Positions 1 through 64,000 of a stretch of DNA of 64,000 bases are shown in pieces. Source of the DNA: a virus. The position numbers were made by a program, and so were the translations under genes. The notes below the pieces were generated by a model, which saw nothing but the letters and a program-made list of their open reading frames with translations, did no database searches and was not told the origin of the DNA. Within the stretch, counting starts at the first letter, position 1. Each line of letters begins with the position of its first letter. Where the stretch lies: IMG/VR virus record IMGVR_UViG_3300025534_000004, positions 64,001 through 128,000 of that record; one strand, written 5' to 3'.

Positions 1-1
1 T

Positions 2-430
2 GTCTCGACCAACGCCTACATCACCTTCGGCGCGGGCTCGGTGGTCTACTATGGCTTGCAGTACAACCAGCCTCCCGTCCCCACGCTGCACTTCGGCTCG
101 GCCGACAACAGTTGCCAAACGCTCTGGTACGGTACGGTCGGCAGCGGCTCGAAACGCGCGACCTTTATCCGCTATGAGGGGACGGCTGCGATCCATCGCA
201 ACACCAGCAGCCCGAACATCATCATCGAATGGTACTTCTATGCGGGATCGCTGATGACCTGCGTCATCGGCCAGCACGCGCGCCTGAGCGGCTTCTGGGG
301 GTGGTCGAACGGTTCGACGGGCGTCTCCGGCATGGCTCCCGGCCCTGCCTTTTCCATGACGAGCTACGGCTACGAGAGTTTCGATCTGGGCTCCAACTGG
401 TCCTATCGAAACGGCAGCGCCGATCCATAA
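2..430 (+). CDS. C-terminal part of a probable tail/virion protein (5' truncated by window)
   Basis: Frame is open from base 2 (VSTNAYITFG...), beta-rich G/S/Y composition, directly upstream of a DUF4376-like gene. Confidence 0.5.
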   Translation, partial: VSTNAYITFGAGSVVYYGLQYNQPPVPTLHFGSADNSCQTLWYGTVGSGSKRATFIRYEGTAAIHRNTSSPNIIIEWYFYAGSLMTCVIGQHARLSGFWGWSNGSTGVSGMAPGPAFSMTSYGYESFDLGSNWSYRNGSADP

Positions 431-437
431 GAGAAAG

Positions 438-1091
438 GTGATTTCAATGTACGTGCATGTCGAAAACGGCGCCATTACCGCCGGTCCGATGCAACTCCCC
501 GAGGTTTGGCGAAATGTCTCTGGCCTGCACCTTGCGCCGCAGGACTTCCTCGCCGAACTCGGCTGGCTCCCGTACGAGGCTACGCCGCTTCCGCCGCATG
601 ACCAGCGCACCCAGAAGGTGGTCACCCGCGTGGAGATCGGGGCGACGGCAGCCCGCGAGGTCCACCGGGTGGTCAACCGGACGCGCGCCGAAATCCAAGC
701 CTATGACGATGAGCAGAAGTTGCTCCTCGCATCGGAGCGTGCCAGCAAGAAGATCGAGGTCGCCGCTCGCCGCTGGCAGGCGCAGCAGGCAGGCATCGTG
801 TTCAAGGGTACCCGCTTCCCGACGGACCCGGCTTCGGTCAGCGCCTACACGTCCAACGCCTTCGCCGCGACGCAGGACCCGAGCCTGACGGTGAAATGGA
901 AGCTGCCGAATGGCGTTTTCGTTGTCCTGAACTCCGACCAAGTGATCCGGCTCGCATCGGCCGCGCGCGCCCATGTACAGGCGTGCTTCGACCGCGAGGC
1001 CGAATTGGCGGCAGCCATCGACGCGGCGGCCACCATTGCCGCCGTCGAAGGGCTGGATATCACGGGCGGCTGGCCGGACATCGCTGCCTGA
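438..1091 (+). CDS. DUF4376-like tail fibre-associated protein
   Basis: ARRWQAQQAGI...WKLPNGVFV...AHVQACFDRE...ITGGWP pattern; GAGAAAGG SD. Confidence 0.75.
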   Translation: MISMYVHVENGAITAGPMQLPEVWRNVSGLHLAPQDFLAELGWLPYEATPLPPHDQRTQKVVTRVEIGATAAREVHRVVNRTRAEIQAYDDEQKLLLASERASKKIEVAARRWQAQQAGIVFKGTRFPTDPASVSAYTSNAFAATQDPSLTVKWKLPNGVFVVLNSDQVIRLASAARAHVQACFDREAELAAAIDAAATIAAVEGLDITGGWPDIAA

Positions 1092-1791
1092 CAGCATGAT
1101 GCCAAGGGGCGGGGTGACGGTCGCTCCGCCCGTTGGCATATGGCCTCCCGGCGAGGATCGGTCCGGCCGTCAGAAAGGTGGATCGCACCTTGGCGTGCAG
1201 GTCCTCGATGGTGCCGTCGTTCTCGAAGGTGAGATCGATGGGGCTTCCCACCCAAGCCCACTCGCTCGCATGGACCCGGTAGTGGTGTTTCATCGCATGT
1301 AGGGCGTCGGCATCCCCTGCATTAGCGCGGGCCGCGATCCCGAACCACTCCGGATCGTCCCCTTTCCTGATCCGCGCCACGATGCCGCCAAGCCGCCGGG
1401 CCATCGCAAGCTCGTTCGGGAACCGGCCGTCGATCAGCACCACGTCGCTCCCCGGAGGCAGCATGGAGATGCGCCGCTCGACGCTGAACACCCATACCTC
1501 CGGATGAAAATGGTCGCGCATCGCCTCGGTGCCGACCAGTTGCATGGCGCGCCGGGGCGAGAAATCGGGGATGCCGAGACGTTCGGCCCACCATGCATCG
1601 ACCTGCTCTCGCCATGCACGGCTTTCCGGCGTATCGCCTTCGAGCATGGCGCGGTCCCAGCGGAATATGGTGGCAAGGGCATCCTTGATGGCGTCCGCGA
1701 AGCTGAGTGCGTGGAAGCCACTCGCTTGCAAGGGCTGGGCGGCGGTGTTCTTGCCCGAACCCTTGAAGCCGACGAAGGCGATCAGGGTCAT
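1060..1791 (-). CDS. Deoxynucleoside monophosphate kinase (T4 gp1-like)
   Basis: P-loop GFKGSGKNT, SFADAIK, PRRAMQLVGTE, DGRFPNE, HASE. The C-terminal tail overlapping the convergent gene may be an indel artefact. Confidence 0.9.
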   Translation of the reverse strand: MTLIAFVGFKGSGKNTAAQPLQASGFHALSFADAIKDALATIFRWDRAMLEGDTPESRAWREQVDAWWAERLGIPDFSPRRAMQLVGTEAMRDHFHPEVWVFSVERRISMLPPGSDVVLIDGRFPNELAMARRLGGIVARIRKGDDPEWFGIAARANAGDADALHAMKHHYRVHASEWAWVGSPIDLTFENDGTIEDLHAKVRSTFLTAGPILAGRPYANGRSDRHPAPWHHAVRQRCPASRP

Positions 1792-1794
1792 TAA

Positions 1795-1826
1795 ATGCTC
1801 GTTCTGAAAAATGCTCGTTCTGAAAA
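1795..1826. repeat. Perfect 2x16-nt tandem repeat ATGCTCGTTCTGAAAA in the dNMP kinase leader
   Basis: Copies at 1795-1810 and 1811-1826; each contains TTTCAGAA on the minus strand. Confidence 0.85.
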
Positions 1827-2068
1827 GTGCTTCGGTGTGTGGTATTGCGGGTCGGTGCCTGTGGTGGTTGAGGATCAGATTTTCAACAACAGGCGTTCCA
1901 GCAGTTCGCCTTCCTCCCGCATCTCGGCTTCGACCTCGGCGATCTCCGGTGCGTGCGCCAGTTTGGTGAGCAGGACGAGGCGACCGAGGGCCTCCATGAC
2001 CGACGGATTACGGCTTGCGCGCGCAATCCGCAGGATCGCCGTCAGTTCCATCACGGAGATGTCGTGGC

Positions 2069-2449
2069 TCATGCCGACCCCTCGAAGCGCAGCTTGAAAT
2101 GGAGGAGGTCCTGCTCATGCTCGAACCAGAATTCCCAGACCCATCGGTCCTCGCCCTCCCGGTCGTGGAACAGCCCGGTGCTGTTTTCTTCGAGCCACAG
2201 GATCATCTCCTCGAACTTGTCGCTCCACTGGTCGGCATCCTCGGTCAGGGTGACCAACAGGCGGTTGCGGATCATCTTGAAGCCGATCTCGGAGCAGAGG
2301 ATCGTGTCGATCACATCACGGTCCAGTCGGCGGGTCGTGGCGATATTGGCGACGACAGGTCTGGGATCGGGCTTGCGCCTGCTGCGTGCGACGCCGGTAC
2401 GGATTGCGTGCGCGCTGATCGTCCCGCTATTGCCCGTGTTGTAGGCCAT
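2069..2449 (-). CDS. Hypothetical, dispersed paralog family (F-x-x-E-x-D-x-x-x-F-x-L-x-F/W)
   Basis: C-terminus WEFWFEHEQDLLHFKLRF; ATGA-coupled to small ORF 1875..2072. Confidence 0.65.
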   Translation of the reverse strand: MAYNTGNSGTISAHAIRTGVARSRRKPDPRPVVANIATTRRLDRDVIDTILCSEIGFKMIRNRLLVTLTEDADQWSDKFEEMILWLEENSTGLFHDREGEDRWVWEFWFEHEQDLLHFKLRFEGSA

Positions 2450-2557
2450 GCTGATATGCCTTTCTCAAATGTCCTACGAATGATCCATGACAATGTTCGC
2501 CCGGATTCGGCGCACCCGCTCCACGCGCACATTCTCAAGGCTGGCGAAGTAGTCGGT

Positions 2558-2890
2558 TCATGCCATCGCGCTGACCTCGCGGATTGATCCGTCCTCCTCC
2601 ATCAGGGCCACGCGGTTGCGCTTCTCCTCCGGCAACTCGTCATTGCACTCGTAGTGCCAGCAGATGCGCCGGACATTCTCATAAGCGATATGCATGTCCT
2701 GATAGAGGTTGATGAACACCACCCGCCCGCGATGCGTCGAAAAGCTGTCGCCCTCCGAATGGAGCACGTAGGGCAGGAAGTAATCCCGGTCGTATTTCGG
2801 ATCGAACGCCACGGTCAGGTCGCGATATGCCTCCGTCATGACACGGAAGCCATCGATGCTGGTCGTGGTCGCGGTGTCGTCCGCGTCCAT
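2558..2890 (-). CDS. Hypothetical protein; may start at 2961 across a 1-nt indel
   Basis: Protein-like composition; leader motif and ATG at 2961 lie in a neighbouring frame. Confidence 0.5.
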   Translation of the reverse strand: MDADDTATTTSIDGFRVMTEAYRDLTVAFDPKYDRDYFLPYVLHSEGDSFSTHRGRVVFINLYQDMHIAYENVRRICWHYECNDELPEEKRNRVALMEEDGSIREVSAMA

Positions 2891-3165
2891 TTCATCGTCG
2901 GGTCGCGGGCGCGGGTCACCTTGGTGGTGCTGCGCCGGAGGATTTCGATACGGGCCGCCATTGCAGTATTCGTTTCTGAAACTCGGTTACCGTAGCACTG
3001 TATTTGCACCGTGCCAAGCCGAAAATGCGGGCGGCGATTTTTTGGCTGCATGGTTGCTACCACCGCCCGCGCGCCGTGCAGCCGCCAGAGCCTTTGATTG
3101 ACACGCGAATCCGGCGGCCCATATCGTGGCCGGGAGTCTCTCTTGCCGAACGCAGGTCACGCCCG

Positions 3166-3453
3166 ATGAACGCCCACGCCGCCCCGACGATGAGCAGACG
3201 CCGCAGCACCGCACCCGCGCAGCCGACCTTGCCGATCCCCGTCCCCGCCGCCAAGCCCAAGAGGCAGCGACGGGTCAACGCCGTGGTCAGCATCCCGGTC
3301 AGGGAAGGGGTGAAGCCGATGACCTACCGCCCTGCCGCCGAACTGCACACCGAGCTTCTTCTGCACTCCATGGCGAGCGGCAAATCCATGCAGAAGATCA
3401 TCGACGCGGCGCTGGTCGAGTATTTCGCACGGCTGCGGGAAAAGGGCGGCTGA
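3166..3453 (+). CDS. Ribbon-helix-helix (ParG/CopG-like) DNA-binding protein
   Basis: VKPMTYRPAAELHTELLLHSMASGKSMQKIIDAALVEYF. Confidence 0.6.
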   Translation: MNAHAAPTMSRRRSTAPAQPTLPIPVPAAKPKRQRRVNAVVSIPVREGVKPMTYRPAAELHTELLLHSMASGKSMQKIIDAALVEYFARLREKGG

Positions 3454-3494
3454 GGCCGCCCGGCGGCCGGTGGTAGCAACCATGCCACCGCGCC

Positions 3495-6400
3495 TCAGGC
3501 GGCGAAGGACAACGGGATCAGCGTGTGGGCGACGGGACTGGTGGCAAAGAGGTAGGTACCGCCGCACCAGTTGTTCAATACGTGGGAGGATGTGGCTGAT
3601 AACGGGACCGTCACCACATAGTGGCCGACCAGCCCGCCGATCCCGGTGTTCTCCATCCAATCCTTCACGCTGGACAGGGGGATGAAGGACGGGAACCAGA
3701 ACTCCCTTGCGCCGCATTTCCGCATCACCGCGCAGTACGGACCGTGCCAGTCCCCGATGCGAATTGGCGTCACCATCTCCCGCCACTCCTCCCCGTGGAT
3801 GGCAAAGGCCAGTTCGAGGAAATCGTCTATCGAGAACAGCCCCTCCCCGCCCTCGGCCGCCATCAGGGCGGTGGCGCGGCTGGTGGCTGCAACCATGATT
3901 GCATCCCAGATTTCGCGCTTGCGAGCCTGACGTTCACTGATCGGAGTCATGCCCCCTGTACCCCCGCGTCGGTTAGCGAGCCCGACAGTTCCAGTCGAAT
4001 GACATCGATATTGGCCTGTCGCCGCAGCCGTTCCGGGATTTCCCGGAGCGACTGATGAATCTGGTGGTGGTCCCAGCGGGTCCGCGCCACGATGCCGCAG
4101 CACGGACAGGTCCGCTGGCTCCGGTCCAGCATGGCATCAACCTCCTCCACCAGTCGGGCAGCCAGCAGCAGCTTGTCACGCGGAGTCATGATCGCGTCCA
4201 TGACACGGTCCTCCTAAGGGTTAGCGGCCAGCGCATGATTGGCCCACACCCTCCCCTATGCCCACGTTACGACGATCTGTGCGGCCCGGTCGGAAAAAAT
4301 CAGGCGTATGCGCGCCGCCCGGAACTGCGGACCGTGGGAATCCCGGTATCTCGAAGGGCTGCTTCATGTCGCTTTCTCGAAATATCGGCGTGGGGTTCCG
4401 GCGCTACCGGCGCGCCGCTTCCGCCCGGAATATGTCCACCATCAGGAGCAGCTTGGTGGCAGCCACAGTATCGGAGGTCAGCACGCGATGGACGAAATCC
4501 CTTCGCGCTTCATCCCATACCATGGCGAATACGACCATGCCATCATCCACCTCGAACACATGCCAGCCCACACCTCGTCTCGTGACAACCTCCGGGAAGA
4601 TTCCGGGCACACGGTCGGGCCTGATCTCGCCCATCCACCAGCGGACACCCATCCACTCGTTAATTTCATGATCCGGGGCGTGGGAGGTGACCAAGAGGGG
4701 AAGCTCCGCCCACGCTTCGACGAATTCAATCTCGACGAGGTGCGGCAGACGCTCAAGGCTGCGGGTGAACAGGTCCATCAGCCGGGGATGATGGCGGCGA
4801 TGCGCCCGCCGCTCCCAAGACATACCCGCACTCGGCCAGCCACGCTGGGGGCACCCTCGGGGATGCTCTCGAAAAAAGACTGCACTTCCACGGTCTTGCC
4901 ACCGGTCACCTTGAGGATGTCGGCCTCGGTCACCTCCGTACCATAGACGCGGCCGAGGAGATCGGCATAGGGCACGGAAACGCGCCGTAGCCGGGCGGGA
5001 TCAGTCAGGCGAACCGTCTTGATTTCGTCCATGAAAATACTCTCTCAGATAGTTGGAGAGCGAAGGCCGCGCGGGGAAAAATGGGAACCGACGGCCTTCG
5101 CTGAGCACCACAACACGCCTCGCGGCGGAAAGGAAGCGACCGTGGGTGCGTCGCCTCTTATGCACCAAGTTTAGTTCGTGGCACGGGATTTTGCAAGGGG
5201 CTTTTATGTCCCGGCAGTTCCGGGATAGACTGCTGCCCGGACAGGGAAGGCGGTATAATGTCGATGCTACTCGTGGTAGGCCAGCAGTTGCCCGGCTGGA
5301 AAGGACCTTCGAAGGAAGGCGGTGAGTTCAATATAGACCGGGGCGGTGCCCGGCTTCGTGTTCAGTATGTCCGGCCGCGCCCGAGCGAAATCCGGGCATT
5401 CCGGCGAAGCAAGGTCCGCTTCGGTCTCGTCCGGGGCGGGACGCATACCGCCTTCCTTCTGTTCAGCATCCCCGGCCTCACCGTTGGTTGGGCGGATGCG
5501 TCCTATGCTCTTGGTATGGTCCATCCGGAGGATCGGGAGATCGACCGGCGCGGGCCGGGCGAGGGTTGGCTCATCAGCATGTTGCTGATCTGCGCAGAGA
5601 CCGGGGTGCTCCATGCCCTTCGGGCCGTAACCGTCACCCCGGCCTTCTCCGAGCGGCTCGACGAACTGGTGGCAGAACAGCGGGCCGTCCTCCCCGCGTT
5701 CAGCCGCGCCGCGCATGAAGCGGAGATCGCCGCAGCCTATCGGCGCTGGCCGACCCCGAACCATATGGCGAAGGATGCCCTGATCACCGAATTCGGCGGC
5801 CTGTCCTTCCACAAGCTGCCGCCAATGGTCTGGAACCCGCGCTACGCCGGGTAACCCCCGGCGGCACTCATCCCTGCGGTTCCTCCACCCGGATTTTCGG
5901 CACGGACATGCGCTTCACCAGCAGGAACCGCTCATACGCCTCGCGCAGCGTCGGATTCTCCGCGTAGAGGTCCTCCCCACCGACATGCATGAAGGCGTCG
6001 ATCATGCCTTCGAGGGCTCGCGCATCGAAGCTCACCCATACCTTCGGCGAGTTCGAGAATGCGAAGCGAAACTGATCGTTCTCCATCCGCTTGACGACGG
6101 CAAAGCTACCGCTCACGCCCGGCTTGCGCAGCACGACGGCACGGCTGAGTTCCTTGGGCTCACGCGGCGAAGCTGGTGCTGGCGCCTTGGGTCGGCGCCT
6201 ACTGAACGGCCACATCTCAGCGCACCTTAGGCAACGGCATCGTTTCGACATACCCAGCATTGACCTCGTGCGGCTTGTCCTCGCCCGCCACGCCGTCGAG
6301 AGTCTTAACCAGCCGGACCACCTTCTGGCGGGCCGCTTCCGCACCCGCGCGGAAGGCCGCAGCCCAGAGGCGCCTCTCCATGGGAGTCTTGGGCTGGATG

Positions 6401-9400
6401 CTCATCTCCATCTCCTCACACAAGGCCGCCAAACACGTTCCGCCGCAGTGCCTTCGGTATCTGCCGGTCCGTGCAGAAAAACATCTCCGGCCCGTTGCCG
6501 AGGATGATCCGGTCGGTGATCCGCGTGCCCTCCGGGAAGATCGCATAGAATTCGCGCCGCGCGCTGGGACCCCTCACCTCGACCACAACCACGTCACCGC
6601 ATTCGGCCTTGGCGCGCAAATCCGGCCACCAAGAGCCCGGCAGGATGGTGGCGTTGCGCTTGCTCGCGATTTCCTCCCAGCAGTCTCCCTTTCGCCGCAG
6701 CAGGACGACCTCGGCGGCGGACAGGTCAGTTGCAACAGGAATCACCCGGTTAAGGTCCATGCGGTCCTCCTCCGAACGGCACCATACCATCTCCGGAGAG
6801 GCTGTCCAATTTAATGTGGTTCTTTGAACTGCCTTTTTCTGGTTGACTATCTGTGCGCTTTCGCTACATTTGGCGCCACCGGATGAGGAGGCGGGCATGG
6901 AGAAGCTGATCGTCACCTTCGAACTGAGCGTACCCAGCGTACTCCTGCGAACCGCCCGCATCATCAAGATAACGGAAATCGTCGGCGAGACCGGTCGTCC
7001 ATTCTGGGCGGTCACGGCAAAGCGGAATGCCTGCGCCCCCGGTGAGGCCATCCTGTTCGAGGCTGACAACAAGGCGGCCTCGAATGCCGTCGCCACTGCT
7101 CTCCGCGCCCGTCTGGGAGCCGCATGATGACGGTGGTGGTCAATCCGAAGCTCGGCGCCCTGATGCACGGAATCCTCGCGCGCGAAATCATCGTCGCGGA
7201 CCGGCACGACGGCGGCGTCGATATCAGGCGGGGCAACCGCTACCTCGGTAGGCTGCGACGCCGACCGGATTTCGGTTACACGGTCACCGTCGAGGGCGTG
7301 AAATGGCGCCTGCCTCTGGACGCCAGCAACGCCCTTCGCCTCATGTCTCAGCGGGGGCGCTTTGGCGCTACCTATGTCGCCTCACGAAAGGACGGTCTCG
7401 CGGTCCTGCTGGATGCCGTTGATCGCCGCCTGCGCAGCACGTCGGACCGGGACATGATCCTGTCGTGGCCAAAGGGGTCCAGCCCATGACGGGCTGCCCG
7501 CCGGAACCGGATTTCGCCGCCCGCAGCATCTTCCTGCCTCCTGCCGTGGACCAATCCTGATGGACCCCAACAGCCTCAAGCCCAACCTGCTGAGCACCGT
7601 GTTCGCAGGTGTGCAGATCGACGTGAACCTCGACGCCTACGGGATACACGCTTTGGAACGAGCGGTGGCGACCAAGGACCCGGATTTCGAGCGCCATCAC
7701 GGCTTGGACATGTGGGTCGTCGAACTCGTGTTCCGTCCAGAATTCGCCGAGGACAAGGTCACGGGGCAGAAGCGCGCACCCATCGAGATCACGCACCTTG
7801 CCCATAAGGGCCTCGCCGATGCACTGGCGCAGGCGTTCACAGCAAGCCTCGTCGCAGCGCAGCAGGACCGGGAGAAACGGGCCAGTGCGTAACCCCGCCA
7901 CTCGCGCCGACGCCTGCCGTGCAGCCCTTGCAATCGTGTGGGTGATAGCTCTCCTATGCGTCGGGGGCGCAGGACTGATCGTGTACTGGAAGGGCTGGCC
8001 GTTTCCTGTGCCATAAAGGGCAGGCCGGAGCCCGCATTTGAGAAAACACCGCGTTTCGAAAACAGGGAACGACGCAGAATGAAGGGTTGGTGGATCAGTC
8101 TGCGGTACCCGACACCCGTCATGCCTTGGAGTGCGGAGGCCGAGACATTGTGGGAGCCGGTCTACCGGTGGCTCAAGGAGAGGAGCCGCTATGGCACGGT
8201 GCGATACCGGCCTGATGGCATGACAGTCATCGAGACCGGCTACCGCGTGGAAACCAAGCCGTACGCGGTCTGGTTGGAGCATGAGACCGATGTCGTCATG
8301 TTCCAGATTTGCTGGCCCGAATGGGTCGTGCGGATCGAAGAGGGCGTGCGGTAAGGGACCCCGGCACGGAAGCCCCTTCGTGTGTCCGGCGACCAATCCC
8401 TCCCACTGGTCGATGCCCTTACCGACTCCTTTCGAGGAATGACGGACCGACGGACAATAATCGTCTCCGCACCGGATTTTTCCGGTTGACGCGTTCGGGG
8501 AATGGTTTAGAACGGTGCCTGCGGATGCGTCTGTATCCGGCCTTCCCAGCAACCCCGGCGACTGTCGAGGATCATATGACCAACGACGAAATCCAGAATG
8601 CTTTCGCGCGTCTTGATGCCAGCTATAACAAGCTGCTGGCGGCATGGGACGCCCTCAAGGAAGCGACTGGTGGTAACATTGGTGACCTCCCGGCGATTGA
8701 ATCCCATCATCCGGCACTGGTGCAGCGCCTCAATTACTGCGCCCAGAAGTTCTTCGTCACGGCCGAGGGGATCGTGTCTCGCTTGGAGGCCACCGATCTT
8801 GGCGAGCGGGCCAAGCGGTTCTCGGACGTGCTGTTCAACTTCGATAACCGCCGTGTACAGCTTTCGAGCGATCTCGTCCTGCCCGAGGAGATGGAGCATT
8901 ACCGGCAGGTCCATTCCGAAGAATGGTCCCGCATCAGGCAAGAATTGATCCAGCGGGCATGGGAGCGGTTCCGCGCCGCCGATCCGGAGGCCGCCCTCTA
9001 TATCTATCCCGTGGTGCTCGCACGGCAGTTACTCACCCTCTACAAGGTGAGGTTCGATGTGCGCGCTACCATCATGGTCCACGGCAAGCCTTTTAACGGT
9101 TGGGACGCGTTCAGCATCCGGTATCAGGACATGATTCTGGGGGCCTGATGGCGAGCCAACTCGGCAAGCGCCCCGGCGAGCGCCTCCCCGACAACCCGTT
9201 GTGGGGGCGCTTGATCTCCGCCGTCACGGACCTCGTGACGGCGAAGGATAATGCCAACCGTTGGTGCGGAGGGCGTGGCGAACGGTCCGAGCTTGGCTTC
9301 CACTGGTTCTGGTCACGCTTCCCCACACCGGACATGCTGCCCGAGGTCATTCGCAGCCGCCACGATTTCAGGTACGACCGCTGCATCGACCTCAACATTA

Positions 9401-9561
9401 TACTCGATGATGGCGATGTGATCACGATCTACCAGATCGACGTGGATGTAAGCCCGCCACGGCGCGTCGTCGAGGCATATGCGACGAGCCGTGAAGCTGC
9501 CGCGAAGCTGATGCTGTTCGGAGAAGCCTTCATCGACGAGATCAAGGCGCAGATGGCATAG
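3495..9561. other. Cluster of small hypothetical phage genes (e.g. 3495-3950-, 3947-4201-, 4778-5032-, 5258-5854+, 7124-7489+, 7560-7892+, 8079-8354+, 8576-9148+, 9148-9561+)
   Basis: Stop/start overlaps, SD motifs, protein-like composition; no family recognised. Confidence 0.5.
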
Positions 9562-9566
9562 AGGGA

Positions 9567-9645
9567 TGGTGCCGGGAGTGGGACTCGAACCCACGATGAA
9601 TGCCGGTTTACAAAACCGGTGCCGTCGCCGCTGGGCCACCCCGGC
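9567..9645 (-). tRNA. tRNA-Thr(UGU), CCA encoded, 8-nt variable loop
   Basis: GCCGGGG/TCCCGGC acceptor, CCGGT-TTTGTAA-ACCGG anticodon arm, GTGGG-TTCGAGT-CCCAC T arm. Confidence 0.9.
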
Positions 9646-9649
9646 GAGA

Positions 9650-9725
9650 TGGTGCTGGTGAGAGGAATCAAACCTCTGGCCTGCGGGTTACGAATCCGCT
9701 GCTCTATCGACTGAGCTACACCAGC
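9650..9725 (-). tRNA. tRNA-Thr(CGU), CCA encoded
   Basis: GCTGGTG/CACCAGC acceptor, anticodon loop TTCGTAA, T loop TTTGATT. Confidence 0.9.
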
Positions 9726-9734
9726 CCACCGCGC

Positions 9735-9740
9735 TATTTA
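9735..9740 (-). promoter_or_regulatory. Late promoter TAAATA overlapping the release factor stop codon, upstream of the tRNA-Thr pair
   Basis: TAAATA 9 nt upstream of the tRNA 5' end. Confidence 0.65.
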
Positions 9741-10436
9741 CCACAGCAGATCGAAGCGGCCCATCATGATCCGCTCGACCGGTGCCTTGCGTCCGGTCTG
9801 GTGGTCGATGACGATGCCGTTCTGGAACTGGTAGGTCCTGCGTTTGTCCGATCTCTCGCCGGTACCAACATGCACTCGCCGAACCCCGTTGACGGCTGCC
9901 CCCGCGACCTGCCTTGCCAGCCGGTCAAGCTCCGCATGGATGGCCGCCATGGCAGCCGCGAGGCTGTTCTCCCGCGAGCGGGTCTGCGCCGTCTTGACGA
10001 TGCCGGTCGGGATGTGGCGCACACGGGCGGATGCCTGAACCTTGTTCCGGTTCTGGCCGCCGGGTCCGGTACCACTGAAAAAGGAGATGTCGAAGTCGTC
10101 CTTGGAACGCCGCTGGTAGGGCGTGAGATCAGCATGATGGCCGCCGAGCACGGCTACCGTCACGGTACTGCTGTGGACGCGTCCCCGTTTCTCCGAGCGC
10201 GGGACGCGCTGGATGCGATGACCCCCACACTCATTGTCGAGTTTTTCGGCTCCTGAGCCCTCGATCACGAGGGTAAGGGAATGATGTCCGGCGCGCATGT
10301 CCGGAGCCTCGGACGCGCGAGCTTTTCAACCCTCTTTCAGGGCGAGACGCAGATAGGCAGAAGCCAGTTCGGCCACGAATTGGCGAGCATCTTGGCCGCC
10401 CTCGGCGGCACGAAGCTCGATGGTACGCTTGGTCAC
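9738..10436 (-). CDS. Class I peptide chain release factor homolog lacking domain 1, with in-frame UGA at codon 37 (10326-10328)
   Basis: SD AAAGGAGGA then GTG at 10436; IELRAAEGGQDARQF...AYLRLALKEG*K...GGHRIQRVPRSEKRGRVHSSTVTVAV...GPGGQNRNK...RSDKRRTY. Confidence 0.85.
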
Positions 10437-10465
10437 GATGTCCTCCTTTGTGGAATGACCGTGCG

Positions 10466-10471
10466 TATTTA
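10466..10471 (-). promoter_or_regulatory. Late promoter TAAATA for the release factor gene
   Basis: Overlaps the TAA stop of the upstream gene; about 30 nt before GTG. Confidence 0.65.
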
Positions 10472-11389
10472 GGATTGCTCTTGGTCGCCGTCCTGACTGC
10501 CGAAAATCATGTCGAGGGCAGTCCTGATCCGGGCCATGTTCGAGAAGGATTGATACTCCCCCGTCACCATGTTGTAGATGGCGGCGCAGCCATAGCCGAG
10601 CGACGGGGAGGAGTACGACAGGGCCGCCTCGATCAGATGCTTGCGCCGCGCATCCTCATGGTCGTAGCGCACTTCGAAGCGGGCGTAGTTGTTCTCCGAC
10701 CGCGACACCTTCACGCTGGCGAGCAGCTTCTTCGGCGAGCGGCTCGACCACCCGTCCGGACGCTTGCGCGGCTCCTCGACCTCCACCTCGCCATAGGGCT
10801 CGCAAACCGCCTTGAGGTCGGCCACGACTTTCCGCATCGCGGCGAAGGCATCGAACTTGGAGGCGGTCATCTCGACCGACCTGATGATCCTCGGATTGAG
10901 CACCAACAACTGCACCTCGGAGGCGTGGATCGACCCCGTGTCATCGAAGATGGCGTCCCAGCCGAGAGCGCGCAGCACCTTGTTCCAGCGGGCCTTGCCA
11001 CCGCCCTCGCCGAGGATCATGGAGTGGCGCATACACTCCCACGCCATGTCCAGCTTCCTTCGCCGATCCTCCGGCGGATACCGGGTGATTTGTTCCTCGA
11101 AAACGGCCGTCGCCTTGGTGGCGTCGAGCATGGCGGCGAGTTGCTCATCCGTCGTCTGGCTGTAATCGAGGATGCGGGCGTCGGGTGCGAGAGCCACCGT
11201 GAACTTGTATTTCTTGGTGGCCCACATGCTGGTCCCCGGCTTGAAGCTTTCCGGGAAGAAATAGATGCCGAGCGGGTCCTGATGAAATGGCTTGAGGTTG
11301 ATGGTCATCATCTCGTGGTCCGAATAATGGACCCAGCGGCCGGTATTCCAGTCCTCAAGGGACTCCTGAATGATCTCTCTGTAACGCAT
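10469..11389 (-). CDS. Late protein with capsid-targeting-like N-terminus, possible ART-PolyVal-like fold
   Basis: Starts MRYREIIQE; VHYS...GIYFFP...LRALGWDAIFD...EVQLLVLNP; TAAATA at 11418-11423. Confidence 0.5.
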   Translation of the reverse strand: MRYREIIQESLEDWNTGRWVHYSDHEMMTINLKPFHQDPLGIYFFPESFKPGTSMWATKKYKFTVALAPDARILDYSQTTDEQLAAMLDATKATAVFEEQITRYPPEDRRRKLDMAWECMRHSMILGEGGGKARWNKVLRALGWDAIFDDTGSIHASEVQLLVLNPRIIRSVEMTASKFDAFAAMRKVVADLKAVCEPYGEVEVEEPRKRPDGWSSRSPKKLLASVKVSRSENNYARFEVRYDHEDARRKHLIEAALSYSSPSLGYGCAAIYNMVTGEYQSFSNMARIRTALDMIFGSQDGDQEQS

Positions 11390-11454
11390 GGAAGGTCCAC
11401 GGTGGTGGTGGAGCCCGTATTTATCCGGGGGTGAGCAACGCCCGTGGCTGTTCG

Positions 11455-11498
11455 AACCGTGTGAATTCGGTTGACAGAACCGCGTATTGTGGTAGAGT
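11455..11498 (+). promoter_or_regulatory. sigma70-like promoter with AACCG palindromic operators
   Basis: AACCG-N8-CGGTT overlapping TTGACA, 16-nt spacer containing AACCG, TAGAGT. Confidence 0.7.
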
Positions 11499-11637
11499 GG
11501 TGCCCAGAATGGGATTTCACCGAATGGGCGCCTTCGAGCTTCGCGAACCGACCGCCGACCTTGCGAATCCGGATTTCGGCGGGCGCGCGAAGCACGGCCA
11601 TGCGGCCATTCGGATGTTCTCCAAGGGAAACTGAACC

Positions 11638-11991
11638 GTGTCCGAGCCTGTTCTCCACGAAGGCGTCAAGGTCTACGAGGGCCGCCCGTCAGATGACGCC
11701 ATGCTGGCCCGGATGCGGCGGGACAAGATCACCCGCCTCGTCGAGGCGATCCGCTGGGAGCACAGCTACAAGCCCGCCAGCGCCGCCGATATGGCGACGC
11801 CCGAAGCCTATACGGCGCACCTCAAGAGGCTGCGCCGTTATGGCGTCCGGGTCTGGGCGGAGCCCGCCATCGGCAAGGAGACGTACACCTACAGGATGCG
11901 CGGCGACGGCCGCGTCGTGCGGTCGTCGGTTCCGGTAGAGATCGACCGGTACCTGACCATCGCCGAGGGCGGCGAAACCCTCGCAGCATGA
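11638..11991 (+). CDS. Hypothetical early protein
   Basis: SD AAGGGA; downstream of the promoter. Confidence 0.55.
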   Translation: MSEPVLHEGVKVYEGRPSDDAMLARMRRDKITRLVEAIRWEHSYKPASAADMATPEAYTAHLKRLRRYGVRVWAEPAIGKETYTYRMRGDGRVVRSSVPVEIDRYLTIAEGGETLAA

Positions 11992-12389
11992 ACATTTCCA
12001 ACCATCAGCATTGAAGGACGCAAATGGCATGAGTTTCGCGTACTACGTCTGGGGCGGCCTGTTCCACAGCACCGAGGCTGCATGGGCGCCCGCGCCGAAC
12101 CCCGCTGACCTGATCGGCCCGCTTGAACTCTACGGCCCCTTCGCCACGGAAGCCGAAGCCGAACGCGAATGGCTCGGCGGCACGCGCCGCAGCGTGGACT
12201 CCTGTGCGCACCGGCTCATCGTGACCCGCCTGCCCGAGGCCGATGCCCCGGTATGGGTCGAGCAACTGCGAAACGCGGTCGCCGCGACGGCCTGAACCTC
12301 GACGACCGAGACGCCTTGTCGCTGGCGGCAGAGGGTGGATGGGGTCAGCCATCCATGCGCGGCCGGTGTGAGCCCGGCCGCCTGTCACA

Positions 12390-13151
12390 TCAGCCGATCA
12401 CGAACGGCATCCCCATGTGCTGCTCGATGAACTGCGTCAATTCATTGTCGAGCCGCTCGATCTCGGCGGCGGCCTCGGTCTTGAGCGCGTCGCCGTTCAG
12501 GGTGATGCCGCCCTGCGGTCCGGCGAGGTTGCCGAACTTGCTGCGGGCCTCACCTATGATCTGCTTGCAGATGGCGGTCGCGTAGTCACGAATCCACGGC
12601 CGCGCATACACGTCATTGAGGATGGCGCTCTCGGGGCGCGCATTGAACACGTGGAGCGCGATCTGCTCGACGGCGCCGAACCGTCGCTGCAAGGTCAGGC
12701 GCTTCGTGCTCGCATCCCAGATGAACATGATGTCGCGCCCGAACATCCGGCCGACCGTCTCCTGATACTGCATGGCGAAGTCGTAGAGTGCGAGCGTGCC
12801 CGAACCGCTGCCGAAGCTGCTGGGATTCTGTAGCAGGTACAGGTTGTTCGTCCACGCGAGGCTGAACGGGTCGATGGCTGCGCCGCCCGCCGTGCCGCCG
12901 ATGCTGCGGCGGTAGATGGCGCGCACCTCCTGAACCTCGTCCGGCAGGGTGTATGTGGCGACATCCGGCTGCACGTCGAGGAACACGAAGCTCTCCTCAA
13001 GGGAGTTGTCGCTGCGCTGCCGGTACCGACCGAGTGCCATGTCCACGGCGAGGTCGTAATGCTCGGGGTCCAATTCGAGGTCCACGATCTGCGCGCCAAG
13101 GCGCAGCTTGATCTCGTTGATGAGTTTCTGACGGAGCGACATCTCGGCCAT
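12390..13151 (-). CDS. Neck protein (T4 gp13-like)
   Basis: LRLGAQIVDLELDPEH...WIRDYATAICKQIIGEARSKF...GGITLNG...MPFVIG; TAAATA at 13179-13184. Confidence 0.85.
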   Translation of the reverse strand: MAEMSLRQKLINEIKLRLGAQIVDLELDPEHYDLAVDMALGRYRQRSDNSLEESFVFLDVQPDVATYTLPDEVQEVRAIYRRSIGGTAGGAAIDPFSLAWTNNLYLLQNPSSFGSGSGTLALYDFAMQYQETVGRMFGRDIMFIWDASTKRLTLQRRFGAVEQIALHVFNARPESAILNDVYARPWIRDYATAICKQIIGEARSKFGNLAGPQGGITLNGDALKTEAAAEIERLDNELTQFIEQHMGMPFVIG

Positions 13152-13405
13152 GATGGGTATCCGGGTAAGGGGTGCCCCTATTTATCGGTTCGAACTAGTA
13201 TAATTTGGTTGACCACTTCGTGTTTTGGTCTAACCTCCGACGCGGATAATGAGGAATTTCCGCATGAGCCCTTTCCGCAAGCGCCTGATGGCTGCCGGGG
13301 GAGCCCCGCGCCGCCGTTGGTTCATCAGCGGCCTGCGTCCATGGCGGACCCGCCCGCTGCGTCATGGCCTCTGGATGCCATCGCTGCTGAGTGGGCGATG
13401 AACCG

Positions 13406-13828
13406 ATGAAGGCCATTCTTCTCGGCGCCGCGCTGGCCTTGATGTCCCCCGTGGCGGTCGCCCAGACTACCTTCGAGTTCCGTGACCCGGCTGGCCGCCA
13501 GACGGGGCGGGCCATCGAGCGGGACGGCGTTACGCGCTTCTACGACCCGGCCGGGCGGAACACCGGCCGTGCCGTCGAGGATGACGATACCCGTCGCTTC
13601 TACGACCCGGCGGGGCACCTTGAGGGACGCGCCCAAAGCAGCGGCAACACCACGCGCTTCTATGATCCCGCCGGGCGCTTGCAGGGCCGTGCGGTGGAGG
13701 ACGGGAATACCACCCGGTACTATGACCCGGCCGGGCGCCTCACCGGGCGCAGCGTACGCCGGGGCGACACCATCGAGACCTATGACCCCGCCGGGCGCCT
13801 CACCGGGCGCACCACGGTACGCCGCTGA
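13406..13828 (+). CDS. Secreted protein with six 19-aa repeats (TRFYDPAGRxTGRAVEDG)
   Basis: Signal peptide MKAILLGAALALMSPVAVAQ; 57-nt tandem repeats. Confidence 0.75.
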   Translation: MKAILLGAALALMSPVAVAQTTFEFRDPAGRQTGRAIERDGVTRFYDPAGRNTGRAVEDDDTRRFYDPAGHLEGRAQSSGNTTRFYDPAGRLQGRAVEDGNTTRYYDPAGRLTGRSVRRGDTIETYDPAGRLTGRTTVRR

Positions 13829-14788
13829 GGAGGGCCGACCATGAAGATCGGCAGCATTCCTTCCGGTTGGATCGCCATCACGGGCGTCTTGACCGCCGAG
13901 ACGAACCTCACGCTCCTCAAGCGCGTGGACGCGAAGGGCATCGACCACAAGGACCTTGATGCGGTCCGGCGCGAATGGGAAGCCCTCAAAGCCGAGCAGC
14001 GGACCGCGCAGGCCGGACCATGACCTCGTCGCGGGCGGCCGGTGCCGAGGGGCAAGCCTCGCGTTCCGGCCCACCCATATCCCCGTTTGGGACGACCACG
14101 ACCCACGGGTTCGCACAGATGGTCCGGGCGCCGGGGCCTAGCGTGTCGTAGCGCGCCGTGACCGCCTCGGGCCTGCCGATTAGCACCGCGCAGCCCGGCT
14201 CATTCTCCACGGCGCGCAGCAGGCGCACCCAGAAGGCGTCCGGTCCATCCGGGTGGTCCGGGAACCACAGTCCCACGTCCTGCGGCCCCGCCGCCTTGCC
14301 GTTTTCGTCCAGCAGAATGGCGGGCCTCGGGGGAATATCGGGTTCCAAGAATTCGAAGGCTGGCGGATCGGGTGGCATGGGCGCGAACATCAGCGCCAAC
14401 GGATGATCGTGCGCCACGGTGTACCGTTTCATGAAGCCTCCTCGGCGACCGAATGCAGCCGGGCAAATGATGCGCGCGGCCTCACGCATTATGCAGGATA
14501 TTGCTACGGAACAGCGCCAGCAAGGCGGCCTCCGCCTTGGGCACCACGAGACAGAAGTCGGCCCAAATCCGAGACATGGTGGTCCGGGGCGGAGTTCCGG
14601 ATCACGTAGCGCAGGATGCGCCAAAGCAGGATCGGACGCAGCGGGTCATCGTCGAGGCAGGCGCGAGCGAACCGGTAACGAGGCATCAGCGGTTCCTTCT
14701 GGGCGAGCTTAGCCTAGTACAAATGCCATTTCCGGCAAGGGATTTCGCCGGGCCTAAATAGGTCTAACCCCCTTTCATAGGTGCGCAA

Positions 14789-15880
14789 TTGCCCCGCTTG
14801 AGTCTTTGGGCGTCCGGCCGCAAAGGAGCCGATTACAAATTCATCGACCGCACGGTGTCGGAGTATTTCGGCGCGAGCGGTACCGCCGCCTACGTTCATC
14901 TCTATCTCGGCCCGCACGAACAACCGGATGGCGTCTACACGCCCGGCGCGGCCGGGGAGCAGGGTCAGGTGACCAACCAGTCCAACGTCACCAGCATTCA
15001 GGACGTGCTGTTTCTTGAGAACCGCGACCGGAAGTACAGCGACACGGTCTACGAGCTTCGCGCCATCTACAATGTCGGCGACGCCGATTTCGACCTGCGC
15101 CAGTTCGGCCTCTTTTTGCAGAACGACACCAAATTCATCGAGTTCCACCTCAACGACATGATCGCCGTGCTCGGCCGCAAGCTGATGCCGGGCGATGTGC
15201 TGGAACTCCCGCACGAGCGTGACGACGTGCTGCTCGATCCGAAAGCGCCCGCCATCAACAAATTCTACGTCGTCGAGGACGCCAACCGGGCGAGCGATGG
15301 CTATAGCGCGACATGGTGGCCGCATATCTGGCGCGTCAAGGTCACGCCGATGCCGGGCGCGCAGGAATATGCCGACATCCTCGACAAGCAGGCGCAAAAC
15401 CCCTTTGGCTTCGATCAGGGCCGCATCGGCGACCTGATGACCAGCATGGCGAACGAGCTTGGCCTCAACGAGGCGATTGTCGAGCAGGCCAAGGCGAGCG
15501 TGCCGAGGCGGTATTTCGAGACGCAGCATTTCTACATGGTGCCGGGCTCGAACAACTACGAGAACCCGTGGATTTTCGCGGGCGACGGCGTGCCCCCGAA
15601 CGGCGCGCAGCTTCTTGGCTCCGGCACCCAGTTCCCCAAAGATGCGGGGCTCGGCGAGTTCTACCTGCGCACCGACTACGACCCGCCGACCTTGTTCCGC
15701 CGCGCCGAGGACCGCTGGGTGATTCAGGAGGTGGACTACCGCCAGACCGATTGGAGCGTCGCGCACCGCCTGCTCAAGAGCTTCATCAACAACGACGCGA
15801 CCGCGCACCATCAGGATGGCACCGAGGCACCCGAGAAGGTCAACCTCTCGAAGGCGGTCAGGCCGAGGGCGGATTTCTGA
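14789..15880 (+). CDS. Neck/head-completion protein (T4 gp14-like)
   Basis: IQDVLFLENRDRKY...DFDLRQFGLFL...GRKLMPGDVLELPH; TAAATA at 14755-14760; TTG start. Confidence 0.75.
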   Translation: MPRLSLWASGRKGADYKFIDRTVSEYFGASGTAAYVHLYLGPHEQPDGVYTPGAAGEQGQVTNQSNVTSIQDVLFLENRDRKYSDTVYELRAIYNVGDADFDLRQFGLFLQNDTKFIEFHLNDMIAVLGRKLMPGDVLELPHERDDVLLDPKAPAINKFYVVEDANRASDGYSATWWPHIWRVKVTPMPGAQEYADILDKQAQNPFGFDQGRIGDLMTSMANELGLNEAIVEQAKASVPRRYFETQHFYMVPGSNNYENPWIFAGDGVPPNGAQLLGSGTQFPKDAGLGEFYLRTDYDPPTLFRRAEDRWVIQEVDYRQTDWSVAHRLLKSFINNDATAHHQDGTEAPEKVNLSKAVRPRADF

Positions 15881-16083
15881 GCCATGCCGCACACGCACAT
15901 CGTCCCACCGCCTTTGCGCATCGTTTTCAAGGGCTGGTGGACCTATCGTGAACTGAGCATGACCGAGGCCGAGGCATATCACCGCCGCAAGGCGGCCGAG
16001 GGTGGCCCGGATGCGGAATTCCATCTGCGTGAGGCGGAGGCGAACCGGGTCTGGGCGAACCGGGTCTGGGCGAAACGCGCACC

Positions 16084-16113
16084 TTGAAAGTCGCGCCACC
16101 CTTCCGGTACAAT
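16084..16113 (+). promoter_or_regulatory. sigma70-like promoter for the ncRNA
   Basis: TTGAAA-18nt-TACAAT, 6 nt before the RNA terminal helix. Confidence 0.7.
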
Positions 16114-16119
16114 GCGATC

Positions 16120-16358
16120 ATGCGCCGGGGCGGCGTGGGAAGTAGACACGCTATTAACCAAGTCGGTGGTGACGCGAGGGTGAGGCCGATCCCAGTGCAA
16201 TCGGCCAAGAGACCGTCGAGGGTACAGGGGGTTTGCACACATCCACCCCCTCAAGTCCCCTAAAGGGGCGGGTAGCGGTCGTCGGGACGCCGGAGTGGCC
16301 GTCCGCCTGAAATATCGGAAAATCCCTATGCCGGAGTAACGCCCGGCCCCCGGCGCAT
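16120..16358 (+). ncRNA. tRNA-like structured ncRNA with a ~180-nt insert replacing the anticodon arm
   Basis: 11-bp terminal helix ATGCGCCGGGG/CCCCGGCGCAT, D-like arm GCGTG/CACGC, T-like arm GCCGG-AGTAACGC-CCGGC, internal hairpins, no credible ORF. Confidence 0.7.
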
Positions 16359-16428
16359 TCTCACCTCCCTCAAAGCGCCGAAGGACCCCGTAAATACGGT
16401 CTCCGAACCCATTTCAGGAGACCATTTC

Positions 16429-16674
16429 ATGGAATTCGATCCGACGAAGCCTTGGTACACCAGCCGCGCCGTGTGGGGCGGCCTGATTGCCATGCTGTCC
16501 TCCATCGCCCTCCTCACCGGGCATGTGATCTACCCCGATGTGCAGAACGCCCTTGTTGACCTGATCATGCAGGGCGTCAGCGTCGTCGGCGGCCTCATCG
16601 CTGTCTTTAGCCGCGTACGGACGACCCCGGCGGACAGCACGGCCGATCCAAAGACCGAGGTTTCCGAGCAGTAA
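16429..16674 (+). CDS. Holin-like two-TM protein
   Basis: KPWYTSRAVWGGLIA, two hydrophobic helices, directly upstream of the endolysin; TAAATA at 16391-16396. Confidence 0.65.
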   Translation: MEFDPTKPWYTSRAVWGGLIAMLSSIALLTGHVIYPDVQNALVDLIMQGVSVVGGLIAVFSRVRTTPADSTADPKTEVSEQ

Positions 16675-16677
16675 GTC

Positions 16678-16707
16678 TTGCGGGACCGGGCGATCCCGGT
16701 CCCGCAA
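16678..16707. terminator. 13-bp perfect hairpin between holin-like gene and endolysin
   Basis: TTGCGGGACCGGG-CGAT-CCCGGTCCCGCAA. Confidence 0.6.
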
Positions 16708-16752
16708 ACCACAAAAATAAATACGTGCGCCAAGTTGATTTGGACGCACGTT

Positions 16753-17364
16753 ATGATCACTGCTTCCCTGCTGCGCGGTCTGTTTCCCGCGCTTCCCAAT
16801 CCAGAAGCGTTCGTTGCGCCTCTTACGAAGGTTTGTGCAAAGTACGGCATCAACACCAAGGCGCGTCTCGCTGCTTTTCTCGCGCAGGTTGGCCACGAGA
16901 GCGGTGGGTTCCGCTATCTCAAAGAGAACCTGAATTACTCGTCCGACGCGCTGCTCCGGGTGTTTCCGAAGTATTTCCCGACCCGCGCGCTCGCCGAGAG
17001 CTACGCCCGTAAGCCCGCGAAGATCGGCTCCCGCATCTACGCCAACCGCATGGGCAATGGCGACGAGGCGAGCGGAGACGGCTACAAGTTTTGCGGTCGC
17101 GGTGCGATTCAGCTTACCGGCAGGCAGAACTATGAGCGGTTCGCCGCCGCTATGGAGATGTCGCTCGACGACGCCATCGCCTATCTTGAAACACCGGAGG
17201 GGGCCTGCATGAGCGCGGGCTGGTTCTGGGCCGACAATGCCTTGAATGCCCTTGCCGACCGGGGAGACTTCGTGACGCTGACCCGGCGCATCAACGGGGG
17301 CACCAACGGTCTCGCCGACCGTCAGGCCCTCTACGCCAAGGCCAAGCGTCTGCTTGGCATCTGA
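16753..17364 (+). CDS. Endolysin, glycoside hydrolase family 19
   Basis: FLAQVGHESGGF, ENLNYS, DGYKFCGRGAIQLTGRQNY, INGGTNGLADR; TAAATA at 16718-16723. Confidence 0.9.
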   Translation: MITASLLRGLFPALPNPEAFVAPLTKVCAKYGINTKARLAAFLAQVGHESGGFRYLKENLNYSSDALLRVFPKYFPTRALAESYARKPAKIGSRIYANRMGNGDEASGDGYKFCGRGAIQLTGRQNYERFAAAMEMSLDDAIAYLETPEGACMSAGWFWADNALNALADRGDFVTLTRRINGGTNGLADRQALYAKAKRLLGI

Positions 17365-17483
17365 TGCCTCTGGATATCTGGCCCTCCGTCCTGCGCGTAG
17401 CTTGCCAGCCGAACCAATGCATCCCAGTCCGGGCTAAATAAGTTCGGTTTTTGAGGCGCGACTGCGCAGGATTTGAGGAAGCC

Positions 17484-19514
17484 ATGTCGAACAAAAAGCT
17501 CCGCGTCAGGGACGGCATCGAGTCGGACGCCGACATCATTTCAGCCACGAGTGTACAGGCACCGACTTTCAAAGGCGCACTCGATGGCAATGCCGCCACT
17601 GCCACGAAGCTCGCTACCGCGCGCACTCTTGCACTGGCTGGCGACGCAACCGGTTCGATCAGCTTCGACGGCACCGCGAACCGTACCATCACCCTCACCC
17701 TTGTCGCCACCGGAGTCACCGCTGGAACCTATCGTTCGGTGGTGGTCGATGCCAAGGGTCGGGTGACCGGCGGCACGAATCCCACCATCACCCTGACAGG
17801 GGATGTGACCGGAAGCGGCGGTACCACCATCGCAACCACCCTGCGCGACACGGGCGTAGTTCCCGGCACCTACAACACGGTCGTCGTGGACGCCAAGGGA
17901 CGGATCACGGGCGCGACCAATGTCACGCCCGGCGCGCCTGCCTTCCTCACTATCGCCATGTCGGACGCCGACCTGTCCCTGACCGCGAGCCAGCAGGCGA
18001 ATGGCATGATTGTCCTGACCGGGTCCCTGACGGGCTACCGCTACGTCAATCTCTTGGCCGGGGTGCAGAAAACCGCCCTGACCATCCGCAACAACACGAC
18101 GGGCGGCTATCCGGTGATCCTCCGCGTGCTCAACGGCGGCGCCACGGTGTCGGTCGAGAGCGGCATGGCGCGCACCGTCCACTGCGACGGCACCAATGTC
18201 GTGGAAGCGATCTCCGCCATGGGGTCAATCTTCGTCGGCAACGGCAACGTCACCATCGGCAGCACCGTCATTCCGACCGCCAGTGGCCAGACCATCCTCA
18301 CCCTCGATCATCCGGCGAACGGCGGCGCCCTCGACCTGCGCAAGAATGGTTCGCGCTACGCCGCTCTGACCATTACCACCAACAATGCGCTGAACATCAA
18401 CGCCCTCGCTGGCGCCATCAATTTCCTGACCAGCAATACGACGCGCATGACGCTGGCCTCGAACGGCAAGCTCGGGATCGGCACCAATGCACCGGCCTAT
18501 CAGCTTGCCGTCGCGGGGGACGGCGGCGAGGTATCCGAAACCGATCCGGGCAACGGCACGACGTGGCGGAACGCGGCGATCAGCATCGCCAATACCAATC
18601 CGAACGCGCTGCGTACTTGGTCGCTTTCAACGCGCATCAATGGCACCCTCCATCTGGCCGATGACACCTCGGGCCGCACCCGCCTTTCCATCGATGCGCT
18701 GGGCAATCTCTACGTGGGCGATGCCACGGGCAACCAGATCGCCAACTTCGGCATGGTCCTGCGAGCCCATGCAGCCGCGTCGGGCGATGTTCGCCTCGTA
18801 CCGGGAGATGCGTCCTACTCCGGCCATCTCGCCTTCTATGGTCCGGATGGGTTGACCCGGTGCGGCATCGTCGGAAGGGCGGATGCCGACACCACGCATA
18901 TCGACGCCGATGGCAACCAATTGGCCTTTACGACCGGCGGCGGCACCGGCCGGGCGTTCCTGACCAAGGGCGGCCGGTTCTACGTCCCGACCGGCGAAGT
19001 CATCAACGTCAGCAACTACGGATACGTCAGCGGCAATTCCTCGGCGCCCACCGGCTTCTTCAGCGGCTCGGTTTCCGTGCCGGTCGGCCTGCACACCGAG
19101 CACCGGGCCATCGCGCTGGAATTCAATGCCTATTCCGACGAACGCTACAAGACGGATATCAAGGACATCACCGATGCGGAGGGCGTGGATTTCGTCCGCC
19201 GGGTGTCCCCCAAGACCTTCCATTTGAAGGACGATGCCTCGGGCGAGTTGAAGTCCGGCTACATCGCGCAGGAAGTCGCCAAATCCGGCGACTATGCCCA
19301 CATGGTGGAGCCGCACCGGCACGCCGGGCTGCCTGAGGTCACCGATGTGGACGGGTTCACCAGCCCGGCCGATGTCGGCCTGAGCATCAACTATCTGGAA
19401 GCCATCCCCTACCTGCACGCGGCGCTGCGCCATGCCTTAGCCCGCATAGCGGAGCTTGAGGCGAAGCTCGGGATGCGGGATCGCGAGCCCGGACGCCCGC
19501 CGCAGGCGCCATAA
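17484..19514 (+). CDS. Tail fibre with C-terminal S74 intramolecular chaperone
   Basis: GNAATATKLATART, duplicated GVTAGTYxxVVVDAKGR(V/I)TG, YSDERYKTDI...GYIAQEV...coiled coil; TAAATA at 17435-17440. Confidence 0.85.
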   Translation: MSNKKLRVRDGIESDADIISATSVQAPTFKGALDGNAATATKLATARTLALAGDATGSISFDGTANRTITLTLVATGVTAGTYRSVVVDAKGRVTGGTNPTITLTGDVTGSGGTTIATTLRDTGVVPGTYNTVVVDAKGRITGATNVTPGAPAFLTIAMSDADLSLTASQQANGMIVLTGSLTGYRYVNLLAGVQKTALTIRNNTTGGYPVILRVLNGGATVSVESGMARTVHCDGTNVVEAISAMGSIFVGNGNVTIGSTVIPTASGQTILTLDHPANGGALDLRKNGSRYAALTITTNNALNINALAGAINFLTSNTTRMTLASNGKLGIGTNAPAYQLAVAGDGGEVSETDPGNGTTWRNAAISIANTNPNALRTWSLSTRINGTLHLADDTSGRTRLSIDALGNLYVGDATGNQIANFGMVLRAHAAASGDVRLVPGDASYSGHLAFYGPDGLTRCGIVGRADADTTHIDADGNQLAFTTGGGTGRAFLTKGGRFYVPTGEVINVSNYGYVSGNSSAPTGFFSGSVSVPVGLHTEHRAIALEFNAYSDERYKTDIKDITDAEGVDFVRRVSPKTFHLKDDASGELKSGYIAQEVAKSGDYAHMVEPHRHAGLPEVTDVDGFTSPADVGLSINYLEAIPYLHAALRHALARIAELEAKLGMRDREPGRPPQAP

Positions 19515-19540
19515 GGACGCCGTCGGGGAGACATACCAGC

Positions 19541-20905
19541 ATGGCAATCCATAACTTGGACTACTGGTACGACGCCTCGATGCGTCGTTATCTGGAACAG
19601 ATCGTCGGCGCTTTTTCGGGCTTCCAGTACATGACCGGCTCGCGCAACGGCGCGGCGCCGCAGCTTATGACGGTGCCATGCACGCTCGCCAAGACCGACC
19701 GCATGGTGGGCCACATCATGCGGAATCTCTCGGAGAACACGCTCCTGACCGTCCCGATGATCACGGTGTACCAGACTGGCCTCACCGGTCGGCGCGACGA
19801 CGTGCAGTATCCGGGCTTCGTGGACACCTTGCAGGTGACCGAGCGCGCCATCGATCCAAGTGGCCGGTACACGGGCGAAAAGGGCAACAGCTATTCGGTG
19901 CAGCGGCTCATGCCGCGCCCGTTCCTCATGACGGTGCAGGTCGATCTCTGGACGAGCAATCTCGATCAGAAGCACCAGTTGGCCGAACAGATTCTCACGA
20001 TCATCTATCCGACCTTCGACATCCAGAACAGCAGCAACGCGCTGGACTGGACGGCGCTCACGACGATTTCGGTCGAGGACATTAGCTGGACCTCGCGCTC
20101 CATCCCTGTCGGAACCGAATCCGACATCGACATCATGACGATCACGCTGAACGTGCCGATCTGGCTGAGCCCGCCCGCCAAGGTGAAGCAGCAGAAGATC
20201 ATTCAGGCAATCGTGACGAACATCTTCGAGGGTGGGCGCGGGGGCGCGGATGGCCGGATGATGAAGAAGGCGCTGCTGGCGCAGCACGTCACCACGCCGC
20301 ACAACCATCGTTTGCTGGTGGATGGCGACGTGCTGACCCTTCTGAACGGCCATGGCGGCGAGACCGGCGAGGACGGCGAACCCCTCTCGTGGAAGCGCCT
20401 GTTCGAGGAATACGGCCTGTTCGTTCCGGGCCAGAGCCGCATTGCGCTCAATGGCACCGAGGATATCGAGGCCGAGGACCTGATCACCGGCCTGATCACC
20501 CTCGATGCCGCTGCGCCGAACAAGCTCCGCTGGCAGATCGACCCCGAGACCCTGCCCGCGAACACGCTGCCCGCCGTGGACGCCATCATCGACCCGGTGC
20601 GCACCGCCCCCGGCTCCGGCCTCCCGGCCCCGGTCGAGGGCATCCGGTACCTGCTCGTGGGGGATGTCGCCCCGAGCCTCGCATGGGGTCAATTCTCCGC
20701 CCGCGAGCACGACATCATCGAGTACCGCGAGGGGCAATGGACGGTGGCGTTCAAATCGGCCGAGGTCGCGGAGCCACAGTTCGTCCTCAACCGGAACAAG
20801 GGGCGTCAGTTGCGCTGGAACGGCCGCGAATGGCTGTTGAGCATCGACGGCGAGTACGGTCCGGGCTTCTGGAAGCTCATGCTCGCGGCCAATCCTGCCT
20901 CCTGA
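19541..20905 (+). CDS. Tail sheath stabiliser/terminator (T4 gp15-like) with C-terminal extension
   Basis: YWYDASMRRY...RLMPRPF...QKHQLAEQILTIIYP...PIWLSPPAKV. Confidence 0.8.
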   Translation: MAIHNLDYWYDASMRRYLEQIVGAFSGFQYMTGSRNGAAPQLMTVPCTLAKTDRMVGHIMRNLSENTLLTVPMITVYQTGLTGRRDDVQYPGFVDTLQVTERAIDPSGRYTGEKGNSYSVQRLMPRPFLMTVQVDLWTSNLDQKHQLAEQILTIIYPTFDIQNSSNALDWTALTTISVEDISWTSRSIPVGTESDIDIMTITLNVPIWLSPPAKVKQQKIIQAIVTNIFEGGRGGADGRMMKKALLAQHVTTPHNHRLLVDGDVLTLLNGHGGETGEDGEPLSWKRLFEEYGLFVPGQSRIALNGTEDIEAEDLITGLITLDAAAPNKLRWQIDPETLPANTLPAVDAIIDPVRTAPGSGLPAPVEGIRYLLVGDVAPSLAWGQFSAREHDIIEYREGQWTVAFKSAEVAEPQFVLNRNKGRQLRWNGREWLLSIDGEYGPGFWKLMLAANPAS

Positions 20906-20914
20906 TGGCCGGGC

Positions 20915-21409
20915 TCACCATTTCGTAACCGTCTCCTCGTCCACCCACGTATAGTCGGGATGGCGGTCGTTGACTTCGTCGAGATGCTCGCCGAAGCGCA
21001 TCTTGAAATGCAGGAGGTCGGCCTCGGTTTCGAAATTGAACTGCCAGTAGCCGTGGTTGACGTGCCGCCGCTCGGGATAGGCGTCGTACTTGTTGGGTTT
21101 CGGTAGGTACGAGTAGCTCTTGTCCCGATAGACGAGGATCACGTCGCCTTCGAGATGGCGTTCGACGAAGCGCCGGATGTCCACCCGCAGCGCGCCGCAT
21201 TTGTGGCCCTCGCGGAATTCGTCGAAGCGATCCTTGTGCATGTACAGTGCGTACGGGTACCCGGACTCGACGGTGAAATGCCAACGTCCGGTGCCCGACC
21301 GGCTGTCCCAATACGCATCGGGGAAGTAGAATTTAGGATCGCGCGGTCCGCTAGGCTGGAATTCATTGAGTTGGATCAATGCCATCGTCACCGTCCCAGC
21401 GGTGCGCAA
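20915..21409 (-). CDS. Hypothetical, dispersed paralog family
   Basis: WQFNFETEADLLHFKMRF. Confidence 0.6.
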   Translation of the reverse strand: MRTAGTVTMALIQLNEFQPSGPRDPKFYFPDAYWDSRSGTGRWHFTVESGYPYALYMHKDRFDEFREGHKCGALRVDIRRFVERHLEGDVILVYRDKSYSYLPKPNKYDAYPERRHVNHGYWQFNFETEADLLHFKMRFGEHLDEVNDRHPDYTWVDEETVTKW

Positions 21410-21597
21410 TAACGGGAACCGTCGTCCATGCTGCCCAAGACGGCGCAGCGCGCCACGAAGGGATCGGTGCCGCGTTCGATGAGCCGTGCGACCGCCTCAT
21501 ATCGCGCACGGTCGCGCAGATCGGAGAACCCGCTACAGGTGATGATGGTCACCGCGACCAGCGCGGCGATGGCGAGCCAGAATTTCTTGGTATCCAT
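21388..21597 (-). CDS. Small membrane protein
   Basis: N-terminal TM helix; GTDPFVARCAV. Confidence 0.55.
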   Translation of the reverse strand: MDTKKFWLAIAALVAVTIITCSGFSDLRDRARYEAVARLIERGTDPFVARCAVLGSMDDGSRYCAPLGR

Positions 21598-21670
21598 GAC
21601 GAATGCCTTCTCAAAATGGAGTTTTGAGAACCGACTTATCTCGGTTTGCGGCAGGCCGTCAAGGGAGGCT

Positions 21671-21747
21671 TGGATGCGGGCGGGGGACTTGCACCCCCAT
21701 CGTTGGGTTATGAGCCCAAGCTGGCACTACTTCCAGTCTAGCCCGCA
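21671..21747 (-). tRNA. tRNA-Met(CAU), initiator-like, non-canonical T loop
   Basis: TTGGG-CTCATAA-CCCAA (3 G-C pairs), TGCGGGC/GCCCGCA acceptor, CCA; TAAATA at 21752-21757. Confidence 0.8.
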
Positions 21748-22288
21748 ACCCTATTTATCAGCGGGGCTTAATCCCGCGCTCGCACCGAATTAGGAGGCGC
21801 TGCGGCGTGAAACCGGCTTGGACTTTACCGACCGGGAGGTCCGGACCGCCCTCGCCTCGGACCGGTTACAGGCTTCCGTGGGTGTGCGGGACTATCTGAT
21901 GGCGCGGGCCAAGCTCAAGCAGCAGCGACGCGCTGCGTGAGGAAGAACATGGATGCATAGGCGACCCCGTTGTCGATCCTGTCGTCAGGAAGCAGGCCGA
22001 CGAGGATTGCCTTTCTTTCCATGCAGGTTTCGATGAGATCGTTCATACCGGCTCCCATCTTGAATTTGTACTATTTCATCGATCTCGCCACGGGCCGCTA
22101 CTGGTCCTCGAACGCTCAGGATTTCGTCGCGCCTGCTGATGCAACGCCGCTGACGTGGTCCGACCGCGTATACCGTGGTGCGCCCGCTGCTCGACGATCC
22201 GGACTTCCGATATACCATGCTGGCCGTCGATGACGCTTCCGGTCGCGCCGTTCTGCTTCGTCGGCTCAAAGGGCACTATCAGGTTAGA

Positions 22289-23854
22289 TCACGCAGCCAC
22301 TAGGGCTGGTGTCGTCCCTGATTTCACGGACGCCTCGCGGCGTTTGGATGACCTCACCACGGCCAGCGACACCCCACCGAAGTAAGGGTTCGTCATTCGT
22401 GGGTCGGCGGGGGCACCCCTGCTCCCGGTTCTGCCCGGCCGCATGGACCGGACACGTCGCTCCCCGAAGGCGCGCACGACTTCGGCAAGGACAGACGCCT
22501 TCGACTGGAACACCGAACCGATAGCCAGCGCACGGCGCTGGCCGATGTTGGGTGCCGCATTGAGGTCGGCGTGCTTGGTGTGGCCGCACCACAGGCACCG
22601 GAAGGTGCCTTGTGATGGGCGATTGCGCTTGTCCACGTAGCCGCAGGCGTTGCAGGTCTGCGACGAATAGGCCGGGTTGACCTCGGTGGACGTGATGCCG
22701 AACCGCTGTTCGATGTCGGCCAATTTCGACTGGATGACGGACCTGCCGCAGTTCCGCAGGATGGCGTTCAGGCGTCGGGACAGGTCCGGGTTGCGGAAGT
22801 CCAGCCGCTCAAGAACCAGTTCCTTCGGGCGCCCCTGCGCCACGAGGTGGTTCAGGACGCGGCCGACCTCGGTGCGGAGGAACCCGCGCACGTCCTCGAC
22901 CAGCGCCCGATACCGCTTGCTGTCGCGGGGCTTCTTCCCGGCCCGCTGCTGGCTGGCGGCGATCATCGTGAGCAGGGCGTCGTAGCGCCGCAGGCGCCTG
23001 AGCCAGCCCTGCCCGAGCAACTGGCCCTCGGAGGTGGCGAATAGTGTGGAGAGGCCGAAGTCGAGCGCGATGACGCCGTGACCATTGTAGTCAGCACGCG
23101 ACTTGGCGCACGCCTCGCCCATGTCGGTGACGACGCCGAAGGTCAGCCGCCCCTCGCGGTTCAGATTGACCTGCACGCCGTTGGTGACACGACCCGGCCG
23201 CTCCGCATGGTAGTCGTAGGTCAGCAGCGGGACGGCGATTTTCCGGCCCGGCTCCATGGTGGACAGGTTGACCCACCAGCCGACCTTGCCGCCCTGCGTG
23301 GCCTTGGTCGGGGCCGCGAGGCAGGCGGCCCGGTGGTCGAGGCGCATGGAGATGCGGGACAGGTCCGGCCTGCGGTGCCGCCCCATGACATGCCGCATGA
23401 TGGACCGCGCCAGTCGCCGCACGTCGCCGGGGATAATTTCCCCGGTGTCCTTCATGGCGATGTCCGCCCGGAGGAACCACGCTCCCATGCGGTTCACGAC
23501 GTGGAGCATGTGCTTGGTGTCGGGCGGCAGGGTGCTCCGGTTCACCGCGTCGCGGAATTCGTTGGCGCGGTTGCTGATCCAGCCCTGCAACTGGCCGACG
23601 ACCTGATACCGGCACATCTGGACCCGGTTCGCCGCGCCGATGACGGCGGCGAAGGTCGTCTTGTCCACGTCGTGGTTCTTGTTGAACCGGCCCGTCTCGA
23701 AGAACAGCCGCCACTGCTCGCGCCCTAGCAACACCGCGCCCCGGCGATACGCCGCCAGCAGGTCCAGCACCTTCGCCCGCTTACCCGCCGTCAAGTTCGA
23801 CGGCAGGAGGTCGGTGCGGTGGACCGGCGGGTGTTCGGGGCGCTTGCGTGCCAT
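22289..23854 (-). CDS. tnpB: TnpB/Cas12-like RNA-guided endonuclease, 521 aa
   Basis: RuvC-I ALDFG, RuvC-II LVLERL, VNPAYSSQTCNACG...CLWCG zinc ribbon, RuvC-III HADLNAA. Confidence 0.9.
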   Translation of the reverse strand: MARKRPEHPPVHRTDLLPSNLTAGKRAKVLDLLAAYRRGAVLLGREQWRLFFETGRFNKNHDVDKTTFAAVIGAANRVQMCRYQVVGQLQGWISNRANEFRDAVNRSTLPPDTKHMLHVVNRMGAWFLRADIAMKDTGEIIPGDVRRLARSIMRHVMGRHRRPDLSRISMRLDHRAACLAAPTKATQGGKVGWWVNLSTMEPGRKIAVPLLTYDYHAERPGRVTNGVQVNLNREGRLTFGVVTDMGEACAKSRADYNGHGVIALDFGLSTLFATSEGQLLGQGWLRRLRRYDALLTMIAASQQRAGKKPRDSKRYRALVEDVRGFLRTEVGRVLNHLVAQGRPKELVLERLDFRNPDLSRRLNAILRNCGRSVIQSKLADIEQRFGITSTEVNPAYSSQTCNACGYVDKRNRPSQGTFRCLWCGHTKHADLNAAPNIGQRRALAIGSVFQSKASVLAEVVRAFGERRVRSMRPGRTGSRGAPADPRMTNPYFGGVSLAVVRSSKRREASVKSGTTPALVAA

Positions 23855-24819
23855 CAGGCCGCTTTCGCCGTGACGAAGCCGTAGGACAGCAACCGCCCTT
23901 CGCCGTTGCGGACCATCTGCGTCATCCGGTCGAGGCAGGCGTCACCCTTGCGGTTCCAGCGGAAGGTGGCCTCGCTGGCATACCTGCCGAGGTGCTTGAC
24001 GCTGATCTGGTGCCAGACGCCGATGACGGCGCGGCGCATGAAGCCGTTGAAGGATTCGACCCGGTTGACGTGAACCCGGTGCCCTGTCGCCTCATCGGTG
24101 CGGGCATACTCGCGGTCGGAGTGATTGACCGAGAGGTGAGGCTGGTTCTTGCCGATGTGCTTGTAGGCCGGGAGGCCGTCCGTCATCACCGTGGCCTTCG
24201 GGTCCACCACCCCGTCCAGTGCCTCAGAAATCGCGGCCTTGCCGTGCGTCGGGATGACCTTCGCCACCACATCTCCGCCACGTTCGGCGGCCACGAGAAC
24301 GAGCGGGCGCTTGGTGCCCCGTCCTTTCGGGTTGGCGGGCGGCGGCTCGCTGTCGTCGTGGTCACGGGACGGCTTGGCCCGCTTCCGGGGCGGCGCACCC
24401 GCATACATCTCGTCAATCTCGACCACCCCGGCGAGAATGGGATTGGCTTCGGCCATCATTGCCCGGATGCGGTGCCCGAGGTGCCATGCGGTCGGGTATG
24501 AGACGCCCAACATCTCGCCCAACTTGACCGCGCTGATACCCTTGCTGGATGCCACAATCAGGTAGAACGCCTGCAACCATGTCAGCAGGGGCAAATGCGT
24601 CCGGTGCATCGGCGTCCCCGCCGTGACCGAGAAGTGCTTCCGGCAACCCGAGCAGCACCAGACCCGCTTCGTCCCGATCCACCACGCCTTGCCGACGAGG
24701 CCGCAGTGGTAGCACTCAGGGCCGTTCGGCCACCGGGCGTGCTCGAACCACGCCCGAGCGGCGTCCTCGTCGGGGAACATGGCGTTGAAGGCACGGAGGG
24801 ACATGGACTGCTGACTCAC
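23854..24819 (-). CDS. IS1595-family DDE transposase
   Basis: RWPNGPECYHCG...CSGC zinc ribbon, SKGISAVKL HTH, VEIDEMY, MTDGLPAY, VNHS, VNRVESF, KHLGRY...FRWN. Confidence 0.92.
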   Translation of the reverse strand: MSQQSMSLRAFNAMFPDEDAARAWFEHARWPNGPECYHCGLVGKAWWIGTKRVWCCSGCRKHFSVTAGTPMHRTHLPLLTWLQAFYLIVASSKGISAVKLGEMLGVSYPTAWHLGHRIRAMMAEANPILAGVVEIDEMYAGAPPRKRAKPSRDHDDSEPPPANPKGRGTKRPLVLVAAERGGDVVAKVIPTHGKAAISEALDGVVDPKATVMTDGLPAYKHIGKNQPHLSVNHSDREYARTDEATGHRVHVNRVESFNGFMRRAVIGVWHQISVKHLGRYASEATFRWNRKGDACLDRMTQMVRNGEGRLLSYGFVTAKAA

Positions 24820-25248
24820 GTTGCGACACTACATCTATTCAGCGTGTTCGTCAACCTGATAGGTCCGGGCTCAAATATCTGATCGGCATTCAGCGAAGTG
24901 CCCGTCACGCCGGAGATGCTCATCGAGGCTCTCCGCCCGCACGACGCGGTGTTGTGGTCCCATCTGGCGCTGGTTGATCATAAGGATGTCGTGGTGTCCG
25001 GGCGTCCGGTCAGGGATTTCGATCCCGAGGGCTGTGCCGAGCGTCTTTCGCGGATCGGAGTCTCGCCCGCGAATTACCGGATCGTCCCGCTCGGCAGTCT
25101 CCTGCTCAATGAGGAAGGCGCAGCGATGGTGATGCTCGCCGGAGGGAAGGCCGTCGGCCTCGACGCCGCCCGCGCTATCGCGGCAGAATGCAGTTTCGTA
25201 GAACTTCTTTCTTGACGTTCATCGCTCCTATGGCAGAGTACGGCCAGA

Positions 25249-25851
25249 ATGCGATTTCAGGAGCCGTCGATGCCGCAGGTCCGGATGTGGAAGTGCCCCA
25301 AGACGGGCAAGCTGTTCGAGGACCTCGACGAATACCGTCAGCATCTCCGCGAGGTCGCGAGCGAGCGGTTCATGCGCCGGAAGGCCGTTGATTTCGTGCG
25401 GGCCGCCACCAGCGAGCTTCGGTGCCAGTCCAGCTTCGAGGACATCGCCGAGTGGATCGTCGCCAACAGCACCATGCTGGCGGTACGGGCTGCCTATCAT
25501 AATGCCATCGGGTGGCGGCAGGGCGAGCCGAACCTGATCCCGCCCTTTTTCTTCATCCGGCACGTCGAGTTCAAGGACATGGAGTGGCGTGAGGCCATCC
25601 GCCATAACAACCACGCTCCGCTCGGCCAGCCGACAGACCGGGATGTGGCCTCATCAGGATGGTATGGACGGTTGATCTTCCGGGCCAAGGGCGACCATTA
25701 CTGCATTACGAGGGATTTGTTCGCGGAGACCGGCATCAACCTCTGCAACGGGGTGGGCGGCGACGGGCGCTACCGATACCAAGTGATCCTGTTCGATGAG
25801 GATTTCCCGAACCTCTCGGTGATGTCCCGCCTGCGGCAGGAGGCGGCCTAA
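25249..25851 (+). CDS. Hypothetical protein (start may be 25270)
   Basis: WKCPKTGKLF...HLR; TTGACG promoter at 25212. Confidence 0.55.
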   Translation: MRFQEPSMPQVRMWKCPKTGKLFEDLDEYRQHLREVASERFMRRKAVDFVRAATSELRCQSSFEDIAEWIVANSTMLAVRAAYHNAIGWRQGEPNLIPPFFFIRHVEFKDMEWREAIRHNNHAPLGQPTDRDVASSGWYGRLIFRAKGDHYCITRDLFAETGINLCNGVGGDGRYRYQVILFDEDFPNLSVMSRLRQEAA

Positions 25852-25907
25852 CCCGGCGGGTGCAGCCCCGGTGCTAAATATCCAAGGTCCATGCCGGGAT
25901 TGTGCCG

Positions 25908-26762
25908 ATGCTTCTTAACGAGATGTTCCTGTCCGAGGCTCCCATCGAGGACTTCACCCTGCTCGGGAATTGGGAGAGGTCCTCCTCTTTCCGCCACGAG
26001 CAGGACCGCAAACTCCTGACGAATCCGAAGGCGCAGGCCAAGATCATCCACAAGTGGCGCAACACCGAAGTGCCCTTCAACATGTACTTCGTGAACAGCC
26101 CCGAAGCCAACCGACATACGGAGATCGGTGAGGTGACGCCGGAGTGGCTTGCGGAGAACATGCCCAAGACCTTCCCGGAGTTGAAGCTGCGCGACGACGC
26201 GGTGAACATCATCTTTACGAACAACAAGGGTGATGAGCGCGCGCCAATGACGGCTTGGATCATCGCCCATCGCCTTGGACACGCGGTGTCACGCTGGCAG
26301 CGGAATGCCCGCTACCGGCAGGTGCCGGAGTTCACGGAAGCCCGCAGTGCGGTATTTCGCGTTACCTCCGAGATTCTCCGCGATGCCTATGGCTGCCGGG
26401 GAGTGCCGGGGAGCGAGGCCGAGCATCTCCGTACGCAGGGTCCTGCCTACCGTGAAAACGACAGGCTGCTGACCGGTTTCTACGAGGCCATCGGCACATT
26501 CCGCTCCGCGCGCGAGCGCAATATCCGCAACGAGTTCGAGTTCCTGCTGGAGTGCTTGGCTCAGTACATCACGACCGGCAAGGTGCGCTTCAACCCGCTG
26601 CCGGACCATTTCCGGTGCGGACGACGCCTCATCGACCTGACGCAGACCGGACACATTGAGCGGGAGGATTTCGACCGGCTGCTTGCGGGCCTTGCCAATG
26701 AACTGAACTACTGGTTCCGCGACCTTCTTCAAGCCTGCGTCGGCCGCATTTTCGTCATGTGA
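25908..26762 (+). CDS. Late protein, zincin-like with HRLGH motif, capsid-targeting-like N-terminus
   Basis: MLLNEMFLSE; WIIAHRLGHA...EFLLECLAQY; TAAATA at 25875-25880. Confidence 0.55.
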   Translation: MLLNEMFLSEAPIEDFTLLGNWERSSSFRHEQDRKLLTNPKAQAKIIHKWRNTEVPFNMYFVNSPEANRHTEIGEVTPEWLAENMPKTFPELKLRDDAVNIIFTNNKGDERAPMTAWIIAHRLGHAVSRWQRNARYRQVPEFTEARSAVFRVTSEILRDAYGCRGVPGSEAEHLRTQGPAYRENDRLLTGFYEAIGTFRSARERNIRNEFEFLLECLAQYITTGKVRFNPLPDHFRCGRRLIDLTQTGHIEREDFDRLLAGLANELNYWFRDLLQACVGRIFVM

Positions 26763-26796
26763 TGAGGATGACTCGCCGCAGCGAAGCCGGGGTCGG

Positions 26797-27402
26797 CTAG
26801 GGCGCCTCGGGTATGCTCCACCGGTCGTAGGGCGTCTGCCACTTCGCAATGTACGCGTTGGCATCGGCACGGTCGGTGAAGAACCGGTTGCCTGTCATAC
26901 CGAGATCGTACCATGAGCCGAGGGAGCAATATTTGCGGTTCGTGAAAAGACCTCCGCTGCTGCCCTGCCGGAGCGCAAGGCCGTTCTCCGCGTCGCACTC
27001 CTTGCTCTGCACCGCCTGCCGGGTGCGCAACCGCACGAACTCACCAGACCCGCTCAGCCATTGACCATTGCGACGGCGGCGCACATAACCGACTTCCGTG
27101 TAGACATGTTGGAACAGCGTGATCGTGCTCTGCGCCGCGCTGACCTGATAGACGACGCGCCACCCTCGTCCGTCTGCTTCAACAAACAGTAAGGTTTCCG
27201 GCCAGACGATCAGGGAGGGGTATTCTCTCGATTCCGCGAGCAAGGTGCGATATAGATCGCCGAGCGCCGGTTGGGTGATCGCAAGCAAACGTTCGACCGC
27301 ATAGGCATCGCTCCGGCATTCTTGAAGCCGTCTGGATGACATAAAAACCCTTTCTGCAATGATCCGGATTGTGGCGAATGCCTGCTCGCGGGTCAACCGC
27401 AT
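26797..27402 (-). CDS. Hypothetical protein
   Basis: 201-aa ORF with an operator palindrome over its start. Confidence 0.5.
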   Translation of the reverse strand: MRLTREQAFATIRIIAERVFMSSRRLQECRSDAYAVERLLAITQPALGDLYRTLLAESREYPSLIVWPETLLFVEADGRGWRVVYQVSAAQSTITLFQHVYTEVGYVRRRRNGQWLSGSGEFVRLRTRQAVQSKECDAENGLALRQGSSGGLFTNRKYCSLGSWYDLGMTGNRFFTDRADANAYIAKWQTPYDRWSIPEAP

Positions 27403-27921
27403 AAATCGGTTCTCAGAACCACATTGCTATTGACGCCACGACGGCTTGCCGTAGGCTGCGCCCCACCAAAATGAGGTTTGGTATGCGGATTTTTACCGTA
27501 GCGGCCCTCATGGTCGCCCTGATCCCCGCTGTCGCGCAGGCCGAAGCCGGTGCGAACTCCACCGAGGTCATCGACGTACGCAACCGGGTGGTTGCGCGGA
27601 TCGAGCATCGGGACAACCTGCTGTGGCTGTTCGATGCCAAGGGGCGCCTGCTCGGCACCGCCTCCGTCCCGCCGAGCCTGCAACCGCTGCAAACCGGCCT
27701 GACGCTTCCCCTCGATCTCTCGATCCCGCCCCGCCGCCGGTCCTGAGAAACGCCGACTTTGGCGAGCGAGACAGGCGGGCGGACGACCGCCTTGCCTGCT
27801 TGGCTCGGGTCCCGGCCTTCCATTGCGGGTCGGCTGGGCATCCAAAGGGCTCGAACGACGCTCTACCCGCGTCCCCGGACCACCGGAAGGGCTCGCTCCG
27901 CCGTGGACCAAACAAATAAGT

Positions 27922-27950
27922 TTGACGTAACCGCGTTTCGATGGTACGGT
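27922..27950 (+). promoter_or_regulatory. sigma70-like promoter with AACCG-N8-TGGTA operator
   Basis: TTGACG-17nt-TACGGT, A-rich upstream element. Confidence 0.65.
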
Positions 27951-27976
27951 TCTCCCATCAGAACGGGATTGGACGG

Positions 27977-28597
27977 ATGGCCGCCACGATCATCAACCGT
28001 ACCGCCTCTTGGTATCGTCCCTACCGGCTCGACGGCCGCAAGGTGCGCGATGTTCTATTCTACCGGAAGGGCGAGGTGGTGATCAGAACCGGTCGCGGTT
28101 GGATCGAGCGCCACGGCGACGTTTACGTCTCCGAGAAGGATGTGACCCAGATCAGGCTCGCGGCGCCGCTGCGCCGCGCCATGAAGGTCAACCTCACTCG
28201 GGGCGGCCACTTCTATGTGTCCGCCCGAGGCTTGGCGGGCGAGAAGGAATGGGACCTGTACCTCGATCTCGACGCGGGTGACTTCGAGATCAGCGAGGAG
28301 GAGGTCGTCCCGTTCTACAGCGACAGCCAAGGCACGACTTACTGCAAGGTCCGCAAGCTGACCGGCACCTTCGAAACGGGCAAGCGCGAGACCATCAGCA
28401 TCATGGTGCCGGACAGCCTCTTGCGCCAGAACAACCTCTACGGCCAGAAGATGGCGGAGATCGTCGCGCGCCTCGCGGCGATCCACGGCGGGTCCAACCG
28501 CTCGGTCAGCCCCGAGGATTTCGTCAAGAACCCCGAGCTTCTGCAACTCCTCAACGAGGCCGCCGCGCTCTACGCCGCCTCGAAGGAGGACGCCTGA
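27977..28597 (+). CDS. Hypothetical early protein
   Basis: Follows the promoter; strong GC3 codon bias. Confidence 0.6.
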   Translation: MAATIINRTASWYRPYRLDGRKVRDVLFYRKGEVVIRTGRGWIERHGDVYVSEKDVTQIRLAAPLRRAMKVNLTRGGHFYVSARGLAGEKEWDLYLDLDAGDFEISEEEVVPFYSDSQGTTYCKVRKLTGTFETGKRETISIMVPDSLLRQNNLYGQKMAEIVARLAAIHGGSNRSVSPEDFVKNPELLQLLNEAAALYAASKEDA

Positions 28598-29644
28598 TCC
28601 CGGACGCTGAGCCGGACCGAAGCCACGGCAGGCCATCGAAGCTTTCACACCAAACGAGGACCGAGCATGGACTGGACGAATTTGTTCCATCTGATCAAGT
28701 ATAACAGCACCGCGACCGGCCACGGCGTGGCGTTCAGCCTGTGGATCAGTCCGTTGCTTATCCTGCTGGTCGCGATCCTCCTGTTCTGGGTATGGTCCCG
28801 AGTATGACGACGCTGCGCACCGAGGAGGATGATCTCGCGCTGATGGACATGGCACGCCCCATCGCCGCCGCCGAGGTCATGCAGATCATCCGGTCTCCCG
28901 ATCCAGTCACCGCCCTCGCCCGGCACCTATTGCTGCGCGACCGGGGCGGCGAGAAAGCGCGGGTCCATGCCCGAGCAGTCTACCGCCTGAGTGGCAAGAG
29001 CGCAGAGGAAGCGCAGGCTATCGTCGAAAATCTCACCACCACCTTCATGGCCGAAGGAGGCCGCTGAATGTCCCAAGCCGCCGCTCCCGAGATCGACGTG
29101 GAAGTTTCCAACCACGGCTCAGTCATCATGGTCCGACCGGTCACACAGGCCGCCAAGGACTGGGTTGAGGCAAATGTCTCCCTTGAGGGCTGGCAGTGGT
29201 TCGGCGGCGCCTTCGCGGTCGAACCCCGTTATGCCGACGCCTTGATCGAAGGGATGCAGGGCGACGGCCTCATGGTCCATTGAGCCATTGCTCCAAGACA
29301 CGCCATGAGCCATCATGGCGCGGTCGGAGCATGGCATCTCCGATCAGTGTTGGCATGTTCTTGCCCCCGTCGTAACGCGACGGGGGGGCTTTTTCCTGAT
29401 ATCCTCCCGGCCATGAATGACCGAGGTCCCGGTTGGTCACATCATGCGCCTCTCCGGATGGCCTTTGATCATCGAACGTCTGTTCTCCGTTGGCAAGAAG
29501 ATACAGCGACGCAAACTTTTGACGGCCTCATCCGGCCATGAACGGCCGGGCTTGTGGCTGTTCAATGATCACTGGGGTCGTCCCGGCGCGCCTATGGGAC
29601 CACTGCGCCTTTGCCGCTCGCAGCGGCCTGAACCAAACAATAAT

Positions 29645-29672
29645 TTGACGAACCGAGTTCCTGTGGTATACC
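29645..29672 (+). promoter_or_regulatory. sigma70-like promoter with AACCG-N8-TGGTA operator
   Basis: TTGACG-16nt-TATACC. Confidence 0.65.
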
Positions 29673-29696
29673 GGTGCCAACAGGAAAGGACGCTTC

Positions 29697-30233
29697 ATGG
29701 AGCAGCAGGACCCTATCCCGGAGGAGCCCCGCCGCCTTTATCTGGCCTATGGCTCGAACCTCAACCTCGCCCAGATGGAGATGCGCTGCCCGACGGCCAT
29801 CCCCGTGCGGCGGCTGATGATCCGTGGATGGGCGCTGGTGTTCCGCGAATTCCTCGACATCGAGCCACGCGAGGGCTCCTGCGTCTATGGCGCCCTCTAC
29901 AGCGTCACCGCCGAGGACGAGAAGGCGCTGGACCTCTATGAGGGCGTGCGGCACGGCTTCTACCGTCAGGTCGAATTCCGGATCAAGAGCACCGGGGAGA
30001 CCGCGTTCTTCTACCGGATGAACGAGGGTGGCTACGAGGCGCCTCCCGCCCCCTACTACTACAACATCTGCAAGCAGGGGTTCCGCGACTGGAAGCTGCC
30101 TCTCAACGCGCTGTCGGCGGCGCTCGAAAGCGCCTACAACTTCACGCAGCAGGAGGTGCTGTCCCCGGCCCTGCGCCGCCCCGCCCGGCGGCGCCGGAGC
30201 CGCAGCCCGGTGGTCCCGACGATCATCCGCTAG
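29697..30233 (+). CDS. Gamma-glutamylcyclotransferase (GGCT/AIG2-like)
   Basis: YLAYGSNL...RCP...LDLYEG...FY. Confidence 0.88.
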   Translation: MEQQDPIPEEPRRLYLAYGSNLNLAQMEMRCPTAIPVRRLMIRGWALVFREFLDIEPREGSCVYGALYSVTAEDEKALDLYEGVRHGFYRQVEFRIKSTGETAFFYRMNEGGYEAPPAPYYYNICKQGFRDWKLPLNALSAALESAYNFTQQEVLSPALRRPARRRRSRSPVVPTIIR

Positions 30234-30308
30234 GCGGCGAACTCGCAGCAGAACGCGCGCCTGAACTCCGGCTGCCCGAGCGTGCCCTGCATCCTGCTCT
30301 CGAACGCC

Positions 30309-30989
30309 TCATCGCATTCGGGATGCAGGAAGTAGGGCAGCATCATCCGGCCCCAATCGCCTGATGTCGTTCCAGAGCCGATAGAACAGCCCCTTCGGCC
30401 GGTTCGGGGCGCTGGCGAGGATCGCCCGGCCGCCGAACGCTAAGCTGGGGGCGAGCATCGTCCACATCTCATGGGCGTTGTGGTGCGGAATGAAGGCGGC
30501 ATTGTCTATCATCAGCAGGTTGATCGCCATGCCGCGCACGGCGGCCCCGGACGCCTCGTGGATGATGATCCGCGAAACGCCCTCAAAGAGCACGTAGTCC
30601 TCGCGCACAGTGATCACGTCCCTCTGCCGCTGCTTGGCAAACCGGAGGACGGCTTCGGCCAATCCGGAGGTGAACCGGTCGGTCAGCATCAGCAACGTCT
30701 CGTTGGCCCTGCTGCGGGCGTAGTGGACCGCATAGGCGGCCAGCAAGGAGGTCGTGCCCATCCGGCGCGCCGCGTTCACCAGCAGCCGGGGACACCGTTC
30801 GAAAGCGTGGACAAGATCGCGCTGGAAATCATATAGGCGGAATGCGACCTTGCCGCGCACCGGATGCGGCAACCGCATCTGCTGGATGGCATAGTGGGCC
30901 GGGGTGTCGTCGGGATGCGCGCCTCTGATCGGGACGCGGCCGTCGCGCAGACATCCCTCAATCTGGCTGACGAGCCTGAACACCTTCAT
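30309..30989 (-). CDS. Degenerate terminase large-subunit ATPase domain (no nuclease domain)
   Basis: HPVRGKVAFRLYDFQ, ARRMGTT, VRGMAINLLMIDNAAF, ASAPN...FYRLW. Confidence 0.75.
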   Translation of the reverse strand: MKVFRLVSQIEGCLRDGRVPIRGAHPDDTPAHYAIQQMRLPHPVRGKVAFRLYDFQRDLVHAFERCPRLLVNAARRMGTTSLLAAYAVHYARSRANETLLMLTDRFTSGLAEAVLRFAKQRQRDVITVREDYVLFEGVSRIIIHEASGAAVRGMAINLLMIDNAAFIPHHNAHEMWTMLAPSLAFGGRAILASAPNRPKGLFYRLWNDIRRLGPDDAALLPASRMR

Positions 30990-31457
30990 TGGCGCTTGCC
31001 GTCTTGGGTGCGATGGCGAACGCGATATGAAGCACCCGGTCGCGCAGATCGTCCTTTTCCAAAACTCACATCCTCAAATCGCTTTCGTTCGGCTGCCGGG
31101 CACCTCGCTTCCGGGCGGCAACGCGCCATCTTATCGACGGTATTATTGCGTTCGCAAGCACCGATTTGATATGGTACAAACCTCATTTGAGGAAGCCATA
31201 CCGATGCCGCCAGACGATCTCCCCATCGTGCGGTCCCTGACGCCGCCGGGCTTTTGGATCGGGAACGTGTTCTATTCGGATACGCTCGCGGAGCGAATCC
31301 TGTCGCATTGGTCCGATGGGCCGACGCCGCAATATCCGGACCTGACCATCCACCGCTCGCCGGACCTCTACACCTACGATCCGGGCACCTTCCGCTTCTA
31401 CCTCGACGACAGCGCCCTGTTGCCCTGCGACACCGAGCCCGGCGAGGGCGACCGCCA

Positions 31458-32048
31458 GTGATCCTCGACGATACGACGAATATGTGCCTCAGCGGCGGCG
31501 CGGATGGCGCCGATCTGATGTGGGGCATGACCGCCGGAATGGCCGGTCACAAGGTGTTCCACTGGTCCTTTAAAGGGCACCGCTCGAATGCCCCGGCCTC
31601 GGAAATCGTCGTACTGAACGACAGGCAGCTTGCCGAGGCGGACGATTATTGCTTGCGCGCCAGCCACAGCCTCCGGCGCCGCTTCCCACCGAACTCGCTG
31701 TACGTGCGCAATCTCCTTCGCCGCAACTACTATCAGGTCGCATGGAGCGACGCCTGCTATGCGGTCGCCAGTCTCGACGGCGCCGGGCAGGTCTCCGGCG
31801 GCACGGCGTGGGCGACGCAGATGTTCATCGACCGCCATAACGGCGCCGCCTGCCCCTGCTACCTGTTTGACCAGCAGGACGGGCGCTGGAAGGTCTGGGA
31901 CGGGCCACAGGGCTGGCGGGCGATCTATGAGCCGCCGAAGCCCGTCGGCGTCTGGGCGGGCATCGGCAGCCGGGAGTTGCTCCTCGTCGGCAAACTGGCG
32001 ATCCGGGTCCTCATGGGCTACCAGAAGCCGGTGGTGAAGGCGGCCTGA
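31458..32048 (+). CDS. SLOG/DprA-like Rossmannoid protein
   Basis: SGGADGAD...RRNYYQV...VSGGTAWA...AGIGSR. Confidence 0.65.
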   Translation: MILDDTTNMCLSGGADGADLMWGMTAGMAGHKVFHWSFKGHRSNAPASEIVVLNDRQLAEADDYCLRASHSLRRRFPPNSLYVRNLLRRNYYQVAWSDACYAVASLDGAGQVSGGTAWATQMFIDRHNGAACPCYLFDQQDGRWKVWDGPQGWRAIYEPPKPVGVWAGIGSRELLLVGKLAIRVLMGYQKPVVKAA

Positions 32049-32084
32049 AACGGTCGAACCGACGCGGCTGCGCCGCCAGACGCC

Positions 32085-33749
32085 TCAGCGGGCGTTCTGA
32101 TCGGAGGAGCCGGAATCGCTGGTCTGCTGGCGCCCAGCCTGATTTGGCGATGGGGCCAGCGGCCAGCCCATGAGGTCGGCGATGATGTTGTAGTAGTCGT
32201 TCGGCATGACGACATGCAAATCATCGGGCTCAAGCTTGTGCCGCAGCACATAGGTACGAAGCTGGATGCGCTGCATGTTGTTGAGGGCCAGCTTGCGGTC
32301 GTGGACAAGCTCGCCGATGGACCGCAGAAACCATGCCGGGCGCGCCTCGGAGACAACGACCAGAGCCGGTAGTATATCGAAGATGGCCGCGAAAGCCGTC
32401 AGTCCCTTCGGGGCTTCCACTGGCGTGCGCTTGCCGCTGCCCGGCGTCGCATCGGCGAACTTGCCATCATCGAGCAGCATGATGAGCTTGGTGACATACT
32501 CCTTGGCGGCAAAATTCTCGTCGGCGCCCGCCAGCACGATGTTCGCCATGTGGACGACCTGCTTGCGGATCGTGTCGAACTTCTTGTGGTAATCACGTCC
32601 GCCCATGCCCCGGAACTCGAATACGCCGTTGCCCCGGTCCCTGATCGAGGAATACTTGTCGAAATAGTCGCGCAGCCTGTTGCCGATCTTCTTGAGGGCA
32701 GCCGTCGCCCTGCGAAGGTCGTTCCCTGACACGACCGTGCGGTAGTCCATCGGGGTGTCGGCCTCGATCCTGAGGATCATGCGCAGCGCGTCGATGAGGC
32801 GGTTGCGCATCGGCTTCGTGTACATGTTTTTCAGGCGGCCGAACAATTGGGCGGCGTGGTTCTCGTCGAACAGGACCAGCATCTTGAGGAAGTCGTAATC
32901 CTCCGCGCCCTTGCCCTCCATGCTGATGTTGATGTGCAGGCCGGTGGAGTTGTCGGTCGAGTGGCCTTGGCGCTCCATCCAGTCGAACAGCGCGCGCAAC
33001 TTTTCAAGGCCCTCGCCGACCGGGTACACCGCGCTCACCACCTCGGCGGGAATGCCCTCGCCATCATCCGTGATCGAGGCGTCGGGCTCGACATACCACA
33101 GGTTCTCGCTCTTGTTGTTGCTGTGGTATTCGTCGTTGACCTCCACATCGGCGCCGACGACGTGCCTGAGTTCCGAGGCCACTTCCTCGTGCGCGGCCTC
33201 GCTGCTCGCCTCCCGGTAGTCCTCGGTGTAGATATAGCCGTCACGATTCCAGCCGTAGATCGGCTGGATGTCCATCTGCCGCATGAAGCTGGTGTTGGAG
33301 CCGTAGATTTCCGCGATGAAATCATCCATGTCGTAGCGGCGTTCAAAGTCGGCGGTATTTTCTTCAACGAAATCCGCGTAAGCATCATCCTCGTGCTCCG
33401 CGATGATCTCGTCCGCGTCCTCCTCCTCGTCATCAGAATCGAGCAGACCGTACCGCTCGCACCATTCGCGGGTATATTCGTCCTTCTTCTCGCCCCATTC
33501 CTCGTCAAGCTTCTGAAAGATGTACTCGCTGAATGCCTCGTTGACAGCGGACTGCCGGTATTCGACGTAATCCCGAAGCTCGGACCATCGCAGGCTGTCC
33601 GGGTCCACCGGGGAGCCGTCGCGTGCCTCGCCTTCGACAGCAAGCATCATCTCGCACTCGAAGCCGATCCGAAGCGAGGGATGCTTGAGGATGTTGTTGA
33701 ATTCGCTACGCGTCGCTTGCAGTTCGCGGAGGATTTCACGGGCCTTCAT
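32085..33749 (-). CDS. Putative amidoligase (COOH-NH2 ligase), paralog 1
   Basis: GFECEM, VEPDASI, EVVS, STGLHINIS, FDKY, FEFRGMG; starts MKAREILRE; TAAATA at 33781-33786. Confidence 0.8.
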   Translation of the reverse strand: MKAREILRELQATRSEFNNILKHPSLRIGFECEMMLAVEGEARDGSPVDPDSLRWSELRDYVEYRQSAVNEAFSEYIFQKLDEEWGEKKDEYTREWCERYGLLDSDDEEEDADEIIAEHEDDAYADFVEENTADFERRYDMDDFIAEIYGSNTSFMRQMDIQPIYGWNRDGYIYTEDYREASSEAAHEEVASELRHVVGADVEVNDEYHSNNKSENLWYVEPDASITDDGEGIPAEVVSAVYPVGEGLEKLRALFDWMERQGHSTDNSTGLHINISMEGKGAEDYDFLKMLVLFDENHAAQLFGRLKNMYTKPMRNRLIDALRMILRIEADTPMDYRTVVSGNDLRRATAALKKIGNRLRDYFDKYSSIRDRGNGVFEFRGMGGRDYHKKFDTIRKQVVHMANIVLAGADENFAAKEYVTKLIMLLDDGKFADATPGSGKRTPVEAPKGLTAFAAIFDILPALVVVSEARPAWFLRSIGELVHDRKLALNNMQRIQLRTYVLRHKLEPDDLHVVMPNDYYNIIADLMGWPLAPSPNQAGRQQTSDSGSSDQNAR

Positions 33750-33802
33750 AAGCGGGTTTTCAACAGAATTGTTGACCCGCTATTTAGCCTCCGCGCGTCG
33801 CG

Positions 33803-35569
33803 TCATAGCCGCCGGGACAACGACGGGTCCGGAAACATGTCCTGCTGATATTGTCCGTACCGCTGCCAGTCCCGCGCACGCTCCTCGAAATCGTCCTCAG
33901 CGCCTTTGTCATCATCGGCATACGGGTACCCGCCGCGCATGGCGAAGGGGAGGACCGACTGCCGCTCGTCGTCGTTCCTGATGGCGAGGGGCCAGCCGAG
34001 TGGTCGGGCAATGGTGTTATACAGGTCATCCGGCACGACTTCGCGGAGGTCCTGCGGCGTCACGCGCATACGCACAGTGTAGGCTTTAAGCTGGTGAACC
34101 TGCTGGGGAGTGAGGCGGGTTTTGGATTTCATGATGACCCGACCGAGACTCGTCAGGAATTCGAGCGGCTTCTGATAAAGCGTGATGATCTCCCCATACC
34201 CCGCCAGCAGCCGAGCGAAGGACGAAAGCTGGGGCGGAAGTTCGGCCTTCACATTGGCATCGTCATATCTCCGCGCGGAGAGAATGGCGTAGACCTTTGA
34301 GATGTACTCCTTGGCGAGGAGCTTCGGGTCGGAGCCGATGCGCATGATGTAGGCCATATTGACGACCCGCTTGCGGATATCCTCGAAGTGGCTTTCGTAA
34401 TCCTCGTTCCCCATGGAGCGGAACTCGAACACGCCGTTCTGGCGGGAATGGATGGACCAGTACTTGTCGAAGCTTTCCTCTAAGGCGCGGCCGAGCTTCT
34501 TGAGCCCGGCGAGCGCCGTGTCGAGGTTGCGACCACTCATGATCTGATGCGGGTCGAGCGAGCGAGCACCCAACTGGTCGAATTGAGCCGCAATCTTGCC
34601 GAACAAAAGGGTACGCATCTGCTCGGCGTAGGTGTTGCCGAGGCGCTTGAACAACGACGCGACATATTTCTCGTCGTGGAAGATGATCATCTTGAGGAAG
34701 TCGTAGTCCTCCGCGCCCTTGCCTTGAATGCTCAGGTTGATATGCAGGCCGGTAGATTCGTTCGTCCGGTGCCCATTTTCGTCCATCCAGTCGAACAGGC
34801 GCTTCATGGCGATCAGCCCGTCCTCAAGTTGGTAGACCGAACTAACGACCTCGCCAGCCGTCCCATTCTCATCATCGTCGATGGAATTGTCAGGCTCGAC
34901 ATACCAAGAATGCTCGGCCTTCTTGGTACCGTGGTACTTGTCGTTGACGGACACGCTCACGCCAATCTGGTCGCGCAGGCTTTCGGCGATCTCCTCGTAA
35001 ACCTCGGACCTGCTAATCCCATCTTCGGTATAGATACGGAAGCCTTCCTCGTCCCAGCCGTAAAGCGGTGAGATAATGAATTCCTGCATCACGCGGGTGT
35101 TGGAGCCGTATTCCTCGGCGATCCAGTCATCCATGTCATACTTGTCGAGGATGGAAGGTTCCTTCTTGAACAGCCATTGCTCGCGGGCTTCGTCGCGGTA
35201 CTTATCGAGTGTCCCCTCCTCATCAATGATGTTGCCGTCATCATCCCGCTCGAACAGATCATTATCCTCGCAATACTGCCGGATGTACTCATCCTCCTGC
35301 TCGCGCCACGCCTCATCGACTTTCCTGATAAGCCATTCATCAAAGGCTTCGGCAACGCTCGACGTGACGCGGTCGCTCATGTCGAGATATTCGGTCAATT
35401 GCTCCCATTTATACTCGTCAGGGTCGATGGTTTCCCTGTTGCCTTTGGATGGGATGTCGAACACCATCTCGCATTCGAACCCCATGCGAATAGCGGGGTC
35501 CTTGGTGATCTTGTTGAACTGGCTGCGGGGGACGTTGACTTCTTGCAGGGCGATTTCGCGGTAGCGCAT
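33803..35569 (-). CDS. Putative amidoligase, paralog 2
   Basis: GFECEM, VEPDNSI, EVVS, STGLHINLS, FDKY, FEFRSMG; starts MRYREIALQE; TAAATA at 35601-35606. Confidence 0.8.
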   Translation of the reverse strand: MRYREIALQEVNVPRSQFNKITKDPAIRMGFECEMVFDIPSKGNRETIDPDEYKWEQLTEYLDMSDRVTSSVAEAFDEWLIRKVDEAWREQEDEYIRQYCEDNDLFERDDDGNIIDEEGTLDKYRDEAREQWLFKKEPSILDKYDMDDWIAEEYGSNTRVMQEFIISPLYGWDEEGFRIYTEDGISRSEVYEEIAESLRDQIGVSVSVNDKYHGTKKAEHSWYVEPDNSIDDDENGTAGEVVSSVYQLEDGLIAMKRLFDWMDENGHRTNESTGLHINLSIQGKGAEDYDFLKMIIFHDEKYVASLFKRLGNTYAEQMRTLLFGKIAAQFDQLGARSLDPHQIMSGRNLDTALAGLKKLGRALEESFDKYWSIHSRQNGVFEFRSMGNEDYESHFEDIRKRVVNMAYIMRIGSDPKLLAKEYISKVYAILSARRYDDANVKAELPPQLSSFARLLAGYGEIITLYQKPLEFLTSLGRVIMKSKTRLTPQQVHQLKAYTVRMRVTPQDLREVVPDDLYNTIARPLGWPLAIRNDDERQSVLPFAMRGGYPYADDDKGAEDDFEERARDWQRYGQYQQDMFPDPSLSRRL

Positions 35570-35662
35570 CGTAGGACAGGCCGTGTATTATGTGGCCTGC
35601 TATTTAGGTTTTCGCGCTTCGCGCATGACCTGCCACGCCGCGCCTTCTCGGCAGCGGGACAG

Positions 35663-36693
35663 CTATGCTTGATCCGAGCCCGGCATCCAGAAGGTGAGGA
35701 ATAGCGCGGCGTTGGCTTCGACGGTGAAGGAGAGCTTATGATGGCTGATCCTGCGGGAGCGGCCGTTGAAGGACGCGAAGTGAACCTTTCGGTAGCTGTC
35801 CGGCGGCAGCGAGGACGCGCACCACTCCCGCACGGCCGCAACCTCCTCCAAGGAGGTCGCGGTCACGATGTAGGCCACCGGATCGTCAGGACCGTGCGTT
35901 GGCTTTAGAACGATCATCGCAAGTCCCCGCGAAACTCGCGGAAAAGACCATTTTGAACAGAGCCGCCTTCGCCTTGTCCTCGATGAGGAGCAGATGTTCG
36001 CCGGAACCCGCCGAGGCGCCCCAAAACATGGCGAACCATATCCTCCCGTGCGGGCCGCAATTATCCGCAAGCCAGCGGCGGACCACCTTCCACTCGGCGG
36101 CCTCGTTCCACCGGATGCTGAACTGCCACCCTCCCCCGCCCCTGACGGGCTCCATCTCCCAGATGGTCAGCACGGCGTACCCCGCCGTGCCGCACCGGCC
36201 CATGCCCTGTCGGGGCGCACGCAGCGCATCACCGGTACGCAGTCTCGTGCAGACGACTGTTCTCGCGGCGAACGCGAGCGGGGTGTCCCGTGATGAACTC
36301 ACCCACTATGGCATTGGCGTCGCCGAGCCGGACCCAGAACCGCACTGCCCCGTTGGCGAAAGTGCCCTTCGCACTCGGTTTCTTCCACGGCAGCAGCCGC
36401 TCGTCCGGGCTGTCGATGATCAGAAAAGTGATGCTGTCGAATGCCTCTTGCCCCTTGCGGAGATAGATGCGGTCCACCTGCAAGACGGTCCCCGGCTCCA
36501 ATGTGTACATATCGAAGCGGCCACAATCGTCGCCATAGGGGAGGTCCCGCCAAGAGACTTGGATGCCGAGCGCCCAGAACAGGCTTGCATTGCGGTATTC
36601 GCCGTAGGCGCGGAAGCGCCAGCCATCGAGCAGGCGCAGTTGCGTTCCAATCGTCGGGAAAAATACGTTCATCGAAATGACCGTCGTGTGCAA
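35663..36693 (-). other. Three small genes (35663-35917, 35886-36203, 36229-36693); the first two belong to the paralog family
   Basis: FTVEANAALFLTFW; IEDKAKAALFKMVF. Confidence 0.5.
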
Positions 36694-36789
36694 ACGCGGC
36701 GACGCTACCGCACCGTTGGAATGTCGTCAACTGACCCGAAATGAAGTGGGAGGCGCATAAATAGTTTTTGGAAACCGCATTCCGTCGTC

Positions 36790-37455
36790 ATGTTGCCCTT
36801 GGCACCAAAATCCCTGCACCGCGTTGAAATGCCCGATTCTCACCGGTTCTGGGCGTGGTTCGGGGCTTCGAAGGTGGTGGATGCGCGGCAGGAACCGCTG
36901 GTCTGCTATCACGGCACACACGGACAGCCGAATTTCGGGCCTCTCACGCGGTTCGGGACCGCCGAGGCGGCGACCGAGGGTCTGTTGCTGGCGCTGACTC
37001 CCGAGGAGCTTGAACGGCTGCTCGGCGACCCCGAGGTGACGCCCTACCTTGACCGTCTGCGGTTCCGGCGCCGGTCCGTCTGGGGCGATGGCGAGGGCTA
37101 TCACCTCTACGCGCCGGGCGCGGCCATCGCCCCCTGCTACCTGCGCATCGTCCGCCCACTGGTCCTCGACGAGGACCCGTTGCTGGTGCTGCCGCCGAGG
37201 CACCTCAAGGGTATTCCCGACGAGGCCCTCGTCATCCTCCTCGCGGCGGGCTATGATTTCCGGGAACTGGTCGGGACATTCAAGGGGCAGGACCCCCGGA
37301 CCGCCGTACCGGCGATGCTTCTCGCCAAAGGCTATGACGGGGTGAGTTTCCCAGACCTAGTGGAGGGCGGCGGGAGCACCGCGTGGATCATCCTCGACGC
37401 GTCGCAGGCGTGGCCGATCTATGGCAGCCGGATCACCAGCGGGGTTTCGCCTTGA
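36790..37455 (+). CDS. ART-PolyVal-like ADP-ribosyltransferase
   Basis: FWAWFGASKVVDARQEPLVCYHGT...CYLRIVRPL...KGYDGV...WIILDASQ; TAAATA at 36758-36763. Confidence 0.7.
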   Translation: MLPLAPKSLHRVEMPDSHRFWAWFGASKVVDARQEPLVCYHGTHGQPNFGPLTRFGTAEAATEGLLLALTPEELERLLGDPEVTPYLDRLRFRRRSVWGDGEGYHLYAPGAAIAPCYLRIVRPLVLDEDPLLVLPPRHLKGIPDEALVILLAAGYDFRELVGTFKGQDPRTAVPAMLLAKGYDGVSFPDLVEGGGSTAWIILDASQAWPIYGSRITSGVSP

Positions 37456-38087
37456 TGACGCGTTTGACCGCTTCCGCACCTGAGGGGACGGTCCATTCCC
37501 AATACGCTTCGATCAGGTCCATGTTGCTCCGGACCCACGCACCAAGCATCTCAAGTTCGTTGAAGTCAAGTGGTTGACCAGACAATTGGATTAGCGTCGG
37601 TTCCAAGAGAAACACCAATGCCGATCTCTCGTCATATTCCGCTGTTTCGGTCAGTTCTATGACGATTTCCTGATCCGCCCGCTTTCTTATCAGCCAAACT
37701 ACCCACGGAAGGCCGGTGACGCGAGGCTTTAGGCCCAACTTGATCCGTGCAGGCGGGTCCATCGCACCGATGTCCATTTTTAAGGCATCCGTATCCTTGA
37801 TGGCATGAACCATACTCCGAGAATCATCCCGAATGCGCGACCGTCGCCGGGCCATCAAGAAAAAAACATGTGGTGGCATGGTTCCTCGGGCTCATATCGG
37901 GCTTGGTGCATTTCGTGTCAATCAGCCATCCCTATCCTAACATCCTGTCGCATTTAGGTACGCAGGCGACAATTCGGCAACCCTGCGCATACAATGTGGT
38001 AAGTCACAAAGCCCCCTTGCCTGATGCCACAGACCGGATTATATGGTCTGCAAAACCGAGTTTGAGAAAGTTGTTGCGAGGCATCCC

Positions 38088-38285
38088 ATGCGCACGCCCA
38101 AGCGCAAGCCAGTCCGGCCGCGCAATCCGTTTGCGTTGGCGCTCATCACCGACCCCGCATTCAGGACGAAAATCGCCAAGTCCACCGCCGAGCGCGAGGA
38201 ACAGCGGGGCGGTTGGAGCCGCAAGGCCAAGCACAAGAAGGTCCTGATCTCCGTGGACGGCGACCAGCCGTCGGATGATTCCTAG
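38088..38285 (+). CDS. ArfA-like alternative ribosome-rescue factor
   Basis: NPFALALITDPAFRTKIAK...GGWSRKAKH resembles ArfA NAIEALLHDPLFRQRVEK...GSYMRKGKH; GAGG SD. Confidence 0.6.
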   Translation: MRTPKRKPVRPRNPFALALITDPAFRTKIAKSTAEREEQRGGWSRKAKHKKVLISVDGDQPSDDS

Positions 38286-38299
38286 CAGGAAACCCCATC

Positions 38300-38545
38300 G
38301 TGACCCCCTTTGCGCGCATCCGGTCCATCCTCGCCGCTGTTTGTGGGATCGAGGACGCCTCGACCATAACCCCGTTGACTACCCTCGATGAGGACCTCGG
38401 CTTCGACGCCCTCGATTTCGGCGAGACCGCTTCTCGTATCGAGGAAGAATTTGGTATCGAAATCCCCCTCGGCGAGGAAATGGCGTGGACCAATTTGGCG
38501 TCCATCCTTGCCGATGTCGAGGCCAAGCTCCGCGAGACGCCGTGA
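38300..38545 (+). CDS. Acyl carrier protein homolog lacking the phosphopantetheine Ser
   Basis: LDEDLGFDALD...IEEEFGIEIP. Confidence 0.75.
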   Translation: MTPFARIRSILAAVCGIEDASTITPLTTLDEDLGFDALDFGETASRIEEEFGIEIPLGEEMAWTNLASILADVEAKLRETP

Positions 38546-39438
38546 TGGAGCATGAGTGCCTCATCGTCATCGGGGACTGGGCGGGGATCGGGCATGGTCA
38601 GTCGGATATGTTCGTCTACCACGCCAATCGCCCGATTGACGAGCAGCGCCGCGCCTTTCTCGCAAGCACGGACCTGACCGGTCTTTGGCTCGCAAAAACG
38701 GACCGGGTCGGTTTTTGGCTCGATCATCTCTGTGGTACTCGGCAGCCCGACGACCCAAACGCGATCTGTACGGAACGCGGGGATGACTGGATCAATGCCT
38801 ACCATATCGCGATCCTGCGCCGCTATGGCATGGATTGCAGTCGCCTCGGCAACAGCGACCCTTGTGGTTTTGCCCCGAAGCCGGTGGATTTCGCACATCT
38901 GATCCTTCGGTTCATCAGCCTGTCACTGCCGGATTTCGAGTGGTCCGAGCTACGGCACACCAACCTGCGGGAATGGTTGGAGAACCCCGGAAACAATGCC
39001 AGTACGCCATGGAGGGACCTCCCGCAGCGGGTCCTGAACGACGGCTGGAAGAACAGGAACCTCGACGGGATATTCGGCTACGGCATCTATGGTGGTGCCA
39101 GCAATGATGGCCTTGCCGACAAAAAGCAGCACGACGACAGCGTCGATTACGCGCGAAAGCTCGAAGCAGCGCGGATACGCCACTTTCGCCTGACCAAGAA
39201 CGACGCGCGCACTCATGGCCGGATCGTCGAGGAGTTTCCCTTTGAGGCACGGGGCGTGAAAGTGCCGCCGAGCCATGAATCGGAAGCTTGGTGGTCATTC
39301 CTCGCACGGGTCCATGATTTCACGGAGGAAGCCGAGGGACGGGTGATGCTGGCAGGTGACCGCTTCTTTTTCGACAGCCTTCACGACTGCGTTTTGTTCA
39401 AACTGCGTTGGACGACATTCAACAATCCACACGAGTGA
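38545..39438 (+). CDS. Hypothetical protein with C-terminal paralog-family motif
   Basis: IGDWAGIGHG; FFFDSLHDCVLFKLRW; TGATG-coupled. Confidence 0.55.
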   Translation: MEHECLIVIGDWAGIGHGQSDMFVYHANRPIDEQRRAFLASTDLTGLWLAKTDRVGFWLDHLCGTRQPDDPNAICTERGDDWINAYHIAILRRYGMDCSRLGNSDPCGFAPKPVDFAHLILRFISLSLPDFEWSELRHTNLREWLENPGNNASTPWRDLPQRVLNDGWKNRNLDGIFGYGIYGGASNDGLADKKQHDDSVDYARKLEAARIRHFRLTKNDARTHGRIVEEFPFEARGVKVPPSHESEAWWSFLARVHDFTEEAEGRVMLAGDRFFFDSLHDCVLFKLRWTTFNNPHE

Positions 39439-39480
39439 ATTCCCCAAACACCATTAGCGATTTCAGAAGGACATTTGAGA

Positions 39481-39816
39481 ATGCAAGCTTTCAAGCGAGA
39501 AATCGCGTCGGCCTTTGCTGGCCTTGGCGTCGTCGGCGGCGCAGGCATCGCCGTCTTTCTCATCCTCCTCCTCCGGGCCGCCGTGCTCGCATGGGCATGG
39601 AACCATTTTGCAGTTGCCCTCGGCGCCGTCCCCATCGGCATGGCTATGGCATTTGGCATCATGCTGACACTTCGCCTGTTCTCCGGCTTCAATATCGGAA
39701 GCGAGGCATCCGTCAAAGCCAAGGGTTTAGTCGGCTTCGCCATGCTGCTTTTCACCGAGGCCCTCCGGATGCTGCTGTTCTGGGGCATTCTCGTCGTCGT
39801 CTGGGCCTTCGTCTGA
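39481..39816 (+). CDS. Small multi-pass membrane protein
   Basis: 3-4 hydrophobic segments. Confidence 0.6.
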   Translation: MQAFKREIASAFAGLGVVGGAGIAVFLILLLRAAVLAWAWNHFAVALGAVPIGMAMAFGIMLTLRLFSGFNIGSEASVKAKGLVGFAMLLFTEALRMLLFWGILVVVWAFV

Positions 39817-39866
39817 CGGCCGGGGCCGAGGGGCTCCGGCGCGCCCCTCGGCCACTAAATATCGTC

Positions 39867-41291
39867 ATGCGTGCCCTGCATTTTTCCGACCCCGCCCTCT
39901 CCCCGCAGGTCCTTTCGCTCATCGCGGAGGCCCAGTCCCTTCGCCTCGCTCTCGACGCCCTCCTGACCGAGCACCCGCAGGCCGGGCGCGCGGTCGTGGC
40001 GCATCTGCACGGGCGGCTTGACGAACTGGGGATCGGGCAGGCCATCAAGGGCGCGGCCAAGGGCCTGTTCAAAAGTGCCTCCGCCGTCAACGCCAAGATC
40101 AACCAGCTTGGTGCGCTCCTACAGAACACCAAGCCGGTGCAGGATTTCGACGCGCGCTTCGAGGCCCTGAAAGGGACGCTGGCCCGGAAGTTTCCGAGGC
40201 TTGCCGCGACGGTCGAGGGCTACGGGCGCTGGGCCAAGCAGCACCCGCGCCTGCAAGCCTTCATCATCGGGATGCTGACAGCCTGCGCCAGCATCGCCGC
40301 CGGTCCGGCGGGCGGCGCCATCGTGGCGGCCATCATGCGGGGCGGCAACGAACTCATCAAGGGCTCGAAGCTCAGTACCGCCATCGGCAAGAGCGTGAAG
40401 GGTGCGGCCATCGGCTGGCTGGCGGGATACGGAATCAAGACCATTGGTAACGCGCTCGCGGCGAACATGCTGCCGACGCCCGAGACCCTGCAAATGATCC
40501 AGCATTACCGCCTCTGGAACGTGCAGTACCGGTACACCGTCAACGGCCAGACCCTTGTCAATATCGAGGGCATGGTCAACGGCGACATGCGCGAGAAGCT
40601 CAGGGCGGCGTGGAAGGCGTTCCATGCCGCCAAGAACGCGGCGGCGCAGGCGGCCTTCGAACATTCGGAGAACACGGACAGGCTGTACGCGCGGGCGGCC
40701 AAGGCGCTGGTGGATTTCCAGACATTGGCGGATCAGGCGTTCGATCCGGCCGGGGAGACCCAGCGGATCGTCCAGAGCGAGATCGCCTCGAACCACCAGA
40801 TGTACAACGACGTGGTGAACAACGCCGAACGCGCCAAGGACGGCATCCGGAAACTCGGCAGCTTCGTTGCCGCCACCTTGCAGGGCCGCCTTGCCGCCAA
40901 GGACACCGGCAACCAGCCCGCCCCGGCACAGCCGTCGCCGCAGGCGTCCGCTGTCCAGCCCGCCCCTCAGGCCGCCCCACAAGCCCCACAAGCCCCACAG
41001 GCCGCCCAAGCGGCGCAGCCACCTGTGCAGGATAATGCAGGCGCCGCGACCGGCAGGGTCTATCCGACCAACCCGAAGCTCTGGCAGCGGGCACTCGCGC
41101 TGGGCCAGCAGCAAAACCCGAATGACCGCCATGCGGCCGTGGAATATGCCAAGAGCTACTACAAGAACCATGGCGGGCGGGTCGCACGTGGCCCGGCCCC
41201 GGCTGGCAATGCCGCCAAGCCCGGTGCTCCCCGTAGGGCCAACCCACCACGCCGGGCTCCATCGCAACCCGCCTTTCGCCGCGCTTCATGA
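39867..41291 (+). CDS. Late helical protein with G/A-rich hydrophobic hairpin and PQA linker (candidate internal/ejection protein)
   Basis: TAAATA at 39856-39861, 5 nt before ATG. Confidence 0.55.
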   Translation: MRALHFSDPALSPQVLSLIAEAQSLRLALDALLTEHPQAGRAVVAHLHGRLDELGIGQAIKGAAKGLFKSASAVNAKINQLGALLQNTKPVQDFDARFEALKGTLARKFPRLAATVEGYGRWAKQHPRLQAFIIGMLTACASIAAGPAGGAIVAAIMRGGNELIKGSKLSTAIGKSVKGAAIGWLAGYGIKTIGNALAANMLPTPETLQMIQHYRLWNVQYRYTVNGQTLVNIEGMVNGDMREKLRAAWKAFHAAKNAAAQAAFEHSENTDRLYARAAKALVDFQTLADQAFDPAGETQRIVQSEIASNHQMYNDVVNNAERAKDGIRKLGSFVAATLQGRLAAKDTGNQPAPAQPSPQASAVQPAPQAAPQAPQAPQAAQAAQPPVQDNAGAATGRVYPTNPKLWQRALALGQQQNPNDRHAAVEYAKSYYKNHGGRVARGPAPAGNAAKPGAPRRANPPRRAPSQPAFRRAS

Positions 41292-41411
41292 GGCCGCCGC
41301 GACGCAGGTCGTCGCAGCAGGCGGTCGATTGCCGGATTTGGGCTGGCGCGCACCCGATAATTTGGTGTAAATACCCACATTATCTCAGTCCATTTTCAGA
41401 AGGCGATTTCA

Positions 41412-41981
41412 ATGCGGCTCGACGAGTTTTCCGGCGCTCCCAAATTGCGGACGCTCTACGTCAAGCGCCCCCTCCTGAACGGTGAGCAGTTTCGCGCATG
41501 GGCGAAGTCCCAAGGCTTTACCTCCACCCTCCCCGCCGCCGACCTGCACGTCACGATTGCGTACAGCAAGGAGCCGGTCGATTGGCGCAAGGTCAAGCCC
41601 CATGAGGACAAGCTCGTGGTCGAGGGTGGCGAGCGCCGGATCGAGGTGCTCGGTAAGGACGCGATCACCCTCGTGTTCGCGGAGCCGAGGTTGCACGCGC
41701 GGTGGGCCGAACTGATCGACGATGCCGGATGCTCGTGGGATTATCCGGGATACAAGCCGCACGTCACGATCAGCTACGAGGGCAAGGGCATCAAGCCCTC
41801 GAAGCTCGACCCGTACACCGGCCCGCTGGTGTTCGGGCCGGAAATCCTCAACGAGGTCGATGAGAACTGGTCCGACGATGTCGTCGAGGACCCGCTCACC
41901 GATGTCGAGACGCGTTCCTTGGCCGAGGCCATGCGCGCAATGCTGGGTAGCCTCCGGGCTCCCTTGGGAGGAAACCTCTGA
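41412..41981 (+). CDS. acb1: Acb1-like 2H phosphodiesterase (T4 gp57B family, anti-CBASS)
   Basis: LYV.R...DLHVTIAYS...YKPHVTISY...FGPE; TAAATA at 41368-41373. Confidence 0.8.
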   Translation: MRLDEFSGAPKLRTLYVKRPLLNGEQFRAWAKSQGFTSTLPAADLHVTIAYSKEPVDWRKVKPHEDKLVVEGGERRIEVLGKDAITLVFAEPRLHARWAELIDDAGCSWDYPGYKPHVTISYEGKGIKPSKLDPYTGPLVFGPEILNEVDENWSDDVVEDPLTDVETRSLAEAMRAMLGSLRAPLGGNL

Positions 41982-42157
41982 TGCGATGCCTCGCCACGGC
42001 CCTTCTGCTTCTCGCTCTGTCCGCGTGTGGGCAAACCATCGATCCCGGCAGCATCAAGATCAGGGCGAATTTCGACAGCGAGAACGAGTTGATGAACGTC
42101 CTGCTTGGCGATGACGGTGTCGGTGTCCGGTTCCGCTTCGTCGCGTCGAGGTTCTGA
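41981..42157 (+). CDS. 58-aa lipoprotein (absent from the ORF track)
   Basis: MRCLATALLLLALSAC lipobox; TGATG-coupled on both sides. Confidence 0.65.
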   Translation: MRCLATALLLLALSACGQTIDPGSIKIRANFDSENELMNVLLGDDGVGVRFRFVASRF

Positions 42158-42794
42158 TGCGGCGGCGCGAAATACTCCGCGAAGGAAAGTGGTGGGACGA
42201 TAGCCCCACCATTACCCTGAATCACGGCACATCGAGTGCTCTCGTTCCAGCGATCCGCAAACACGGTTTACAGCCTCCATCTGCTCAGATGGAGGGCTAC
42301 GTCCGCTCCATCCTCCGCGACTACCTTCCCGAGGAGCAGTGGCCTCCGGGCCTTCTGAATGCCGCCCTGCAAGCCGCGCTCGGATCAGCCATCCATAAGC
42401 GTCGGTCCACGCCAGATACGGGGCCGGTGCTCTATTTTTCACTGATTCCGACGCTACCGAGAGTTATGCCGCAGCCACTTGCCAGACCGGCGATGAGCTT
42501 GCCGGTGACGTGCTGACCGCTCTTGAACGCCACACTGGCCGTCATTTCCTGCCGCGCTATGCCGGGGCCATGCCAGTAATCATCGAAGTGGAAATCCCCA
42601 AGGACTGGTGCATCTGGCGCCAGCCCATCGACCGTCTACGAGATCGGATGTTCATAGTGTGGGATGAGCAAACCGCCGATGCACGCGAGTTCGACAACCG
42701 TGATGCATTCCTCGCCGATGTCATGTGGCGTGAGGAGGCCCGTGTCGCACGTCCGGTTCCGCCCGAGATGATCACTGCCATCTGCGAGGTCTGA
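42157..42794 (+). CDS. ADP-ribosyltransferase-fold protein, frameshifted at T5 run 42435-42439
   Basis: MRRREILRE; LNHGTS...IRKHGLQP...VLYF / ...VIIEVEIP...EEARVARPVPPEMI; one extra T joins both ORFs. Confidence 0.6.
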
Positions 42795-42891
42795 ACGGCA
42801 AAATCTGGTGCCTCGCACGAGGATTATTGCGACCGGACTTCGCTCTATGCTACTCATTGGGTCATTTCAGAAGCCCATCTGAGGAAGTTCC

Positions 42892-43497
42892 GTGAGCCAT
42901 CCCATTCAGGACACCATCGAATTCTCCGTCGGCGCCGAGAAGGTGCTGGTGAACGACACCGTCAAGATCGTCGCCCGGATCAACGCGCTGGTCGCGGGGG
43001 ACACCTCCGAGGAGGCGCTGCGCGCCGATATCCGTGCGACGATGAAGAAGTTCATCGACGCTGACTGGCAGTTCTCCAACATGCAGCGTGACGCCGACAC
43101 CACGGGTTTCGAGCGTGTCGTGCTCACGGCCACCGCGCGGGTCAGCGAAAGGGAAAACTTCAATCTCGACAGCCGCGCGCGAGGCCAGCCGCAAGGGCTT
43201 GCAGATCGTCGGCGTGACCGTGGACACCTCCATTCCGGCCGCCCAGATCGAAGCTGCCGAGCGCGAACTGCGCGCCGACATCCTCCGCAAGGTGATGGAG
43301 GAATTGAAGTTCATCAATTCCACCCAGTTTTGCCCTTCCGCATTGCAAGGATCAACTATGGCGCCGCGATGAACCAGAGCGTCGCCAGCACCCTCAAGAT
43401 CGGCGCCCAGAGCTTGGAGGCTGCCGCCGCCAAGGCGAGCACCTATGGCATCGGCTTCGGCATGGGGATGATACCCTCGGAAATGCTTCGAAGCTGA
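42892..43497 (+). CDS. Hypothetical protein (possibly SIMPL-like) with two compensating frameshifts
   Basis: The middle section reads as protein in the 43088..43372 frame. Confidence 0.4.
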   Translation: MSHPIQDTIEFSVGAEKVLVNDTVKIVARINALVAGDTSEEALRADIRATMKKFIDADWQFSNMQRDADTTGFERVVLTATARVSERENFNLDSRARGQPQGLADRRRDRGHLHSGRPDRSCRARTARRHPPQGDGGIEVHQFHPVLPFRIARINYGAAMNQSVASTLKIGAQSLEAAAAKASTYGIGFGMGMIPSEMLRS

Positions 43498-44040
43498 CGA
43501 TGCAGGCGCAGGTTGTGCTTGCACGGCTTGCGAACGGGTAAGCCTTCATCTGCCAACCGATAGCATGACGATGCACTGCGGCGGAGCGCATGGGCGAAGT
43601 CCCCGCATCCCGCCGCTGGTGCCCCCGGCAAGGAGGAACCGCCATGGCGAGGATCGAGATCAACCGCATCAGCGGCGGCGAAGAATGCGAGGACTGCGGC
43701 TACTACGAATGGACCACCGTCACTCTCCGGATCGACGGCGTGGAGGTCGGCAGATGGTCCGGCGACACGCATTTCAGCGGCGGATACCACGAGCTTGATG
43801 GTGACCAGTTCCTCAAGAAGGTGCTTGAGATGCTCGGCCACGAGGTCGAGTTGAACTGCGAGGTTGACGAGGAATGACGCGCCATCCCGGCAATGCCTGC
43901 ATGTGGTCCTAGGCGAATAGCCTCAACGATGGCGGCCGACCCTTGGAGGAGCCGCAGGAGAATATCGACGCGGCATTCCGCGATCCGCTAGACTACCACT
44001 GATTTCAGAATTTCGCTTATTTCAGAACGGCATTTTGAGA

Positions 44041-44577
44041 ATGATCATCACCGAGGACGGTTTCATTGAAATCGACATAACGCCCGAGATGACCGCACGA
44101 GCCAAGGCCAAGGCGGACGATTTGGGCGAGCTTCGCAACTCCATACGGCGCGGCAAGGGGAATCTTGCGGGCTTTCTCGGTGAGGAGGTCGTACTGGCGG
44201 CGTGGGGTGGGTCCATCTCGCACAACACCTACCAGCACGACATCGAGTTCGAAGGCACAACCTTCGAGGTCAAGACCAAGGACCGCACCGTCCCGCCCAG
44301 CATCCGGTACGAGGCTTCTGTTGCCAACTACAACCCGAATCAGCGGGCGGATTTCTACGTGTTCGTCTCGCTGCTGCGGCGCAAGCCGGACAATGCCTAT
44401 GTGAAGGGTTATGTCCTCGGCATCATCAGCAAGGACGACTATTTCAGGCAGGCGACTTTCCTGCGCGTTGGCGATATCGACCCGTCGAATGGCTGGGTGG
44501 TGAGCGCGGATTGCTACAACCTGCCCTACTCGGCGCTGACGCGCTTCGAGACGTGGCGTGAACCGGTGGCGGCCTGA
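44041..44577 (+). CDS. PD-(D/E)xK nuclease-fold protein
   Basis: GFLGEE...HDIEF...FEVKTK...DFYVF. Confidence 0.65.
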   Translation: MIITEDGFIEIDITPEMTARAKAKADDLGELRNSIRRGKGNLAGFLGEEVVLAAWGGSISHNTYQHDIEFEGTTFEVKTKDRTVPPSIRYEASVANYNPNQRADFYVFVSLLRRKPDNAYVKGYVLGIISKDDYFRQATFLRVGDIDPSNGWVVSADCYNLPYSALTRFETWREPVAA

Positions 44578-44947
44578 TGCCTGATCTGCTGCGGGTCAGC
44601 GGTCCCGCACTGGAATATCCGTTCGGCAAGAGCGATTTGCCATTCTGGGCGGATTTGGCGTGGCGGATCAACAACCATGTAGGCTTCCGATTCAAAGAGG
44701 TCATGGAGTGCGATATCGCCGGGATAAGCGTGTCCCTGCGCTGCGATCCGCCCTCCACCGCCGCGTCGATATTCATCCTCCATCTCCGGGGCGGAGACCG
44801 GTGGATCACCTACTCGCACGAGGATACGTGGGATGCGCCCCGCAGGATGTGGCTGTCCAGCTACCGGGCCGAAGCCTCCTCCGAGGAGGATGCGAAAATC
44901 CTGCTTGCTGTGATGGCCCTCGCCCTGCCGCCTCCCACCGTCTTGGC

Positions 44948-45961
44948 TCAAACGGAGACCACGTAGGTGCGTGTCTTGGGAACCTCGCCGCGCGAGCCGC
45001 GCACGAAGGGGCTCCACCAGTAGAGCCCGGTCTTGCGCAGCTTGAAGTGTCCCCGAACGAGGTGCGCGTGCAGGTCCGCCGAGCCTCCTCCACCGCCCTC
45101 TCCCAGCCGGTTGCGCTGGACCTTCGAGAGGTTGAGCCTGATCTCCCGGTGGTCCAGCAGGGGCGGCTTCTTCTGCTTGGCGCGGGCCTTGTTCAGCTTC
45201 TCGTAGGAGACCGATGGCCCGTACTGGATGACGTTGCGGCTGTTCAGCGTGGTCAGCAACCCGAGCGCGAACTGAAACTCGGCCAGCAGGTCGTGCCTCG
45301 CCAAGTCGATCAAGTTCTCAAGCTTGGGCGTTCGCCCCAGCGTGCGTTCGAGGTCCTCCCATGTCGGCATGAGGTAGGGCGGCACCTCGTGCTTGACGCG
45401 GGCCTCCATCTGGATGGCAGCTTCCAACTCGGCCGGGTCCTTCGCCCATGGCGGCGGCGCCCTCTCCAACTCCGCCAGAACCCGCGCGCGGTCCTCCTCC
45501 GAGGGTGGCCCCGCCTCGCCCGTATTGATCCGGAAGGTCAGGTGGCAGATCGACACCGAACCGTCATGATGGGACCATGCCGGGTGGATCAGGATGTCCC
45601 TGCCCTCCTTGTCGAGGGCTTCCATGTAAAGGCCGAGCCGGGAGGGCGGCTCCGTGTCCTCCCGTGTCACCAGCCTGACCCCTCGGGCGCGCATCGAGGT
45701 CAGCCAGTCGGTCCGATCCTTGAAGGCAAACTCGACCCACAGGGTCGGGAATGGCAGGCGGCAGATATCGAGGGCCGCGAGGAAGCGGCTTGGCTTTGAT
45801 TCGCCGATGTCATGCACCAGCATGACCGCATCCCGGTTCAATACGAACCGGTTGGATGTGGCGATCCGGCGGCCGAGCGCACGGTAGCTCTCCCGCATCC
45901 CCGGCAGGAGAAGCGCCGAGGCGGGCTCGTCGGGGAAGGCGATGATCGTGTCAGCCAGCAT
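44948..45961 (-). CDS. Phage protein with HLVRGH motif
   Basis: RLPFPTLWVEF...AHLVRGHFK...WWSPFVRG. Confidence 0.6.
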   Translation of the reverse strand: MLADTIIAFPDEPASALLLPGMRESYRALGRRIATSNRFVLNRDAVMLVHDIGESKPSRFLAALDICRLPFPTLWVEFAFKDRTDWLTSMRARGVRLVTREDTEPPSRLGLYMEALDKEGRDILIHPAWSHHDGSVSICHLTFRINTGEAGPPSEEDRARVLAELERAPPPWAKDPAELEAAIQMEARVKHEVPPYLMPTWEDLERTLGRTPKLENLIDLARHDLLAEFQFALGLLTTLNSRNVIQYGPSVSYEKLNKARAKQKKPPLLDHREIRLNLSKVQRNRLGEGGGGGSADLHAHLVRGHFKLRKTGLYWWSPFVRGSRGEVPKTRTYVVSV

Positions 45962-46018
45962 GGGGTCGGGGCAGCCTTTGCCGCAGGCTACCCCGACACA
46001 CCGTTTCGTCAACCGACC

Positions 46019-46771
46019 TCAGAGGCGGGATTCCGCAATCCCGGCGGCAAAGACGACCCGATCCACACCGATGGCGATTTCCAGCACCAGCACGTCGGTC
46101 TCGATCCATTCCTTTTTCTTGTTCTGGAAGCGATTCTTCACCGGAAAGTCCTTGCGCTTGCTGATGGAGCAGACCTCCATCCAGCGGTCGCCGGTATCGA
46201 CCTCGATGTCCATGGTCCTGAGGCTGTAGTCCGGCAGCCGGTCGGAGGGCACGATGCGGGTCGGCAGGCCGGTGGCGGTGGCGATCATCCGGCGCACCGG
46301 CTCAAGGGACTTCTCCTGATAGTCGTTCGCCGTGTCCGCGCTATAGGCGCACTGGAATTCCTGCTGATAGAACTCCTTGAGCCGCATATGCGAGAGGACC
46401 TTGTCCTGCTCGACGCGGAAGCTCTTGCCGACCTGCCAGCAGCAATAGGGCAGCCGCACGCCGTCGTGGGAGGCCAGCCGATGCGTCATCCACGCATAGG
46501 TGGACGGCGTCGTCTCCGGCCGCGCGACCAGCACCGGCTCGTTCTCGTCGTGCCGCACGAAGGTCCAGAGGTCCTCCGGCGCGTAGTTGGGGTTCACCAG
46601 CGCCATCGGGAGCATCATGGGTGCCTCGACGCGCTCGATCTCCCACGCGCGGTTCTGGCCGCGCAAGAAGGCGGCAACCTCGTCAGCGAAAAACGTCACG
46701 ACGCGTTCGCGGGCCTTGATCTCGCGCTCGGACCAATGCACCAGCCCGTTGATGTTGTAGAGGGGACGCAT
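46019..46771 (-). CDS. Glycyl-tRNA synthetase-like class II catalytic core, no anticodon-binding domain
   Basis: RPETT, QVGKSFRVE, MRLKEFYQQEFQ, YSLRTMDIE, EVCSISKRKDF, LEIAIGVDR. Confidence 0.8.
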   Translation of the reverse strand: MRPLYNINGLVHWSEREIKARERVVTFFADEVAAFLRGQNRAWEIERVEAPMMLPMALVNPNYAPEDLWTFVRHDENEPVLVARPETTPSTYAWMTHRLASHDGVRLPYCCWQVGKSFRVEQDKVLSHMRLKEFYQQEFQCAYSADTANDYQEKSLEPVRRMIATATGLPTRIVPSDRLPDYSLRTMDIEVDTGDRWMEVCSISKRKDFPVKNRFQNKKKEWIETDVLVLEIAIGVDRVVFAAGIAESRL

Positions 46772-47043
46772 TGCAAATGGCCTTCTGAAAGGACAGGGTG
46801 TGAATTAAGGGTTCTGCGGGGTGAACAGGCGCTTTGCCGTGTCGTAGAGCGCGTCGGCAGCGCGGTTGAACTCCTCCTGCTCCTCCGCGACATAATCGGC
46901 CGTGGAATACTGCCCGGTGTAGCCGGAGGCGTTCTTGCGGGCATCGGTCAGCTTCGCCTCGGCCGCCAGCGCCGCCGCGAGGGCCTCGAAGAACTCAAGG
47001 GCCTCGGGCTTGGCGGGCGTCACATCAGATGCGTTCAGGATCG

Positions 47044-47913
47044 TCATACGTCCTCTGTGAGTTCGATGGTGGTGATCGGCTGGCCCATGAGCAGCATTCC
47101 GCTGACCGGCGGCTCCACGCGGGTCAGCGACATGGGATCGGCCACCAGCGCCGCGTAAAGCTCGTCCAAGAGGCGACCGAGGACATTCCGGCCACGCAGC
47201 AGGCCCGCGCCGCATGGCATGGCGCCCCAGAAATCGTCCTTGAAGCTCTGCTCCACGATGGGCCGCCCGCCCGTGGCGAGGAGCACATCGCCGAAGCTGA
47301 CGAAGTTCTGGATCAGCTTGACGCGGAGCACCCATGCCATCAGGGGCACCCGGACCTCCATCCAGTCCGGACGGCTGCGCTCCTCCCGGAAGGGCGCACA
47401 AACCGCCTTGGCGGCCATGGGACTGGCCTGCGCGATGATCTTCTCCTGCATCTCCGGCCAGTGCGGGAAGCGCATGGCCTGATACAGGGCCTCGGAGGTG
47501 CGGATGGCGATGCCGTTCACCAGCAGCGGGAACCCGGCCGCCATGTTGGAACAGCCGCCATTCGCATCCCGCGTCTTGCAGAACACCGCGCAGTCGGCCA
47601 CCCGGTAGGTCCGGACCGGGTAGACCTCCTCCGGTCGCCGGGCGGGCACGGACGCCGGTTCGAGATGGCTCACCGGGACGAAGCGATAGACATGGTTCAC
47701 CTCGTCATCCGTCACCACCTCCGGAATGTCGTAGCCAAAGTCCGCCGCCTTGAAGCGGACCGCGACCTTCCCCGGAGGGGGCTCGTATCTGTCGGTGACC
47801 ACGCCGATGGTGCCGACCGACAACGGCAGCGCGCAGGCTTCGAACCGGTCGGTGCTGACCGCCGAGATACGCACGGGATCACCGGCCCTGAAAACCGGAG
47901 GCTGGGCGTCCAT
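47044..47913 (-). CDS. NADAR (YbiA-like) domain protein with N-terminal SH3/KOW-like domain
   Basis: SNMA, TSEALYQAMRF, RPDWMEVR, VLLATG, DDFWG, GRNVLGRLL. Confidence 0.85.
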   Translation of the reverse strand: MDAQPPVFRAGDPVRISAVSTDRFEACALPLSVGTIGVVTDRYEPPPGKVAVRFKAADFGYDIPEVVTDDEVNHVYRFVPVSHLEPASVPARRPEEVYPVRTYRVADCAVFCKTRDANGGCSNMAAGFPLLVNGIAIRTSEALYQAMRFPHWPEMQEKIIAQASPMAAKAVCAPFREERSRPDWMEVRVPLMAWVLRVKLIQNFVSFGDVLLATGGRPIVEQSFKDDFWGAMPCGAGLLRGRNVLGRLLDELYAALVADPMSLTRVEPPVSGMLLMGQPITTIELTEDV

Positions 47914-47914
47914 C

Positions 47915-49143
47915 TCAGAGTCCATCCCGGAAACGGGCCGCCAGCACCTTGCGGGCGGGATGGCCGTCGTCGAGGGTCTTGGACCAGTCGCGCAGCCGGG
48001 CCTTGCCAATCCGGGCGTCGGCCGCACGCAGGATGTCCGTGAACTCCCAGTAGTCGTCCTTGAACGGCTCCATGAGCCGGTCGCGCGGCCGGTCGAGGTA
48101 GTCACGCAGCAGCAGGGAGATGATATGCGAGGGCTGATGCCGCCACCCCGGTATGGCCGGGATCGGCTTGCTGGCCTCGTCCCGATAGACGTAGAGGTCC
48201 TCGAAGGTGTGGATATACGCGCCGCGAGCCGGGTTGGGCACCATGAAGGGACCGGGGAAGTCGAAGATCACCTCCCCGTCCAGCAGAAACCAGTGGCGGG
48301 GCAACTGGTAACTGTCGTGGTCCGTCCGATGGGTGTAGGCGTTGGCGTGGATCGCCAGCGGCAGGCCGGGCACCCAGAGCGCCTCGATACGCGCCTTGAG
48401 CTTCGACCACGGCTTCGGTCTATGGGTCCAGCCCATCAGACATTCACCACGAGATATTGCGCGCAGCGGCCCCGAGGGCGTTCCACATCGCCACGACGCC
48501 GATTCGCTGAATGTTGGCCTGCATGTGCAGAAAAGAGTAACGGCTGTGATCGCCGGACTTCTTGGCCGCGATGAGGGCGGCCTTCTCCTCGGCGCATATC
48601 CGCGTCAGGCCGCCCCGCAACTCGTCCAGCACGCCGTTCAGGGCCTCCCGGCGGATGGCGACCTCGCTGGCGTCATTCCATTCGAGGATCGCCGCATAGT
48701 CGGGGGTACTCATATCAGTTCCCTTCAAATGCCCGCAGGCGGCCACTCGGCGCAGCGGGTTCTCCTCAGAGGCGCGTCTTGCGGCCGGTGATGATGTTCA
48801 TCACGGTGACGCCTGCCCCGAAGGCGGCGCGCATCTCGGCCATCTGCTCGGCGCTCGGGCCGCGATCCCGCTTCCGGTACTCGGCCAGAAAGGCGCTCGT
48901 CTCGCTCGCGCGGGTCGCCACCGCCTTGGCGTAGTCGAACTCCATATCGGGCGTGCCGTGCAGCTTCCAGACATCGAGCATGTCGGTCATCGGCACGGCG
49001 TTGTTCGACTTCCACCGGGGCACCCCGTCCACCACCACAGCCTCGGCCCATTTCGCGACCATGCGGGCGACCTCACGACGCTCGAACTCGGTCTGCGGGT
49101 TGACAAGGCTGCGGTTGGTGTAGCGGTCAGGCTGGTGGCTCAT
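47915..49143 (-). other. Three coupled hypothetical genes (47915-48436, 48444-48713, 48766-49143)
   Basis: Co-oriented behind promoter TTGACC-AGAACCG...TATAGT at 49173-49200. Confidence 0.5.
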
Positions 49144-49264
49144 GACGACTGCCTTATCCTCTCGATGCCCAGACTATAGCCTGAATACGGTTCTGGTCAA
49201 CCCATTTACGGTGGTTTGCATGATCCTCGCCGACCTTGGACCGTTCAACGGCGCCCTCAACTGA

Positions 49265-49636
49265 TCAGAACGTGTACCGCTCGGCGGCACGATACACCGC
49301 CGCGTCCTCGCTATCGCTTGGCAGCACCAGCGGGAGATCGCCGAACTGTTCGCGCGTCGGATCGAGTATGAAGCCCTCGATCTCGATCCACGAATGGCCC
49401 GTCACGTCGCTGTTGCTCTCGTCCGGCCAAGGAAACGGATGGTCATAGTGCCCGGTGACGATCTGCCCATGCAGCCCCTCGGCCGCAAGGAGACCCGCGA
49501 GTTCCGCGACGGCCGCCGCAGTGTGCGGAAACAGACCCAGCCCGAACCGGGAGACATACTCGTCGCGAATTCTTTCGGTCAGTCGCACCGCCGTCTCTGG
49601 CGCATGGACCTCGGTGTTCGTCGGCAATTTGCGCAT
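49265..49636 (-). CDS. Late protein, transglutaminase/papain-like fold remnant
   Basis: GHSWIEIEGFILDPTREQF; no obvious catalytic Cys; TAAATA at 49658-49663. Confidence 0.5.
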   Translation of the reverse strand: MRKLPTNTEVHAPETAVRLTERIRDEYVSRFGLGLFPHTAAAVAELAGLLAAEGLHGQIVTGHYDHPFPWPDESNSDVTGHSWIEIEGFILDPTREQFGDLPLVLPSDSEDAAVYRAAERYTF

Positions 49637-49694
49637 TACGATGGCAGTCCCAGCGGGTATTTAGGGGCCGGGACTGCCAATCTACCCGTGCAGA

Positions 49695-50384
49695 TCAGTT
49701 CAGGAAGTAGAAGGCATTCGGCGGCAGGCCGAAGTGACGGATGATCTTGTCCTGCGCCTCCGGAGACGGGGTGAACCGACCGCGCCGCCACTCATACACG
49801 CTGGCGGCGCTGACCCCGGCCACCGAGGCAACCACATCATCGGAGGCGTTCAGGCTGTCGAGCAGGGCGCTGATCTTCCTGCCGGTCTGCTTGCGCAGCA
49901 GAAACCTCGGCGCCTGAACGCCGAACTTGGCCGCGATGCTGCGCCATTCGGCAGGGGTCAGGTCCAGCGCGTCGGTTTCCCAATCCGAGATGCGCTTCTG
50001 GGGGACGCCGAGAATCTCGCCCATCTCGGTCTGCGACATCCGCCCGCCATTGCGGCCAGACTGTGCGTAACGCAGGGCACGAAGCCACTGGCCGGTGCTC
50101 GGCGTGAACAGAGCGCGGGTGGTGGACCGCTGCGGCGGCAGCGAGATAAGCGCCTCCCCGTTGAGGTTGATCACCTTCGGGGCCTCAGAGGCCTCAGGCG
50201 CCACCGGAGCGGCCGGAGAGGCGGGCGCGGCGGCAGAGAGATAATCCGCGATGTGCTGCGCGCGCCTGAACGACGACAGGACGGAGGAAACGATTTCGCG
50301 GGGGTACCCCGTATCCGACGCGACGACGGAGATGAGCACCTCGTCGGGAAGTGGCGTGTTGGTCAAGGTCTGGGACATGCTCAA
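49695..50384 (-). CDS. Tandem XRE-HTH transcription regulator
   Basis: MSQTEMGEILGVPQKRISDWE and VAGVSAASVYEWRRGRFTP. Confidence 0.75.
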   Translation of the reverse strand: MSMSQTLTNTPLPDEVLISVVASDTGYPREIVSSVLSSFRRAQHIADYLSAAAPASPAAPVAPEASEAPKVINLNGEALISLPPQRSTTRALFTPSTGQWLRALRYAQSGRNGGRMSQTEMGEILGVPQKRISDWETDALDLTPAEWRSIAAKFGVQAPRFLLRKQTGRKISALLDSLNASDDVVASVAGVSAASVYEWRRGRFTPSPEAQDKIIRHFGLPPNAFYFLN

Positions 50385-50460
50385 AATTGCTTTGCCAAAT
50401 GTGTTGCGAGGCTGAAAGGGGACCGGTCAGCCTCATACCGGTATTTGTCGCGGGCGACGG

Positions 50461-51339
50461 TCAGGCCGCGAACCGCTCAAACGCAGCGGCATCGTCCGCT
50501 TCGTCCTGCCCGGCGAGGCGGGGAGCGGCGCCCTCGAAGATCACCTCCACCCGGTTCACGACCTTGGAGAAGATCGGCATGTCGATGACCCGGACCTCGC
50601 TGCGCGTCACCATCGTGCCGGGCGCGGGGCGGTGCTTCTCGGGAATGCGGGCAAGCTCCTCCTCCGTGAAGGCGCGCTCGAACGCCTCCCGGCGCACGAA
50701 GGTGCCTTGCCTGAAGAAGGCCGGGTAATCGGTGAAGTTCACGCCCGCCTCCTGAAACAGGCGCTCCTGCATCTGGGCGCCACTCATGCCCTGCAAGCTC
50801 TTGTGCGAGAAATGGTGGTGCGCGGCCATCGAGATCGCATTCTTGGTCGCATCCATGGTCCGCCACAGCACCATGTTCGCCGCCTCGACGCGGCTCGGAA
50901 GCTGGATGACGCGGGCGTCGAAGTGCGGCAGTCGCTCGGCGTAGCGCCGGAACTCCACATCCTCGCAGGTCAAGACGGCGCGCATGAAAGCAGAGGTGGC
51001 GATCCCGGAAAGCACGCTCGCCATCTTCATGATCTTGCCGTCGAAGAAGATGCTGCCTTTGGGATCAGGCACGTGCCAGACCAAGGAAATCTCGTCCGAC
51101 TGCACGTAGCCGATGAGCGCATGGGTCTCGGCCACAAGATGCTTGGTCGTCTCGATCATCGCATTTGTCATGCGAATGTCGTAAGGGCGGTTCATGCCCT
51201 TCGTGAAGCGCGAGAAACTCCGGCCATCAATTCTGGCATAGACCGGAAGCGTCGGCAGGAACCGGCGCTGGGTCTCGTGGAACTCGTAGGACTTCATGCG
51301 TGCGCCGAGTGCGTCGCCGCCGGGGGTCCGCTGTGCCAT
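50461..51339 (-). CDS. Thg1-like 3'-5' polymerase / tRNA-His guanylyltransferase
   Basis: RIDGRSFSRFT, RPYD, YVQSDEISL, FDGKIMK, FDAR. Confidence 0.92.
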   Translation of the reverse strand: MAQRTPGGDALGARMKSYEFHETQRRFLPTLPVYARIDGRSFSRFTKGMNRPYDIRMTNAMIETTKHLVAETHALIGYVQSDEISLVWHVPDPKGSIFFDGKIMKMASVLSGIATSAFMRAVLTCEDVEFRRYAERLPHFDARVIQLPSRVEAANMVLWRTMDATKNAISMAAHHHFSHKSLQGMSGAQMQERLFQEAGVNFTDYPAFFRQGTFVRREAFERAFTEEELARIPEKHRPAPGTMVTRSEVRVIDMPIFSKVVNRVEVIFEGAAPRLAGQDEADDAAAFERFAA

Positions 51340-51413
51340 CTCGAAATCGCTTCGTGTCATGCTTTGGCGGCCATAACGGCGAAACTCCGTCATGACAAGC
51401 CATGTTTTTGCGG

Positions 51414-51968
51414 TCAGATGATGGTCAGATAGTGCGGCGGCACCGCCTCGGTGAGCCACACGCCATTGTCGCTCAGGAAAAAGACGTGACCGTTCTCCCG
51501 CATCGCCTTGGCATCCACTGCGAGGATGATGGGGTTGCCGCGCCGCCCGCCGACCTTGCTCGCCGTCTCGATGTCCGGGCTCAGATGCACATGATGTCTC
51601 CGCATCTTGCGCAGGCCCTCGCGGAAGATCGGCTCGATGAAATTCGCCACCGTGCCATGGTAGAGCGTGTCCGGCGGCTCGGCCTGCTGGAAGGCGAGGC
51701 GCACGCCCTCCACACTGTGGCCCTGATTGGCACGGATGAGGCGCTTGTCCGCCGACAGGGCATAGCGGCCCTTGCTGTCCTCAGCGACGATGCGTTCCAG
51801 ATCGAAGCGGGACAAGAGGAACCCCTGTTCCTTGAGCGCCCGCAGCAGGTCCGGGACCGGTGTCCAACCCTCAGCGTCAAGGGTCAGCCCAACCGCCTCC
51901 GGATTGTGCCGCAACACAAGAGCCATGAATTTGCTGACCCGGACCGGATCAAACGTCTTGTCGCTCAT
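51414..51968 (-). CDS. kptA: RNA 2'-phosphotransferase Tpt1/KptA
   Basis: SKFMALVLRH, KGRY, IRANQGHS, LYHGT, RHHVHLS, NGVWL. Confidence 0.92.
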   Translation of the reverse strand: MSDKTFDPVRVSKFMALVLRHNPEAVGLTLDAEGWTPVPDLLRALKEQGFLLSRFDLERIVAEDSKGRYALSADKRLIRANQGHSVEGVRLAFQQAEPPDTLYHGTVANFIEPIFREGLRKMRRHHVHLSPDIETASKVGGRRGNPIILAVDAKAMRENGHVFFLSDNGVWLTEAVPPHYLTII

Positions 51969-52075
51969 GGCGAGCCCCGTACCGATTAATTCGGTTCCTT
52001 GCAACTGCCTTTTATTGGAACAGGGGCGGCGGACCGTCAAGGATCGTGAAACTCCAGCCACCCAGCCGGTCGCTT

Positions 52076-52642
52076 TCATCCCTCCGCACCGATGATGTCG
52101 CCGGGCTTGAACATCTCGAACTCGGTCAGCAGCCATGTGGCCACCAACTCGGCGTCCAGTGGCAGGAGGATGCAGCGGTCCGGGTCGCTGATGAGTTTGG
52201 GTCGCTCGCCGCGCCACGAAACGGGGGCCTTCTCGCCATTGCGGATGATCGCCTTAACGCTCAGCGTCCCACTCTCATTCACCGCGAGGACCTGACCGAT
52301 CTCCAAGGCATGGGAGTTCTCGCCCACGCTGACCGAGTAGCAGAGCACGGCGCCGGGTTCGACCGTCCGGCCCGTCATGTCGGTCACGGGCGCGATGATC
52401 GGGTTGCCCTCGGCATCCACCAGATCGACCTTGGAGTATGGAAGGCGCACCTCCTTCTCCACCCCATCGACCGCTATGGTCAACTCCGATCCAGAGATGC
52501 GCTTGACCGTGCCAAGCTTGCCCTTGTGGCGCCCCTGTTTCAGGACAACGCGGACGGGGCTCTTGAAATCATCTTCGTGGAGGTAACGCCCATAACGGGC
52601 ATCGTGCTCGTGCAGTAGGGTATCGAACTGAAATCGCCGCAT
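52076..52642 (-). CDS. Hypothetical protein with KOW/SH3-like domains
   Basis: VRVVLKQGRHKGKLGTVK. Confidence 0.5.
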   Translation of the reverse strand: MRRFQFDTLLHEHDARYGRYLHEDDFKSPVRVVLKQGRHKGKLGTVKRISGSELTIAVDGVEKEVRLPYSKVDLVDAEGNPIIAPVTDMTGRTVEPGAVLCYSVSVGENSHALEIGQVLAVNESGTLSVKAIIRNGEKAPVSWRGERPKLISDPDRCILLPLDAELVATWLLTEFEMFKPGDIIGAEG

Positions 52643-52732
52643 GGAATTTCCCTATCTGAAATAAGTTCCTTTGTGCCGGACCAAACGGTCAAAGGCCATA
52701 TTGCCACGCGCTTGGATGAATGGAAAGCGCGC

Positions 52733-53319
52733 TCATGAAACGGGGAACGCTATGCAGAACATGGCGAGGTCGGATTTGCGCGCGAATTCGAGAGACCAGC
52801 GTTCCGGAATGAGCGCAAAGCCGTGCGGTTCACGGAGACGCCATGGTCCCGCGCAACAGTCATCGAGCCATGCCTTGACCTCATCCCGCAGCACCCAATG
52901 CGACATGCCGGTCTGCCAGCACATCCGTCGCACGATCAAATTCTTCGCCGAAATCGAGAAGCCGGAGCGCAGGGAGAGGCGAAACAGGAAGTCGGTGAGC
53001 GCGTCGAGTTTCATGTCAGCACCAATTCCAAATCCGGATAGGCCATCCGGAGCATGGCAAGGTCCGACAGTCGGGAAACCCGAATGTACCAGCGAGGATA
53101 AGGCGGGCCGCCAGTGAGGCGCCAAGGCCCGATCATGGTGCCGTCCAGCCACGCCTCAACATCCTCGCGCAAGGCGACGATGCGGCCATGGCCCTTGTCG
53201 CGCACGCACAGCAGCCGGGAGCAGGATACGGCATAACCGGACCACAGATGGCAGCGGAACAGCAGGTCGAAGATCGCGAGGGTTAACCTTCGGGGCCAAT
53301 CGCTCAAAATGCTCATCAT
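52733..53319 (-). other. Two tandem paralogs of the dispersed family (52733-53014, 53011-53319)
   Basis: Both have D.LFR..L.SG, LR..V.AWLD...GPWRL, SDLAM. Confidence 0.65.
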
Positions 53320-53729
53320 CCAAATACCATTTTGAATTTCGCCGCATCCTCCTGCGACGAGAAATAGGCAACCCGGTAGCGGAGATTCCAGCGCACCCTG
53401 CAATTGGCGCGTTAGAATACCCGCGCTTTGCGCGGGACCGGGGGCCACCGGGGATCAAGGAAATGGGCGTCCGGCCCGTATGGGACGCAGTGCCCGTCCA
53501 CTTCGGAAACCCAATGGCGGGGGTTCAGCGAGCGATAGGGCTGGGAACAGTGGACCCAGATCACCAAGGCTTGCAGCCCCGTGATATGGGCCACGGCGCT
53601 CCACGGCACTCCCTCGACGAGCAGGAAACCGGCCATGATGCCGGTCACGCAGCCCAAGACCGCCTCGGTCGCCAGTCTTGCCGGAAGCCTGCGGGACCGA
53701 GGGCGGTCTGGCTCGTCCATCGGCCTGCC

Positions 53730-54164
53730 TCAATCGACGAAGATCGGCTTGGCCTCGGGATCGAAGCGGATGCCCGCCTCGGTGAGGGTATGGGCGAGGT
53801 AGTCCATCGGCAGCCGCATGTAGCGGTTGAGCAACTGCATGTAGAGGCCGACAAAGATCGCGCCGTGATGGTTCGAACGGCCTTCGGCGTCCGAGGAGAG
53901 GGCGTGCGCCACCTCGTGCAGCACGATCCATGACGAGGTCTCCTCGGGGAATTCCAAGGTCAGACGTGTCCCGGTGGCCGCATGACGGCGCGCCTGCTTG
54001 GGCAGGGGGACGACCTTGGGCGGATATTTCAAGCCAAGATCGGCCCAGATGGCGTCCACCATGCCCTGCACCGCCGCGAAGGGAACCTTGGAGGAGTCGC
54101 GGGGCTTCACCACCCGCTTCTCCCACGCATAGACCTTGCTCCGCTGTAGGTCCCGTACATACAT
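53730..54164 (-). CDS. SprT-like HExxH metallopeptidase
   Basis: VLHEVAH...HHGAIF. Confidence 0.75.
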   Translation of the reverse strand: MYVRDLQRSKVYAWEKRVVKPRDSSKVPFAAVQGMVDAIWADLGLKYPPKVVPLPKQARRHAATGTRLTLEFPEETSSWIVLHEVAHALSSDAEGRSNHHGAIFVGLYMQLLNRYMRLPMDYLAHTLTEAGIRFDPEAKPIFVD

Positions 54165-54166
54165 GG

Positions 54167-54889
54167 TCAGGCTGCAAGCCGCTGGTGACCAGCACCCTGC
54201 TCGACTGGGCGGGTCAGATTCACCTTGGCGCCCGCCTCGTAGCCCTGATGGTAGGCGCTGCCGTTGCTGATCCGCACCCTGTGCTTGCACGAGACGAGCT
54301 TGATCGAGGTCTGCTTGAAGGCGTCCTCGACCATCTGCTCCTTGATGACCATCAGCGCCGTCCCGGTCGAGGCGCGCTGGCGGGTCACTTCCGCATCGCG
54401 CTCCTTGCGCATCTCCATCAGCCGGACCGCCACCCGGTGCGCCATGCCGCGCGCGAAGCTCTGGGTCGCCATGCGCAGCGCAGCGCCGGTCGCCGTGCTG
54501 TTGCGCTTGAAGGCCGCCGTCTCGACCGCGATGGCGCGATCCACGACCTCGTAGAGGTAGCGGGCCATGGCCGTGTCATGCTCAAGGCCGAAGAACATGT
54601 AACTGCCGGACTGGGTGAACCAGACCTTGCAGTCCACGAACCGGGCGATGGCCGTCACGCTGAGGTCGATGGGGCGCCGCCGCTTGCCGCCGGTCTTGAT
54701 CTCGACCTGCACACAGGTCTCGGCCCGAACGTCGATCTCCTCCATGGTGAGGGCATAGCGTTCCAGCAGGCGGCCCACCATCTCAGCAGCAGCCAGCGCC
54801 TCAGCCTCGGTGCAGCCGCGATCCACGGTTTTCTCGCTCAGCGCCTTGATACGGGCCTTGACCTTGGCGAGTTCAGCGTGCTGGCTCAT
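54167..54889 (-). CDS. DUF2786-domain protein
   Basis: RIKAL...GCTEAEALAAAEMVGRLLERY...SFARG...AYHQGYEAG; operator-bearing promoter at 54920-54947. Confidence 0.75.
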   Translation of the reverse strand: MSQHAELAKVKARIKALSEKTVDRGCTEAEALAAAEMVGRLLERYALTMEEIDVRAETCVQVEIKTGGKRRRPIDLSVTAIARFVDCKVWFTQSGSYMFFGLEHDTAMARYLYEVVDRAIAVETAAFKRNSTATGAALRMATQSFARGMAHRVAVRLMEMRKERDAEVTRQRASTGTALMVIKEQMVEDAFKQTSIKLVSCKHRVRISNGSAYHQGYEAGAKVNLTRPVEQGAGHQRLAA

Positions 54890-55038
54890 GGACGACCTCA
54901 AGCTCCTCAGGATGGGCTCATCGTACCGGATTAATTCGGTTCGTCAACCCGTGTTTTTCGGGAAGGCAGCAGAAACCCCGCGTGACCGGGCCACGCGGGG
55001 TTTCTTCGGACGATCCGGCAGTCTTGCTCAAGCCGGTG

Positions 55039-55695
55039 TTAGGCGGCCTGCGCCTCCTTCCGGTCCTTGCCGAGATAGGAGGCAGGCACACCGAGCAGCT
55101 TGGCGATATGGCCGAGGTCCTGTTCAGCGAGTTCCGGCGAGCCCATCTCCCAGTCATGCACCCGGATCACCGTGACGCCGAGTTCGGTGGCGAGCTTCTT
55201 GCGCGACCAGTTGGCGCGCTTGCGGGCGATGCGGAGCCGGTCGCCCAGCGACAGGTCGGCTCCGCCGATCAGGTCGCCCTCGCCGGTCAGATGCGCGAGC
55301 GTGACGCCCAGCAGCTTTGCCAGCCGCTCCGCGCTCTCGCGGTCGATCTGGACGTTCCGGCCCTTCTCGATCTGCGAGATTACTTCGGTGCGGATGCCGG
55401 TTGCCGCCATGACGCTACGCTGGCGCATGTTCAGAACGGCACGGGCCTCGCGCAGGCGATGCGGGGCGATGGAGACGAGATCGGCGCCGGACCGCCGGAC
55501 GCGAGGACGCTTCGGCGGGGTCACTGCCGAAGCGGCGACCGCACTTTCCACCATGGCAGCGAAATCGGGCACCTGTGCATTGGCCCCAAGGGTGGAGCGC
55601 AGCAGCACAGTTGCGCGGGCCATGGAGGAAATGATCTCGGCAAGGGTATCCTGCTGCGCCGCATCGGCGCCAGCCGTGGTGGAAGCAGACATCAA
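55039..55695 (-). CDS. Tandem XRE-HTH transcription regulator
   Basis: RLREAR...ISQIEKG and LGDRLRIARKRANWSRKKLATELGV...WEMG. Confidence 0.8.
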   Translation of the reverse strand: MMSASTTAGADAAQQDTLAEIISSMARATVLLRSTLGANAQVPDFAAMVESAVAASAVTPPKRPRVRRSGADLVSIAPHRLREARAVLNMRQRSVMAATGIRTEVISQIEKGRNVQIDRESAERLAKLLGVTLAHLTGEGDLIGGADLSLGDRLRIARKRANWSRKKLATELGVTVIRVHDWEMGSPELAEQDLGHIAKLLGVPASYLGKDRKEAQAA

Positions 55696-56644
55696 AATCA
55701 GGTCCTCAAAATAGGTTTAGTTGAACTGCATTTTTAGGTGCGGGGCGTTGGTCGCGTCAACCGATTTTCTCGCGGCCATTCCCGAATTTCGACGTACTCC
55801 GTTATCCGGTCAGCCTCATCCGCGAAAGGCAAAAGGATCGGCCTCGCCCGGCAAACCGTACGGCATGGGGTGCGGGGCGTTGGTGACCAGAGGATGCGTG
55901 CAGAGCGTCAACAGCATGACGGTATAATCCTCCTGACGCACATGCCCGCCGGGATAATTCCGGGCACCCTCCACGACACATCGCACCGAGGCACTGAGTT
56001 CTTCGGGTTTCGCGGCCAGTACGGTGATCCATCCGGATAGGATGTAGATCGCGTAGCCCAGCAGGAAGCCGAGGACGAAGGCGATGACACGCTGCATCTC
56101 AGATACCGCCCCCCCCCCCCAGCGGACGGTAACCGTTGTCGATGACGGCGCGGCGACGCTCATAGGCGGCATCGCAGCGCCGGATCATCTCGTCGTCATA
56201 CCGCCCATGCAGGCAGACCTCCATGAACAGCGGCCGAAGGAACCAGTCCGATGCCCAGCGAGGCAGACCCACGGACATGCCGATCAGGGGAGACACTGAT
56301 GACTGCGATCATCAGAACGCAGTATGCGGAGATTATCAAACGCAAGCGCGTCATGGTTGATGGCTGCCGGTGATTTGGGAAGGAATGGTGTCAGACATCA
56401 AAATGCCCTCCTGAAAAATCAGTTGAAAGCAAGCGGCGATGCTGGTGTCACCCCTGTCCTAGAACTTGGCGTGCCGGACAAGGGTGAGGAGGACCGGCCG
56501 CAAGTCATCCAGCGTGGCCGCCTCCGCGATGGCCTTTTCGAGCGCCTCGCGGAGTTCCAGCCTGCGCGCCTCCAAGACGCCGATGTCGCGCTCGATGCGC
56601 AGGGTCCTGATGCGCTCCGCGAGGAAGGAATCATCCAGCATGGC

Positions 56645-56857
56645 TCAACGAAACCCCGGCGAGGTCAGGCCGCCGAGGATCATGTCCACGGCGATCTGCC
56701 GATTGCGGTGCTGCGACCGCTCCGTGTTGCAGATGGCGATCAGACCGGTGGGCAGGTGCGTAACCTTGACGCCGGTCCGCACCCCGACATGCTGGCCGCC
56801 CGGCGGGGTGGGTTCATAGGTCTCGACCCGGAGGTCCTGTGGCGGGATGCCGGTCAT
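56645..56857 (-). CDS. Minimal GGQ peptidyl-tRNA hydrolase domain (70 aa)
   Basis: DLRVETY...PGGQHVG...VKVTHLPTGL...ERSQHRNR. Confidence 0.8.
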   Translation of the reverse strand: MTGIPPQDLRVETYEPTPPGGQHVGVRTGVKVTHLPTGLIAICNTERSQHRNRQIAVDMILGGLTSPGFR

Positions 56858-57207
56858 GGGGTCGCTGCGAGGGCGATGCCGAACACCATGCGCAGGCGTT
56901 CGCGGTCAGGCTGGCCGCGCGTGGTGTTGCGCGAGCCACCGAAGCCCGAGGCGTTGAACTCGGAGCCGCAGCCATCGCAGGCGATGTTGCGCGTACCGCC
57001 GCCTTCGGGACCCACGTATAGCCCGCCGCCGCAATCAGGGCGGCGGCCTCGCATGATCTCCCGAATTTCGACGGCAGAAAGATACTCGCCCCGGTTCGAG
57101 GTGCGTTCCTCGACAACGGGCTTACGGAACCATCGGATCAGGAATGTGAGCATGAATGTCGGTTCTTTCGACGACAGGCAAGGAGCAGGATGGGTGGGTG
57201 TCAGCCG

Positions 57208-57645
57208 TCAGGCCAGCACCCGCTTCACGACCGCCGAGGCGAGCTTGCCGTCGTACTGGCCCGCACGCTCGGCCTTGAGGGTCGCCATGATGCCGCCCAT
57301 GTTCAGGCCCTCGGCCTTCTTCGCCTGCGCGAAGGCTTCGATCTCGTCCTCGGTCATCTGCGTCGGCAGATAGGCTTCGAGAATGGCCTTCTCGCGGGCG
57401 TTCTTGGCGATGTCCTCGGTGCGACCGGAATTCGCCAGTACGGTGGCCGTCTCCTCGACACCCTTGAGGAACTTGCGCACCACGGCGACCACCTCCTCGT
57501 CGGTGAGGGGCCGGGCCGGAGAGAAGTTCTTCTCCCGCGTGGTGATCTCGCCGAGCACGGTGCCCAGCAGGCCAGCCGCGACGGAATCGCGCGCCTTGCG
57601 GGCCGCGATGCTGTCGTTGCGGATGCGGTCGGCGATGGGGCTCAT
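57208..57645 (-). CDS. GatB/YqeY domain protein
   Basis: ARKARD...EKAILEAYLPTQMTEDEI...MGGIM...YDGK. Confidence 0.85.
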   Translation of the reverse strand: MSPIADRIRNDSIAARKARDSVAAGLLGTVLGEITTREKNFSPARPLTDEEVVAVVRKFLKGVEETATVLANSGRTEDIAKNAREKAILEAYLPTQMTEDEIEAFAQAKKAEGLNMGGIMATLKAERAGQYDGKLASAVVKRVLA

Positions 57646-58513
57646 GGCCTGTGTCCTTCTGCAAAATCTCTTTCAGGATGGCGGAACATAGAGAACCGCA
57701 ATAATGCCGTCAACTGGTCCGAATTTTTCAGGCCGACTTGCGGCCGAACAACCGGCCGAGCAGGCTTGGCTTCCCCGGCGGTGCAGTCGGAATGTTACCC
57801 GCAAGGGCCTTGGCGAGATTGCGCTGCGACCCGCACGTCACCAGACCCGTCTCCATCAGGCGTTTTGCGAGCTTTCTGTCATTCTCCTGCTGCAACAGCG
57901 GACGGGCAACATCCACGATTTTTCGTAGCCGAGCCAATTCGGCGCGCATCCTCGCGTCGCCGTTCCAGAAGCTCGGGTTCGGCGACCCGCACTGCCACCG
58001 TGAGGGCGTCCAGCGCCGAGCGGACCGTGTCGTTCTCGCTTACGGCGGCCGTCAGGAACACCGCAAGAGGCTCCTCGTCGCCAAAGACGAAGGCGTATTC
58101 CGTTCCTTCGCTCATCCCCGCAGCGCCATCCGGAAGGTGGCGAGGTCGTCATCGGTGCGTCTACGGGCCATGGTCGCGCGGAGGGATTGCCCGGCTCTTA
58201 TGGGGCTGCTCGTGATGAACCAGTCCTGTGGCTGTGTCTCGACCTGATGACGCTCGCGCTCGCGACGGTCATGCAAATCTTCGAGCAGGCAGTCGAGCGC
58301 ATCTAGGTCGCAGCGCATGGCCGCCTCCACCCTCTGGACCAACGGGGCGTCGTTAAGGCGGACCAAGACCATCAGCGCGTCGAGGGCTTCCTCCACGATC
58401 TCGTTGTCCGAGGTGAGCGCCGCGATCAGGCTCGCGACCTGCTCGGGCGGTATCGGCACGATTGACATGTCAGGCACGGCGATCACCGTGTTCCTTTCTG
58501 AAATGGGGTTGAG

Positions 58514-58738
58514 TCAGCGCACCGGAATCCAGCGGTGGCCCTTGTGATGGTCGTGGTGATGTCGGTGGTGCCAATGACCATGGACGCCGTGCCCGAGACG
58601 GAAGCGGATGACCGGAGGCGGGGTATAGACGACCGGAGGCGGCGGGGTATGGTAGCTCCGTACCGGTGGCGGCATATAGGCCACGGGGGCGCAGCCCGAA
58701 AGGGCAAGCAGGGCCGCAGCGAGGAACAGTGGCTTCAT
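58514..58738 (-). CDS. Pro/His-rich small lipoprotein
   Basis: LALSGC lipobox; HGHWHHRHHHDHH. Confidence 0.6.
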   Translation of the reverse strand: MKPLFLAAALLALSGCAPVAYMPPPVRSYHTPPPPVVYTPPPVIRFRLGHGVHGHWHHRHHHDHHKGHRWIPVR

Positions 58739-58977
58739 GGCAATGGCTTCCTTGTTCAGACGGGCAGAGGCGGGGATCGCATGGCCCGGTCACGGGCAGC
58801 GGACCAGCCGCGATGCCATTCGGCGGCTTCGGTGGTGTCCTCGTACGGACAGTCCATGATCTCGACGCCGCGCCGGAAGGCAGCCTCGCCCCGCTCGAAC
58901 GGGGTCATCTCGGTGCAGACCGCCGGATAGGCACGGCAATAGGTCCGGTCGAACGCCTCGGTCGCCATGAGGGGTCC

Positions 58978-59658
58978 TCAGCGGGCTCCCTCGGGCGACG
59001 CCAAGCTGCGGCCGATATTGGCGCGGGCCTTGGCCTCGAACAGGTCGTGCAGAACCGGGTCGCGGAAGATGCGCGGCACCTGACCGACCATGCGCAGGAA
59101 GGAGCCGCGCCCGGCTGCCCACTCGGCATTGCTCAGATGTGCATATTCCAGCCGGATGAGGGCCGTGTTGAGGTCGAACTGCGCCGGTTCCGCCGCCAGT
59201 GATACGAGGTCGAGACCCACAAACCACTCCCGCCTGCGATCCGCCTCGGTATCATACGGGCGGTTGGCGAAATGCTGAGCGGTGGCGAGGATCATGGCTT
59301 CCACGAGATCAATGTCGATAACGGCGGCGGCACCGGCAGCGGCGGCATGGCTCCGCCAGAGTTCCGCCGAGGCGGCCTCGTTCCGGCTTGACCGGGCGTC
59401 ATAGATGATATCGTGATACAGGATCGCCGAGGCGATCTCCCGGTCCCCGTCACGGGTCAGATATGGTGGCGCGAATCGGGCCTTGAGACGATGATGTGCC
59501 CACCACATGGTGGCATAATGATACAGCCCGTGATACAACCGCGTCGGCCCCATCATGGCGTTGCGCAGCGCGATCTTGTGGGCCTCCATGACCGGTACAT
59601 GCCGAAGCAGGTCGTCGATGACGTTTGCCGGTTCCGCTACGTCAAGGTCGAAAGTCAT
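58978..59658 (-). CDS. HD-superfamily metal-dependent phosphohydrolase
   Basis: RLYHGLYH, ILYHDIIYD, NEAASA, ILATAQH, DL, IRLEY. Confidence 0.85.
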   Translation of the reverse strand: MTFDLDVAEPANVIDDLLRHVPVMEAHKIALRNAMMGPTRLYHGLYHYATMWWAHHRLKARFAPPYLTRDGDREIASAILYHDIIYDARSSRNEAASAELWRSHAAAAGAAAVIDIDLVEAMILATAQHFANRPYDTEADRRREWFVGLDLVSLAAEPAQFDLNTALIRLEYAHLSNAEWAAGRGSFLRMVGQVPRIFRDPVLHDLFEAKARANIGRSLASPEGAR

Positions 59659-60161
59659 GATTCATTACCGGCATACAAATCAGCCAGAACCGAGGCGATT
59701 TCGGCATGGGCGGCCCGCAGGCGATCCCAGTCCGATATGGTGAGACCTCGCCGGAGCGGACCGAAGCGGCGCGCGACCTCGGCGAACAGGGCCTCGGAAA
59801 AGCCGAGGACCATGCGGTCAAGCTCTTTCAAATCGGGTTCGGGCATCGTCGTATGGCTTTCTGAAAAACCCGCTTTCGGGTACCACATTTTTCGGTTCCG
59901 TCAACGCAAGCGGGAGCAAAGATCATGGATATGCGATCATGTGTTGCAAACATGACACACATGCCTTTTCGGGAAATGAAAAGCCGTTGAGCCTCGGCCC
60001 GAAGCTGTCTAAGAAAACATGTAGTTTCAATATGAGTTCAAGGTGGGTTCCTGACCAAGCACTGTATGCGTTTGAAATAACCGCAACGAGGACACCACAA
60101 AGCCTGCGCGCCTGCGGCGCTGGACGCGGGGTCAGGTGATGCCTAGCGAGAGCAACGGATC

Positions 60162-61715
60162 GTGAGTACCGCGCAAACATTGGAAGCCGACGAAACCACG
60201 CGGTCTCGCGTGATGAATGCATTGTTCTTGGCGATCCCTGACTGCCTGTTCGCCAAGGACCGGGAGGGGCGCTACATTCTGCTGAACGCAGCATCCACGG
60301 CCGTGGCGGAGTATGCGGGCCGTCTCCCGCCCGACTCCGACCTGACCGGGCTCACCGCCAATGACGTGTTCCCACCCAAATTGGCCCAACGCGTTCTTGA
60401 GACGGACGACATCGCGCTGAACGGCGGGGTGTCAAGCTTCGAGGCGCGCATTCCTTCGGCCACCCAGAATGGCGAAGGCCGGTGGTTCCTTGTCTCCAAG
60501 GCCCCGTTGCACGACGATGCGGGGCAGATCGTCGGCATTATCGGCATCGCCAAGGATATTACAGCGCAAAAACGTACCGAACAGACCATCGCCGAGGAGA
60601 AGGAGCGCGCCGACCGCCAGCGCGAGGCGGTGGCCCGTTTCCTGAGCGTCACGGCGCATGATTTGCGGCAGCCGCTACAGGCCGTCCAGTTCTACACCAC
60701 TGCGCTGGCGCCTTCTGTCCCGCCGGAGGCGTGGCCCCTGTTCTCGAAGCTTGAGGTCGCGCAGGCGACGGTCAACAGCCTGTTTGAAACCCTGCTCGAT
60801 GCAACCCGGCTGGATACCGGCATTTTCAATGCGCAACTTGAGGAATTCGCGGCCAGCGAGGTCTTGGATCAGGTAGCGACCGCAACGGGACGGCTCGCGG
60901 AGGCCAAGGGTCTCAAGGCGCACTACCTCCCCTCGGATGCGATAATCCGCTCCGACCGTGCCATGCTGACCCGGTTGTTCATGAACCTGACCGAGAATGC
61001 GGTGCGCTATACCACGACGGGTCGGGTGATCATCGACTGCATCGAGCGGGAGGACCGCCTGCTGGTCGAAATCCGCGACAGCGGCATCGGCATCCCGCCG
61101 GAACGCCTCGCGCGCATCTGGGAGGAGTCGCGGAATCCCGAATCCGGCGGCTTGGGCCTCGGCCTGACCATGGTGCGGCGCATCGCCGACATCCTCGACC
61201 TCAACGTGCAGATCAAGTCCGATCTCGGGCACGGCACGACCTGCATCGTGAGCCTGCCGCTGGTGGCGCGCGGCATCGACGAGACGGATGCCGCCACGGC
61301 CGCTTTCCTTGCACGCGGCCACAGGCCGGATTCGGCGTCGCCCGTGGAGGGGGAGCCGTCCGTCCTCGTCGTCGATGATGATGCGATCCTGCGCGATGCG
61401 TTCGATGTCGTGCTGTCGGAGGTCGGCCTGTCGGTGACCGCCGTCGGCACCTATCCGGAGGCCGCCAAAGCGGTCATCCAGTCCGAACCCGATGTCATGA
61501 TCATCGACTACCGGCTCATCGGGATAACCGGTGTCGAAATTTACCAAAGGCTGTGCGGGAGTTTGGGGCGGAAGGTCCCCGCCATCCTCCTGACCGGAGA
61601 GATCAGCGACGAGGTTCGGCGCTTGGCGGCGGAGAACGGGATGCGCCTGATGCACAAGCCGATCATCACCGCGAACCTGATCGCCGCCGTCAGGGAACTC
61701 GCCAAGCAGGACTGA
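60162..61715 (+). CDS. Hybrid sensor histidine kinase (PAS-HisKA-HATPase-REC)
   Basis: KDREGRY PAS, AHDLRQPL, NLTENAVRY, DSGIGI, GLGLGL, VVDDD...IDYRL...LLTG...KP. Confidence 0.92.
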   Translation: MSTAQTLEADETTRSRVMNALFLAIPDCLFAKDREGRYILLNAASTAVAEYAGRLPPDSDLTGLTANDVFPPKLAQRVLETDDIALNGGVSSFEARIPSATQNGEGRWFLVSKAPLHDDAGQIVGIIGIAKDITAQKRTEQTIAEEKERADRQREAVARFLSVTAHDLRQPLQAVQFYTTALAPSVPPEAWPLFSKLEVAQATVNSLFETLLDATRLDTGIFNAQLEEFAASEVLDQVATATGRLAEAKGLKAHYLPSDAIIRSDRAMLTRLFMNLTENAVRYTTTGRVIIDCIEREDRLLVEIRDSGIGIPPERLARIWEESRNPESGGLGLGLTMVRRIADILDLNVQIKSDLGHGTTCIVSLPLVARGIDETDAATAAFLARGHRPDSASPVEGEPSVLVVDDDAILRDAFDVVLSEVGLSVTAVGTYPEAAKAVIQSEPDVMIIDYRLIGITGVEIYQRLCGSLGRKVPAILLTGEISDEVRRLAAENGMRLMHKPIITANLIAAVRELAKQD

Positions 61716-61726
61716 GGACTGGAACG

Positions 61727-61762
61727 CTCAGGGTGTCCGGGCCTCCCCGGCACCCTGAGTTT
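61727..61762 (+). terminator. Hairpin after the histidine kinase
   Basis: CTCAGGGTG(T)CCGGG-CCTC-CCCGG-CACCCTGAG followed by TTT. Confidence 0.6.
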
Positions 61763-61791
61763 GACCCGGACCCCGGCCGGGCCGGGTTGCG

Positions 61792-62274
61792 TCACGCGGC
61801 AAGGATGGCCGTCCGATAACGCTCCACGAAGCGGTGCCAATTCGGCACCTCGGTGCTGCGCAGCGGTATCCGGTGCGTACGGATGAGTTCCCGCATCACT
61901 GCGACCGGTATCACCGCCTCCGCGATCTGCCCGGCCCGTTCCTCCGAAAAGCCGTCCGTCGTAATCCGGCCGTCCAGTACGTCCCTGACCATCGCGGGCG
62001 TGACATCGCCCTCAAAACGGTCGAGCATGTCGCCGAGCAGAACATTGACACGGCGGCTGATCTCGGCGTTGAGGCCGTGCCTCCCGGCGTCCCCGGCCCG
62101 GAACAGCCGGTTCCATTCCTCACAAAGGGGCACGAGCGCACGAGCCTGCGCGAGCGTCGTTTCGATGTGCGTCGGACCGCCCATCTTCATCGACATAGCA
62201 AAGCTGGTCGGGCTCAGAAGTGTCCCAGCCGTCGCGGTACAAAGTATGGCACCAAGCAACGCACGACGATTCAT
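61792..62274 (-). CDS. Exported protein with Tat-like signal
   Basis: MNRRALLGAILCTATAG...SFA. Confidence 0.5.
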   Translation of the reverse strand: MNRRALLGAILCTATAGTLLSPTSFAMSMKMGGPTHIETTLAQARALVPLCEEWNRLFRAGDAGRHGLNAEISRRVNVLLGDMLDRFEGDVTPAMVRDVLDGRITTDGFSEERAGQIAEAVIPVAVMRELIRTHRIPLRSTEVPNWHRFVERYRTAILAA

Positions 62275-62756
62275 CGGTAACATCCTCCGAGAACGCATTG
62301 GCCCAAGTGCCAACACGTATTGTGCTTCCTCCTTACCGCCCATTTTGGCGGTCACTGCCAACCCTAACGTGGGGCAAACAGCAGAAACATTGCCGCCCGG
62401 TCCTTGCTCCGAAACGCAACGCCCAAGGCGCCTGCCCATCGGTAATCCTGTCCTTTGACAAGACCGCTGAGGGCCGGATTGCCGAGGATCGCTGCCGCAC
62501 AGGCGATGATCTCCTCATCAGACGCCCCATCGGGCAGGACAGCCTCGACGACATGACCGAAGGCTTGCCTTGCACGCGGAAAGTACGTCCAACGCACCAC
62601 GTTGGCAAGCGACATTCCGGCCTACCGCGAAAAAAAATCGGTGCAAAAGACTGTTTTCATTTTGTTCACACCGAAAAATTCGGTATGACGCCATTGACTT
62701 GGTTCGGCGTTTATGGTCCTATCGCGGCCGATTTCAGAACGCCCTTTGAGGTCCTG

Positions 62757-63689
62757 ATGCGCCCTACCCTCGCCGAACCACCCCGCGCCGATGCCGTGTT
62801 CATCCTTCTCGGCTCCCGCGCCGCGCGGGCATGGTTCCCCGATTTCCGGCGGCCATCCGACTGGGATGCCATCGCCTCGCACGAGGCCATCTCGCGATGG
62901 GCCGACCGGAACCGCGCGAGGATCACTTCCCTGACCCGCAAGAGCGACCGGAAGATGGCCTGCCGGATGCACGGGGGCGTCCGGATCGAGTTCGAGCTTC
63001 TGGGCAGCAACCCCTCGACGGAGATGCTGGCCGAGATGGCGCGGGCGCGCCGCTTCAAGCCAACCATCTTTCCGGGCGGCGTGGCGGCCTATGCGGCGAC
63101 GCCTGCGGTGCTCTGGCTGACCAAGCGGAGCCATGCCTACTGGCCCATCCATTGGGAAAAGACGATGGCCGATCTGCATTGGCTCAAGGCCCGTGCCGCC
63201 CCGGCGACGGCCGCCGAATTGGCCTATTACGAGGCCCGGCTTGCCGAGAACAAGGCGCGGCTCGGTGACCGCAAGGCCAAGCTCGACATGTCGAACGAGG
63301 CATTCTTCGCCAAGAGCGAGCGGGCGGTCAGGCGGGTGGTCGAACACGACCGCCTGCACGAATGGGTTGCCTATTATGATCGCCCCCTGTTCGAACGCTT
63401 CAAGACCGACCTCAGCAAGGCGGCGCTGAGCCGTGCCCTGTTCGAGCAGGCTCCCATGCTGGACAAGCTCCGCCTCGTCCGCGAGGAGGCGATGGTCATC
63501 GCCCTTGAGCGGTACCTCATCCCCGGCAAGCTCACCGACCCTGCCGAGGCATACGCAAGCGCCCTCAAGCGCATCTGCACGACGCTGACCTCGGGTTGGT
63601 TCCGCGACTTCGCCATCGACCACTGGCCCATCCTGAACACTCCGGACAAGGACTTTGCGCCGCCGGTCATGGCGAGGATCGCCGCATGA
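62757..63689 (+). CDS. Phage nucleotidyltransferase-like protein
   Basis: LLGSRAA...RRPSDWD, KRSH, HDRLHE, VREEAMVIALER, TSGWFRDF. Confidence 0.65.
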   Translation: MRPTLAEPPRADAVFILLGSRAARAWFPDFRRPSDWDAIASHEAISRWADRNRARITSLTRKSDRKMACRMHGGVRIEFELLGSNPSTEMLAEMARARRFKPTIFPGGVAAYAATPAVLWLTKRSHAYWPIHWEKTMADLHWLKARAAPATAAELAYYEARLAENKARLGDRKAKLDMSNEAFFAKSERAVRRVVEHDRLHEWVAYYDRPLFERFKTDLSKAALSRALFEQAPMLDKLRLVREEAMVIALERYLIPGKLTDPAEAYASALKRICTTLTSGWFRDFAIDHWPILNTPDKDFAPPVMARIAA

Positions 63690-64000
63690 GACACGATGCG
63701 GAAGCGGAAGGCAAGCTCGCCCCTATTTACGAGGCAGTCCGCCACGCCTTCACAAATCCCGTTTCGGACACCCCGACGATTCTCCGGCTGGACGTGCAGG
63801 GCTCCGACTTCAGCCTGTTCCTCCTGTCGGGACAGCCGGACCGGTCGGAACGGCCGGGTCGCTGCCCAATTGTCGCCTTCGTGGTGTTCGAGGACGAGAA
63901 GGCCGGGGTCGCGGCCTGCGAGGAACTCGGCTTTCCGGCCATCCGCTATCCTTCGCCGGGCGTCTGCTGCGTCGGCCTGCACCAACCCGACCCCCTGCCG
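63686..64000 (+). CDS. Hypothetical protein, 3' truncated by window
   Basis: ATGA overlap with the upstream stop; frame open to the end. Confidence 0.5.
   Translation, partial: MRHDAEAEGKLAPIYEAVRHAFTNPVSDTPTILRLDVQGSDFSLFLLSGQPDRSERPGRCPIVAFVVFEDEKAGVAACEELGFPAIRYPSPGVCCVGLHQPDPLP

Follow-up and report, generated by a model that had tools for sequence, protein, structure and literature searches.

The window analysed here is a stretch of 64,000 nt (positions 64,001–128,000, one strand) of the viral IMG/VR record IMGVR_UViG_3300025534_000004, and an intact IS1595-type element of 2597 bp was located in this large phage genome at positions 22271–24867 of the window. The element is flanked by an exact 8-bp target-site duplication, GGCTCAAA, with one copy at 22263–22270 on the tnpB side and the other at 24868–24875 on the transposase side. 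Its terminal inverted repeats of 15 nt, GGGCACTATCAGGTT at the tnpB-proximal end (22271–22285, plus strand) and AACCTGATAGGTCCG at the transposase-proximal end (24853–24867; reverse complement, and sense strand of the element, CGGACCTATCAGGTT), agree in 12 of 15 positions. Both genes of the element lie on the minus strand and code for an IS1595-family DDE transposase of 321 aa (24819..23854) and a TnpB-like RuvC nuclease of 521 aa (23854..22289). The TGA stop of the transposase gene and the ATG start of tnpB share one base in the sequence TGATG at 23856..23852, and the tnpB stop codon (22291..22289) is found 18 nt from the element end at 22271. Inverted ends, exact duplication, stop/start overlap and the short distance from the tnpB stop to the element end had all been described in an earlier note on this DNA and were confirmed from the sequence.

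The motif CGGnnnTATC...TTGAC of the transposase-proximal terminal repeat is common to the relatives, and ends of the ISNwi1/ISSod11 type resemble CGGnnnTATC. The search for copies with the same ends and different duplications that the earlier note had proposed yielded about 20 independent relatives, all flanked by exact 8-bp duplications that differ from one another, and in these insertions both genes are enclosed by a single pair of inverted ends and a single duplication; the end architecture is thus beyond chance. The same IS was also found in other flanks, in the source-like sample as well as in one from wastewater. The locus is best explained as an IS1595-family insertion sequence that is intact and was inserted recently. 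The reconstructed uninterrupted site gave no match in an exact search of viral contigs, no contig joining across the element (empty site) was found in four sequencing runs, and the only ORF spanning the reconstructed junction is one of 65 aa. The element DNA had no match in the cultured-phage collection, and a pattern scan of viral_contigs showed no relatives of the element.

The transposase matched the profiles PF12762 (1.6e-32), PF12760 (5e-09) and NF033547 (1.1e-47; 162.7 bits, cutoff 75), and it combines an ISXO2-like catalytic domain with an N-terminal zinc ribbon. Together with the short terminal inverted repeats, the 8-bp duplication and the multiple copies at different sites, these features place the element in the IS1595 family. 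The sole gene besides tnpB is this IS1595 DDE transposase, and inverted repeats and a duplication are present, which sets the element outside the IS200/IS605 and IS607 families; neither a Y1 or serine recombinase nor IS605/IS607-type ends were found inside the element.

The TnpB-like protein matched PF07282 (7.2e-15). Its score against NCBIfam NF040570 (guided_TnpB) was 70 bits, under the 100-bit cutoff and with only the C-terminal half aligned, and it was also under the NCBIfam cutoffs for IS200_TnpB and IS607_TnpB; by these profile scores it is a divergent branch. In an alignment of 18 family members D265 and D430 were invariant, E349 was present in at least 90%, and C401, C404, C420 and C423 were invariant. 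In alignment with solved Cas12f, these acidic and Cys residues fall on those of the RuvC domain and the zinc ribbon, which bears out the earlier statement that the RuvC acidic triad and the zinc ribbon are kept. For the overall TnpB/Cas12f fold (WED-REC-RuvC-TNB), a Foldseek search of the PDB with the AlphaFold model returned only Cas12f, TnpB and other Cas12 structures among the top 30 and more matches (E 9e-9 to 1e-3), with TM-scores of only 0.2–0.3 and a poor RuvC half; the pLDDT of the model was below 50 for residues 390–521.

The pairing of the two genes is conserved. Members of the same transposase clade precede the TnpB relatives down to an identity of about 41%; where a TnpB locus was at least 45% identical and had 1.1 kb or more of upstream sequence, a full transposase was present in 23 cases, a partial remnant in 11 and none in 15. 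The transposase homologs sampled at 93%, 79% and 59% identity all had tnpB downstream, with the ORFs overlapping or abutting, and the ORFs overlapped by 1 nt or abutted in nine of 12 intact transposase-tnpB pairs. Transposase-less derivatives of 1.66 kb (L113, L115 and L116) showed the same ends, a duplication and the TA motif, and one-ended copies are also present among the relatives. That the transposase-tnpB unit moves as a whole is shown by the insertions with different duplications and by the other flanks in which the IS was found. At greater distance the association ends: in 301 alphaproteobacterial genomes no tnpB was found within 1.5 kb at any of 28 loci with transposases of 32–38% identity, and tnpB was absent beside a transposase of 44% identity. 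Locus L182 (genome G245, unpublished) was excluded, except from the tally over the 301 alphaproteobacterial genomes.

The earlier note had proposed a co-adapted unit instead of a nested insertion, and this was borne out by the conserved synteny, the stop/start overlap, the shared ends and duplication and the correlated protein trees. The tree comparison itself gave a divided answer: the correlation between transposase and TnpB was significant (Mantel r = 0.63), but the congruence was only partial. Close TnpB homologs were found in IS1595 contexts or solo with IS1595-type ends, IS607 contexts appearing only at 33–37% identity, and close transposase homologs (59–93%) all had tnpB, which was absent only at 44% transposase identity or less. 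The pattern of IS605/IS607 contexts and tnpB-less transposases that the note had named as evidence for one-off nesting was thus not seen among close homologs. A passive-cargo scenario, in which an IS605/IS607-type TnpB element inserted into an IS1595 element, or was taken up by one, and has since been carried along with no functional link, would be in line with the passenger genes known in IS1595-family elements (ISfinder) and with the module exchange seen in the trees. The nearest outgroup TnpBs (33–37% identity) are IS607-type, a serine recombinase being found only beside the 37% outgroup L010, so that capture did happen at some point. Passive carriage is nevertheless improbable for the present element, given the lack of Y1 and serine recombinases and of IS605/IS607-type ends within it, the pairing kept from 100% to about 41% TnpB identity and in all close transposase homologs sampled, and the conserved stop/start overlap. 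The observations support a co-evolved DDE + TnpB unit and not a one-off nesting.

The last ~220 nt of the element (22271..22495, minus strand) contain 53 pairs in 11 helices, which overlap the 3' end of tnpB (about its last 75 codons) and finish within the terminal inverted repeat at the transposon end. In this structure, which was built by segment-wise alifold with one hand-placed hairpin and was scored on the same alignment from which it came, 90.2% of cells were paired compared with 39–47% in slid controls, 31 pairs showed compensatory changes, and the covariation score was 0.304 compared with 0.06–0.08 in slid controls and was reached by none of 500 shuffles. RNAalifold on the full 352-column alignment gave two helices only. 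Since the single-sequence fold of the 225-nt tail was no better than shuffles (z = −0.88), a measure that is uninformative for GC-rich RNA, the case for the RNA rests on covariation. No Rfam family match was obtained in 21800–25300, even at E up to 1. Metatranscriptome contigs of a relative of 95–99% identity cover parts of the element, such as a 268-nt contig at 22298–22565; they are the only signal seen in RNA libraries and give a weak hint of the RNA, as their ends and strand are not readable and they may be DNA carry-over. From the covariation and its position, this RNA is likely a guide-RNA (omega RNA) scaffold. Its place adjoining the IS1595 terminal repeat is a further point against passive carriage of tnpB.

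On the transposase side, the three bases just outside the duplication read ATA on the sense strand of the element (24876..24878, minus strand), and the same position is conserved in the relatives. Among 38 distinct left (transposase-side) flanks, TA was found just outside the duplication in 37 and RTA in 35, with T at −2 in 37, A at −1 in all 38 and R at −3 in 35. The first duplicated base was A or T in 40/40 right flanks (RTA|W). In an earlier count of 33 flanks the binomial P for positions −2 and −1 was at most 1e-21 against the GC-rich flank background. No comparable motif was found on the other flank, where only a weak mirrored signal was present, A at the second base past the duplication in 20/40 right flanks (P ~1e-7). 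For a target-motif control the ends of the tnpB-less IS1595 relatives were sought, an inverted-repeat search included; they were not definable for the 28 loci, and the ends of the tnpB-less IS with 44% identity were looked for and not found. When 20 tnpB-less IS1595 copies were compared, a repeat family was seen only within one genome, and it extended past the stretch examined.

If the guide consists of the duplication and the adjoining flank, RTA sits where we infer the TAM to be, exactly at the predicted position, which again speaks against a tnpB carried as passive cargo; the one-sided TA beside the relatives suggests that the nuclease helps the element persist. The motif could also reflect an asymmetry in the target choice of the transposase that has no link to TnpB. 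According to such an explanation RTA|W would be an orientation-specific preference of this IS1595 clade, to which TnpB would have adapted its TAM, or TnpB would regulate transposition or repress transcription. A motif present in 37 of 38 flanks fits a chemical requirement of integration better than a survival bias, the mirrored A in half of the right flanks hints at a partly symmetric preference, and the TAM of IS605 is identical with the target of TnpA. DDE transposases are, on the other hand, usually symmetric in their target preference, whereas the asymmetry here is extreme and tied to the orientation of tnpB, and the intact catalytic triad argues against a nuclease-dead regulator. On balance it appears rather unlikely that the transposase alone sets the target, and such a preference would be compatible with, and not opposed to, homing by TnpB via the same motif.

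The insertions are strictly one-sided and strictly oriented relative to RTA and the two genes are translationally coupled, features that would also be expected if TnpB took part in integration, recognising the TAM without a guide match and recruiting or orienting the DDE transposase at RTA in a primitive CAST-like coupling. We know of no precedent for guide-independent targeting by TnpB, and the protein-protein contact would be a hypothetical one. Moreover, the genes are separable, as is seen from copies that are one-ended or lack the transposase, and the nuclease residues are intact here, whereas CAST effectors are nuclease-dead. A role of TnpB in integration is accordingly considered very improbable.

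With moderate confidence, the element is interpreted as an IS1595-family IS with a co-evolved TnpB-like nuclease and a terminal omega-RNA scaffold that homes into empty alleles, in which guide, TAM function, cleavage and homing are what we infer. The DDE transposase would move the whole unit, and the transposase-less derivatives in trans, and thereby give rise to the 8-bp target duplications. The scaffold RNA would be made together with the 3' end of tnpB, or from inside it, and would read out through the terminal repeat, so that the predicted guide of ~20 nt would consist of the duplicated 8 bp (22263–22270, its first 8 nt) and the adjacent flank (22251..22262, minus strand), by analogy with the TnpB/omega-RNA paradigm. 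In an unoccupied copy of the site the target would be preceded by RTA, the proposed TAM, and TnpB would cut such empty alleles, whether they lie on a sister chromosome, on a plasmid copy or in the genome of a co-infecting phage; repair by recombination with an occupied copy would then restore or spread the element. Where the element is already inserted, ...GTGCCC and not RTA stands before the target, and the element would therefore spare itself. The covarying RNA and the one-sided RTA make this homing model plausible. Its full form, in which a duplication-making DDE IS uses TnpB cleavage with a guide that begins with its own 8-bp duplication and a TAM, RTA, on the far side, cuts only empty alleles and homes also between co-infecting large-phage genomes, is put forward tentatively, as a possibility to which we would give less than even chances.

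TnpB is the ancestor of Cas12 and is encoded by one of the most abundant genes of prokaryotes; to our knowledge, scarless IS605/IS607 elements are the only ones for which the biology of TnpB has been worked out. As in the IS200/IS605 and IS607 elements (ISDra2 and relatives), the present TnpB combines RuvC and zinc-ribbon motifs, the scaffold RNA shares sequence with the 3' end of tnpB and stops at the transposon end, and a conserved motif is found on the opposite flank, at the TAM position. Unlike them, the element is without a Y1 (HUH) or serine recombinase and has terminal inverted repeats and 8-bp duplications, the duplicated target would form the first part of its predicted guide, and its protein is under the NCBIfam cutoffs and is longer (521 aa), because the ORF reads through the RNA region. 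It shares with ordinary IS1595 insertion sequences the transposase domains, the short terminal inverted repeats and the 8-bp duplications; those elements are of about 1 kb with the transposase gene only, whereas this one is of 2.6 kb with tnpB.

The earlier note knew of no characterised pairing of a DDE transposase with TnpB. This does not hold for DDE-linked TnpBs as such, which were first reported in 2023, in branches DDE-1 to DDE-6 (Altae-Tran et al., PNAS, PMC10691335); it does stand for the IS1595 partner, as no paper naming IS1595 as the DDE partner of TnpB was found in a literature search. According to the main text of that paper, such TnpBs lie between inverted terminal repeats, with the TnpB 3' end at most 250 bp from the transposon end, some are viral, and solo TnpBs with the same ends occur. 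The present family agrees in the adjoining DDE transposase, the inverted terminal repeats, the short terminal distance and the solo TnpBs. It differs in its IS1595/ISXO2-like partner, the main text naming only IS630 (for DDE-6), and in its translational coupling, the logic of the 8-bp duplication and the one-sided RTA, which are not described there. The DDE partners listed in a 2026 review are ISL2, IS630 and IS1031 (PMC13565253). Fanzor/HERMES elements likewise carry a TnpB-family nuclease inside transposons that form TIRs and TSDs, and in them the TAM preference aligns with the insertion-site sequence and the guide RNAs cross the TIR into the TSD (PMC10312701); they differ in eukaryotic or giant-virus hosts, other transposon superfamilies, longer proteins and experimentally shown activity, while the present element is known from sequence alone. 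For IS605-type elements, homing at vacant sites driven by TnpB has been shown (bioRxiv 10.1101/2023.03.14.532601). The benefit of TnpB to a duplication-making DDE transposon is called unclear in the 2026 review, which argues that cut-and-paste DDE excision already leaves a double-strand break, so that what such an element gains from a homing nuclease is less evident than in the case of IS605 (PMC13565253).

The family offers a clean test system for this question: the unit is compact (2.6 kb), its genes are translationally coupled, its RNA scaffold is well defined and transposase-less derivatives occur naturally. It makes a sharp testable prediction, TAM = RTA and guide = duplication + flank. 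For genome-editing work, too, a TnpB that is divergent and has a short motif containing A/T might be of interest. The element also shows that such units enter the genomes of large phages; there many genome copies undergo recombination, and homing would pay most. If the model is true, the element would home like a programmable homing endonuclease, and the almost strictly one-sided RTA would offer a natural read-out, the first of its kind, of how a TAM shapes the location of a DDE transposon.

The IMG/VR virus record that holds the window is 147.7 kb long, is estimated to be 28% complete and contains a single copy of the element. Genes for a tail fibre (17451-19514) and a tail sheath (19541-20905) lie just upstream of the element, and thus the replicon carrying it is a large tailed phage. 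The anatomy described in the earlier note was found in full in the window sequence: the inverted ends GGGCACTATCAGGTT (22271-22285) and AACCTGATAGGTCCG (24853-24867), which agree as inverted repeats at 12 of 15 positions; the target duplication GGCTCAAA (22263-22270 and 24868-24875); the TGATG overlap between the stop of the transposase ORF (24819..23854, minus strand) and the start of the second, TnpB-like ORF (23854..22289, minus strand); and a distance of 18 nt from the tnpB stop to the element end. Matches to PF12762, PF12760 and NF033547 (Pfam, NCBIfam) identified the transposase as IS1595. The element is a genuine, intact and recent insertion. In run X1, a bioreactor sequencing run searched for matching contigs, just 38 other letters separate 22736 from 24237 in one contig, which stems from a relative or from a deletion variant missing the greater part of tnpB and some of the transposase gene.

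In the Pfam/NCBIfam search the second protein showed a Cas12f1-like TNB domain and a guided_TnpB match that was sub-threshold (70 bits, NCBIfam cutoff 100). Searching 5.8 billion proteins brought up more than 120 full-length homologs (about 520 aa, 56-94% identity), many of them encoded on contigs as long as the element itself (2.5-2.6 kb). An 18-member alignment had invariant D265, D430 and four zinc-ribbon cysteines, with E349 present in at least 90% of the members, and its profile matched solved chains of Cas12f, TnpB, Cas-phi and Cas12m, with whose RuvC I-III motifs the motifs ALDFG, LERLDF and HADLNAA aligned; the claim that TnpB keeps its RuvC acidic motifs and zinc ribbon was thereby borne out. 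The AlphaFold model had a mean pLDDT of 67.5 (good for residues 10-255, poor beyond 390), and every top Foldseek match in the PDB was Cas12f, TnpB or another Cas12 (E 9e-9 to 1e-3), with low TM-scores. From the alignment and the model, the product is read as a divergent, apparently catalytically intact TnpB-family nuclease.

The pairing of the two genes was conserved when viewed from either side. In species-representative genomes (Ramlibacter, Parvibaculum, a Rhodothalassiaceae MAG, Azospirillum, Acidiphilium, Halorhodospira, an Ectothiorhodospiraceae MAG and Paracoccus), an IS1595 transposase gene lay directly upstream on the same strand wherever a TnpB relative reached 41% identity or more. 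Of the metagenome loci whose TnpB was at least 45% identical and for which at least 1.1 kb upstream was available, 23 had a full transposase gene, 11 a partial remnant and 15 none. Transposase homologs at 93%, 79% (found at eight places) and 59% identity were all followed by tnpB, with overlapping or abutting ORFs; tnpB was absent at a 44%-identical homolog and at 28 loci with 32-38% identical transposases in 301 alphaproteobacterial genomes. The ORFs abutted or shared 1 nt in 9 of 12 intact pairs, and the pairwise distances of the two proteins correlated (Mantel r = 0.63, reached by 17 of 5000 permutations). Two well-supported clades were common to both trees, and the different placement of loci L005 and L006/L122 indicates that related elements have sometimes exchanged modules. 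A serine recombinase gene overlaps the start of a 37% identical TnpB homolog (L010), and the only TnpB matches in cultured phages (33%) come from Thermus phages TMA and YS40 and carry the annotation IS607 ISCARN1; by these neighbours and annotations, the outgroup TnpBs are of the IS607 type.

A one-off nesting of tnpB in a transposon would place close TnpBs in IS605/IS607 contexts and leave close transposases without tnpB. Since close TnpBs were found in IS1595 contexts, the transposase homologs sampled at 59% identity or more all carried tnpB and IS607 contexts occurred only in the 33-37% outgroups, the earlier proposal of a co-adapted unit held, and the IS1595+TnpB pair is very probably a co-evolved mobile unit. 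In five copies that are otherwise intact (L002, L100, L109, L110 and L112) the transposase frame is interrupted and tnpB is open, which may reflect decay or a frameshift. At L098 the IS1595+TnpB element has a second, larger transposase gene of the IS1595 family (1464-2633, 389 aa) about 400 nt upstream, pointing the other way.

A search for inverted ends with a duplication recovered about 20 independent insertions, with ends CGGnnnTATC.../...GATAGTGCCC and an exact 8-bp duplication that differs in each. Three elements (L113, L115 and L116; 1.66 kb each) lack the transposase gene and keep tnpB, ends and duplication, and are non-autonomous derivatives. In Logan contigs the same IS was joined to other flanks in a bioreactor run that contains 97% of the sampled words and in a wastewater run, and copies 95-99% alike occurred in hot-spring runs. 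The eight contigs L229-L236 carry one identical IS with four left and four right flanks in mismatched pairs, and the left duplication of L230, AAGTTCGC, is found again on the right in L231 and L235. This pattern points to chimeric assembly across an IS present in several copies, which probably also accounts for the duplications that do not match in L106, L107 and L112.

The IS1595+TnpB+RNA family also enters phages, homologous insertions having phage-like contexts at L230 (adjoining terminase and primase-polymerase genes), L229, L095 and L101. The L095 contig (1-13572), possibly another large phage or a plasmid, carries a 92%-identical whole IS together with Ro60/TROVE, PTH2, ART-PolyVal and PcfJ-like proteins. 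At L101:3880-5582 a 76%-identical solo tnpB lies among SSB, DUF1064 and many small ORFs, at the same place in L102 and L119; the same protein occurs on 12 contigs, mostly at this one place. At this locus the tnpB side retains its end and flank, no end was found on the transposase side, and a stretch of about 35 nt around the tnpB start occurs a second time immediately upstream; the copy resembles a remnant with one end that became fixed in a lineage of phages or prophages. A 71%-identical solo tnpB at L117 has, just upstream, a 149-aa ORF (1064-1513) that matches the N-terminal domain of TnsA-like endonucleases (PF08722, 3e-20), which may connect it with a Tn7-like context.

The insertions shared a one-sided target motif. 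Read from the transposase towards tnpB, TA stood just outside the transposase-side duplication in 37 of 38 distinct left flanks (RTA in 35), and the first duplicated base was A or T in 37/38 left and 40/40 right flanks, the flanks being about 69% G+C; binomial probabilities at -2 and -1 were at most 1e-21 in an earlier count of 33 flanks. Beyond the tnpB-side duplication there was only a weak A at the second base (20/40 flanks). The motif may reflect either a preference of the transposase or selection linked to TnpB. In the window the motif is ATA (24876-24878, read on the minus strand); TA was absent at the single Paracoccus copy. Two more distant solo loci of 39-40% identity (L149 and L152) have CT|A at the motif position, a count of two sites only, and exact 8-bp duplications with different inverted ends (GGCnTTGCG...GAGGTTG).

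An alignment of the final 260 nt from 44 non-redundant elements, folded segment by segment with RNAalifold and with one hairpin placed by hand, gave 11 helices with 53 pairs, of which 31 show compensatory changes. Paired cells amounted to 90.2%, against 39-47% with partners slid by 1-3 columns, the structure being derived from the scored alignment itself; the covariation score was 0.304, against 0.06-0.08 for slid controls, and was reached by none of 500 shuffles. Among the helices are one UUCG-type and one GNRA-type hairpin, whose sequences code for GSRGAPADPR and NPYFGG, motifs in the tail of the protein; some of what looks like conservation in the C-terminal ~75 residues of TnpB therefore reflects a constraint on the RNA. 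In the window the predicted RNA spans roughly 22495..22298 (minus strand), followed by the terminal repeat, with the position and size expected of an omega-RNA scaffold. The single-sequence fold of this tail was unremarkable and Rfam gave no match. In an anaerobic-digester metatranscriptome, a 268-nt contig matches window 22298-22565 with 11 differences, almost exactly the predicted scaffold region; other contigs cover parts of both genes, such contigs being blind to RNA ends and strand.

In the proposed model the guide would comprise the duplication and the flank beyond the tnpB end, so that at an empty site RTA would sit directly before the 5' end of the target when the non-target strand is read, exactly in the TAM position; in the occupied site GTGCCC, not RTA, precedes the same target. 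Beyond the anatomy we infer function, and the odds lean slightly towards TnpB being an RNA-guided nuclease that depends on RTA and serves in homing or retention. In IS605 the insertion-site motif is also the TAM. The proposal follows the same logic as IS605 and as Fanzor/HERMES, where the TAM is the insertion-site motif and the guide runs over the TIR into the TSD (PMC10312701).

The general arrangement of TnpB inside a DDE transposon is already known. Six TnpB branches with DDE transposases were reported in 2023, all with inverted terminal repeats, a TnpB 3' end at most 250 bp from the transposon end and solo copies sharing the same ends; the DDE partner named in the main text of that paper is IS630 (PMC10691335). 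A 2026 review lists ISL2, IS630 and IS1031 as DDE partners and argues that it is not clear what DDE elements gain from TnpB (PMC13565253). Full-text searches for IS1595 with TnpB or RNA-guided returned no paper on an IS1595-TnpB pairing. Against this background four features are new: an IS1595 partner, translational coupling of the two genes, a defined scaffold and a sharp RTA|W motif on one side only (bar, start of the duplication). Together they lead to a directly testable homing model.
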